Of a stretch of DNA of 64,000 bases, positions 1-64,000 are shown in pieces. Within the stretch, counting starts at the first letter, position 1. Every line of letters starts with the position of its first letter. Both the position numbers and the translations under genes were made by a program. The stretch spans positions 26,164,001-26,228,000 of the forward strand of contig OZ024757.1 in NCBI GenBank assembly GCA_964016885.1, written 5' to 3'. The notes beneath the pieces were generated by a model. That model ran no database searches. It was given only the letters and a program-made list of their open reading frames with translations, and was not told the DNA's origin. The DNA comes from Eledone cirrhosa (lineage: Eukaryota).

Positions 1-1050
1 ACCACCACCAGTACCACCACCACCAGTACCACCACTAGTACCACCACTACCACCACCACCAGTACCACCACTACCACCACCACTACCACCACCACCAGTA
101 TCACCACTACCACCACCACCAGTACCACCACCACCACCACCACCAGTATCACCACTACCACCACCACCAGTACCACCACTACCACCACCACCAGTACCAC
201 CACTAGTACCACCACTACCACCACCACCAGTATCACCACTACCACCACCACCAGTACCACCACCACCACCACCACCAGTATCACCACTACCACCACCACC
301 AGTACCACCATTACCACCACCACCAGTACCACCACTACCACCACCACCAGTACCACCACTACCACCACCACCAGTATCACCACTAGTACCACCACCAGTA
401 CCACCACTACCACCACCACCAGTATCACCACTACCACCACCACCAGTACCACCACTACCACCACCACCAGTACCACCACTACCACCACCACCAGTACCAC
501 CACTACCACCACCACCAGTATCACCACTACCACCACCACCAGTATCACCACTACCACCACCACCAGTATCACCACTACCACCACCACCAGTACCACCACT
601 ACCACCACCACCAGTACCACCACTAGTACCACCACTACCACCACCACCAGTACCACCACTACCACCACCACCAGTACCACCACTACCACCACCACTACCA
701 CCACCACCAGTACCACCACTACCACCACCACCAGTACCACCACTACCACCACCACTACCACCACCACCAGTACCACCACTACCACCACCACCAGTATCAC
801 CACTACCACCACCACTACCACCACTACCAGTATCACCACTACCACCACCACCAGTACCACCACTACCACCACCACCAGTATCACCACTACCACCACCACC
901 AGTACCACCACTACCACCACCACCACTACCACCACCACCAGTATCACCACTACCACCACCACCAGTACCACCACTACCACCAGTACCACCATTACCACCA
1001 CCACTACCACCACCACCAGTATCACCACTACCACCACAACACCAACAACA
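1..1050. repeat. (ACC)n-based compound tandem repeat with ACT/AGT variants
   Basis: Recurring ~21-bp units such as accactaccaccaccaccagt. Confidence 0.95.
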
Positions 1051-1164
1051 GCAGTTATGTGATAAATTTCATATTAAAGATCACCACAGATGTCTCTTTT
1101 CACAGAATGGTATTTTATGGTATTGAAGATGGATGTTGAACATAAAGTGAAACAGATGTACACT

Positions 1165-1302
1165 ATACAGATATCTATCTATCCTCATATACATCTATCT
1201 ATCCATCCATCCATCTATCTACCAACCTATCTATCTATCCATCCATCTATCTACCAACCTATCTATCTATCCATCCATCCATCTATCTACCTATCTACCA
1301 AC

Positions 1303-1350
<48 letters not shown>
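1165..1350. repeat. (ATCT/ATCC)n microsatellite
   Basis: Direct reading. Confidence 0.9.
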
Positions 1351-2201
1351 ACAAGGGCGACGACGTGCTCGGAGAGACTCTGGGCGTCGAAGACGATGAG
1401 CTCACCAGTATGTTTGGTAGGACTTTCCGCCCGGGACCTATGGACAACTTCCAGAGGTCCCTGGCCTGGCAGTGCTACCGAGGAGCTCTACCGGTTCGTG
1501 ACAAGATCTACAGGCACGGACGCCCTGGCAGGGATCCTTCCAAGAGGACGTGTCCAAGATGTGCGCAGGACATTGAAACAGTTCTGCACGCAATTGTACA
1601 CTGCCCGGGCGTAAGCGACCTGTGGAACTATGCAGAACAACTGCTGTCGCGTATGGGACAAATACAGTTGACTGCCGAATCCATAGTAAGGATCAAACCG
1701 CCAGACTCTTTCAAAAACGAAAGAGAGGCGGTTTTCCTCTGTACGGTGGCTATGGTGAAAGAAGTTATATGGTGGACGAGGTTGAGAGGACTGAGGACAG
1801 ATGCCTTTCTCTCCGGACAACAATTGATTCCATTCTTTAAGTATCACTTTAGAAGGAGAATCAGGGTGGAGAGAGAGGCACTGCACCCCAGTAAATTTAC
1901 TGAAAGGTGGGTGAATGAAGCGAAAATGGCTCGAGTGATTGGGCCTTCTCTGTTTCTAAGCCTGTAGGTTGAGGAAGAGAGCAAAAGGAAGAAAGGAGCA
2001 CTTGCACAACACGCTCCTTGAGTTGAGGGCTGTTCTATCGACGGGGTATTAAACAACCCATTTGTGGCGCCTCCCCCCTATTGGGGATTTTGATTGTTGA
2101 AATTGTTTGTTTTTATATTTTTTACACGACTGTATGTAAAATCCCCGGCATGTCTTTGTATTGTCCCCTTTCTTGTTGCGCCCTTGTGGCTAATAAAGAA
2201 A
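1351..2201 (+). mobile_element. 5'-truncated Tx1/L1-type LINE (C-terminal zinc-knuckle region plus 3' UTR) in (ATCT)n
   Basis: ORF 1365-1967 (CPRC..HAIVHC) matches the C-terminus of the 25586-29005 ORF; AATAAA then (ATCT)n. Confidence 0.9.
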
Positions 2202-2387
2202 TCTATCTATCTATCTATCCATCTATCTACCTATCAGTTTATCCATCTATCTACCAACATATTAACTTATCTATCTATCTATCTGTTTATCTGTCTGTCT
2301 GCTGTCTGCCAATATCTAGTCATCTGTCTACCTACCTAATCGTATGTCTCTCTCTGTCTGTTTGCATGTCTCTACCCCCCCCCCCCC

Positions 2388-2442
<55 letters not shown>

Positions 2443-2444
<2 letters not shown>

Positions 2445-2790
2445 CGTGCTCGGAGAAACTCTAGGCGGGACCGATAGACAACTTACAAAAGTCCCTGGCC
2501 TGGCAGTGCTACCGAGGAGCTCTACCAGTTCGAGACAAGCTCTACAGACATGTAGGTTGAGGAAAAGGAGGAAGAGAGGAAAGGGGTACAAACTCTTCGT
2601 ACTCCTGGAGATGAGGGTTGCACATTTTTTCGGGGGTATGTGTTACCCATATGAAATGTCTCCTCCTATTAGGGAAAATCGATTAACTTTTAAATTGGAT
2701 TTGTGATATTTTACACATTTTTATTGTATGTAAACTTCCCCCTTTGTATTTGTCCCCTTCTTTTGTGCCCCTGTGGCTAATAAAGAACCA
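2443..2790 (+). mobile_element. Internally deleted copy of the same Tx1-type LINE 3' end
   Basis: gacgtgctcggagaaactctaggcg and ctggcctggcagtgctaccgaggagc match 1362/1461; ends in gtggctaataaagaa. Confidence 0.8.
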
Positions 2791-2879
2791 TATCTATCTA
2801 TCTATGTCTGTCTGCTGTCTGCCAATATCTATTCATCTGTCTACCTACCTAATCATGTCTCTCTCTGTGTCTGTTTGCT

Positions 2880-2970
<91 letters not shown>

Positions 2971-3502
2971 AGCTGTCACTCTATCTATCTATCCACCAAT
3001 CTATATACATTATACAATAGATGGTAGCAATTTTTAAGTGCTAATGAAAAAGTTCCCCTCTGTGACCACATAAATACTTGTTATTTAGCTAAACTCTATA
3101 TTTTATTTGAAATATTAAACAATCTTCCAGGTTAATTGTTCCCATTTCTATTCTTCTTCAGTCTGGAAGAATCTAGAACATAAAAATGGTAAACCAATGA
3201 TTTATGCCACAATGTTAAAAATATCCATTACAAATGCTATTCAGACTCACAGAATATCAAGTACTGGGTCATGGCATCTGTCTCAAAGATTTCTGCAGTT
3301 GTATTCATCTTTTGAAAGGCATGAGATATTAGAAATAATAATAATGAATATTACTGTGTACAGTGCTCAGGTGCACTACAACTCATCAAAGGTGCATATA
3401 TAGTACAAAATGCCAGGAAATTGAACAGTGTAGGAGTCACAGAATATCAAATACTGGGTCATGGCATTTGTATTCATCTTTTGAAAGGCATGAGATATTA
3501 GA

Positions 3503-3675
3503 AATAATAATTGTTTCTACTTTTGGCACAAGGCCAGCAATTACCTAGTACGTAACTGGTACTTTATTTTATCAACCCCGTAAGGATAAAAGGCAAAGTT
3601 AACCCCAGTGGGAATTGAACTCAGATGGTAAAGGGCCGTAACTCTATGTTGCAAAGCATGGCGTCCGACCCTCTA
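3503..3675 (-). mobile_element. tRNA-derived SINE, family 1 (head truncated)
   Basis: Matches the family body gcctttcatccttacggggtcgataaaataaagtaccag..tagaaacaattatt. Confidence 0.8.
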
Positions 3676-3760
3676 CTATTAGAAATAATAATAATGAAAA
3701 TTACTGTGTACAGTGCTCAGGTGCACTACAACTCATGAAATGTGCATGTATAGTACATAG

Positions 3761-3952
3761 AATAATTGTTTCTACTTTTGGCACAAGGCCAGCAATTACC
3801 CAGTACATTACTGGTACTTTATTTTATCGACCCCGTAAGGATGAAAGGCAAAGTCAACCTCGGCGGGATTTGAACTCAGATTGTAAAGGGACGTAACTAT
3901 GCTGGAAAGCATGGCGTCCGACTCTCTACCGATACTGCCAATCCACTGCCCT
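3761..3952 (-). mobile_element. tRNA-derived SINE, family 1, full length with TSD
   Basis: Box A-like tggcagtatcgg, box B-like gagttcaaatccc; flanking duplication tatagtacatagaataat (3749/3953). Confidence 0.9.
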
Positions 3953-4402
3953 TATAGTACATAGAATAATATACAAATGTTAGGAAAGTGAACAGTGTAT
4001 GAGTCATGATATAATGAAAATTATTGTGTACAGTGCTCAGGTGCACTACAACTCATCAAAGGTGCATGTATAGTACATAGAATAATATACAAATGTTAGG
4101 AAAGTGAACAGTGTATGAGTCATGATATACACACAGACATATACGAGAGTGTAAATGGAGGGGGAATATCAGATGTAGTGTTGGCGAATTTCGGGAAGCA
4201 TGGAAGTTTTGATGGATGCAGTGTCATGACAGCTAACAACTGGGGTCTCGGGATACGCAATCTTTGTGCATCCATCCCAAGCCCCCCAGGACAGGTCACA
4301 GGCCCATTGCCAGTTTTTATGGCATGAAATGGAGACTGCAATACATATTTTGAACAGCCCCCTCTACCTAAGGCATGGTAAATGATGGTTAAAATACTTT
4401 AA

Positions 4403-4616
4403 CCCTTTAGCATTTACATTACTCTATATATATTATTATATTTTCACAGTAAAAGCTTTACCTCATATATATATATCTCAGATGATATCAAATCTATGAG
4501 ATTTTGATATTATTTATTTTGAGAACAATACCTTAACGTCAGTATGAGCAGCCGGTTATGGCCAGTTTGAACAGAGAGAATTCTGGCCGGATAAGGCCGG
4601 TTTAAATGCTAAAGGG
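4403..4616. mobile_element. piggyBac-type MITE
   Basis: TIR ccctttagcattta/taaatgctaaaggg with TTAA on both sides; further copies in the window. Confidence 0.85.
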
Positions 4617-4704
4617 TTAAAATACTTTAAACACACATAAAATGTTTAAAATGTTTAAAAATTTCCTTAGAATAAACTCTGCAGTGCCCAAATCTTTTGC
4701 AAGG

Positions 4705-6020
4705 TATGAGATGATGATGGTGTTGTTGGTGATGGTAGTGACGTTGGTAGTGGTGGTGATGATGGTGCTGTTCGTGTTGGTAATGGTAGTGGTGATGGTG
4801 ATGTTGTTGGTGTTGGTAGTGGTGGTGCAGGTGTTGGTAGAAGTGGTGATGTTGTTGTTGGTGTTGGTAGCGGTATTGGTGGCGTTGATGGTGAAGGTGA
4901 TGTTGTTGTTGGTGTTGGTGGTGGTAGTGGTGTTGGTGATGGTAGTGGTGTTGGTGTTGGTAGTGGTAGTGGTGTTGGTGATGTTGATAGTGATGGTGGT
5001 GTTGTTGTTGTTGGTAGCAGCAGTGGTGGTGATGATCTTGCTAATGGTAGTGGTAGAGATGATGGTGGTAGTGTTGGTAGCAGTGGTAGTAGTGGTGGTG
5101 TTGATGTTGCTGTTGGTAGTGGTAGAGATGATGGTGGTGGTGTTGGTAGTGGTAGAGATGATGGTGGTGGTGTTGGTAGCGGTAGAGATGATGGTGGTGG
5201 TGTTGGTAGTGGTAGAGATGATGGTGGTAGTGTTGGTAGCAGTGGTAGTAGTGGTGGTGATGATGTTGCTGTTGGTAGTGGTAGAGATGATGGTGGTGGT
5301 GTTGGTAGCAGTGGTAGTAGTGGCGGTGATGGTGGTGGTGTTGGTAGTGGTAGAGATGATGGTGATGGTGTTGGTAGCAGTGGTAGTAGTGGTGATGTTG
5401 GTAGCGGTGGTAGTAGTGGTAGAGATGATGGTGGTGGTGTTGGCAGTGGTAGAGATGATGGTGGTGGTGTTGGTAGCGGTGGTAGTAGTGGTGGTGTTGG
5501 TAGTGGTAGAGATGATGGTGGTGGTGTTGGTAGCGGTGGTAGTAGTGGTGGTGTTGGTAGTGGTAGAGATGATGGTGGTGGTGTTGGTAGTGGTAGAGAT
5601 GATGGTGGTGGTGTTGGTAGCGGTGGTAGTAGTGGTGGTGATGGTGGTGGTGTTGGTAGTGGTAGAGATGATGGTGGTGGTGTTGGTAGTGGTAGAGATG
5701 ATGGTGGTGGTGTTGGTAGTGGTAGAGATGATGGTGGTGGTGTTGGTAGCGGTGGTAGTAGTGGTGGTGATGGTGGTGGTGTTGGTAGTGGTAGAGATGA
5801 TGGTGGTGGTGTTGGGAGAAGTGGTAGTAGTGGTGGTGTTGGTAGTGGTAGAGATGATGGTGGTGGTGTTGGTAGCGGTGGTAGTAGTGGTGGTGTTGGT
5901 AGTGGTAGAGATGATGGTGGTGGTGTTGGTAGTGGTAGAGATGATGGTGGTGGTGTTGGTAGTGGTAGAGATGATGGTGGTGGTGTTGGTAGCAGTGGTA
6001 GTAGTGGTGGTGTTGGTGTT
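4705..6020. repeat. (GGT)n-based minisatellite, ~30-bp unit ggtagtggtagagatgatggtggtggtgtt
   Basis: Direct reading; explains the low-complexity ORFs in several frames. Confidence 0.95.
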
Positions 6021-6287
6021 TTGTGGGAATGACAGAACACAAGGAAATGTGTTCAGCAAAGAGGAATAATGTTGTACAATAGATGAATAGATGGCTTTAT
6101 CTGGATCTCAGTGCATTGTGGGATAGTGCAGGAGGGTGGTTGGAAGGGGGGGGGTAAGGAAGTGGGTGGGAGAGGGGGTAGTAGAGGAAGGAAAAGAAGG
6201 AAAGGGAGAAGGTTAAAGGAAGAGAGAGAGGGAAGGACAGAGGGGAGTAGGGTCGAAATGAAAAAGGAGAGTGAAATATGTGTATAT

Positions 6288-6480
6288 ATAGGAACAAGTA
6301 TGACCCCGACGGCAGAGCTCAAGCCGTTTCGACGACTATTTCTAGTCCAGAAATAGTCGTCGAAACGGCTTGAGCTCTGTCGTCAGGGTCATACTTGTTC
6401 CTATTACCCACTCTACCACCCTAAGTAGTGAGTACTTTGGTGCGTTATGGTCCATCTGCTTCCTTACCACAATTCCTTCG

Positions 6481-6482
<2 letters not shown>
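6288..6482 (+). mobile_element. Fold-back element family A: 56-bp arms, hammerhead 3' half, unique tail
   Basis: IR 6288-6343/6349-6404; GAAA-CGGC..GTCG-TC stem III and cleavage triplet; tail ttacccactct..gagtac; (TA)n flank. Confidence 0.8.
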
Positions 6483-6532
<50 letters not shown>

Positions 6533-6644
6533 CTCACACGTACACACACAATACACACACACACACACACATAAATATATACAAGCATGGAAAAGCGGAT
6601 GTAAAATAGCGTACCAAAATGTTGGTACCCTTGAAATATATATA

Positions 6645-6850
6645 TTTGTTTCTACTTTTGGCACAAGGCCACCAATTATCCCAGTGTATTACTGGTACTT
6701 TATTTTATCGACCCTGTAAGGATGAAAGGCAAAGTGAAACTCGGCGGGATTTGAACTCTGACCATAAAGGGCCGTAACTCTTTGCTGCTAAGAATCGAAC
6801 TCACGGCCTTATGGTCATGAGACGAACACCCTAGACACTAAGCTACACGC
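6645..6850 (-). mobile_element. SINE family 1 fused to the head of a second tRNA SINE
   Basis: Family 1 body followed by gaatcgaactcacggcc..cactaagctacacgc. Confidence 0.7.
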
Positions 6851-6866
6851 ATTCTCTCATTACTTA

Positions 6867-6906
<40 letters not shown>

Positions 6907-6979
6907 CTAGGTTCCTTGATGAATACTGGACAATTAGAAGAATTTATTTTACTAAAAACTACTGCCAGGCAACTGTGGC

Positions 6980-7900
6980 AGTACAACAACGACAGCAACA
7001 ACAAACACAACACTAACAACAATCACAACACTAACAACAACAACCACATCACTAACAACAACCACATCACTAACAACAACCACATCACTAACAACAACCA
7101 CAACACTAACAACAACCACATCACTAACAACAACCACAACACTAACAACAATCCCATCACTAACAACAATCTCATCACTAACAACAACCACATCACTAAC
7201 AACAATCTCATCACTAACAACAAATCCCATCACTAACAACATCCACACCACCACCAACAACAACATCCCCACCACCACCACCAACAACATCCCCACCACC
7301 AACAACACCATCCCCAACAACAACAACATCCCCACCACCACCACCAACAACATCCCCACCATCACCAACAACAACAGCCCCACCACCACCACCACCAACA
7401 ACAACAACATCCCCACCACCACCAACAACATCCCCACCACTACCACCAACAACATCCCCACCACCACCACCACCACCACCAACAACATCCCCACCATCAC
7501 CACCAACAACATCCCCACCACCACCAACAACAACATCCCCACCACCACCACCAACAACAACATCCCCACCACCACCACCACCAACAACAACATCCCCACC
7601 ACCACCACCACCAACAACATCCCCACCACCACCACCAACAACATCCTCACCATCACCAACAACAACAACATCCCCACCACCACCACCACCACCACCAACA
7701 ACATCCCCACCATCACCAACAACAACAACATCCCCACCACCATCACCACCAACAACAAACATCCCCACCACCACCACCAACAACATCCCCACCACTACCA
7801 CCAACAACAAAATCCCCACCACCACTACCACCACCAACATCCCCACCATCACCAACAACAACAACATCCCCCCACCACCACCAACAGCAACAACAAGTAC
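6980..7900. repeat. (AAC)/(ACC) compound minisatellite
   Basis: Direct reading. Confidence 0.95.
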
Positions 7901-8055
7901 AACATAAAAAAAAATGTGGAAAATGGGAATATTTCAAAGAGAGTGTAATGAGAAATACTGCTGGAACGTTAACTAACTGTATTGTTCACAGTTGACGTAT
8001 GGTGTCTTTTTGAGGTCATATATATATATATATATATAATATATAAATGAAAGGT

Positions 8056-8153
<98 letters not shown>

Positions 8154-8172
8154 ATATATATATGTATATATG

Positions 8173-8244
<72 letters not shown>

Positions 8245-8492
8245 ATATCTAATTATTTATCTTTGTCTATCTGTCTGTCTGTCACAGAATTGCAGGATTT
8301 CGGCTACTAGCTACTTTTTTGGCCAACTTTGAATTACTTTTTGGGTGTGTGGGGTCAACAATCTGCTACTTTTCGATTTTATTTAAATAAAATTCCTAGA
8401 CAAATTAAAACTGAATTGAAAAATAGTTGGCTGCTATTTCTAACATGTTAAGCAACCACATAGAGGCTCCTTGCTATAATTAACCATAATAA

Positions 8493-8675
8493 TAATAATT
8501 GTTTCTACTTTTGGTCCAAGGCCAGCAATTATTCCAGTGCATTACTGGTACTTTATTTTATCGACCCCGTAAGGATGAAAGGCAAAGTTAACCTTGGCTG
8601 GATTTGAACTCAGACCGCAAAGGGACGTAACTCTATGCTACAAAGCATTGCATCCGACACTCTACCGATCTGCCA
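8493..8675 (-). mobile_element. tRNA-derived SINE, family 1
   Basis: Near-identical to the 3761 copy. Confidence 0.85.
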
Positions 8676-8680
8676 ATAAT

Positions 8681-9320
8681 GGTTTCTTTATTGACCATAA
8701 GGGTTGACACAAAGTATAACATTAAGGACAACACAGGACAATACAAATGGGCATTTCTGCGTGTAAGAAAAAACAAAAACAGTGTGACAAAAGGAAACAA
8801 TGAAAAATTCCCTATCAGGGGGAGACATCCGAGGGTTGTTCGTGGAGAAAGCCCACAAGAAAAGCCACGGTTACCCTGACCGCTAGGGAAAATGCCCTCT
8901 TCCAGTTTTCCGCCTACAATGCTACAGGCACACGCTCAGGGTAGACCCATTCACACGGGCCATTCTTGCCTCTCTCACCCACCTTTCAACAAACTGGCTG
9001 GAAGTCAGCACTTCGCTCTCCACCCTGATTTTCCTCTTCAGGTGAAACCTGAAAAAGTCAATGAGGGCGTCACCGAAGAAGAAAGTACCCGTCTTCAACC
9101 CTTTCAGACGTGTCCATCATACAATCTCTTTTACCATGGCCACTAGGCAGATAAAAACTGCCTGCCCTTCTCGGTTAAAGGAAGGAGGCGGGGCAATCTT
9201 CACGATGGACTCAGCTGATAGCCGGATCCGTTCTACACGTGACAGCAGGTGTTCGGCATAAACCCACAAGTCAGCAATGCTCGGACACTGGACGAGTGCG
9301 TGCAGGACGGTTTCATCGGA
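8681..9320 (-). mobile_element. 5'-truncated Tx1-type LINE 3' end
   Basis: Reverse complement aligns to ~28610-29268 (DETVLHALVQC..); aataat on both flanks. Confidence 0.85.
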
Positions 9321-10035
9321 ATAATAATACAGATGGCAACCCGCAGTAGTGAGTTGGAATGGCTATTCCTACGTTTCTCCTTCGTCATCCTTGTTATCAG
9401 TAAATTGCAATTTTTTTTTCACCTTTGAGACATGACGGATTAAAATGACTGGACTGAAGCAGCCAGCTGTCCTGCAATATTTAAGAGGCTCTAAAATTAA
9501 TATTAATTTTTGCTACCATAAATGATAATACGTAAAGGTCCTCGATAATATTTCTTGCCATGGTTTCCCATGCAGGCTTGGTCCGTCCTTACTTGTGAAG
9601 ATGTTTGACTGTTCCAGCACATCAGTCTCGTTATCATAAGCATGTTGCCTGCAAATTATTTCGAGGGCAACACCAACATTCCTTGGTGTGGTGTTTAACT
9701 GGGGGATGTGCATGTTTTCTCTTTATTTATTTATTTATTTATTTGGCTAATTATTCAGACCTGCAAACTGTTCCCGTCCGACGAGATCTCCCACCCATTT
9801 TGGGATGGGTGAGAGATGTCTTCTCTTCTGAAAATGGGTATAGCTTTTATTATGTAAAATCTCCCCATTTTGCCTTATTTTTCCTTGTTTTAGAGCACTT
9901 TCTTTTTTCATGCTACTCCCCGTTTGGGTTTTTTTGAGGTTCGTAGCTCTTGATAATTATTATTATTTAATGGAAATATAAAAAAAATATATATACTGAG
10001 ATTGAAGCGAAAACCAAACCAAACAACGGATGTGT

Positions 10036-10182
10036 TTTACTATTTTTTGGCAATATTAGGTCAACACGACTCTCTCCAAATATAACAATATTATTTTTAT
10101 TGTTTACTAAGTAAGCAATAAAAATAATATTGTTATATTTGGAGAGGGTCATGTTGACCTAATATTGCCAAAAAATAGTAAA
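10036..10182. repeat. Long palindrome with ~72-bp arms
   Basis: tttactattttttggcaatattaggtcaaca..tgttgacctaatattgccaaaaaatagtaaa. Confidence 0.85.
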
Positions 10183-10254
10183 TTTTTGTAATAAATATTT
10201 TGTAATAAAGAAATCATTATTATTGAATAAAGAAATCATTACTTACTTATTTTT

Positions 10255-10446
10255 GTGGATTGGCAGTATCGGTAGAGGGTCGAACGCCATGCTTTGCATT
10301 GCAGCAAAGAGTTACGGCCCTTTATGCTCTGAGTTCAAATCCCGCCAAAATTAACTTTGCCTTTCATCTTTACGGGGTCGATAAAATAAAGTACCAGTAA
10401 TGTACCGAGTAATTGCTGGCCTTGTGTCAAAATTAGAAACAATTAT
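10255..10446 (+). mobile_element. tRNA-derived SINE, family 1
   Basis: gtggattggcagtatcggtagag..gagttcaaatccc..tagaaacaattatt. Confidence 0.9.
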
Positions 10447-11397
10447 TTATTTATTTTTGTAAATTATATTATTTATAGAAATTGTGTTTAACAATACAGA
10501 AGTATTGTTTTTAAAAATAAATAGCTCAACCATAAAACGGATGTCAAGATAATAATTAACTTCCGCTGGGTGATTAAGTAATTAATTTTAAAATATATAT
10601 TTTAAACAATACATCTGTATTAATAAACGCAATTTCTATAATGAATATAAAGTACAATAAAAATGATTAAAAAAAAAAAGGTAAAATTATTGTGTTTTTC
10701 TGAGGCGTTTGGATAGGGTGCGGGGCTCTGTGGTGAAGGGTTCGCTCCAGGGAGGACGGATCGCTGGTCAGATATTCCGCCAACTGACAGTTAAAGCCAA
10801 CTGACAGGAGACCCACCCAAAGGCAAACCACGATCAAAATTGTTGGATAACATTCATAAGACGGTTTCTTCTGATAAGAACCCTCTGGAAAACGAATCTA
10901 AGAACTCTGATCCCACGACCCTTTAGGGAATAATTTGGTCAAGAAGACCTGGCGAAAGTCTTTAGACAACATGGTTGTCACATCTCCTTTCACCTGAATC
11001 GACCAAAGTCTGAAAAGGCTAAGTATTAAAAAATATATATATTTTGGATTATTCCAGATCTCTATCCATTTATATAATGAGCAAAAAATGTATCCATTTT
11101 ATAATGAGCAAAAAAAAAACAAGGATAAAAATAAAGGTTTCAAAAATCAGAGCAAACTGATCCACAAATTAAAATACGAAAGAATCATATAGTATTATAT
11201 AATGTTGATCTACGAAATCATAAAACCGATTCAACAAAGAATTCTTCAGTTAAACATAAGAAAAATATTGCAGAAATAAACTCAAATTCGTAACAAAGTA
11301 TTAAAGCATTTTATTTTTTTTCTCCTAGTAGCAAAATACGAAAATAAAAACTGCTTTACTATTACAGCAGACGGAATTTCAAACCTTTGTCGTGTAA

Positions 11398-12483
11398 ATA
11401 ATTGTTTTTACTTTTGGCACAAGGCCAGCAAATACCCAGTACATTACTGGTACTTAAATAATGGTTTCTGATCTAAGGCTCAATATGTTATTGTTTGGAA
11501 GAGGAGTCTCCTTCCATAAGACACCCTTTTGGGGAAGGGTAAAGACGATTAAATCGACTCCAGTACTTTATTTTATCGCCTTCGCAAGGATGAAAAGCAA
11601 AGTTAACATCAGCGGATTTGAACTCAGAACCTAAAGGGCCATAACTCCATGCTGCAAAGCATGGTGTCTGACGCTCTACTGATAATAATAATTGTTTCTA
11701 CTTTAGGTACAAGGCTAACCATTTTAGGGAAGAGTTAGGTCGATTAAATCGACCCCAATGTGTTACTGGTACTTTATTTTATCAACCCCCGCTCGCACGG
11801 ATGAAAGGTTTGACGTGTTAATAATGATTTAATGTAAACGTTAATGAAATTATATAATCAAAACATAACACTGCCTCCATTGAACACATTTCTATGTTGC
11901 TGAAGAATTTCCTTGAAATTGACAATCTGTGAAGAAAAGTATAACTGGTGCGATGGGAATCTTCTTACATGGAAAAATTAATTATTATTATTACATCCAT
12001 CTCCCTTTAGAGGTGAAATTTATGTTTTTCTTATGAGTTTTTAAAAATGTGTTTTGAACGAATATGACCTTCAAAATCTTCGTAAATTATTCATTTTTTG
12101 TGGCTCTCCCACCCAAGAACTCCATGACACCTATGTTCGAAACCAGTATAATAATAATTGTTTCTACTATTGGCACAAGGCCAGCAATAACCCATTTACA
12201 TTACTGGTACTTTATTTTATCGACCCCGTAAAGATGAAAGACAAAACTAACCTCAGCAGGATTTGAACTCAAGAGTATAATAATGGTTTTTTATATAGGC
12301 ACAAAGCTAGCAATTTTGGGCGAGGAGAAAGTCGATTAAATCGACCCAGTGCGTGACTGGTACTTTATTCTATTGACCCCGTAAGGATGAAAGGCAAAGT
12401 TAACCTCGGAGGATTTGAACTCAGAACCTAAAGGGCCATAACTCTATGCTACAAAGCATGTGACTGACGTTCTACCGATACTG
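11398..12483 (-). mobile_element. Cluster of family 1 SINE copies and fragments
   Basis: Copies at ~11398, 11460-11680, 11685-11810, 12150-12270, 12280-12483; some carry an extra gtcgattaaatcgac hairpin. Confidence 0.75.
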
Positions 12484-12544
12484 AATAATAATAATGATAA
12501 AAGATTACCAAACATTTATGAGACATGGTTGAGTGAATTTGTAA

Positions 12545-12814
12545 ATCTAATTTGGGAACCGTGCATGGATTCCCAGATTTCTCACAATACCCATGGACTG
12601 TTTATGATGTGTGCAAGTTACCAGTGCCACGATTGAAAGGATATTTTCAAGAGCAACCATCACTAAAACTAAACAAAGAAATAAGATAGGATTGGATCTA
12701 CTTATATCAATTTTGAAGACACAAAAAATGAAACTTCGAAAGCGAAACATTTGTCGTTCTGATGTTGCTGCCATGTTGACAATCGAAAATCTAGAAGAAT
12801 GTGAAAATGCCTGA
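12545..12814 (+). pseudogene. hAT transposase C-terminal dimerisation-domain remnant
   Basis: TSATIERIFSRATITKTKQRNKIGLDLLISIL resembles the hATC motif S-x-x-ERxFS..KTKxRNRL. Confidence 0.65.
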
Positions 12815-13339
12815 AAATGTTTATCTTTAAAGGTAAGAATCTTATCGAATATATTAAATTATCAATAAGTAAATTAGAACTGACATACAGGCAATCGTTA
12901 TATATATATATATATTATTCCACTTGTGTACATATTCTTTTATAGAATATGTATTTGGTATATATACAACATACTGTGTTTCTTATACGATATATGACTC
13001 TTTCTCTCTATATATACATATATCTTTTTTATTTGGTTTATATATATATAACGATTGGGTGTATAAGTATATATATATATACACCCACAAAAATGTGTAC
13101 ACACTTTGATTACCTGTAGAGGCAATATTTATTAGAATGCTGTTGAAGTGTGTATACCTTTTTTTGCGTCCGAGTTTTTATCACTTTCTATGAATTTCAT
13201 AACACATCATCACTTCGAAAATTCGACGCTTTACAATAACAATAATAATTTGGGGTCCTATTAATATTGTGGGCCGTTGAATTTAATCCATCTGGTCCTC
13301 TCCCTTCAATCCATCTCTGAATTTAATAAAGAATTGATC

Positions 13340-14340
13340 AACCCTTCTGATGCCAAACCACCAGAAACCGCCCTGGTTCTCTGGTTCTGTAATACAAACC
13401 TATTTAATTTAGATTGTTTATATTAATACATAACTCTTTCATTATGTAAGTCACAGTCAGTGACTTACATAATGAAACGTGTATATGTCGTATAGTAAAT
13501 AAATACACACACATATATATATTAGGTCTGAACACAATTGTTTCTACATTTGGCACAAGGCCAGCAATTACTCAGTGTATTACTGGTACTTTATTTTATC
13601 GACCCCGAAAGGATGAAACCTTATTGAATCAAATTCCCATTGTCACTGCTTCATCTAAGTTATATCGCAAACACCATTGTGATAACGAGAACGTTAATTT
13701 ATATGATTAAATCTCTTTAAATTCCTAGTTATTTTCAAAATTATTTGAAAGTCATAGGCAGTGTCTTTCATTAGAAATATAATAACGAAAGGGTTAAACG
13801 AGATCTACGCTATTTCTATGAAAACTTGAAAGAATGTTGGTGGTGGATCAACCAAATATTTCCTCACGCAAATAAAGATTTTCAAGCAATTTATTCTTTC
13901 TTAACCCTTTCGTTACCATATTCATAATGAAAGACACTGCCTATGACTTTCAAATAATTTTTTAACAATTTTGAAAATCATCATTAAGTTGGTATTTGAA
14001 AAATAATTGTTTTTTTACATAAAAATTTCGATGGGTGATTTAAAAATAAATTATACACATTTTTAACAATTTCGTTACCATATTTCTAATTAAAGACACT
14101 GACTATGATTTTCAAATAATTTCGAAAATCATCAAGAGATTTAGAATTGTTAAGTTGGTGTTTCGAAGATAACAAAGGTTGTTACATAAAATTAATCCGG
14201 AAGGTTTTTAGATAATTATAAACTAATATTTCTAATTAAAGACACTGCCTAAGATTTTCAAATGATTTTTGAAAAATTTAGTATTATTACTAAACCTTCC
14301 CATTAAGCTGGTGTTTGGAACATAACTTAACAAAACTTAT
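13340..14340. mobile_element. Decayed TTAA-type MITE copies with nested insertions
   Basis: gaaagggttaa (~13796) and ttaaccctttcgttacc (13901) ends; repeated aaagacactgcctatga. Confidence 0.55.
13437..13495 (+). ncRNA. Hammerhead 3' half on an 18-bp hairpin
   Basis: tttcattatgtaagtcac-agtca-gtgacttacataatGAAA-CG..CG-TA. Confidence 0.4.
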
Positions 14341-14624
14341 TACATGATTTTACAATACGAGGAACACCGGGCGTAAGTATCATGTGACAGAAAAAGCAGA
14401 CATAAATATTGTTAGTGCTTGCGATGTTTTTTTTCTTCAAATAAATAATCCACGTCATGTGTGTTTGTATATACTGTATATATATATATATAATATATAA
14501 AGCAAAGAGTTATTTAATTTGTTATATATATATATATACTTGTGTATAATGGTAGCTATAGTGCTTCCATAGGCGGTATGCCAAAATTAGCACTCAATAT
14601 TCAACAGAGTAGAGTGTGGATGGT

Positions 14625-14727
14625 ATAAAAAAACGAAAAATCAGTGATGCATCTGGACTCAGTTTATTGCGTGTTACAATTGTTTCGCCGGCAGGTAGCT
14701 CGAGACATGGTCACTGTATGGATCTGA
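14625..14727 (-). mobile_element. Penelope-like 3' end with hammerhead 3' half
   Basis: Minus strand gccggcGAAAcaattgTAacacg; a longer copy lies at 38590-38940. Confidence 0.6.
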
Positions 14728-14959
14728 CACATATATATTTGGAGGCCTCCCCTCCAAAATGTATACACACAGGCTGTACATTCTAATATATATTGCCTGT
14801 ACAGGTAATCAAAGTGTGTATATATTTTTGTGGGACAGCCTCTATACACAGTGGAGCCTCGGTTCATGAATTTAATTCGTTCCTAAAGGTCGCTCGGCAA
14901 TTGAAATGTTCGTAAACCGAAACTATTTTTTCGATACGAATCAATGTAAAATGGATTAA

Positions 14960-15164
14960 CCCTTTAACATTTACATTACTCTATATATACTATTGTATTT
15001 TCACAGTAAACACTTCATCTCACATAATATCAAATCTATGAAATTTTGAAATTTATTTTGAAAACAACACCTTAACATAAGTATGAGTGGCCGGTTATGG
15101 CTGGTTTGAACAGAAAGAGGTGAGAGAATTCTGGCCGGATATGTCTGGTTTAAATGCTAAAGGG
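14960..15164. mobile_element. piggyBac-type MITE nested in the Tigger remnant
   Basis: Same TIRs as 4403 and TTAA TSD. Confidence 0.85.
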
Positions 15165-15418
15165 TTAATCCATTCCTGGACCCCCAGATGGTTGCTTATT
15201 TAAACTTTTACACCAGTAATTTGTGTCCAAGTTCATACACAAAACCAATGAAATTCATTAAATCTAACACAAATAAAGAAAACCACAATACTAAACACAT
15301 CAAATATAGGGGAAAAGTTTATTCAATTTTTACTGTACCTATAAGGAAGAGAATTGATGGTGTAAGGAGGTGATGAGAAGAGAAGGGAAGAGATGTTATT
15401 GTTTGGAAGGGGAGTCTC

Positions 15419-15690
15419 ATCATCATCATCATCATTTTACGTCTGCTTTTCTCTGCTTGCAAGGGTGAGATGGGTCCTATTCAGCACAGCATCTCTCCAC
15501 TCGTCACGGTCCTTCGTCATCTCCTCCGTGAGCTTCAACAATCTGAGGTCTGCTTATTTTTCGTGGTCTTCCTCTACTGCGTCTTCCTTCTACTGGGATT
15601 TCTTGACACTTCTTCACCCAGCAGTCATCCTCTATGCACATCACATGTCCATACCATTGAAGTCTTCTCTCCCGCACACTACAACTTATT
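15419..15690 (-). mobile_element. RTE-type LINE 3' fragment
   Basis: RERRLQWYGHVM..GRRSRGRPRK; (ATG)n tail. Confidence 0.8.
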
Positions 15691-16049
15691 CCTTCCATAA
15701 AAACATCAAGTAGCTGGTTTTCTGGGGTTCTTTTTTTCTTTTCTGTCTCTTAGCACCTCTAGACTCTGTTTGACTAAAGATTTGTCCAGTGTGATTTGTT
15801 TCTGTCTACATTTTAAGATGTTTCTAAAGTCAGACATGGCATTGTCAGTGGCAATGTTTATGATGTAGTTTACTACTATTTTATCAGGGTGATATCTTAA
15901 ATATATATCTTAAGTATGGTCATTTGGTACCTGGTAAGGGTAATTAGACTCACACCAAGGTTGAGATGATCCTCTTCTGAGTATCGAGCATCACTTAGTA
16001 TTGATGCCCATCTGGGAGGCATCAATACGAGAAGCAATAGCTAAACTTG

Positions 16050-16410
16050 AGTATATATATGCCATATATACACAAGTAACAGTCTATATATACACCATAT
16101 ATACAATATATATACACAAGTAACAGTCTATAAATACACCATATATACAATATATATACACAGGTAACAGTCTATATATACAATCCATATACACAGACAA
16201 CAGTCTATAAATACACAGGTAACAGTCTATATATACAATCTCTATACACAGACAACAGTCTATATATACACCATATATACAATATATATACAATATATAT
16301 AAAATATATATACAATATATATACACAGGTAACAGTCTATATATACAATCTCTATACACAGACAACAGTCTATATACACACAAGTAACAGTCTATATACC
16401 CTGTGCAGTC
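16050..16410. repeat. TA-rich minisatellite with acaggtaacagtctatata units
   Basis: Direct reading. Confidence 0.8.
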
Positions 16411-16411
16411 T

Positions 16412-16844
16412 ATCATCATCATCACCGTTTTACGTCCGTTCTTCCACGCTAGCATGGGTTAGACGGGTTGTCCTGTTGTCGGCAGTGTCCGATCTTGCTC
16501 ATACGGGAACTGATTCTGGCTTGATTTCTACAGCTGGATGCCCTTCCTAACACCAACCTCATTTACAGTGAGTGCTGGGTGCTTTTTTCTTTCCATGACG
16601 CCTACACGTTCACTTCACAGTGTGGACTGGGTGCTTTTTTTGCCGTGGCACCTCCACGACCACTTTGCAGTGGAATGATAGACACTCCATTACTATCATC
16701 TCATTTCTACAGCTGAGTAAACTAGAGCAGTGTGAAATAAAGTGTCTTGCTCAAGGAAACAACACATCACCCGGTCCGAGAATTGAATTCACAACCTTTC
16801 GATTGCAAGCTCAATGCTCTAACCACTAAGCCTTGCGCCTTCAC
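16412..16844 (-). mobile_element. tRNA/CORE-like SINE, family 2, with RTE-derived tail
   Basis: Head ggcttagtggttagagc, ccttgagcaagacacttta core, tail shared with the RTE 3' UTR at 52600-52779. Confidence 0.85.
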
Positions 16845-17351
16845 ATCTATATATATATATACACCATATATATATAATATATATATATATATACATAGGT
16901 AACAGTCTATATAAACTATATACAATCTAACTATATACCATATATATCTTAAGTATGGTCATTTGGTACCCTGTAAAGGTAATTAGACTCACACCAAGGT
17001 TGAGATGATCCTCTTCTGAGTATCAAACATCACTTAGTATTCATTCCTCCCAGATGGGTATCAATACGAGAAGCGATAGCTAAACTTGGGCGGGTTGTTG
17101 GTCCACCCCTTCTCGAGCCTTGACTTAAAAATATTGACTGAGTGTGCATCAACCGTTTCTTTCCACCTCATCCCGTTTTGCACAAATTTCGCGGATCAAT
17201 GAAGCAGGAAAATTCATGCTTTCCTTCCTCTTACTCTGAAGACATTTCCTCTACAATCAAATCATCCTTTGCTGCTGCTGCTGAAGTTGTTTCAATTCTT
17301 CCATGTGGTACTCTAGTAACTCTGCCATGTCTTCATTGTTATCTTCCAAGG

Positions 17352-17536
17352 TCGCTGGATTGGCAGTATCGGTAGAGGGTCGGACACCGTGCTTTGCAGT
17401 TATGTCCCTTTATGGTCTGAGTTCAAATCCTGCCGAGGTTAACTTTGCCTTTCATCCTTATGGGGTCAATAAAATAAAGTACCAGTAATGTACTGGGATA
17501 ATTGCTGGCCTTGTGCCAAATATAGAAACAATTATT
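17352..17536 (+). mobile_element. tRNA-derived SINE, family 1
   Basis: Matches the family consensus. Confidence 0.85.
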
Positions 17537-17754
17537 ACCGTCCAAGCCCATGTTTTAGCCTAGAGACACAATATTATTGACAACAGATTCTTCAGCGTCA
17601 AAAAGCCCCCATTTTACCATCGATTTAAAAAAAAATTTTTTTTTTAGTTACATATTTCTCGCCATATAGTCGAGTATAAACAAGTATATATGTAACTATT
17701 TTCTTCCTTTTCTCTCTCTTATTCCTCATTGTTGTACTTTTTAATGTTAACATT

Positions 17755-18370
17755 CACCACTACCAGCCACCAACTACCACTACCACTACCTCTACTACTC
17801 TAACTACCATTACCACTACCTCTACTACCCTCACTACCACCACTGACGGACTGCTGACCCTACTATCATTATCACCTTCAACATCACCACTAACCAACAT
17901 CACCAACAACCACTGCCAACACTGCAACTATCACCACCATCATCCGCCATAACTAATGACCACCACCACTACCTTCAACAACAACTACCATCTAATGACC
18001 AGCAACAACATCCACCATCATCATCACCACCACCACCGTACAGCCACCACCACCACCACCACCAACGAAACAACAACCAATGTACAGCCACTACCATCAC
18101 CAACTACCACCATCATTACCACCACCACCACCACCAACAACAACAACAAAACAACAAGTACTACCATCTAACGACCAGCAACAACATCCACCATCATTAT
18201 TACCACCACCACCACCATCAAAACAACAACCACTGTACAACCACCACCATCCAACTACCATCATATTACCACCACCATCAGCAACAACCACCATCAAACT
18301 ACCACCACCACCACCACCACTACCACCACCACCACCACCAATAACTACTACTACCACCATCACCTCACCC
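17755..18370. repeat. Degenerate (ACC/AAC)n low-complexity tract
   Basis: Direct reading. Confidence 0.85.
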
Positions 18371-18827
18371 TGCTCTATCCATTAACCTTTCCACCACCTC
18401 CTCTCCTCCACCAACCCAATATGTCACTGTACATTGTTCTGACAGATTGTTACTTAAAGGTCATGCCAGCCACACATTCACATATCCTTTGTACAACAGC
18501 TACACCATAACAACAACAACAACAACATTACATACTGGCTGCTCTTTTTGTATTTGATTTCTGTTATTTCATTCTATCTTTCATTTTCATTGTCCATATC
18601 TATTTTATATATCTTTCTTTGTTTCTCTGCCTCTTTGCATGTCTGTGTGCATATATATATATATATATATGTATATATATTTTCTCAAGGAATGAGAAAA
18701 TATTTTGATCATGCTTTATTTTTATTTATTATTTATTATATTTTTGTCTTTATTTGTTAATTTTTCATTCGCACCGTTTCCTTTCGCTATATGTCTCTCC
18801 ACCGCTCCCCTACACACCTTTTGAACT

Positions 18828-18862
18828 CTCACCTGAAGAAGGGCTTATGCCCGAAACGTCGT
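18828..18862 (+). ncRNA. Minimal type I hammerhead motif (Penelope pLTR type)
   Basis: CTGAAGA-a-GGGC ttat GCCC-GAAA-CGTC with palindromic ACGT stem III; stem I is weak. Confidence 0.65.
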
Positions 18863-18953
18863 CCCCCACCTACCCCCCACTCTCCTGAGCGGCGTGAATT
18901 TAATAAACATTTGTCGTACTGCCTCTCTGTTCTGTCCCTGTTCAATTTTTCAT

Positions 18954-19381
<428 letters not shown>

Positions 19382-19382
19382 A

Positions 19383-19578
19383 TAATAATAATTGTTTCTA
19401 CTTTTGGCACAAGGCCAGCAATTACCCCAGTGCATTACTGGTACTTTATTTTATCGACCCCCTTAAGGATGAAAAGCAAAGTTAACCGGGGGGGGGGGGG
19501 GATTTGACCTCAGACCATAAAGGGGCGTAACTCTATGCTGCAAAGCATGGTGTCCGATCCTCTACTGATACTGCCAAT
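19383..19578 (-). mobile_element. tRNA-derived SINE, family 1
   Basis: Matches the family consensus. Confidence 0.85.
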
Positions 19579-19589
19579 AATAATGGAAA

Positions 19590-19830
19590 TGGACTCAATT
19601 ATTGATTTCCACGTGGCTGTTGCCAAGTCCTGGAGATGACATCGAGATAGGAGAGCTTGCGCCCCCTGTTATTAGTGACTGCTTGTGGTTTCCAAAGCAC
19701 TAATGGTGACACAGCCTCAGAGGTGGCATGATGGCAGTGGCCAGCTAATTTTACTCTTCTTTTACGTACAACAACAGATATGCATGGGAGGCAGGCATAT
19801 ATCTCTCTCAAAGTCAGGTGTCGCCATAGT
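19590..19830 (-). mobile_element. RTE-group LINE C-terminal remnant
   Basis: ISVVVRKRRVKLAGHC..LVLWKP..RGRKLSYLDVI. Confidence 0.7.
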
Positions 19831-20022
19831 CCCTGGAAAGAAACAATGCAGTGTTTTCTAAAGAAGTGTGGAAATTAAGGCATGCAAGATTCCACAACAC
19901 AAGCAAGATTCCACAACACATGCAAGATTCCTTCATAGTCAGCCTATGAATCTTTTAGCTTAGCTTCAAAGTTTCTATATATTAATACCTCCAGCAGTTT
20001 AATGATTCAATTTTGTCTACAA

Positions 20023-20207
20023 CAGGCATGCCCAACATGCAGCCCGCGGACTGCATGCGGTCCTTTACAAAGGTCTTTACAGCGTGAGTATAATATAAAA
20101 TAAAAAATATTAGCTGTAATGTGAGCAATTAGTTGTCATGTGTGGCCCTCGGACAACACATATGTGGCCCATGTGGCCCTCGCGGTACCCTCAGTTTGAC
20201 ATGCCTG
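20023..20207. mobile_element. hAT/Charlie-type MITE
   Basis: TIR caggcatgcccaac/gtttgacatgcctg; 8-bp TSD gtctacaa/gtctacag. Confidence 0.85.
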
Positions 20208-20509
20208 GTCTACAGTACATGTCTAAATGTTAGTGTATTGAGCACTCTTAGATACTCCTGACTCGGAATACATTTCTTCATGTATTTTGAAATAGTTTTA
20301 TTATACAGAAACTATATAATATGACAGCTGTGGCTTGATAACATCTCTCTTCCCCCATTTCGTTGCTGGTACAGTCCATAGTTAGTTTACAAAATCAGAA
20401 ATGCAGGTCGGGGTTGGTTTTCCAGGGATTATGTAAGCAGGTTTACAGGTTTTTTTTTAGTGTTTTGTTGACAGTTTAAGGCAACCAACATTCGTATTTA
20501 CATACACAC

Positions 20510-20577
20510 ACGGCTATTTCTGGACTATTCCAGAAATAGCCGTCAAAACGGCTTGAGCTCTGCCGTCGGGGTCATAC

Positions 20578-20582
<5 letters not shown>
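20510..20582. mobile_element. Fold-back family A, single arm plus central hairpin
   Basis: acggctatttctgga-ctat-tccagaaatagccgt, then aaaacggcttgagctctgccgtcggggtcat. Confidence 0.7.
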
Positions 20583-20629
<47 letters not shown>

Positions 20630-21190
20630 CCTCTTACGCTTCCCTTACATGTTTCAATCCCCCCTTTTCTCCCCCCACCCCCTTCTTTCTCTTTCATTTT
20701 AAATTAAACACTTCTTCCCTTCACTAGAATTCATTAAAATGTGCCTAAAAGAGATAAGCTAATGGAACCAGTACCAATTATATAATTCTAACCAATCACA
20801 GGTCGCTAACTTTTCCTTTATGAATTAACTATTAGTCTTCATTCAGTGCAAGTAGCATATTTTGTCATCAGCAAATTACTGTGTATTGAAATATTGAAAA
20901 AATCCAACAGATTTATCTCTGTGTGTGTGTATGCCGTGTTGTCTGTGTATGTATGTGTGTGTTGTGTTGTGTATGTGTTAGTGTGTATGTGTGCTGTGTA
21001 TGTGTGAGTGTATGTGAGTGTGTGTGTGTATATATATGTGAGTGTGTATGTGTGTTGTGTATGTGTGAGTGTGTATGTGTGAGTGTGTATGTGTGTGTGT
21101 GTGTGTATATATATGTGTGAGTGTGTATGTGTGCTGTGAATGTGTGTGTGTGTGCGTGCATGTATGTATGTATGTATGTATGTATGTATA

Positions 21191-21282
21191 TACAGAGTGT
21201 TCTCCCCCCAAAATATATATACACTTTGATTAGAATGCTGTTGAAGTATGTATGCATTTTTGTATTTTTGTGAACACCCTAT
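21191..21282. mobile_element. Short Tc1/mariner-like MITE (relatives at ~13080, 14750, 21844, 22107)
   Basis: ta-cag(g/a)gtgt..acaccct-ta ends; shared cactttgattagaatgc interior. Confidence 0.6.
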
Positions 21283-21283
21283 A

Positions 21284-21692
21284 TCATCATCATCATCGTT
21301 TAACGTCCATCTTCCACGCTTGCATGGATCTGGACAGGAATTGTCCCACTTGAGGCAAGATTGGTTGTCTCGTTCAGGACTGTCTGGCGCATTTTCTACG
21401 GCTGGATGCCCTTCCTAACACCAACCACGTTTACAGTGTGTACTGGGAGGTTTTTACCGTGTTGCCTACACGGTCACATTACAGCGTGGACTGTGTGTTT
21501 TTTTGTCGTGACACCTACACGACCTCATTTGTTTAGGACTGGATGTTGTGGTACCAACATAGCTTTACATCGAAAGGGGTGGTGTAGATGACGGTGGGGG
21601 TAGGGTTAGTGGGACGGGGGTGTATTTTGGTTAAGAGGTACCTACTGACTGTAGGTTTCGCTTTATACTTAGGCAAGGCGGGTCTTCTGGGT
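21284..21692 (-). mobile_element. 5'-truncated copy of the RTE LINE 3' UTR
   Basis: Reverse complement aligns to ~52362-52779, including gaagacccgcctt at the ORF end. Confidence 0.85.
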
Positions 21693-22282
21693 GGGTTTGT
21701 ATATATATATATATATATATGTGTGTGTTTGTGTGTATGTATGTATATATATGTGTATGTTTTTGTGTGTGCATGTATGTATATATATATATATATATAT
21801 ATATAAGTGTGTGTGTGTGCATGTATGTCTGTATGTATGTATATACAGGGTGTTCTGCCAAAAATGTATACACACTTTGATTAGAATGCAGTTGAAGTGG
21901 GTATACATTTTTTTGGGGGGGGACACTCGTGCATGAATGTATGTATATATATATGTGTGTGTTTGTGTGTGTGCGTGTATGTATATATAAATGTGTGTGT
22001 GTGTGCATGTTTATGTGTGTGTGTATCATTATCATCATCACCGTTTAAAGTCTTTTCTATGGATATCAAATAGTGATGATGATGAAAATTATATGTATAT
22101 ATATATAGCGTGTCACCCCAAAATGTATACACCATTCTAATAAATATTGTCTGTACAGGTAATCAAAGTATGTATACATTTTTTTGGCACACCCTGTATA
22201 TATATATATATATATATATGCATACACACGCATACATACATACACACACGCTCATACAAGATCAAGCTAGCTGCCATAATCC

Positions 22283-22735
22283 TCATCATCAACGTTTTAT
22301 GTCCATTCTTCCATGTTAGCATGGGTTAGACGGATTGTCCTGTTGTGGGCAGTGTCCGGTCGGTTTACCTTGTCTTGTACATAGGGGAACTGGTTCTGGC
22401 TTGGTTTCTACAGCTGGATGCCCTTCCTAACACCAACCTCATCTACAGCGAGTACTGGGTGCTCTTTTATCGTGGTGCCTACACCACCACTTTACAGTGT
22501 GGGCTGGGTGTTTTTTTTTGTTGTGGCACCTCCACGACCATTTTGCAGTGGGAGGGGGTGGGGGCATATTGTCTATATGCTTAAGCTTCGGCTTGTACCC
22601 ATGGGAAGTTGGGTCTACTGTATTACTGCGTAATGCCAGAGGTCTCGGTCCTGTGTTATCACCTTTGAGTGGTACAATTGGGCAAGGACAGCTTTTATCA
22701 CTTCATCCCAGGTCTACTTGGGTCTCCCCATTCCA
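22283..22735 (-). mobile_element. RTE LINE 3' fragment of a related subfamily
   Basis: GRPK*TWDEVIK..QDRDLW and the shared ggtgttaggaagggcatccagctgtagaaa tail. Confidence 0.75.
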
Positions 22736-23027
22736 AGCTAGTTGGCAATATGCCATAATAGAAAAGACTCACCCACCAGTACAAGATCTGCAACATTTGA
22801 TGTAAATATGGTAAGAGACAGGAGACTCTAGTGTTTGGTGACAGAATAGTGACAATATAAGGTTTACAAGGACGTTTCAGTGTGGACAAGCAAGTGGCTA
22901 TCTTTAGTATTGGTGCCATGATAAAATGCACCCTGTCCACTTTATAACATAGTAGTACCTGTATCATGAAAAATAACCCTGCAACAGGTAGTACTGGGTT
23001 ACAGGTCTCCAGTATATATATATATAT

Positions 23028-23103
<76 letters not shown>

Positions 23104-23156
23104 GCTCAACAGAGACACAAAATAACACAAAAATGAGATGTGGTATGGTACATATT

Positions 23157-23217
<61 letters not shown>

Positions 23218-23741
23218 ACACACACTATATATGTATGTATATATATATAGACATATATATATATATGTACGTATATATATATGTATGTATATATATATGC
23301 ATATATATGTATGCATATATGTATATATATGCATATATCTATGCATATATATATATATATTTACATATACATATATATATATATATATATATATGTGTGA
23401 GTGTTTATATATGTATACATATAAATGTGTATATCTGTGTGCATGTATATGCATGTGTATATATGCAGGCCTATATATAATGCCAGAAGGTTAAATTCTT
23501 CTTTTAATCAATGATAAGAGAGAAATCCGAGGAGACCATCCTTTCTCTGACACCATACCTCTCTCCCACCTTCTCTCCCCCATCTCTGCCCCCCCCTCTC
23601 TCTCTCTCTCTTCCTTACTTCAATAGCAATCAGTACATTTTTGCATATTAGACATTCATTAAACACATACCTATGTATACATATACAAACACACACACAC
23701 ATATATATATATATATGTACATACATACATGTTCATATATA

Positions 23742-23821
<80 letters not shown>

Positions 23822-24105
23822 TACACACACATATATACATGCATATTCATACATGAAAACATATGTGTACACACCTATATATATTAATATATGTGTGAGT
23901 ATGCAAACACACATATGGGTTTATATATTTATACACACACATGTAATATATACATATAGATATATTTTATATTCAATAATTATATGCACACACACACATA
24001 TATATATGTGAGTGTATGTATATATAGATATGTGTGTGTTTATATATATATATATTTATATATATATACAGAGACATGTATAAATAAATATATAAATATA
24101 TACAC

Positions 24106-24162
<57 letters not shown>

Positions 24163-24597
24163 CATTCATATATACAGACGTTTGTATTTACATATATGCA
24201 TATATCAGAAATTTCAGCTTTTGGCTTATGAATCTCGCGAATCTAATTTTCTTACACAATGTAGTGATGGGGAAAAAAAATTCTCTTTTTTTTTTGTGTA
24301 TTTTCTTTTTTACTCTTTCTTACTGTTCTTTTTTTTTATATATATGTTTCCCCTCCACTCCACTCCCCAACCCTTCCTTTCTTATTCATTAGGATTTCAT
24401 ATATGTTATTGTTTAAATGAGAGAATTGGTACTCCCAGACACCAAAGTTCTTGCTGTGCCAAAACCAGCATCTTTCCCAGATCTTACTCTATGGCTTACT
24501 TTCTGTTCGTTTGTGTCACTTTAATCAAAATCCTCCAAAATCTTGCTCTTCCTCTCTTTCTATCACAATATGCTGGCACCATATAGTCTCTGTTTTC

Positions 24598-24636
<39 letters not shown>

Positions 24637-24637
<1 letters not shown>

Positions 24638-25205
24638 GTTCTTTGAGTCTCAGTCATTGATGTTATTTAACTGGAAAGTTTGTTGAAATGAATATCAAGC
24701 TGCTACCTGCAGCCTCAGATATTCAGGACTTATCGGAGGGTTCTTGCTGTTCCTAGCAAGCATGCCTTTTGAAGTGTTCCAAAAAGCAGGGCGGGGCCAA
24801 TTTTCTTTAACCATCTCTGGAAACTCTTTGAGATAGTACCTAGTGCGCCTATGACAATCGGGACCACTTTCACTTCATGGCAGTTCCAAATCCTTTTTAC
24901 CTCCCACTTTAAGTCCTGGTATCGGTTAATTTTCTCCCTCTCCTTCTCTTGCACTCTCGTGTCGAATGGGCAGGCCACATCCACAATCAGGCACAATCTT
25001 TTTTCCTTGTCCAAAACCACCAGGTCAGGTCTATTGTGTTCCAGTTTCTTGTCCGTCTGTATCCTAAAATCCCACAGCACCTTCACCTGATCGTTTTCTA
25101 TCACCGACTCTGGCTTATGCTCATACCACTTCTCAGAATGTGGTAAATTGTTTACTTTGCATAGGTGCCAGTGGATCACCCTGCCCATCACATCATGTCT
25201 CCAGC
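24637..25205 (-). mobile_element. R4/Dong-like non-LTR element 3' part (restriction-like endonuclease) in (TAA)n
   Basis: RHD..HNRPDLVV..DVACPFD..KEREKINRY RLE motif; (TAA)n on both sides. Confidence 0.85.
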
Positions 25206-25225
25206 CTTTATTATTATTATTATTA

Positions 25226-25545
25226 CAGTTGCATTTATCTTGCTTTATGTTCATACGAGTTATCACCAAGTCACAACCAGTGACCTCAAGAGACAACAAG
25301 GTCCGCCATGTTCAAGAAAGAACATACATACTCACACATGCATCTTTGGTGTTTAGACTTGTGATGTACTTATATTGACAGAATCTTCCTTAGTATATGG
25401 GCAGTTCCCATTAGTACTATCTTTTGTATTTCTCCTATACGCGGGTTTGCTGGGATTTGCGATAAGTAATCATTAGACCCCTTAGGTATCATTCCCAGAG
25501 CGCCTACAACCACTGGTATTGTTTTAGTTCTCAATTTCCACATTT
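25226..25545 (-). mobile_element. Second R4/Dong-like 3' fragment in (TAA)n
   Basis: IPVVVGALG..IQKIVLMGTAHILRKIL; (TAA)n flanks. Confidence 0.8.
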
Positions 25546-25563
25546 TTATTATTATTATTATTA

Positions 25564-28500
25564 TCTTTTCCACTCTATTTTAAACATGACCTCACTCAGA
25601 ATAGGCAGCATAAATGCGCGTGGCTTGGGGTCGTCATGGAAGCAGGGTCACCTGCTCAACGACCTCAGGTCACTAAACATAGATGTAGTGGCCATCAGCG
25701 AGACCAGAATCTCCGAAGCACGGGCCTTCGCACCGATCTTCGGCGGCTTCGATGTGTACGCATCTCCCAGCCGTCCTGGATCCGGTGGAGGAGTTGCTGT
25801 GCTTTTTCGGAGAGGTTTGGATCTCGCCATACGGGCCATCTTCCTGGACCCAGAGGGTAAGCTGGTGGTGCTGGACGTGACCAGCGGAGACGGGCAAGCT
25901 TTCAGGCTAGTGGCCGTCTATGCCCCGACAGGAGCAGGGCGGCCTGATTTCTTCCGGCGTCTGGAGACCTTTCTTGGAACGTCCCGCTCTTTAGTGTTAG
26001 TGGGCGACTGGAACGGGATCTTAGATGCACGCTGGGACTGTGTGGGATTAGCGGATAGGGGTGGAGGGTGCAAGAGCCTCACCAACCTGCTCAGGCGTTT
26101 TGAACTGTCTGACAGGTACCGATTGGATTTCCCGAATGTGCCAATGTGGACTTGGACAAACCGCATAGGGTCATCCAGATCATATCTAGATAGAGTATTT
26201 TGTAGGGAAATAGATAGGTCTAGCATAGGCTGTCCACAATTCAAGATAGTCAGCTACACGGACCACAAATTCGTGATCTGTGTGCTTGACTTAGATAGGC
26301 TTCATAGACGAGGACCCGGCTACTGGAAGCTAAACGCGTCCTTACCAGCGCGCAAGGCCTACAGAGACCGGATTAGCGAACTAGTTAAGCGGGCGTTGAC
26401 GGGGGCCATCGTCAACAACAAGTGGTGGTTTGCTCTGAAAAGAGCGATTAGAATAGAATCGATTAGGTTTAGTAAGGCTTTAGCAATAGAGAAAAATAGA
26501 GCAGAGGGAGAACTAGTTAGAAAATTAGACGAGGCGCTTAGCAAAGGCATTGCGACCGACGTGCTTGCGGCGAAATTGGCCCTTGACCAATTCTTCAATG
26601 CAAAGCACGAAGGCTGCGTTGTCAGAGCTAGGGTGCGTGCTCTCAGACACGAGGGGACGAAAGCCGTTCAATGGGCCCGAGTGGCGGAGGCGCGTCGTGG
26701 CAACAAAGCCACGATCCGGTCTTTGGTGGACCACGACGGGCGCATGCTACTCGATCCCGGGCAAATGTGTGAAGCTTTTCAGCGACACTTCGCTCAGCTG
26801 TTCGGGGGCAGCGGGGGGCCGGGTAGAGGGATGGACTTTAGTGTCTACCTCGACGGACTGCCGCGGCTCTCGGCCACTGAGGCGAAGTGTTGCGAAAAGC
26901 CGATAACAGCCGCTGAAGTACGGGAGGCAATGACTGGCTGCACAAGGGGTAAATCGCCTGGTTTGGATGGTCTGCCCTATGAACTTTACGTACAGATGCC
27001 AGACTTGTTCGGAGGCCTCTTGGCGGACGTCTACTGCAACTGGCAACAGAACGGGAGAATTCCCAGTTCTGTGAGCCGAGGAGCGGTGGCACTGCTGAGA
27101 AAGGATCCGAACAAGGGGGATAACATAGACAATTTCCGGCCCATAACTCTGCTAAACACAGAGTTTAAGATTTTGGCCAAGGTGCTAGCAAAGAGGTTGG
27201 CGCTTGTCGTTGGTGGTCTGGTGGGAGAGGCGCAGACATGCGCCATTCCCGACAGATCCATCCACGACAACCTCCACCTCATGCGATACATCGTAGAGAG
27301 GGTAGCTAGGGAACCTGGCACGGGTGGGTCCTTGATCAATTTAGATCAGTCGAAAGCTTTCGATAGGGTCGACCATCGTTACCTAGCGGCAGTCCTGAGG
27401 GCGGCTGGCTTTGGGCCCGTCTTCAGAGGCTGGATCGCTGCCATGCACAGCGACATCTGCTCTGTGGTGAGAGTGAACGGTCACCTGTCGGAACCGTTCA
27501 ACATCATGCGCTCGGTCCGCCAAGGATGTCCCCTCTCGTCCCTCTTGTACGTATTGACTCTCGAGCCATTACTGCACAAACTGGAGACGTTGAGGGGAGT
27601 CCCGCGCGAACTAGGATGCGGAAGATCCGTGTCAGCATATGCGGACGATGTCACCGTAGTGGTGTCGAACGCCAAACACATCGAGGCGATCGGCACTACA
27701 CTAAGAGAATACGAAGCGGTGACAGGAGCAATGATCAACCAGGAAAAGTCAGTGGGCCTGCAGCTCGGCACCTGGAGAGGCAGGTCCATGCCGTCCAACA
27801 GCGTCGTCGGGCGCTGGACGGACGGACCGGTTAAATTGCTAGGGGTCTGGTTCGGTCCGGACCTCCAGACGGACAAAAACTGGGACGAGGTGACGAGCAG
27901 GGTGGCTTCTCTCACCCAGAAATGGGCGGAGAGGAAGCTATCCCTGAAAGGTCGAGCGGAGGTGGCTAACGCGTACATCGCGTCTGTCATCTGCTACCGC
28001 CTAACCGTCGTACCTTGTCCTAAGCCTCGCCTGACTGCGCTGGAGCGTTTGCTCTTTCGCTTTTTGTGGAAGGGACGTGCTCCGATGGTCAGGCGGTCCA
28101 TCTGTTGTCAACACCCGCTACGTGGAGGGCTGGGCATGCCGTGGCTGATGATGCGCAGGCACGCGCTCAGGCTACGACATCTCCACCTCTTCCTCGACGG
28201 TGATCAGGTGTGGTCGCCGTTTGCTAGACGCGTTTTTCCCCAGCTCGTTTCCTTGACGGAGCTGCAGTCCTGGGTCAAGCGAAGACCGAGAGGGAGCGCC
28301 TGGAGACTGGAATGTCTTCAGGCGCTCACAGCCCTCGACCAATCGGGCAATGTGATCGGTGGAAACTCCACCTCGGCGTTCTATAGAGGATTAGTGGAGG
28401 GGAAGAGCGACGACGTACTTGGGGAAACTCTAGGCGTCGACGAAAATCAACTAGCCAATCTCTTCGGAAGAACTTTCGGGCCGGAGCCTATGGACAACTT

Positions 28501-29266
28501 CCAGAAATCTCTGGCCTGGCAGTGCTACCGAGGAGCCTTGCCAGTTCGGGATAAACTCTACAGGCATGGAGGTGCCGTCAGCCGGGCATGTCCGAGATGC
28601 GCGCAGGGCGACGAAACCGTCCTGCACGCACTCGTCCAGTGTCCGAAAATTGCTGACTTGTGGGTTTATGTCGAACACCTGCTGTCGCGTTTAGGACGGA
28701 TCCAGCTATCATCTGAGTCTATCGTGAGGATTGCCCCGCCCTCCTCCTTTAGCCGGGAAGGGCAGGCAGTTTTTATCTGTCTGGTGGCCATGGCGAAAGA
28801 GATAGTATGGTGGACACGTTTGAAAGGGCTGAAGACGAGCACTTACCTCTTCGGTGATGCTCTGATTGACTTTTTCAAATTTCATTTGAAAAGGAAAATC
28901 AGAGTAGAGAAGGAAGTGCTCTCTTCCCAGCATTTTGTTGAAAGATGGGTGAGAGAAGCAAGAATGGCCCGAGTGAATGGGCCGACTCTGAGTATATATC
29001 TGTAAACTAAAGGTGGAAAACTGGGAGAGGGCACTTGCCTTGGTGGTCAGGGTCATTGTGGCTTTTTACTGGGCTTTCTCCACAAATGTCCCTCCGAAGT
29101 CTCCCCCCTATTGGGGAATTTTTCATTGTTATTTTCATTGTTATTTTTGTTACATCCTCTGTTTTTGTTTTTTTTACACGCAGAAATGCCCATTTGTACC
29201 GTCCTGCATTGTCCTGCACTGTCCTTAATGTCTACTTTATGTAAACCCTTGTGGTTAATAAAGAAA

Positions 29267-29310
<44 letters not shown>
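25564..29310 (+). mobile_element. Tx1-type LINE: ORF2, ~260-nt 3' UTR, (TTA)n
   Basis: AATAAA near 29257; (TTA)n on both flanks; no ORF1 upstream. Confidence 0.9.
25586..29005 (+). CDS. Tx1/L1-type LINE ORF2: APE endonuclease, reverse transcriptase, C-terminal zinc-binding domain (1139 aa)
   Basis: SINARG, ISET, GDWN, YLDR, TDH endonuclease motifs; KSPGLDG, FRPITLLN, DQSKAFD, RQGCPLS, YADD RT motifs; CPRC..H..C. Confidence 0.95.
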   Translation: MTSLRIGSINARGLGSSWKQGHLLNDLRSLNIDVVAISETRISEARAFAPIFGGFDVYASPSRPGSGGGVAVLFRRGLDLAIRAIFLDPEGKLVVLDVTSGDGQAFRLVAVYAPTGAGRPDFFRRLETFLGTSRSLVLVGDWNGILDARWDCVGLADRGGGCKSLTNLLRRFELSDRYRLDFPNVPMWTWTNRIGSSRSYLDRVFCREIDRSSIGCPQFKIVSYTDHKFVICVLDLDRLHRRGPGYWKLNASLPARKAYRDRISELVKRALTGAIVNNKWWFALKRAIRIESIRFSKALAIEKNRAEGELVRKLDEALSKGIATDVLAAKLALDQFFNAKHEGCVVRARVRALRHEGTKAVQWARVAEARRGNKATIRSLVDHDGRMLLDPGQMCEAFQRHFAQLFGGSGGPGRGMDFSVYLDGLPRLSATEAKCCEKPITAAEVREAMTGCTRGKSPGLDGLPYELYVQMPDLFGGLLADVYCNWQQNGRIPSSVSRGAVALLRKDPNKGDNIDNFRPITLLNTEFKILAKVLAKRLALVVGGLVGEAQTCAIPDRSIHDNLHLMRYIVERVAREPGTGGSLINLDQSKAFDRVDHRYLAAVLRAAGFGPVFRGWIAAMHSDICSVVRVNGHLSEPFNIMRSVRQGCPLSSLLYVLTLEPLLHKLETLRGVPRELGCGRSVSAYADDVTVVVSNAKHIEAIGTTLREYEAVTGAMINQEKSVGLQLGTWRGRSMPSNSVVGRWTDGPVKLLGVWFGPDLQTDKNWDEVTSRVASLTQKWAERKLSLKGRAEVANAYIASVICYRLTVVPCPKPRLTALERLLFRFLWKGRAPMVRRSICCQHPLRGGLGMPWLMMRRHALRLRHLHLFLDGDQVWSPFARRVFPQLVSLTELQSWVKRRPRGSAWRLECLQALTALDQSGNVIGGNSTSAFYRGLVEGKSDDVLGETLGVDENQLANLFGRTFGPEPMDNFQKSLAWQCYRGALPVRDKLYRHGGAVSRACPRCAQGDETVLHALVQCPKIADLWVYVEHLLSRLGRIQLSSESIVRIAPPSSFSREGQAVFICLVAMAKEIVWWTRLKGLKTSTYLFGDALIDFFKFHLKRKIRVEKEVLSSQHFVERWVREARMARVNGPTLSIYL

Positions 29311-29706
29311 TTTGTTTTGTTATCTTGCCATTTTTGCTTAGGTATTTTGGATTCCAAGCACACAGTAGAAAATGTATATCTACCATAAAATATACTATAC
29401 CCATCTCACCTGTCTCCACCTCTACTTAATGAAGGAACCTCTCTGTGTGTTTACTTGCTGTGTAAAAATAGCTACCAAATCTACCTCAAATCATGCCTCT
29501 TTTTATTTGTCTTTAAAAAATATATAATGGACATATGAGATATTTAAATTCAAGGGTGACAGGAGGCTCCCTTACAGTCATATATATAACTATGGATTTG
29601 TGCCTAGAATGGGGTAAATGATTTTGATTGCTAGAAATCACAACCTAATATCATAAAAAGGAAGGACAGGTTGTATAATGTAGTCTGATATACACCTGTG
29701 AAGTCG

Positions 29707-30016
29707 CATGGTTCTCTAAGTGAGCGCTACCACCCCCTGGGGGAAGGCATTGAGAAGGTCCAGGGGGCGCCGGGGCCTATTTATATATAATACTAAACCG
29801 CCCGTGACCTGTTGGGTCACGTTCACTTAAAAGTATTTATTTTTAATCATGGTCACTTAAAAATAATTTTTAAATAATTAAAACATACACAGACATGTAT
29901 CATCATCATCATCATCATTTTACGTCTGCTTTTCCCTGCTTGCAAGGGTGTATATAATGTGAAATGAAACGGGAAGGTCCATATATATGTATAAGTATAT
30001 AAATGTGTGTGTTTTT

Positions 30017-30066
<50 letters not shown>

Positions 30067-30627
30067 GTGTGTATATATATATATATATATGTGGGTGTCT
30101 GTGATCTATATACACTGGTCATAGACACATACACACATATACACACACACATATATATATACACACACTCTCACATATACACATACACAGCAACACCACC
30201 AGCTCTTTCTCTCTCTCTCTCTTTCATTCGCCTTCTCTGTCTCCTCTCCCTATGTCTCTCTTTCAATCTACTCTCTCACAACCACTATCTCTTTCTCTCT
30301 ACTTTTCTCTCTCTCTCTATAGTAGAAGGTACCCGGAAAAACCTGTATCTCGGGAATCCATGCTCCGATTTTCTTGAAACTTGTTTTATTCCATTTGTAT
30401 TCACATTTAAGCGTCAACCTCGTTTCAAAGTATTTTCCCATCATGCGCCCTTTTGACTGTATCACATTACAGACAAGCAAGCAATCAAGCAAGCAAACAA
30501 TCACAGACTGTTAGTATTATATAGATATATTATTTGCAATTTGCTTGTCGGCAGGTCTCTCTGGAAATAGGATTAAGGGATAGTGTAGGTGAGGGTGGCA
30601 GTGCCCCCAAAAGTTTGAAAACCTCTG
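29707..30627. mobile_element. Decayed hAT MITE with nested insertions
   Basis: Ends and ggcaggtctctctggaaatag interior match the 49095 element. Confidence 0.6.
30319..30525 (-). mobile_element. Short non-autonomous Helitron-like element
   Basis: Minus strand begins a|TCtatataatac, has a (TTGC)n tract, and ends with a weak hairpin and cta(t). Confidence 0.5.
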
Positions 30628-30649
30628 CTGTAGATCATGTCTGTTGATT

Positions 30650-32180
30650 GATCAACAACAACAACAACAACAACAATGACAACAACAACAGCAACAGCTG
30701 CAAGAACAACCTGTGATCATATCATCCGTAATTATCATCACTAAATACACTACTGTTCACATCACCATCATCATCATCATCATCACTACACATACCATCA
30801 TCATACCCACTACCATCACCATCACAATACATGCCATCATTACTACCACCAACACATCTGCCACTATCATAACCACCATTCCTACCACCACCACCACCAT
30901 CATCATACATACCACCACTATCACAACAATCATTTCTACCACCACAGCCACCACTACCACCACCATCATCACCTCCACCAACGCATCTATCACCATCACA
31001 ACCGCCATCCCTTCAGCCACTATCACCACAACCACCATTTCTACTACTACCACCACCACCACCATTATCGGCACAACGACCACTCCTACCACCACCATCA
31101 TCACCGCCACCACCACCATCATCATCACAATCACCATTTCTAACACCATCACCACCACCACCACCACAACCACCATTTCTACCACCATTCTACCACCACC
31201 ACCACCACCACCATATCCACTTCCACCACCATCACCACCACCATATCCTCTACCACTACCAAAATGCCATTCCACCACTGTCCTTCACCATCCACAGAAA
31301 CTGCACTCAATGAACTCAGGTCAGCAAGTACCCTGACACAGAGTGGGTGGGAGGAAGAGATGTTATGGTTGGAGTTGTGTTTGGGGTTGGGGTTTGATGG
31401 TGTAATATCTGGTGTAGCTGTGTAGTATGGTGTGGTGTAGTGCAGTGCTGTGTGGTATGGTGTGGTGCGGTGTGGTGTGGTATGGTATAGTGTGGTGTGG
31501 TGTGGTGCTGTGTGGTATGTTGTGGTACAGTGTGGTGTGGTGTAGTGTGGTGTTGTGCGGTGTGGTGTGGTGTGGTATGGTATAGTGTGGTGTGGTATAG
31601 TGTGGTGTGGTATAGTGTGGTGTGGTGCTGTGTGGTATGTTGTGGTACAGTGTGGTGTGGTGTAGTGTGGTGTTGTGTGGTATGGTATAGTGTGGTGTGG
31701 TATAGTGTGGTGTTGTGTGGTATGTTGTGGTACAGTGTGGTGTGGTGTAGTGTGGTGTTGTGCGGTGTGGTATAGTGTAGTGAGGTGTTGTGTGGTATGT
31801 TGTGGTACAGTGTGGTGTTGTGGTGTAGTGTGGTGTTGTGCGGTGTGTTATAGTTTAGTGTGGCGTGGTATAGTGTGATGTAGTGTGGTGCTGTGTGGTG
31901 TGGTGTGGTGTGGTACAGTGTGGTACAGTGTAGTGTGGTGTCATGCGATGTAGTGTAGTGTGGTATGGTGTGGTGTGGTGTAGTGCGGTGCAGTGTAGTG
32001 TGGTGTGTTGTGGTGTTGTGCGGTGTGTTGTATAGTGTGGTGTGGTGCGGTGTGGTGTGGTGCGGTGTGGTGCGGTGTGGTGTGGTGTGGTGTGGTGTAG
32101 TGGAGTGTGGTGTAGTGGGGTTGTTGTGGTGTAGTGTAGTATAGTGTAGTGGAGTGTGGTAGTAGAGATGTGGTTTGGTA
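30650..32180. repeat. (ACC/ATC)n tract followed by (GTGTG/GTGTA)n pentamer satellite
   Basis: Direct reading. Confidence 0.9.
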
Positions 32181-32261
32181 GTGATATGCTTTTTTTTTCC
32201 AGTTATGGCCGCTTTGAACAGAAAGGGGTGAGAGAATTCTGGCCAGATACAGCCAGTTTAA

Positions 32262-32483
32262 TCCTTTAGCATTTAAACCGGCCATATCCAGCCAGAATTA
32301 TCTCAACCTCTTTCAGTTCAAACCGGTCATAACCGGCCGCTCATAATGATGTTAAGGTATTTTTCTCAAAATAAATAAAATCAAAATCTCAAAGATTCGA
32401 TATTATATAAGATAATTTTGTGAAATAAAGCCTTTTCTATGAAAATAAAATAGTAAATATAGAGTAATGTAAATACTAAAGGG
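32262..32483. mobile_element. piggyBac-type MITE next to a partial inverted copy
   Basis: Same family as 4403 in reverse orientation; TTAA flanks. Confidence 0.8.
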
Positions 32484-32719
32484 TTAAACACTTATCATTT
32501 GTTGTTATACCCAAAGCTAGCATTCTACAAAATGTAAGTTAAATAAAAACTTCCACATACTGAGAGAGATAATGAAGCAGTGGATCTGAAGAGGAAACAA
32601 AGAAAGGCAAAGCAAAGCAAAGTAAAAAAAAAAAACAATTGAAGAAACCAATGACTTTATTGATGTTCAGTTTGTATATTGTTGTTGGTCATAATTCAAA
32701 TTGTGGCATATATATATAT

Positions 32720-32814
32720 GTCAGGACCCCGACGGCAGAGCTTCGGCCATTTCGACAGCTAGAATCTAGCTGTCAAAACGTCTGGAGCCCAGCTGTCGGG
32801 GTCCTGACTCTTTT

Positions 32815-32818
<4 letters not shown>
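32720..32818. mobile_element. Fold-back family A, diverged palindrome in (TA)n
   Basis: gtcaggaccccgac..gacagctaga-a-tctagctgtc..gtcggggtcctgac. Confidence 0.75.
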
Positions 32819-32879
<61 letters not shown>

Positions 32880-33024
32880 ATAATAATATGTTTAATCTGT
32901 TATTTTAATAAATATATATATAAGAGATGTCAACATGAATGGACCTGTTATTTTTATCTAAAGACATTTTTTTCAAATTCCATCCCGCCCGTCCCCTCAA
33001 TCTATTTTATTTCTCATTCTTCTT

Positions 33025-33060
33025 TCTTCTGATGAAGGACTAGCATCCGAAACGTTAAGA
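33025..33060 (+). ncRNA. Minimal type I hammerhead ribozyme
   Basis: tctt-CTGATGA-a-gga ctagca tcc-GAAA-cg-TT-aaga; its downstream tail recurs inverted at ~39990-40065. Confidence 0.75.
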
Positions 33061-34155
33061 CCCTCTTCCTGGTATATCAAGCGTTAACCTAGTATATGCC
33101 TTCCATATACTGTACCGATTGTGTTGTTATTTCTGTTTACCTTTTACATAGATAGATATATATATAGGGCAGGATTTGGAGGAGAGAACACAAGAATGGG
33201 AGGGGGTTTGGAAACTAGGATGAATATTTGCTGCTGTGTTGTAATAAATCCCATATTTATAGCTTTGTTTTAGTACAATGCTTTTAGTTGAATGTTTACA
33301 TTGCACTGGTATGAGGAAGTGTAGGTGTGGGTGTGTGGGTATGTGAGACTCTGTGTGTGTATGTGTATGAGTCTGTGTGTGTGTGAGTCTGTATGTGTGG
33401 AGGTGGAGGTTGTGCTGGATTGAAAAGATTGCATTCATTTTGGTTAACCTCATATATGTGTGTGTGAATATATATTTTGTTTGATTTATATCTTATATGA
33501 GGATATATGTATAAGTGTCTCTATATATAGATATGTGTATGTGTGCATGTATATATATGTATGTATGTATATATATATATATATATATGTATAAATACAT
33601 ATATATGTATATATACATATGTATGTATATATGTATATATACATATGTATGTATATATGTATATATACATATATATGTATATATACATATATATGTATAT
33701 ATACATATATATGTATATATACATATATATGTATATATACATATATATGTATATATACATATATATGTATATATACATATGTATATGTATAAATATATAT
33801 ATGTAGACATATATATGTATATATGTATATGTATACACATATATGTATATATATATATGTATATGTATACACATATATGTATATGTATACACATATATGT
33901 ATATGTATACACATATACACATATATGTATATACATATATGTATATGTATACACATATATGTACATGTATACACATATATGTATATGTATACATATATAT
34001 GTATATGTATAAATATATGTATATATATATACACATAATATAAATATATGTATATGTATATATATATCTATAAATATATGTATATATATATATATACATA
34101 ATATATATGTATAAGTATATATATATATATTATGTATATATATATACATATATTT

Positions 34156-34204
<49 letters not shown>

Positions 34205-34306
34205 CATATATATATATATTATGTATAAATATATATACATATATTTAAACATATACATATATATGTATACATATACATATATATATATTATGTATACATA
34301 ATATAT

Positions 34307-34337
<31 letters not shown>

Positions 34338-34338
<1 letters not shown>

Positions 34339-35050
34339 TCTTTTACTCTTTTACCTGTTTCAGCCATCCGGCTGAGGCCATGCTGGGGCACTGCCCTTGT
34401 TGCTACACATTTTATCTCCAGCCTGTATAGGTTGGCCACTGGTGTAAGAGGGAGTTTGTTGCTGCTGCCCTTAGGTTTCCCTCGTGCCTTGCTGTGGGCT
34501 CATCCGGGATCCTGGATAACAAGGTGTCGAGATGTTTCTTGAAGACATCCACCTCCACGTCATGCAAATCTCTCAGATCCCTCGGCAGCCTGTTGAAGAG
34601 TTGAGGGCCCTTGAATCCCAGGCTATTGCAATACCTGCTCCTTATTCTAGATGTGGAAGACGGGACCTTTGGCACCACACAGTGACATCCTGTTCGACGG
34701 TTGGTCCAGCTCCCAATGCCAAAGTTTGGTGTTAGTCTCTCCAGGATTTTCCACATGTAGATCACTGCGTATCTCTCCCGTCTTCGTTCCAAGGAGTAGA
34801 GGTTCAGTTCCTTTAGCCTCTCCCAGTAGCTTGTCTCCTTCATCGTGGAAATCCTCTTGGTGTAGCTTCGCTGGATTGCCTCAAGTTTGACACTATGGGG
34901 TGATCACAACTGGGAGCAGTAGTCCAGTCGGCTTAGGACGAATATCCTCCATAGTGTCAACATGGTTTCTCGGTCTCTTGTCCGGAAAGTCCTCAAGATC
35001 CAGCCAGCGAGTCATCTGCACATTGTCGCCACTTTCATGATGTGTGAAGA
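34338..35050 (-). mobile_element. CR1/L2-group LINE 3' fragment
   Basis: [35 protein letters not shown]; gagtaaaa tail. Confidence 0.85.
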
Positions 35051-35694
35051 AAAATATGTATATGTATATATATATGTATATATGTATATGTATATATGTA
35101 TATATATGTATATATATATACATAATATATATATATATGTATATATATATGTATATGTATATATATATATATGTATATATGTATATGTATATATATATAT
35201 ATGTATATATATGTATATGTATATATATGTATATATGTATATATATGTGTATATATATGTATATGTATATATATGTATATATATGTATATATATATGTAT
35301 GTATATGTATATATATATGTGTATATATGTATATGTATATGTATATATATATATGTATATATGTATATGTATATATATATATGTATATATGTATATGTAT
35401 ATATGTATATATATATATACATATGTATATACGTATATATATATATATATATATATTATATACATATATATATATATATATATTATGTATATATGTATAT
35501 ATATATATACATATGTATATACGTATATATATATATATATATATTATATTATATACATATATATATATATATATATTATATACATATGTATATATATTAT
35601 ATACATATATATATATATATATATTATATACATATGTATATATATATATATATATATTATATACATATGTATATATATATATGCATATATATAT

Positions 35695-36760
<1,066 letters not shown>

Positions 36761-36767
<7 letters not shown>

Positions 36768-37178
36768 AGATCAAAAGATGGTTAAAGGAGTTCCATGTAT
36801 TTTATTATGCGCATTTCAAAAACAAACATCATCATGCAATAATATTTGTGTTTTCATCAGATAAAACAGGAGAACATGATATGAAGGCTAAAAAACACTT
36901 GTGGATAGTGCAGTTTTAAATCAATATATGTTGATTTAAAACTGCACTATCCACAAGTGTTTTTTAGCCTTCATATCATGTCCTCCTGTTTTATCTGATG
37001 AAAACACAAATATTATTGCATGATGATGTTTGTTTTTGAAATGCGCATAATAAAATACATGGAACTCCTTTAACCATCTTTTGATCTTATATTATGCATA
37101 CTCCAGTCCTACAAACTGTAGAGTGCTTCTTATCCGATATCTGCATTGCTTTATTGTACTACAATAAAACTCACCTCC

Positions 37179-37180
<2 letters not shown>
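36761..37180 (+). mobile_element. Fold-back family B: 164-bp arms, each with a complete hammerhead, plus tail
   Basis: IR 36761-36924/36931-37094 with one mismatch seen; tail actccag..gagtgcttct. Confidence 0.85.
36989..37055 (+). ncRNA. Type I hammerhead ribozyme with long stem II and palindromic stem III (mirror copy on minus strand, 36800-36866)
   Basis: ttttat-CTGATGA-stem II-GAAA-tgcgca-TA-ataaaa. Confidence 0.8.
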
Positions 37181-37243
<63 letters not shown>

Positions 37244-37439
37244 TATAGAGATAATATATATATATATAGAGATAATATATATATATATATATTATATATA
37301 TATAATATATATATATATATATTATATATATATATATGTTTATATATATATATTATATATATATATGTTTATATATATATATGTTTATATATATATATTA
37401 TATATATATATGTTTATATATATCTATATTATATTATTT

Positions 37440-37737
37440 ATTTATGTTCATACGCGGAACATTGGCATTGCCCAAGGTTTCAAAGCCCAAATTTGACCAT
37501 ACCTCCTGAATACAAGAGACATCAAGTTAATGATATTTCTTTAGGCGCTTATACAAGTAAAGACCAGAAAGACCTCTATTCAACCTAATACTCTATACTT
37601 ACGAAAAGCAGAGTTTAAATATTACCAGAATCTTCTGCCCTATAGCGAAGCTTTTACTATTTCAACAACAGATGGAGATCTAAAATTCTGCTCTATATCT
37701 GCTGTTGAAATGGTAAAAATTTAACCATAGGGCAGAA
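37440..37737 (-). mobile_element. Diverged fold-back element with hammerhead 3' half
   Basis: IR 37633-37737; GAAA-tggt aaaaattta acca-TA-gggcagaa; actct..agagt hairpin at 37590-37614. Confidence 0.65.
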
Positions 37738-37778
37738 CAAGATCCTTATTATAATTATGTTAATATATATATATATAT

Positions 37779-37874
37779 AGGAAAAAGAATGACCCCGACG
37801 GCAGAGCTCAAGCGGTTTCGACGGCTATTTCTGGTGCGTTATGGTCCATCTGGTTCCTTACCACAATTCCTTTG

Positions 37875-37876
<2 letters not shown>
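37779..37876 (+). mobile_element. Fold-back family A with the right arm deleted
   Basis: Left arm joined directly to the tail ggtgcgttatggtccatctg. Confidence 0.75.
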
Positions 37877-37923
<47 letters not shown>

Positions 37924-38105
37924 GGCTAATAAAAACTTTTGATGTATTAAAGGATTCTTTGTTTTACTCTCTTAATTATATATATATATATATAACTATA
38001 TATATATATATATATAACTATATATATATATATATATAGATAGATATTTATATATATATATATATATATATATAGATAGATATTTATATATATATATATA
38101 GATAG

Positions 38106-38157
<52 letters not shown>

Positions 38158-38240
38158 TAGATATTTATATATATATATATAGATAGATATTTATATATAT
38201 ATATATAGATAGATATTTATATATATATATATATATATAT

Positions 38241-38277
<37 letters not shown>

Positions 38278-38570
38278 TAGATATTTATATATATATATAT
38301 ATATATATAGATATATATTTATATATATATATATATATATATAGATAGATATTTATATATATATATATATATATATAGATATATATTTATATATATAAAT
38401 ATATATATATAGATATATATTTATATATATAAATATATATATAACCACTAAGCCATGTGCCTTCACAAGATATATACACACATATATACTTATACATATA
38501 TATATGTATATGTATATATATATGTATATATATATATGTATATATGTATATGTATATATATATATGTATA

Positions 38571-38610
<40 letters not shown>

Positions 38611-38649
38611 AGAAAACGAAAAATCAGTGATGCATCTGGACTCAGTTTA

Positions 38650-38845
38650 TTCATCATCATCATCATCAGGTTTAGCGTCCGTGTTCCACGCTTGCATGGG
38701 TTTGGACGGGGGTTTTCCCACTTGAGGCAAGAGTGGTTGTCTTGCTCGCATAGGACTGTCTGGCGGGTTTTCTACAGTTGGATGCCCTTCCTAACACCAA
38801 CCACATTTACAGTGTGGGACCACATTTACAGTGGGACCACATTTA
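38650..38845 (-). mobile_element. RTE 3' tail insertion
   Basis: Matches 52600-52779; tttatt duplicated at the flanks; uninterrupted site at ~14663. Confidence 0.8.
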
Positions 38846-38848
38846 TTG

Positions 38849-38940
38849 CGTGTTACAATTGTTTCGCCGGCAGGTAGCTCGAGTCATGGTCCTTGTATGG
38901 ATCTGGCTGATTCTACTTCTGCGGGGTTCTTTCAGACACG
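38849..38940 (-). ncRNA. Type I hammerhead, slightly degenerate, long stem II
   Basis: cgtgt-CTGAAAGA..gcagaagtag..ctacctgccggc-GAAA-caattg-TA-acacg. Confidence 0.6.
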
Positions 38941-39018
38941 GGTGTTATGTCCGGAACATATTTTATCACTGGGGTGTTATCATCAAAACAACACTCTCAA
39001 AAAACCCTAAAAAAACAC

Positions 39019-39049
<31 letters not shown>

Positions 39050-39091
39050 TGTATATATATATATGTGTGTGTATGTATATATATATATGTG

Positions 39092-39136
<45 letters not shown>

Positions 39137-39356
39137 ATGTATATATATATATATATGTGTGTGTATGTATATATATATGTGTGTGTGTATGTATATATAT
39201 GTGTGTATGTATATATATATATATGTGTGTATGTATATATATATATATGTGTGTATGTATATATATACATATGTGTGTATGTATATATATATATGTGTGT
39301 ATGTGTATATATATATATATATATATGTGTGTATGTATATATGTATATATATATAA

Positions 39357-39407
<51 letters not shown>

Positions 39408-39417
39408 CTTATAGATA

Positions 39418-39750
39418 TATATGGCTTAGTGGTTAGAGCATCAGGCTTACAATTGCGAGGTTGTGAGTTCAATTCTCGGACTGGGCTTTGCATTGTGTTT
39501 TTGAGCAAATCGCTATATTTTACGTTGCTCCAGTTCACTCAGCTGTAGTATTGAATTGTGACGTCACTGGTGCCAAGCTGTATTGGCCTTTACCTTTCCC
39601 TTGGACAACATCGGTGGCATCGAGAGGGGAAACTGTTATGCATTGGCGACTGCTGGTCTTCTACAAACAACTTGGCTTGGATTTGTGCCTCGGGGTGGAA
39701 CTTTCTTGGTGCAACTCCCATGATCATTTGAACTGTCAAAATACATACTT
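39418..39750 (+). mobile_element. tRNA/CORE-like SINE with a different 3' body
   Basis: atggcttagtggttagagc..gagttcaattct..ttgagcaa..gctccagttcactcagctgta. Confidence 0.75.
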
Positions 39751-40144
39751 TAGAATTGAACTTCCAAAGTACACAACCCAGACTTTATTCTGCTCTTTGC
39801 ATCGACCAAATGCCACTCATAAGGCATCATTGGTCAACCCCAAAATATAAGAGATTACACAACACTTACTCCAGGTGCCATGCAGCAGGATTGAACTCAG
39901 AATTGAATGTTTATGAAGCAAATAGCTTAACCACAAACCGATGCACATACAAACCCATACACATACACACACACATATATATATGTATGTATGTAAAAGG
40001 TAAACAGAAATAACAACACAATCGGTACAGTATATGGAAGGAATATATTAGTTTAACGCTTGAAATAGCAGATGTATATATGTATATATTTATGTATATT
40101 CACATATATATATCTATATCTATCTATCTATCTCTCTCTCTCTC

Positions 40145-40193
<49 letters not shown>

Positions 40194-40204
40194 GTGTGTG
40201 TGTT

Positions 40205-40245
<41 letters not shown>

Positions 40246-40248
40246 TTG

Positions 40249-40281
<33 letters not shown>

Positions 40282-40599
40282 TTGTATATATATATATATA
40301 TGTGTGTGTTTGTATGTATATATATATATGTATATATACATGTATGTATATGTATGTATGTATACATGCATAGATCCATAATCATATAAAATCCAAAGCA
40401 TATATGTATACATTCTGGGATGTATATATATATAAAGACATACATCGTCATACATACACACACTTGAACACACTCATATACACACACATGCACATAGTCA
40501 CTTCTGGAGTGAAATGAAGAATACCCACTCACACACACACACACACATATATATATATAATATTCAATATATATATATCAGATAGGGTGCATATATATT

Positions 40600-44340
<3,741 letters not shown>

Positions 44341-44686
44341 AAAAAGACAGAGAGAGATAGATAGAGAGGGGGAAAAAGCTAAAAGCCATAATGGCCTGGC
44401 ACTAAATGGTTTTTTAATAATGTCACTTTGGAATTCTGTAGGAAGAAGGCAAGATGATAATACTGTGAAGAAGTTATCGATTGGATTGGAAGGTTATTTC
44501 AGTTTGCCATTCCATGTTAAAGGGGTGACACAGCCAGTTAAGGAATGGTGTGGAATTAATTATTGGTCTCTACATATACTCTTGTCTTCTCTCCCTCTCC
44601 TTTTCTCTCTCACACACCTACACAGAGGAATATACCATCACATACTCACTCATATGTGTGCTCAAATATATGTATGTGTGTTTATG

Positions 44687-44759
<73 letters not shown>

Positions 44760-44830
44760 GCGTGTGTGTGTACCCATTGATTCTTATTTTCTGATATATA
44801 CACATACATGAATACATTTTTACACATGAA

Positions 44831-44884
<54 letters not shown>

Positions 44885-45997
44885 CATATATATATGTGTG
44901 TACATGTCTATGTGTTAGTGTATATATATATATATACACTACTCATAACCTGAAGGCATGTGGTTTAGTGGTTAGAGTGTTCAGTTTATTATCATAGGAT
45001 TGTGAATTCCATTTCTTGTCGTGCATAACTTCATGGTAATCCAGTCCATTCAGCTGGAAAAAAAATGTTGTACCTGTAATGAAAGGATAATTATGTTTGG
45101 AGGCTCTACTCAGCGCTTTGCATCTGGTGACCATAGAAGCAGTTTCCCTGCAGATTCATCATCGTGGGAAACATGACCAACAAACAAGAGCCAAGCGACA
45201 CAATTGAACTTTCAATGAAACTCATGGCAGCTCACCAATTCAATGCTATAAATAATAGCTTAGAAATTTGGGTAAAATACCCCTTGGATGGATAAAAGTA
45301 GCCAGTCACTGCTACAATGAATTAAACTCCATATTTTTCAGATACTAGCTGACCACTCTGTCTGTGGTCATTTACCTCAATGGTTACAGCAGTCTGCCGG
45401 TATCAGCATTTAAACTGGCCATATTCAGCCAGAATTCTCTCACCTTTTTCTGTTCAAATCGGGTATAACCAGCCATTTGTACTGATGTTAAGGTATTGTT
45501 CTCAAAATAAATAGCACCAAAATCTCGTAGCTTCGATATTATGTGAGATAATTATGTGAAGTAAAGCTTTTACTATGTAAATATAATAGTAAATATAGAG
45601 TAATGTAAATGCTAAAGTCTTAAAGATATGGAATTTGATTCTCCATAACAGCTGCCTATAGGGGTATTTTACCCAATTTTTAATCTGTTATTCATAGAAA
45701 TCAGCTGTATTAGCTGTATTAGCATCTAAATTTCTTACATTTTCTATGAGCTTCATAATTCCTCAGCACTTCATTTTGAAAGTTTGAAGCTTTACATACA
45801 ATCATATCATCATCATTATTATCATCACCATTTAGCGTACATTTATCCATGCTTGCATGGGTTAGAGAGGTCCTATATATATGTAATAAATGGTGACTAA
45901 GTCTCAAAAGCCAATACAACGCGATAGAAATATATAAAGGGTAAAGGATGACAAATAAAAGAATCGAAACAAAGTAATGTTTTACCCAGTATATTTC

Positions 45998-46037
45998 CAC
46001 ATGATATTTCAGGGTTATCACCCTCTTTTCAGATGTG
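45998..46037 (-). ncRNA. Minimal hammerhead motif with one core substitution
   Basis: cacat-CTGAAAA-g-aggg tgataa ccct-GAAA-ta-TC-atgtg. Confidence 0.55.
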
Positions 46038-46088
46038 AAGCAGAAACAGTTTAAAACAAAAACAAACGATCAATGTGTTCTTTCTTAA

Positions 46089-46547
46089 CCCTTTAGCATT
46101 TACATTACTCTATATTTACTATTGTGAAGGCACATGGCTTAGTGGTTAGAGCAAGTGGCTTGCAATCGAAAGGCTGTGAGTTCAATTCTCGGACCGGGTG
46201 ATGTGTTGTTTCCTTGAGCAAGACACTTTATTTCACGTTTCTTCAGTTTACTCAGCTGTAGAAATGAGATGATAGGACTGGGGTCCCTATCATTAAATCA
46301 CCCAAGATACCTCCAATGAGATATACCTTGGAGGAGGCCAGCTAAACCTGCATAGGTGTGAGCTGTCACACACATATTTACTATTGTACTTTAATGGTAA
46401 AGGCTTTATTTCACATAAGAGATTTTGATAATTATTTATTTTGAGAACAATATTTTAATGTCGGTATGAGTGGCCTGTTATGCGTGGTTTAAACAGAAAG
46501 AGGTGAGAGAATTCTGGCTGGAGGCAGCTGGTTTGAATGCTAAAGGG
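46089..46547. mobile_element. piggyBac-type MITE containing a SINE insertion
   Basis: TTAA plus TIRs; SINE 46126-46373 with 14-bp TSD atatttactattgt. Confidence 0.85.
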
Positions 46548-47326
46548 TTAACTGATCTACATGTTTAAAATATGCATGCATGAAGTCATTATAGTAGCCA
46601 CTTTATTTCTTCGTGTATTTCCAATCTATTATTTATCTGTGTTTTTTTTCTGGTTGATGATAATGGGCTCTCTGATTCTTAAATTTCCCACATTAATTTG
46701 TTTTATTTGTCACCCTTTGCCCTTTATATATTTCTACTGCATTGTACTGACTTTTTGAAACATAGTTGCCATTTATTATATTTTTCTTAATGTTTTGTAT
46801 TAACTATATTACTTTATAATCATATATATATATATTTCAAAAGTGGTTCTAAACTTGAAATATTATGAAATATAGAGTGTAAACTAAACGCTTGTTTTGT
46901 TTTGTCATTCTTACTTTACTCTATGTATATATGATATATCCTATTCAAATTGCACCAGCTTTCCCAGCACATTTTTAATTACATATCTCGCTGTGATTCA
47001 TGTGAACTATACTACACTGTCTTGTATGATCTACACTACAATATGGAGCTGAAATTCAGTGGTTAGAGAGTTGAAAAAACAGACCTAAAAACATTGATGA
47101 TGACAAAAGACCAGAGAGCTGAAACAAATACAGCAAAGCATTCTATCCATGATTATAACAATTTTGCCAAGTTGCCACACTTAAACATACATACAGGCAT
47201 ATAGAGTAGACATAAACAGTATATGATATACACAATAGATATACATATAGACATACAAACATATGTATATGTATACATATGTCAAAATTTACAAATTGAT
47301 TTCTGGTTGCAAATATATATGTATAT

Positions 47327-47378
<52 letters not shown>

Positions 47379-47697
47379 GAGAAGAAAGAAGAATACTGCG
47401 TGGTTGCACATGGGTTACATATGATAAAAATAGTCCTTCGTCAGTGATTTTCCAACCATCATTGGTATTTCATCGCATTAAAAATCATATACCTCAGGTT
47501 GGTGCGAGCAATAACTAAAAAAAGTTATTGGGACCAGAAAATCGCGTAAAGCAAGGGGGACAAGTGAACAACATAGAAGGATAAAAGCAAATCAAAGAAA
47601 GGAAAAAAACAAGCAACATGGTTGTCCTGGTCAGCATAAGCTGGGTGGATTTCATGAGCGAAAGGTACAGATGTCCGATGTGAGTGAGATGTAAGCA

Positions 47698-47734
<37 letters not shown>

Positions 47735-47737
<3 letters not shown>

Positions 47738-47970
47738 AGGCACATGGCTTAGTGTGGTTAGAGCATTGGCCTTGCAAACGAAAGGTTGTGAGTTCAATTC
47801 TCAGACTGGGTGATGTGTTGTTTCCTTGAGCAGGACACTTTATTTCACATTGCTCCAGTTTACTCAGCTGTAGAAATGAGATGATAGGGAATCAAGCCAG
47901 AATCAGTTCCCGTCCCACCCTTGCAAGCAGGGAAAAGTGGACGTAAAATGAAATGAAATAATGAAATGAT
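47735..47970 (+). mobile_element. SINE family 2, internally deleted
   Basis: Head and core joined to aatcaagccagaatcagttccc tail. Confidence 0.85.
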
Positions 47971-47990
47971 ATATATAAATATATATAATT

Positions 47991-48355
47991 TAAAATGTTA
48001 ATAAATGAAAAATATTCTCATAATCAAAATATATATTTTATTATACATATTTCAAAGGTACAATGCTGTTTAAGTACATTTTCATCAGACAAAATATAAG
48101 ATTTGATATGTGACATACTGCTACGGTTTTGATTAATTAATTCAAGTATAGGAATTGAATAATCAAAACCGTAACAGTATGTACCTTTGAAATATGTATA
48201 ATAAAATATATATTTTGATTATGAGAATATTTTTCATTTATTAACATTTTTAATAATATTAAACACTCCAGGAAAATCTCTTGTCGAGTGCTTCTAATCT
48301 ATTGTAAAGTTGTATTCGTTGATTAATCAACAAACAATATTAATTTTTGGTTATA
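47991..48355 (+). mobile_element. Fold-back family B; hammerhead intact only in the left arm (minus strand 48036-48094)
   Basis: IR 47991-48251; ttttgt-CTGATGA..GAAA-tatgta-TA-ataaaa; right arm lacks ~50 bp including the core; tail actccag..gagtgcttctaatctattg. Confidence 0.8.
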
Positions 48356-48370
48356 TATATATATATATAT

Positions 48371-48744
48371 TTATACTTTGGGAGGGTCATGTTGCCAATA
48401 AGAAACACACGCACCAGTTGCTTTCACTCCAATTTATTATAAATTAAAAAAATTATGGTGGATTGGCAGTATTGGTAGAGGGTTGGACGCCATGCTTTCC
48501 AGCATAGTTACGTCCCTTTACGATCTGAGTTCAAATCCGACCGAGGTTGACTTTGCCTTTCATCCTTACGGGGTCGATAAAATAAAGTCCCAGTAATGCA
48601 TTGGGTAATTGCTGACCTTGTGCCTAAAGTAGAAACAATTATAAATTAAAAAATTAAAAAAAAATTTTTTGTTTATAATAAATTGGAGTGAAAGCAACTG
48701 GTGCGTGTGTTTCTTATTGGCAACATGACCCTCCCAAAGCATAA
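48371..48744. mobile_element. Fold-back element with ~73-bp arms and a family 1 SINE (48457-48640) in the loop
   Basis: IR 48371-48443/48672-48744; TSD attataaattaaaaaa(a)tta. Confidence 0.85.
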
Positions 48745-49094
48745 CAATATCGGTTTCAACACACGTTTTCAGATAAAAAATCTTGCTAAACAAATTCAGA
48801 AACGAAATATATATATATTATTTTTTATTTACATAATAAATAACACAATATAATTATTTCATTAACGAAGGTTTCAAGAAACTCGATGATTCTTGCAGAA
48901 ACATCTAGCTCGTTTGTCAGACAAAACAATTATCTTCTTTCCTTTACCTTTTCTACGGAAAGACTCGCGTATAACCCTGTATGTGTTTTCATTGAACTCA
49001 CAACCTCTCAGTTGCAAGCCCAATGCTCTAACCATTAAGCCATGCGCCTTCACATATATATATGTCCGTGTGCGTGTGTGTGTGTGTGTTAGGT

Positions 49095-49544
49095 CAGAGG
49101 TTCTCAAAATTGGCACTACCACCCCCCAAGGAGCTTTGAGAAGGTCCAAGGGAGGGTAGCGATGATATAATAGTATATTAAATATCAAATAATACATGTT
49201 ATATATAAATATCTCCAACAGACCAGTGTCTGTCCTTAGGACATGGCAGCGATAATGAGGGACAGAGACCGCTGGAGAGAACTCGTCCATGGATCTCGGG
49301 AATTTTACCCGCTTTAGATAGATAGATATATAAATATAATAAAATAAAAAATATATAATATTTATTTATATAGAGTATCTATTATATATAAATTAATTTT
49401 ATTTATGATATATTATTTATGATTTGCGTGTAGGCAGGTCTCTCTGGAAATAGTTTTTTTTTTTTTTGGTGGTGGAGGGGGGGGTGCTGAGGGTATTATG
49501 AGGCTGTGAGGAGGGCAATGGCCCCAAAAGTTTGAGAACCTCTG
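49095..49544. mobile_element. hAT-type MITE containing a tiny LINE 3' end (~49210-49327)
   Basis: TIR cagaggttctcaaa/tttgagaacctctg; imperfect 8-bp TSD tgttaggt/tattagat; insert reads MRDRDRWRELV with (TAGA)n tail. Confidence 0.8.
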
Positions 49545-49888
49545 TATTAGATAAATACACACATAACTCTCTAGTTGATGTCTAAATTACATTAAGGGAG
49601 ACATGTTTCTGGATTGGAGACTGGCTTATTCTCTATTCAAGAGAAGATTGAAAACTAAAACCAGAAGAATATGCATGCATACAAAATACACGCAAACACA
49701 TATATACATACATGCATACATACTTACATACATACATATGCCAACATGAAAAAAAAATGACATAAAATTATGATGGCGCATATAGTTAATATGTATGTGT
49801 GTGTGCGTGTGTATATATGTATTATATATATATATGTATATGTATATATATATATGTATATATATATACATGTATATATATATACATG

Positions 49889-49947
<59 letters not shown>

Positions 49948-50040
49948 ATGTATGTATATATATATATACATGTATATGCATATATATATATGTATATATA
50001 TATACATGTATATATATATATGTATATATATATACATGTA

Positions 50041-52779
50041 TATGTCCCAACATAGACTGATAATTAGCGACCTCATAGTCAGGACGAGACGTACTCGACA
50101 ACAGAAGAGGACTATCCTCAGGAGGAAAATATGGAAGTTAAAGGACCCCACAGCCAGGAATAAATTTCAAAGCATATTACTTGATGCTTTCGACAGTAAG
50201 GAAGAACATTTAGAGTCGGACAATATAGAGGGAGAGTGGGAATTTCTGAAAGCAAACCTGCTGTTGGCGACAGACGAGGTCTGTGGCTGGAGCAGGCCTG
50301 TAGGCAGGAGGAGAGTAACATGGTGGTGGAACAGTAAGGTGGAGGGGTCAATTAAGGCCAAAAAGCAGGCTTGGAAAGTATGGCGGGATGGGGGAAGTAG
50401 AGAGGACTATCAAGTGGCCAGGAGGGAAGCTAGGAGACAAGTGTACTTAGCAAGAAGGGAAGCTGAGGAAAGAAAGTTCAAGCATGTTCTACAACGCGAT
50501 GACCAAAAACGTGAGGTGTTCAGGATTGCTAGGCAATGCGTCAAGGAAAACCGTGATATTGTCGGGGAGAAGTGTGTACTAAACGACGATGGCACACTTG
50601 CCATCACCGACGCTGATAAGAAGGTAGCTTGGAAGTGTCACTATGAAAGGCTTCTAAATGAGGAGAATAATTGGGAGAAAGGCAGTCTCCCCCATATCGA
50701 CCCAATAGAGGGACCAGCAGTGTTAGTCGAGGGGAGTATAATAAGTAAGGCAATCAAGGATATGAAGACTGGTAAGGCGGCTGGGCCTTCGGAAATAGTT
50801 GCTGAGATGCTGAAGGCATCTGGCACGGTGGGACACACCATGGTCACCCGCATAGTTAACCAAGTCGTACAAAACGGGGTTGTTCCGAAGGACTGGCATA
50901 GCAGCATCATCGTTAACTGTTATAAGGGTAAAGGAGACGCCCTAGATAGGAGTAACTATAGAGGCATTAAATTAATCGACCAGGTCATGAAGGTCACGGA
51001 AAGAGTAATAGCGCAACTAATCAGAGAGAGAATTGACCTAGATGAAATGCAGTTCGGGTTTGTGTCAGGCAAAAGTACCACAGACGCTCTTTTCATAGTA
51101 CGACAACTACAAGAGAAGTACCTAGCTAAAGGTAAACCCCTCTACTTAGCTTTTGTCGACTTGGAGAAAGCCTTCGACAGAGTCCCCCGCTCCATTATCT
51201 GGTGGGCTCTTAGAAAACTAGGCGTTGACGAATGGCTTGTGAGGGCTATACAAGCCATGTATAAAGAAACAGTCAGCAAGGTTAGAATTAACAACGAATA
51301 TAGTGAAGAGTTTAGCGTAAAAGTCGGCGTCCATCAGGGCTCTGTTCTCAGTCCACTACTATTTATTATTGCCCTTCAGGCCATAACAGAGGAGTTCAAG
51401 ACAGGCTGCCCATGGGAACTCCTATACGCAGACGACCTGACACTCATAGCGGAATCAATGGCCGAGCTAGAGAAGAAATTCCAAACATGGAAGCACGGCC
51501 TAGAGTCAAAAGGACTTAAAATTAACCTGGCTAAGACCAAAGTACTAGTTTGTAGGAAAGAAAACAAGGCGGCGGTCCCTTCTGGGAAATGGTCGTGCTC
51601 GGTGTGTAGGAAAGGCGTAGGTAGAAACTCCATTTTATGTCCTAAATGCAAAGTATGGGTGCATAAAAGATGTAGTGGGATCACAGGTAGGCTAACTAAG
51701 AACATAGATTTTACATGTGGCCGGTGCTCTGGTGCAATAAGTAGCAGCAAGTGCCCACAAACTACTAGCTCTTTCAATTGCGCAGAGGGTTCTATAGAAA
51801 TAGTGGACAGCTTCCGTTACCTGGGCGATAAAATCAGCAGTGGGGGAGGGTGCTCTGAAAGTACTGTAGCTAGAGTCAGAACTGGTTGGAAAAAGTTCAG
51901 AGAGCTTATACCACTATTAGCTGCTAAAGGGTTCTCACTAAAAATGAAAGGCAGGTTGTACGATGCCTGCATACGAACAGCAATGCTGCATGGCAGTGAG
52001 ACCTGGGCATTGTGTGCAGAGGATATACGCAGACTAGAGAGGAACGAAGCTTGCATGCTCCGCTGGATGTGTAACAGTAATATACGTGAACGGCAAAGCA
52101 TAAACGAACTAAGGAATAAATTAGAGATAAGAGGGATCAGATGTTGTTTACTCGAGAGAAGGCTACGTTGGTATGGACACGTGATGCGCATGAAAGTCGA
52201 TAGCTGTATAACAAAGTGCAGGGCAATAAAGATAGACGGTAGTCACGGAATAGGCAGACCTAGAAAAACCTGGGACGAGCTGATAAACTCCGACATCACA
52301 CACTTACACCTCTCCAAGACAATGTCACTGGACCGAGACCTTTGGCGGTACTCAGTAACAGAGAAGACCCGCCTTACCTAAATATATAGTAAAACCTACT
52401 CCAGCCAGTAGGCATCTCTAACAAATACACCCCGTCCCACCACCCCCACCCGATCCACACCACCCCGTTCTATGTAAAGTTATGTTGGTGCCGCGCCATC
52501 GAGGCCGAAACAAATGAGATCGTGTAGGTGTCACGACAAAAAAACACACAGTCCACGCTGTAATGTGGCCGTGTAGGCAACACGGTAAAAACCTCCCAGA
52601 CCCACACTGTAAATGTGGTTGGTGTTAGGAAGGGCATCCAACTGTAGAAAACCTGCCAGACAGTCCTATGCGAGCAAGACAATCACTCTTGCCTCAAGTG
52701 GGACTACCCCCGTCCAAACCCATGCAAGCGTGGAACACGGACGTTAAACGCTGATGATGATGATGATGATGATGATGAT
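50041..52779 (+). mobile_element. RTE LINE with ~400-nt 3' UTR and (GAT)n tail, in (TA)n
   Basis: 3' UTR shared with many truncated copies and with SINE family 2. Confidence 0.9.
50045..52381 (+). CDS. RTE-type LINE polyprotein, 5'-truncated: RT plus PHD-like C4HC3 finger, stop-free for ~780 aa
   Basis: [32 protein letters not shown]; CSVC..CPKC..HKRC..CGRC; [18 protein letters not shown]; the ORF start at 49799 is (TA)n readthrough. Confidence 0.92.
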
Positions 52780-52780
52780 G

Positions 52781-52816
<36 letters not shown>

Positions 52817-52924
52817 CATGTATATATATATGTATATATATATATATACATAAATGTATATATATATACATGTATATATATATGTATATATATATATATA
52901 CATAAATGTATATATATATACATG

Positions 52925-52956
<32 letters not shown>

Positions 52957-52984
52957 TAAATGTATATATATATACATGTATATG

Positions 52985-53017
<33 letters not shown>

Positions 53018-53139
53018 GTATATGTACCACCCTTGCGAGCAGGGAAGAGCGAACGTAAAATGATGATATGTATATGTATATATATATGTATATGTATATA
53101 TATATGTATATATATATGTATATGTATTTATATATATGA

Positions 53140-53373
53140 TGTTGACTTGTTCTTCTTTTTGGTAAATATCATCTTGGTTAAGAGAGTGGGACTGGCTTTG
53201 TGCAGTGCCTTTGCTCACTATAAAAGCTTCACGGCACAGGCATTGCTTTGTATCTGGAGATCTCTCTGCACGTATCGTCACATGGTGCCATGGGCCCAGC
53301 ACTATGTGTCAATAATTGTCACAAGTGTAGTGTTTGTACCAGAGTTTTCAAGTCACTGGCTGGACTAAAAAGT

Positions 53374-53376
<3 letters not shown>
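53140..53376 (+). pseudogene. RTE/BovB-like C-terminal remnant with C2H2 finger
   Basis: [17 protein letters not shown]. Confidence 0.55.
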
Positions 53377-53413
<37 letters not shown>

Positions 53414-53487
53414 CATGCACATACACACATACAGGCACATGAATCTACTCCTATCAATTTAACTACCTTGTTATCTACCTATATACA

Positions 53488-53567
<80 letters not shown>

Positions 53568-53657
53568 TATACACATATATATATATATATACACATGTCT
53601 ATATATATATACACATGTCTATATGTATATATATATAGACATGTGTGTATGTATATG

Positions 53658-53689
<32 letters not shown>

Positions 53690-53747
53690 TATATATATAC
53701 ACACATGTCTATATGTATATATATATAGACATGTGTGTATGTATATG

Positions 53748-53786
<39 letters not shown>

Positions 53787-53787
53787 T

Positions 53788-53819
<32 letters not shown>

Positions 53820-53851
53820 CACACACATATATATATATACATACACACGTC

Positions 53852-53883
<32 letters not shown>

Positions 53884-54125
53884 TATGCACACACACACAC
53901 ACACACACACACCAGATATAGGTAGAAACTGAGAACATCAACCATGTAATTAGTGTTAGAAAATCTCCTTTAGGTTTTACCTTTCTACAAGTCATGATGT
54001 GTTTGTCATAGCAACCTGGAATAAAAGGGGTAAAACAAAACAAACACAAAAAAGGACAAAAATAGCCATTAAATACGGACACTTGGAAATTGGTGGATCA
54101 CAAGAAAACTCATGTAATTCAGAAA

Positions 54126-54213
54126 TACAGTGTGTGGCAGAAAATTATTATAAACCTCCCATATTTTACACAGAGACCCTGTAAAATATGGGAGGTTTTT
54201 CTACTACACTCTA
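54126..54213. repeat. Hairpin with a perfect 19-bp inner stem
   Basis: aaacctcccatattttaca-cagagaccc-tgtaaaatatgggaggttt with imperfect outer arms. Confidence 0.7.
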
Positions 54214-54421
54214 TATAAGCATTTATAAGAACCTCTTGCATGGCACTGTTATTGTGTGTATTATACTAACAAAGATATTTATTTAGCCATTGTTACGGTA
54301 CTTTTAGTTAAATCGTTGAAATCACAGGTGGTCGAAAAACTGATGAGTGTATTTAAATGTTTGCAGTGGGAGGGTGTGGGGGCATATTGTCTATGTATAT
54401 TTATATATATATATATATATA

Positions 54422-54700
54422 TATTATTATTATGTAATAAACAACATAAGGCAATTATTCCATTTACCAGTGGTTTCTTAAAAGCAAAAGGTTTTGCTTT
54501 CAATCCTCAGAATGAAAAAATCCTGGTTTGTTTTTTCATTCTGAGGATTGAAAGCAAAACCTTTTGCTTTTAAGAAACCACTGGTAAATGGAATAATTGC
54601 CTTATGTTGTTTATTACATAATAATAATAATTAAGCTCTGTTGCCTACATAGAGCACTCTTTTTTCCTGGACTTTTCCGATGGAATTACTTCATTTACAT
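54422..54700 (+). mobile_element. Fold-back element: perfect 99-bp arms, hammerhead 3' half, tail
   Basis: IR 54422-54520/54531-54629; GAAA-gcaaaa cc ttttgc-TT; tail gctct..agagc. Confidence 0.85.
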
Positions 54701-54913
54701 ATATATATATATTTATATAAAAGAAAGAGACATATATCGTAAGAATAAAGTCTTAAGTACATAAATATTGTAGTATATATACACACACATATATGTCTAC
54801 CTGTTATATTATAATAGTTCTTCGAGATGAAAAACAATGTAAGAAGTAAATCTTGTTTTTAAATGTATTGCTTCTTCCTCCATATATTTTTGATTTTATA
54901 TATATAAATATAT

Positions 54914-55316
54914 ATATAATTGAAAAAGTGGAGAATAACATGGTCAACAGTACAAAAAAGGGTATTTATTTGCAGTCTAATTGTTTCACTGATAGAGTTC
55001 CCGATGATCTAGTAGAGTTAACATCATATTTAAAATTGAGTGGCACTGTTTTTAGTGTTCAGCAATTTTTAGACAACTCTATCAGTGAAACAATTGTTAG
55101 ACTGCAAATAAATACCCCTTTTTTGTACTGTTGACCATGTTATTCTCCACTTTTTCAATTATATTACTCCAAGATAAACTTACATAGGAATACAAGTGAA
55201 ATCATAAACTTGTCCTCTACGTAAACTTCTTGTTGAGTCAAGCAACGCCGTACGCTAAAACCATCCATAATAAGAAGTATTCACAATTGGATTACCTTTA
55301 ACAATATTTTGTTATC

Positions 55317-55320
<4 letters not shown>
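54914..55320 (+). mobile_element. Fold-back family C: ~88-bp arms, 75-nt spacer, tail
   Basis: IR 54914-54999/55075-55164; GAAA-caattg-TT; tail ttactccaag..ttgttgagtc shared with 56115. Confidence 0.8.
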
Positions 55321-55367
<47 letters not shown>

Positions 55368-55374
55368 ATATATC

Positions 55375-55695
55375 ATCAATATCATCACCGTTTTATATCC
55401 ATTCTTCCACGCTAGTATGTATGGGCTAAACGGGTTGTCCTGTTGTGGGCAATGTCTTGCTCATACGGGAACTGATTTTGGCTTGATTTCTACAAACCTC
55501 ATTAACAGTTAGTACTGGGTGCTTTTTTACCATGGTGCCTACACAACCACTTTACAGTGTGGACTGGGTGCTTTTTTACAGTGGCACCTACACGACCACT
55601 TTACAGTGTGGACTGGGGGCTTTTTTGTCATGACACCTCCACGACTACTTTGCAGTGGGAAGGGGTGGGGGGAATATTGTCTATATGCTTCAGCA
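55375..55695 (-). mobile_element. RTE-tail fragment
   Basis: Matches 22283-22580. Confidence 0.75.
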
Positions 55696-56081
55696 TATAT
55701 ATATATAAATATATATAGAGTAATTAAGTATCGAGAGAGAGAAGAAGAAATAGGCGATACATGTAGTTATTTGCCAATAGCATATGCAAAGGGTGCTCAA
55801 TGCTTGTGCCTGCAGTGTTAAATATTAGAAGTGTTAATATCTAGTGGGCGAGAAGATCAACAGAGCGGATACACGTGGAGAAATATATAAAACAATACAT
55901 GTTTTGTTACGAAGAATGAACTGTGACGTGAACTTATTTCTAAAAACCCATTCCGGGTCATGTAAGGAACGCTTTTTAGTTTTTTATGCCCTTGAGAAGC
56001 CCTTTCCGGCTAAACGTACGTAGGTGGTATTTTAAATAAACATGTTTTAACGGTTTGTTCTCCTTTTATATATTTCTCCAC

Positions 56082-56114
<33 letters not shown>

Positions 56115-56120
<6 letters not shown>

Positions 56121-56370
56121 AAGATTGAAGAATAACATGGTCGGCTGTACAAAAAGAGTTTTATTTCTAGAAATAAAAGCCTTTTTGTTATTCTTCAATC
56201 TTTAACTACTATTACTCCAAGAATAACCTGCATGGGAATTCTCGCAAACTCGCTACCTAACTAAGGAAACCTCTTGTTGAGTCAAACAACGCCGTACGTT
56301 AAAACTATCCACAACACAGAGTACTCACAACCTCTAACTGGATTACCTAAAATGATTACTTGTTATCCCA
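56115..56370 (+). mobile_element. Fold-back family C, shorter palindrome
   Basis: IR centred on ttctagaa (56165-56172); tail homologous to 55165-55320. Confidence 0.75.
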
Positions 56371-56430
56371 TATATCATCATCATCATCATCATCGTTTAA
56401 CGTCCATATATATATATATTTATATATATA

Positions 56431-57163
56431 CTAGCTAAACTACCCGTTCTTTGGACGGTTCAAGTAGCTTTCGGTGTAGCTCATTAAACTAACCAAAGTA
56501 AATTTGAATACATAGAAGAAAAATGTACTTTATGTAAACATGAAAACCTTAGGCACTATTCCAGCGAAATAATTAATATGTGAGCTCGGTGTCTTTTTTG
56601 TCAACAGTAAAAGCGCATCATGAAATAGAGAAGTGAAGTGAATAATAGACACTATTATGTACAAAGCATAATATTGTAAAAGTTATGCCATCACTTAATG
56701 TATGAACATCAAGCTTGAAACGATAAATTATACAATGTCAAATCTATAACTTAACTTAGTAATCTGTTAGAAATTGCTGGTTGTGAAATATACAAAGTGA
56801 TATTGTTAGTCTCAAGGAAGCATACCTTTTGTTTCAAGTACAAAGAGTAAATTAAAATCCGAATGAGCCGAATTACGAAAGATAACTCTTGTCTTACTTA
56901 AAGATAACTCTTGTCTTACTTAAAGATAACTCTTGTCTTAATTAATCACGAACATTCACACAAATAACCGAAACTTTTTTAATGTCTCCAAAGGCCCCAA
57001 TATCGATTTTTGAAAGCCTTTGTAGACCATGTACAGGTTTTGTGCAAGGAGAAGCTCTGTAAAATATTTCAAAGAAATCGCATGAATGGTTTAGAATATA
57101 TGAGCCCTCATTAAAAATTGTCCACACACACACATACAGAAAACTTTGTCTTTATATATATAC

Positions 57164-57166
<3 letters not shown>
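56431..57166 (-). mobile_element. Non-autonomous Helitron
   Basis: Minus strand A|TC..ccgtccaaagaacgg hairpin..CTAG|T; internal 3x21-bp repeat aaagataactcttgtcttact at ~56878-56941. Confidence 0.8.
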
Positions 57167-57200
<34 letters not shown>

Positions 57201-57242
57201 CTGCTTCAATTGTTATTTTTATCTAAAAGATGACCGACCAAT

Positions 57243-57465
57243 GCTGGATTGGCTGAGTCAGTAGTGTCAGACATATTTTTGGTATTTGTTCTGGTTACAA
57301 ACTTCAGATCCTGATGAGGTCAACTTTGCCTTTCATCCTTCCCGGAGATCAGTAAGTCAACATACTGGTCAAGTGGTCAAGTATTGTGGTTGATATAATC
57401 CACTGTCCTTTCCCTCTCTCTTCCTTCCTACCTCTCAAATTACTGCTCTTGTCACCAAATTAAAA
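57243..57465 (+). mobile_element. Old family 1-related SINE
   Basis: gctggattggc..gtcaactttgcctttcatcctt. Confidence 0.65.
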
Positions 57466-57497
57466 AACATTTTTATGAATTTTTCTTATAACATTTC

Positions 57498-57785
57498 AAC
57501 ACACCAACACTGACACCAACACCAACACCAACACTGACACCAACACCAACACCAACACCGACACCAACACTGACACCAACACCAACACCAACACCGACAC
57601 CAACACTGACACCAACACCAACACCAACACCAACACTGACACCAACACCAACACTGACACTGACACCAACACCAACACCAACACCAACACCAACACTGAC
57701 ACCAACACCAACACTGACACCAACACCAACACCAACACTGACACCAACACCAACACTGACACTGACACTGACACCACCACCACCA
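57498..57785. repeat. (ACACCA/ACACTG)n hexamer repeat
   Basis: Direct reading. Confidence 0.95.
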
Positions 57786-58078
57786 ATAACAACATTCACA
57801 ATCATGAAAGAACAAAAAATAAATTCAAAGAATTTTGTTTTTACAATTTTATTTTATTTTATTTATTTGTATTTTTTTTAAGGTAACATTTCTGTTTTTT
57901 TTCTGTTTTTTTTTTCTTCTCAACAAAGCTTTTACAGATTAGTTTGAGAGTATTTTAATGACAGATTTATAGACACACACTCACATATGGGTGTATATAT
58001 AAACACACACATGGGTGTGTATATATACACACACTCATATATGTATATATATGCATATATATATATGTATATACATAT

Positions 58079-58162
<84 letters not shown>

Positions 58163-58299
58163 GCACTCATCGCTGTACATACGATACATGTATATATACA
58201 CACACACATGGGTGTGTATACACACACACTCATATATGTATATATATATATATATATATATCTCATATATATATGTATATATATATATACACACATACA

Positions 58300-58340
<41 letters not shown>

Positions 58341-58901
58341 ACTCTCTTATATATATATATATATATACACACATACACTCTCTTATATATATATATATAC
58401 ACACACACACGCACTCATTGCTGTACACACAATACATGTATTTATACACACACTAAAAGGGTGCGTAGTACACATGTAATAGATGTGTAGACACAAAAAT
58501 ATACTTGGGTTTGTACACACACTATAGTCATGTATATATACACACATTGAAAGGTTTGTACACATGAGAGATATGTGCACACACACACACACTCATGGCT
58601 GTACACACACACACATGGCTGTACACACATAAGAGTTACGTGTATATACGTACACTGCGAGATATGTATACACACATGATAAAAACATGTATACAGATTG
58701 AGGGATGTGTATATACACACACACACACACACACACACAGACATAGTGCTGCATATACATGATAAATTGCGTATACACACTCTGAGGTGTGTGTATGTGT
58801 TCATATATGACTGATATGTGTATACACACATGCATACATCACAGATGTATGTATACACACCATGAAGGGTGTGTATACACAATATATATGTACGCAGACA
58901 C

Positions 58902-58933
<32 letters not shown>

Positions 58934-58951
58934 ATATACACATAACTATAC

Positions 58952-59035
<84 letters not shown>

Positions 59036-59048
59036 CTATACATTATAT

Positions 59049-59079
<31 letters not shown>

Positions 59080-59093
59080 ACTATACATTATAT

Positions 59094-59124
<31 letters not shown>

Positions 59125-59183
59125 ACTATACATATATATATATATATATATACATATATACACATATATACATATAACTATAC

Positions 59184-59214
<31 letters not shown>

Positions 59215-59430
59215 TATAGAAACATATATATATATGCTTCATATATATAAATAATATATCTATTTGCATACAAAGTGTCACATATACATAGAAATAAACT
59301 GTTGATGTATTTTAGATTGTACAGAATATATATGTGTATGTGTGTGTATATATATGTGTATATATATTATCTGCATATATATATGTATGTACATACATGT
59401 ATGTATATATATGTATATGTCTGTGCATGT

Positions 59431-59478
<48 letters not shown>

Positions 59479-59944
59479 TTATGTATGTCTATATGTATTT
59501 GTATATATATATATATATTCACATATAATTATATATTACTAAGTGTATACACACGCATAGTTATATATCAATATACTTATATACATACATGAACATAGAT
59601 AGATGAACATGTATGGATTCAAAAGAATATATGTATTTTTAATAATCTGTACATATACATATGTGTGTATGTATACATATATATATATGTGTGTGTATAT
59701 GAGTGTGTTTGCAGATTCATAATATATATAGATACATTATATATATATATATATATATATATACATTATATATATACATGTATATATGTGAGTGTCCGCA
59801 TGTATCTGTGTGTTTCTAAATATATATATATATATATGTATATAATTTATATATACACGTTCATAATGTATATTCATTTTGGTAGATTTGTAATTCAGAA
59901 ATTTATCCACTCATGAAAATAAACAGACATACAGTGGAATCTTT

Positions 59945-60200
59945 GTGCCATCATCACCATCAACATCATCATCGTCATCATCATCACGACCACCATCAAC
60001 CCCACCACCACCACCATCATTATTATCATCATCTTAATCACCATATTCCTCATCATCACTATAGCACCACAACTACTACAATCATCATCATCATCACCAT
60101 CATTATCATCATCATCACCATCATTATCATCATCATCATCATCATCATCATCATCTTGATCACTATAATCATCATCATCATCATCACCATCATCATTCTT
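59945..60200. repeat. (ATC)n microsatellite
   Basis: Direct reading. Confidence 0.9.
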
Positions 60201-60580
60201 ATACATCTACCATATTCAACTCAATGACTGTTTTACACACAAATATATATAAACACATATTTGACAAGGGTCATGTTGTAATATTGACAGAAATATATAA
60301 TAAAATACACTCATTGAATATAAATGTATGTATATATATATACATATATGTATTTGGACATACACATACAAGCATATAGACACACATTTATGAAATGTGA
60401 AAATCTGAGAGTCCCAAATGCAGGAAATATCTAAGAATAGTTGATCAATATAGATAATAGTTTTTAAAAAATTGGGTAAATTACTCTTAGATCAGGAAAA
60501 TGTGGACATAGATATTTAGAAAGAATTCATAAGGTTTATATATATATATGTATGTATGTGTGTGTGTATATATATATATA

Positions 60581-60804
60581 GTAATAATAATAAATTTGAA
60601 GACTAAAATCCAAAGAGGGCTTGATAAGGATAAAAATATATCAAATATATAAGGACCATAGAGCAAATATTTATTAAAATAACAGATTAAAGTTTAAGCA
60701 AAGAATTGCTGCTTTCACCCTTAACGGGATCTTCTGAAACATCCCATTAAGGGTGAAAGCAGCGATTCTTTGCTTAAACTTTAATCTGTTATTTTAATAA
60801 ATAT
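60581..60804 (-). mobile_element. Fold-back element with 64-bp arms and hammerhead 3' half
   Basis: IR 60667-60730/60741-60804; GAAA-gcag cgattct ttgc-TT; tail on the left; arm end recurs at ~32891. Confidence 0.8.
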
Positions 60805-60820
60805 ATATATATATATATAT

Positions 60821-61061
60821 ATTAGAAATAGAAGCTTTCGCCATATTTTTTTTACTAAAGAAATTTTAGCCTGATAGTGGGGTTTAGAACCCTCTAAGAA
60901 ATGGAAAAAGATGAGTACGTCAATACTCATCTTTTTCCATTTCTTAGAGGGTTCTAAACCCCACTATCAGGCTAAAATTTCTAATTCCTTCAGTAAAAAA
61001 TACGACGAAAGCTTCTGTTTCTAATTTCAAAATCGGTCGGTGTTTCAAAACATACTTACTT
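60821..61061 (+). mobile_element. Fold-back element with ~100-bp arms and a short tail
   Basis: IR 60821-60917/60924-61025; loop cgtcaa; cgaaagctt near the arm end. Confidence 0.75.
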
Positions 61062-61196
61062 ATATATGTATATATATGTATGTATTTATATATATGTATA
61101 TATATGTATATATATATATTTATGTATATATATATATATTTATGTATATATATATATGTATATTTATATATATATATATGTATATTTATATATATT

Positions 61197-61227
<31 letters not shown>

Positions 61228-61233
61228 AAATAA

Positions 61234-61273
<40 letters not shown>

Positions 61274-61350
61274 AAATAAATAAAAATATATATATATATA
61301 TATATGCATTTATATTTATGTATATTTATATATGTATATTTATATATATT

Positions 61351-61381
<31 letters not shown>

Positions 61382-61500
61382 ATATGTATATTTATATATG
61401 TATATTTATATATGTATATTTATATATATATATATATGTATATTTATATATGTATATTTATATATGTATATTTATGTATATTTATATATGTCTATTTATA

Positions 61501-61537
<37 letters not shown>

Positions 61538-61705
61538 TTATATATATATATTTATATATATATTTATATATATATGTATATATATATGTATATATATTTA
61601 TTTATATATATATATACATATATATATATTTATTTATATATATACATATGTATATACATTTATTTATATATATAATATATATATATGTATATACATTTAT
61701 TTATA

Positions 61706-61739
<34 letters not shown>

Positions 61740-61752
61740 GGTATATATATAG

Positions 61753-61809
61753 ATGAGATTCTACAGGACTAGAACTGTTTCATTCATTAGAAATCATCAG
61801 GAATCTCAT
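61753..61809 (-). ncRNA. Stand-alone type I hammerhead ribozyme in TA-rich DNA
   Basis: atgagattc-CTGATGA-tttc taat gaat-GAAA-cag ttctagtc ctg-TA-gaatctcat. Confidence 0.75.
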
Positions 61810-61917
61810 ATATATAGGTATATATATATTTATTTATAAATATAATATATATATGTATATATATTTACTTATATATTTATTTATATACATATATATATAT
61901 ATTTTTTATTTATATAC

Positions 61918-61952
<35 letters not shown>

Positions 61953-62084
61953 TAGATTATATATATGGTATTTTATCTAGTGATTCTGACAATTTCTCTA
62001 CAGAGGAATTAAAAGCTACATCCTTCTGTAGTTGAATGAAACATGTAAATCAATTAAATAATGCATTAATGTATTAAACCTTGG

Positions 62085-62177
<93 letters not shown>

Positions 62178-62178
<1 letters not shown>

Positions 62179-62585
62179 GACCAAAAGTTAAACAAGGTTC
62201 ATTGATTAATCAATGAATATAGTTTTACAATAGATTAGAAGCACTCAACAGAAAGTTTTCTGGAGTTATTAATATTAATTCAAAATATTAATAAATATAG
62301 ACATTCAACATAATCAAAATATATTTTATTATATATATTTTATTATATATATATTATATATATTTCGGAGGTACTGTGCTGTTTTTTCAGTACGTCCTCA
62401 TCAAACAAAATATATAAATTGATGCATGACATACCTCAACTGTTGAGGTATGTCATGCATCAATTTATATATTTTGTCTGATGAGGACGTACTGAAAAAA
62501 CAGCACAGTACCTCCGAAATATATATAATAAAATATATTTTGATTACATTGAATGTCTATATTTATTAATATTTTGAATTAATAT
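62178..62585 (-). mobile_element. Fold-back family B, ~145-165-bp arms centred at 62441
   Basis: Tail homologous to 48255-48350; hammerhead in the arms. Confidence 0.85.
62472..62533 (+). ncRNA. Type I hammerhead ribozyme
   Basis: ttttgt-CTGATGA-ggacgtactg..cagtacctcc-GAAA-tatata-TA-ataaaa; the mirror copy reads TTGATGA. Confidence 0.8.
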
Positions 62586-62597
62586 ATATATATATAT

Positions 62598-62766
62598 GTG
62601 TAAAACAAAGTGGGTGTGGTAAGATACTAGGTGGACCATAACACACCAGAGTACTTGATACTTGGGGTAGTAGAGTGGGTAATATGAAAAGATTCAGGTC
62701 CCCGACGGCTGAGTTTGGATCTAGCTGTCGAAACGACTGGAGTTCAGCTGTCAGGGTCCTGAATCT

Positions 62767-62774
<8 letters not shown>
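62598..62774 (-). mobile_element. Fold-back family A in minus orientation
   Basis: Tail is the reverse complement homologue of 6405-6482; IR 62682-62774 with one arm partly deleted. Confidence 0.8.
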
Positions 62775-62807
<33 letters not shown>

Positions 62808-62822
62808 CGTATATATACATAC

Positions 62823-62866
<44 letters not shown>

Positions 62867-62964
62867 TCATGTGTGTAAGTGTATCAGTGTTTCTGTGTTG
62901 TGTTGTTGTGTGTATGTTCTATTATTTAACTGTTTGACAAATAGAGATTAATAAAAAAAATAAC

Positions 62965-63605
62965 ATAGATGTTCACGCTGGTTGTGCAATGTCCTCAACA
63001 TCCGCTAGGCTAGTTGCCAGCTAATGGATTGTTTTGCTGGGCACCTCCACAACATACTTCGCGGAAACAATTCCCCTTTTTCCTGTTACTTTTGCCCTTC
63101 CCAACATTCCAGGGCATGTTTGGATTGGCTATGCATCATAGCTCACCCCATTTCTGACTACACAGTGAGCAACAATTCATATTTTATCTGCAAACTTCCA
63201 CACCCACCAGCACTAAACTCATCATCCTGTCTCTCATGATACATACACACACACACACACACACACTATTTGTCTTCATGTATTTATATCTACACAAACT
63301 TAACAGTATATGTATGTGCTTGCCTCTATGCTCACACTAACCTCTTTACTTAACACCCCTGTACAAATGCCATGATTTAAAAACAACCTCAAACGGGTTT
63401 TTATTTTCTCCAGTTTGTTTTCATTTTCATTTCTTGCTTTCCTGCATTTTTCTCCCCCCCCCACCTTCTCTACCTTCTGAAGAGAGATGTAACTGAAAAA
63501 ACGTTATGTTATGTACTGGCCTTTTTTCACATCTCATAATTGTGAAACTAATATTCTCAATTTGGACCTCCTTCTGTCTTGTTTTTGTTTTCCTGTTACT
63601 TCATT

Positions 63606-63610
<5 letters not shown>
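62965..63610 (+). pseudogene. Penelope-like element 3' remnant: decayed GIY-YIG endonuclease then degenerate hammerhead (~63477)
   Basis: RCSR..LMDCFAGHLHNILRGNNSPFSCYF..HS..EQQFIFYLQT resembles the PLE motif LxDRFxEHL..SPVxxHF..EQxxIFxLxT; ctgaaga..gaaaaaacgtt. Confidence 0.6.
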
Positions 63611-63647
<37 letters not shown>

Positions 63648-63757
63648 TATTCAATTGTTTAAAGTTGGTTGATCATATAATCTGGCGACTTTGAAATATG
63701 TATAACAGAATTATGTAATAAACAGAAGATGTACACATAAAACCATCTCTCTTATTC

Positions 63758-63820
<63 letters not shown>

Positions 63821-64000
63821 ATATATATACACACACATCTATATGTGTATTCTTTTCTTTGTTTAATTCAGTTGAATTATTAGGCTCCCACATCAAAGCT
63901 GTCAACTTTGTTAAATAGTGCAGGTCATGTGACATCAACATGTTAGACTTGCAACACTAGAACATAAATGTCTCCCACATGTTTTCATGGTGTATTTGAC

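What the first reader, a model, noticed from the sequence alone, without database searches (positions are those of the whole stretch)
54422..54629. Inversion axis falls on the predicted hammerhead stem-II loop
Seen: at 6288, 13437, 32720, 37633, 54422 and 60667 (weaker at 48371 and 54914) the centre of the palindrome is a 10-20 bp hairpin. It is directly followed by GAAA, a separate stem III and a UH site, for example GAAAcggc..gccgTC, GAAAtggt..accaTA, GAAAgcaaaa..ttttgcTT. CUGANGA and the 5' stem I strand are replaced by the antisense copy. Stem III pairing is not a by-product of the outer symmetry. Inferred: nascent cDNA snaps back on the ribozyme's own stem II and self-primes, producing a palindrome and destroying the ribozyme. 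That would be a structure-defined route to PLE inverted ends.
Basis: partly seen in the sequence, partly recalled or inferred. Interest (0 to 1): 0.8.

Follow-up and report, generated by a model that had tools for sequence, protein, structure and literature searches.

The report
Cap-marked junctions in Penelope retrotransposon hairpins
These short DNA palindromes are head-to-head insertions of Penelope-type retrotransposons whose ribozyme motif usually stays intact, and an extra G at their centres suggests they likely form when two reverse-transcribed copies each run off the RNA's capped start and are joined end to end.

Summary
54422-54629 is a real palindrome (99-bp arms) with a one-sided 69-bp tail, set in (TA)n. 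It is a short inverted insertion of a young Hydra-type Penelope-like element (PLE); 4.3-kb copies carry a 714-aa RT + GIY-YIG ORF. The axis falls in loop II in 0 of 40 copies of this family, 1 of 8 of the 60667 family and 30 of 32 of the 6288/32720 family. In that last family a TATA/Inr-like start lies inside loop II, and true stem-II snap-back junctions are near absent (1 unclean match). The common landmark is a sharp 5' stop carrying a G that the long copies lack: 38 of 40 purine-flanked stops in the 54422 family, and 128 loci of the 60667 family with it on both arms. This likely marks the RNA cap. Best model: both target strands prime reverse transcription, each cDNA runs off the capped 5' end, and the two are end-joined. 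No RNA data confirm the start site.

The parts
54422..54520 (-). Tail-less arm of the F1 PLE insertion; holds a full hammerhead motif (54514-54461); inferred cDNA primed at internal site 2
54521..54530 (-). Spacer: extra upstream reach of the tail-less arm, joined to the other arm in a T/A run; 16 nt upstream of the core
54531..54629 (+). Tail-bearing arm of F1 (5' UTR/pLTR of the element)
54537..54590 (+). Type I hammerhead motif: stem I CATT/AATG, CTGAGGA 54541-47, stem II 54548-73, GAAA 54574-77, stem III CC/GG, UA site 54585-86
54630..54698 (+). One-sided PLE tail, ending at inferred RT start site 1, then (TA)n
6288..6481 (+). F2 hairpin insertion plus tail; axis at AGTCC, the +1 site inside loop II of long copies; core absent
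32720..32817 (.). Older F2-type hairpin, arms diverged
37784..37875 (.). F2 antisense arm joined directly to a tail fragment, no sense arm (two-cDNA type chimera)
62603..62774 (-). F2-type hairpin with tail on the left
60580..60804 (-). F5 hairpin (60667-60804) with tail on the left; tail arm keeps variant core CAGAAGA and stem II
36760..37095 (.). Counter-example: 165-bp-arm palindrome with a full CTGATGA hammerhead motif in both arms (36989-37055 on +), axis 68 nt upstream of the core
62352..62530 (+). Counter-example: palindrome with CTGATGA at 62478, stem II and GAAA; axis about 37 nt upstream
13437..13477 (.). 20-bp-arm palindrome, no family found; untestable
37633..37737 (.). Diverged palindrome (76% between arms), no family found; untestable

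Best explanation
The palindromes are short head-to-head insertions of Hydra-type Penelope-like elements, and their axis likely marks the capped 5' end of the element's RNA (or a trimmed point just inside it), not a ribozyme stem. Inferred steps: the element's endonuclease nicks both strands of a (TA)n target. Each 3'-OH primes reverse transcription of the uncleaved sense RNA at one of two internal sites 60-95 nt apart, the ends of the tail. Each cDNA runs to the RNA 5' end and copies the cap as an extra C. The two cDNA ends are then joined blunt, with 0 to a few filler bases, or trimmed back to a microhomology. The junction lies in loop II only in the family whose start site lies there.
For: Shown: (1) long copies of F1, F2 and F5 carry RT + GIY-YIG ORFs; in L178 the stop site is 316 nt upstream of the ATG. 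(2) Hairpin and non-inverted truncated copies stop at one family-specific site. In F2 and F5 it is TTAGTY/TCAGTC, and F2 has TATTTAAA or TATTTAT at -29 to -31. (3) A G absent from long copies precedes that site. F1: 38 of 40 purine-flanked arms, all listed, including 9 of 9 with TA/TG-repeat flanks. F5: G 63, A 29, C 8 of the first 100 of 1,981 (hand count). (4) Both arms carry it: 128 F5 loci read AAACT-C..G-AGTTT (reversed control 3); 36 of the first 50 have a 0-1-nt spacer, too short for a snap-back loop. The same pattern occurs in F1 and F2 (L201-L204, L206). (5) Either arm may reach further or keep the G alone. From papers: a PLE protein cuts and extends both target strands and starts RT at two sites bounding the tail, and hammerhead cleavage is not needed (PMC11167929); an extra G at full-length L1 5' junctions reflects the cap (PMC11702581).
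Against: No RNA 5'-end data; the start site is inferred from DNA alone. Some Gs could come from microhomology with the opposite arm: about a third of the G rows and 4-5 rows. F1's +1 (G after T/C) has no canonical Inr or TATA, and F5 has no TATA. 24 of 40 sampled F1 junctions, 54422 among them, lie more than 9 nt inside +1, so trimming or later deletion must be invoked; 36 F1 loci were picked for likeness to 54422. A few junctions lie upstream of +1 (L179, L181). Many inverted F1 pairs lie 1-11 kb apart and need priming on the downstream pLTR copy. The cap test was run on three families only.
Confidence: 0.72

Rival explanations
1. One cDNA runs off the capped end and is closed into a hairpin or snaps back; the second arm is a DNA copy of the first and is resolved by the endonuclease at site 2.
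For: It also puts the axis at the cap and gives matching arms. R2 cDNA snap-back after full-length synthesis is documented (PMC11371274). Craig 2021 ascribe the tail to EN-mediated resolution (PMC8557442). A frequent F2 junction (GGCTAWTTC|AGTCC, about a third of the 100 rows) fits a 3-4-bp fold-back.
Against: 0-1-nt spacers between two extra C/G bases. The tail-less arm often reaches further than the tail arm or alone keeps the extra base (L207, L210). Antisense-arm-plus-tail chimeras without a sense arm exist (37784, L022). Both strands are extended in vitro (PMC11167929).
Confidence: 0.17
2. One reading: the cDNA snaps back on the ribozyme's own stem II, destroying the ribozyme.
For: In F2 the axis is in loop II in 30 of 32 hairpins and the core is lost.
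Against: 0 of 40 in F1 and 1 of 8 in F5. The motif is intact in both arms at 54422 and 36760. The predicted full-loop junction matched once and is unclean (the pattern covers 3 of 4 loop variants seen). It does not explain the extra G.
Confidence: 0.03
3. Longer inverted insertions lost their centres afterwards by cruciform or microhomology deletion, and the apparent axis is a deletion end-point.
For: It explains asymmetric, trimmed centres such as 54422 and 47983.
Against: It cannot add a non-genomic G, nor explain the same stop in non-inverted copies. It may act on top of the best model.
Confidence: 0.05
4. Self-priming on an antisense template, as proposed by Arkhipova 2013.
For: It was put forward to explain head-to-head PLE palindromes (PMC3846280).
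Against: The extra G stands at the 5' end of the sense RNA on both arms, which points to a sense, capped template.
Confidence: 0.03

Closest known systems
Hydra clade of C-terminal-EN Penelope-like elements (Craig et al. 2021, PMC8557442)
   Same: RWK/RWR, DKT, CxCX5C linker, CxxC and CxH, no CCHH, (TA)n targets, hammerheads, single ORF.
   Different: Units are 3.3-4.3 kb against generally under 3 kb; copy numbers reach 16,264 exact arms for one family; variant cores occur (CAGAAGA; U3-A8). No tree was built.
Inverted pLTR plus tail architecture of PLEs (Arkhipova 2013, PMC3846280; Craig 2021)
   Same: Head-to-head inverted copy, one-sided tail, palindrome at the junction.
   Different: Tails are 62-95 nt against 30-40 nt. 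The junction is tied here to a G-marked sense 5' end; those papers proposed antisense self-priming or EN resolution.
Anolis Poseidon PAc in vitro (Frangieh 2024, PMC11167929)
   Same: Two internal RT start sites bounding the tail, both target strands extended, uncleaved RNA used, predicted dimer.
   Different: In the parts read, the paper does not explain inverted insertions or report cap-derived bases; it is a different PLE clade.
L1 twin priming and cap-G at 5' junctions (PMC11702581)
   Same: Second target strand primes RT; end joining resolves the inversion; extra G from the cap.
   Different: In L1 the two cDNAs cover adjacent, nearly non-overlapping parts. Here both copy the same 5' segment to its end from fixed sites, giving a palindrome.
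Minimal PLE hammerheads (Cervera and de la Pena 2014, PMC4209133)
   Same: Type I motif, long stem II, short or palindromic stem III, U3-A8 variant, opposite-strand pairs 100-700 bp apart.
   Different: F1 lacks the G10.1-C11.1 pair; F2 has a predicted promoter inside loop II.

Membership tests
EN+ Penelope-like element | Single ORF with RT followed by GIY-YIG endonuclease | tested here: met
   714-aa ORF linked to the F1 pLTR (L176, L178) with YRDD and VYEA..YVG; F5 712 aa, 42% identical. Atlas neighbours carry GIY-YIG/RVT_1 on a minority of members. Pfam and PDB gave no hit for the F5 ORF.
EN+ Penelope-like element | pLTRs in tandem or inverted arrangement with optional tail | tested here: met
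   Tandem spacing about 4.29 kb, inverted pairs, one-sided tail.
Hydra clade | RWK motif, DKT, CxCX5C linker, no CCHH, CxxC and CxH flanks | tested here: met
   F1: RMRWKA, SDKTKN, CSCRKPDEC, CSLC, CPH against the paper's list; F5 has RWR.
Hydra clade | (TA)n insertion preference | tested here: met
Hydra clade | Phylogenetic placement among reference Hydra RTs | not tested
   No reference set fetched, no tree built.
Type I hammerhead ribozyme (F1 motif) | CUGANGA and GAAA cores, stems I-III, UH site | tested here: met
   Descriptor hit; 96% paired, slid controls 38-58%.
Type I hammerhead ribozyme (F1 motif) | Covariation support or Rfam match | tested here: inconclusive
   1 pair with a two-sided change, 51 of 500 shuffles as high; no hammerhead family among listed Rfam rows.
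Type I hammerhead ribozyme (F1 motif) | Self-cleavage | not testable with these tools
   Needs an assay.

The most novel reading that the evidence does not exclude
PLE integration is intrinsically two-headed: a PLE dimer primes cDNA from both target strands on capped sense RNA, so the inverted pLTR of PLEs is a second strong-stop cDNA. The cap-derived G maps each family's start site from the genome alone. One family places its promoter inside hammerhead loop II, so only the 3' copy of the transcript holds a whole ribozyme.
Probability: 0.6. Interest if true: 0.78.

Novelty: new variant of a known kind. Interest (0 to 1): 0.62.

Why it matters
How PLEs make head-to-head inverted ends is an open question: Arkhipova 2013 proposed antisense self-priming, and Craig 2021 and Frangieh 2024 leave the later steps unresolved. 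Thousands of junctions here give a directly countable signature, an extra G on both arms, that links the in vitro two-strand extension to the genomic structure. It also indicates that uncleaved, capped RNA with its hammerhead intact is the template, and gives a way to map PLE start sites without RNA data.

Tried and rejected
My first reading of F1 as CTGAGGA-TT-GAAA with no stem II was wrong and was corrected. An early impression that the tail-less arm always reaches further was wrong; both directions occur. One search's gapped aligner overshoots the reach values by several bases, so I use only its axis-in-loop counts and rough direction. mis-scored rows where F1's own stem II mimicked a second arm; those rows were left out. 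One search used a mis-registered structure and was redone. Rfam scans listed only repeat- or hairpin-driven hits below threshold (one search showed 150 of 622 rows). Pfam and PDB found nothing for the F5 ORF. A DNA search for the 60667 family returned nothing, probably because its words are too common, and a pattern was used instead. Single-strand folds mostly did not give the hammerhead shape as the lowest-energy fold (the L193 stretch missed the motif's 3' half). No RNA holder listed. Contigs laid on 54425-54700 cover all bins but none spans the junction and they may be the source sample: uninformative. No earlier scan findings. PMC13000458, PMC7353768, PMC3681739 and the later L1 preprint version gave nothing used.

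Full report
Observation. The window lies in a 3.0-Gb, microsatellite-rich genome. 54422-54629 is a perfect palindrome: 99-bp arms and a 10-nt spacer, followed on one side by a 69-bp tail and flanked by (TA)n. It belongs to a young family, F1, with 83 matches from 40 scored candidates and 735 exact arms for one motif. Junctions differ among copies, and each copy's two arms share subfamily variants, so inversions arise afresh at insertion. 6288, 32720, 37784 and 62682 belong to family F2 (2,084 candidates). 60667 belongs to F5 (16,264 exact arms). 13437 and 37633 found only themselves. 48371 and 54914 have 228- and 153-nt spacers.

What the elements are. Long F1 copies are 4.29-kb tandem units with a 714-aa ORF (L176, L178). 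F5 has a 712-aa ORF, 42% identical, and F2 a related one (L192). The F1 ORF shows RWK, DKT, YRDD, a CxCX5C linker, GIY-YIG-type motifs, CxxC and CxH, the features listed for Hydra-clade PLEs (PMC8557442, passages); F5 has RWR for RWK. Pfam and PDB gave no hit for the F5 ORF; the Atlas gave 0.96-0.99 neighbours, some carrying GIY-YIG or RVT_1. No tree was built. In L178 the palindromic segment and tail are the region 316 nt to about 120 nt upstream of the ATG, so they are the element's 5' UTR/pLTR.

The ribozyme. A type I descriptor finds a whole hammerhead motif in both arms of 54422: CATT-CTGAGGA-(stem II, 26 nt)-GAAA-CCACTGG-TA-AATG. Over 10 copies 96% of cells pair, with weak covariation. 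56 of 180 distinct palindromes in the fetched DNA have a descriptor hit downstream of the axis. Most are F1; five other clusters and one single palindrome have the core 2-83 nt downstream of the axis, including 36760 in this window. F5 long copies read AGTTT-CAGAAGA-TCCCGTTAAGGGT-GAAA..TT-AAACT, a variant core with stem I at the very stop site. F2 long copies have a U3-A8-type core (TTGATAA, also CTGAGAA), stem II CGGCTA/TAGCCG and a loop of about 35-40 nt; the U3-A8 variant is described in PMC4209133 (parts 1-2 of 4). Activity is untested.

The axis lies in loop II in 0 of 40 F1, 1 of 8 F5 and 30 of 32 F2 hairpins (F1 sample biased toward 54422-like copies, F2 picked by arm plus tail). For F2, snap-back on native stem II predicts junctions that keep the whole loop. 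That pattern matched once (3 of 4 loop variants covered), and the locus has about 120 bp of other sequence inserted (L195). By contrast 7,363 exact arms have a non-T base directly before AGTCC (about a tenth of the 100 listed are long copies of a C variant). So the location is right for one family, and the mechanism is not supported.

What the axis is. Each family has one sharp 5' stop shared by hairpins and by non-inverted truncated copies. In F2 and F5 it is TTAGTY or TCAGTC, like the Drosophila Inr (consensus recalled), and F2 has a TATA-like box at -29 to -31 inside loop II. A promoter in the pLTR is known for Penelope (PMC2377424, passages). Long copies have T or C before this site. Junction copies have G: 38 of 40 purine-flanked F1 arms (all listed), 9 of 9 where the flank is a TA/TG repeat (two may be one duplicated locus), and 63 G, 29 A, 8 C among the first 100 of 1,981 F5 arms (hand count; about a third of the Gs could be lent by the opposite arm). 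128 F5 loci have the extra base on both arms (control 3); 34 of the first 50 have a 1-nt spacer and 2 have none. F1 and F2 show the same (L201-L204, L206). An extra G at full-length L1 junctions is read as the cap (PMC11702581, passage).

Mechanism (inferred). Both target strands are nicked and each primes RT on uncleaved sense RNA at one end of the tail. This matches the in vitro result that a PLE protein extends both strands from two sites bounding the tail and does not need hammerhead cleavage (PMC11167929, parts 1-2 of 4 and passages). Both cDNAs run off the cap and are end-joined, often trimmed to A/T microhomology as at 54422, sometimes with locally templated filler (L017-L019, L185). 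Either arm may reach further, and arm-plus-tail chimeras occur (37784, L022). The main rival is one cDNA closed into a hairpin and resolved by the endonuclease; R2 snap-back is known (PMC11371274, passages). Against my reading: no RNA data, F1 lacks a canonical core promoter, 24 of 40 F1 junctions lie well inside +1, and a few lie upstream.

Novelty. Inverted pLTR plus tail, junction palindromes and a self-priming proposal are in print (PMC3846280, passages; PMC8557442). I found no report of cap-derived G at PLE inverted junctions or of the axis equalling the start site in eight searches. The library lacks most subscription journals, and I read no supplements; those of Frangieh 2024 and Craig 2021 may bear on this. 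The retrozyme preprint (10.64898/2026.07.22.740005, part 1 of 5) was not relevant in the part read. Interest 0.62.

Noticed in passing
L192, L193, L194, L038, L054 (F2 long copies): TATA-like box at -29/-31 and Inr-like +1 both lie inside hammerhead loop II, so a transcript's 5' end would lack the ribozyme core while its 3' pLTR has it whole.
   Followed up: partly
L138:1644-1690 (F5): Hammerhead-like motif with core CAGAAGA (U4 to A) in a 16,000-arm family; an older subfamily shows a compensatory stem II change (CCC/GGG to CCT/AGG, L127).
   Followed up: partly
L178:1325-1338 and L138:~1815-1830: F1 and F5 share GTTGAGCACTCTAC just upstream of the ATG; GAG(C/T)ACT also occurs in F1 and F2 tails, and AGATTG stands near -13 in F1 and F5. 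Possible protein-binding or promoter motifs.
   Followed up: no
window 33025-33060 (+) and around 61800 (-): Further intact minimal hammerhead motifs outside palindromes.
   Followed up: partly
window 47983-48259: Palindrome with a full hammerhead-like motif on the minus arm; the plus arm has lost the core by an internal deletion.
   Followed up: partly
window 25466-29002 and 49790-52378 (+): Long open frames with YADD, LINE-type RT.
   Followed up: no
window ~48455-48640, ~10250-10440, ~6640-6800: A repeated SINE-like element; one copy fills the spacer of the 48371 palindrome.
   Followed up: no
window 60859-60982, 54914-55164, 10036-10182, 13737-13961, 4389-4630, 14950-15174, 36262-36720: Other inverted repeats; several have relatives in fetched loci and look like further PLE or DNA-transposon families.
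   Followed up: partly
L017, L018, L019, L185: Junctions with repeated, locally templated inserts, suggestive of polymerase-theta-type joining (recalled signature).
   Followed up: no
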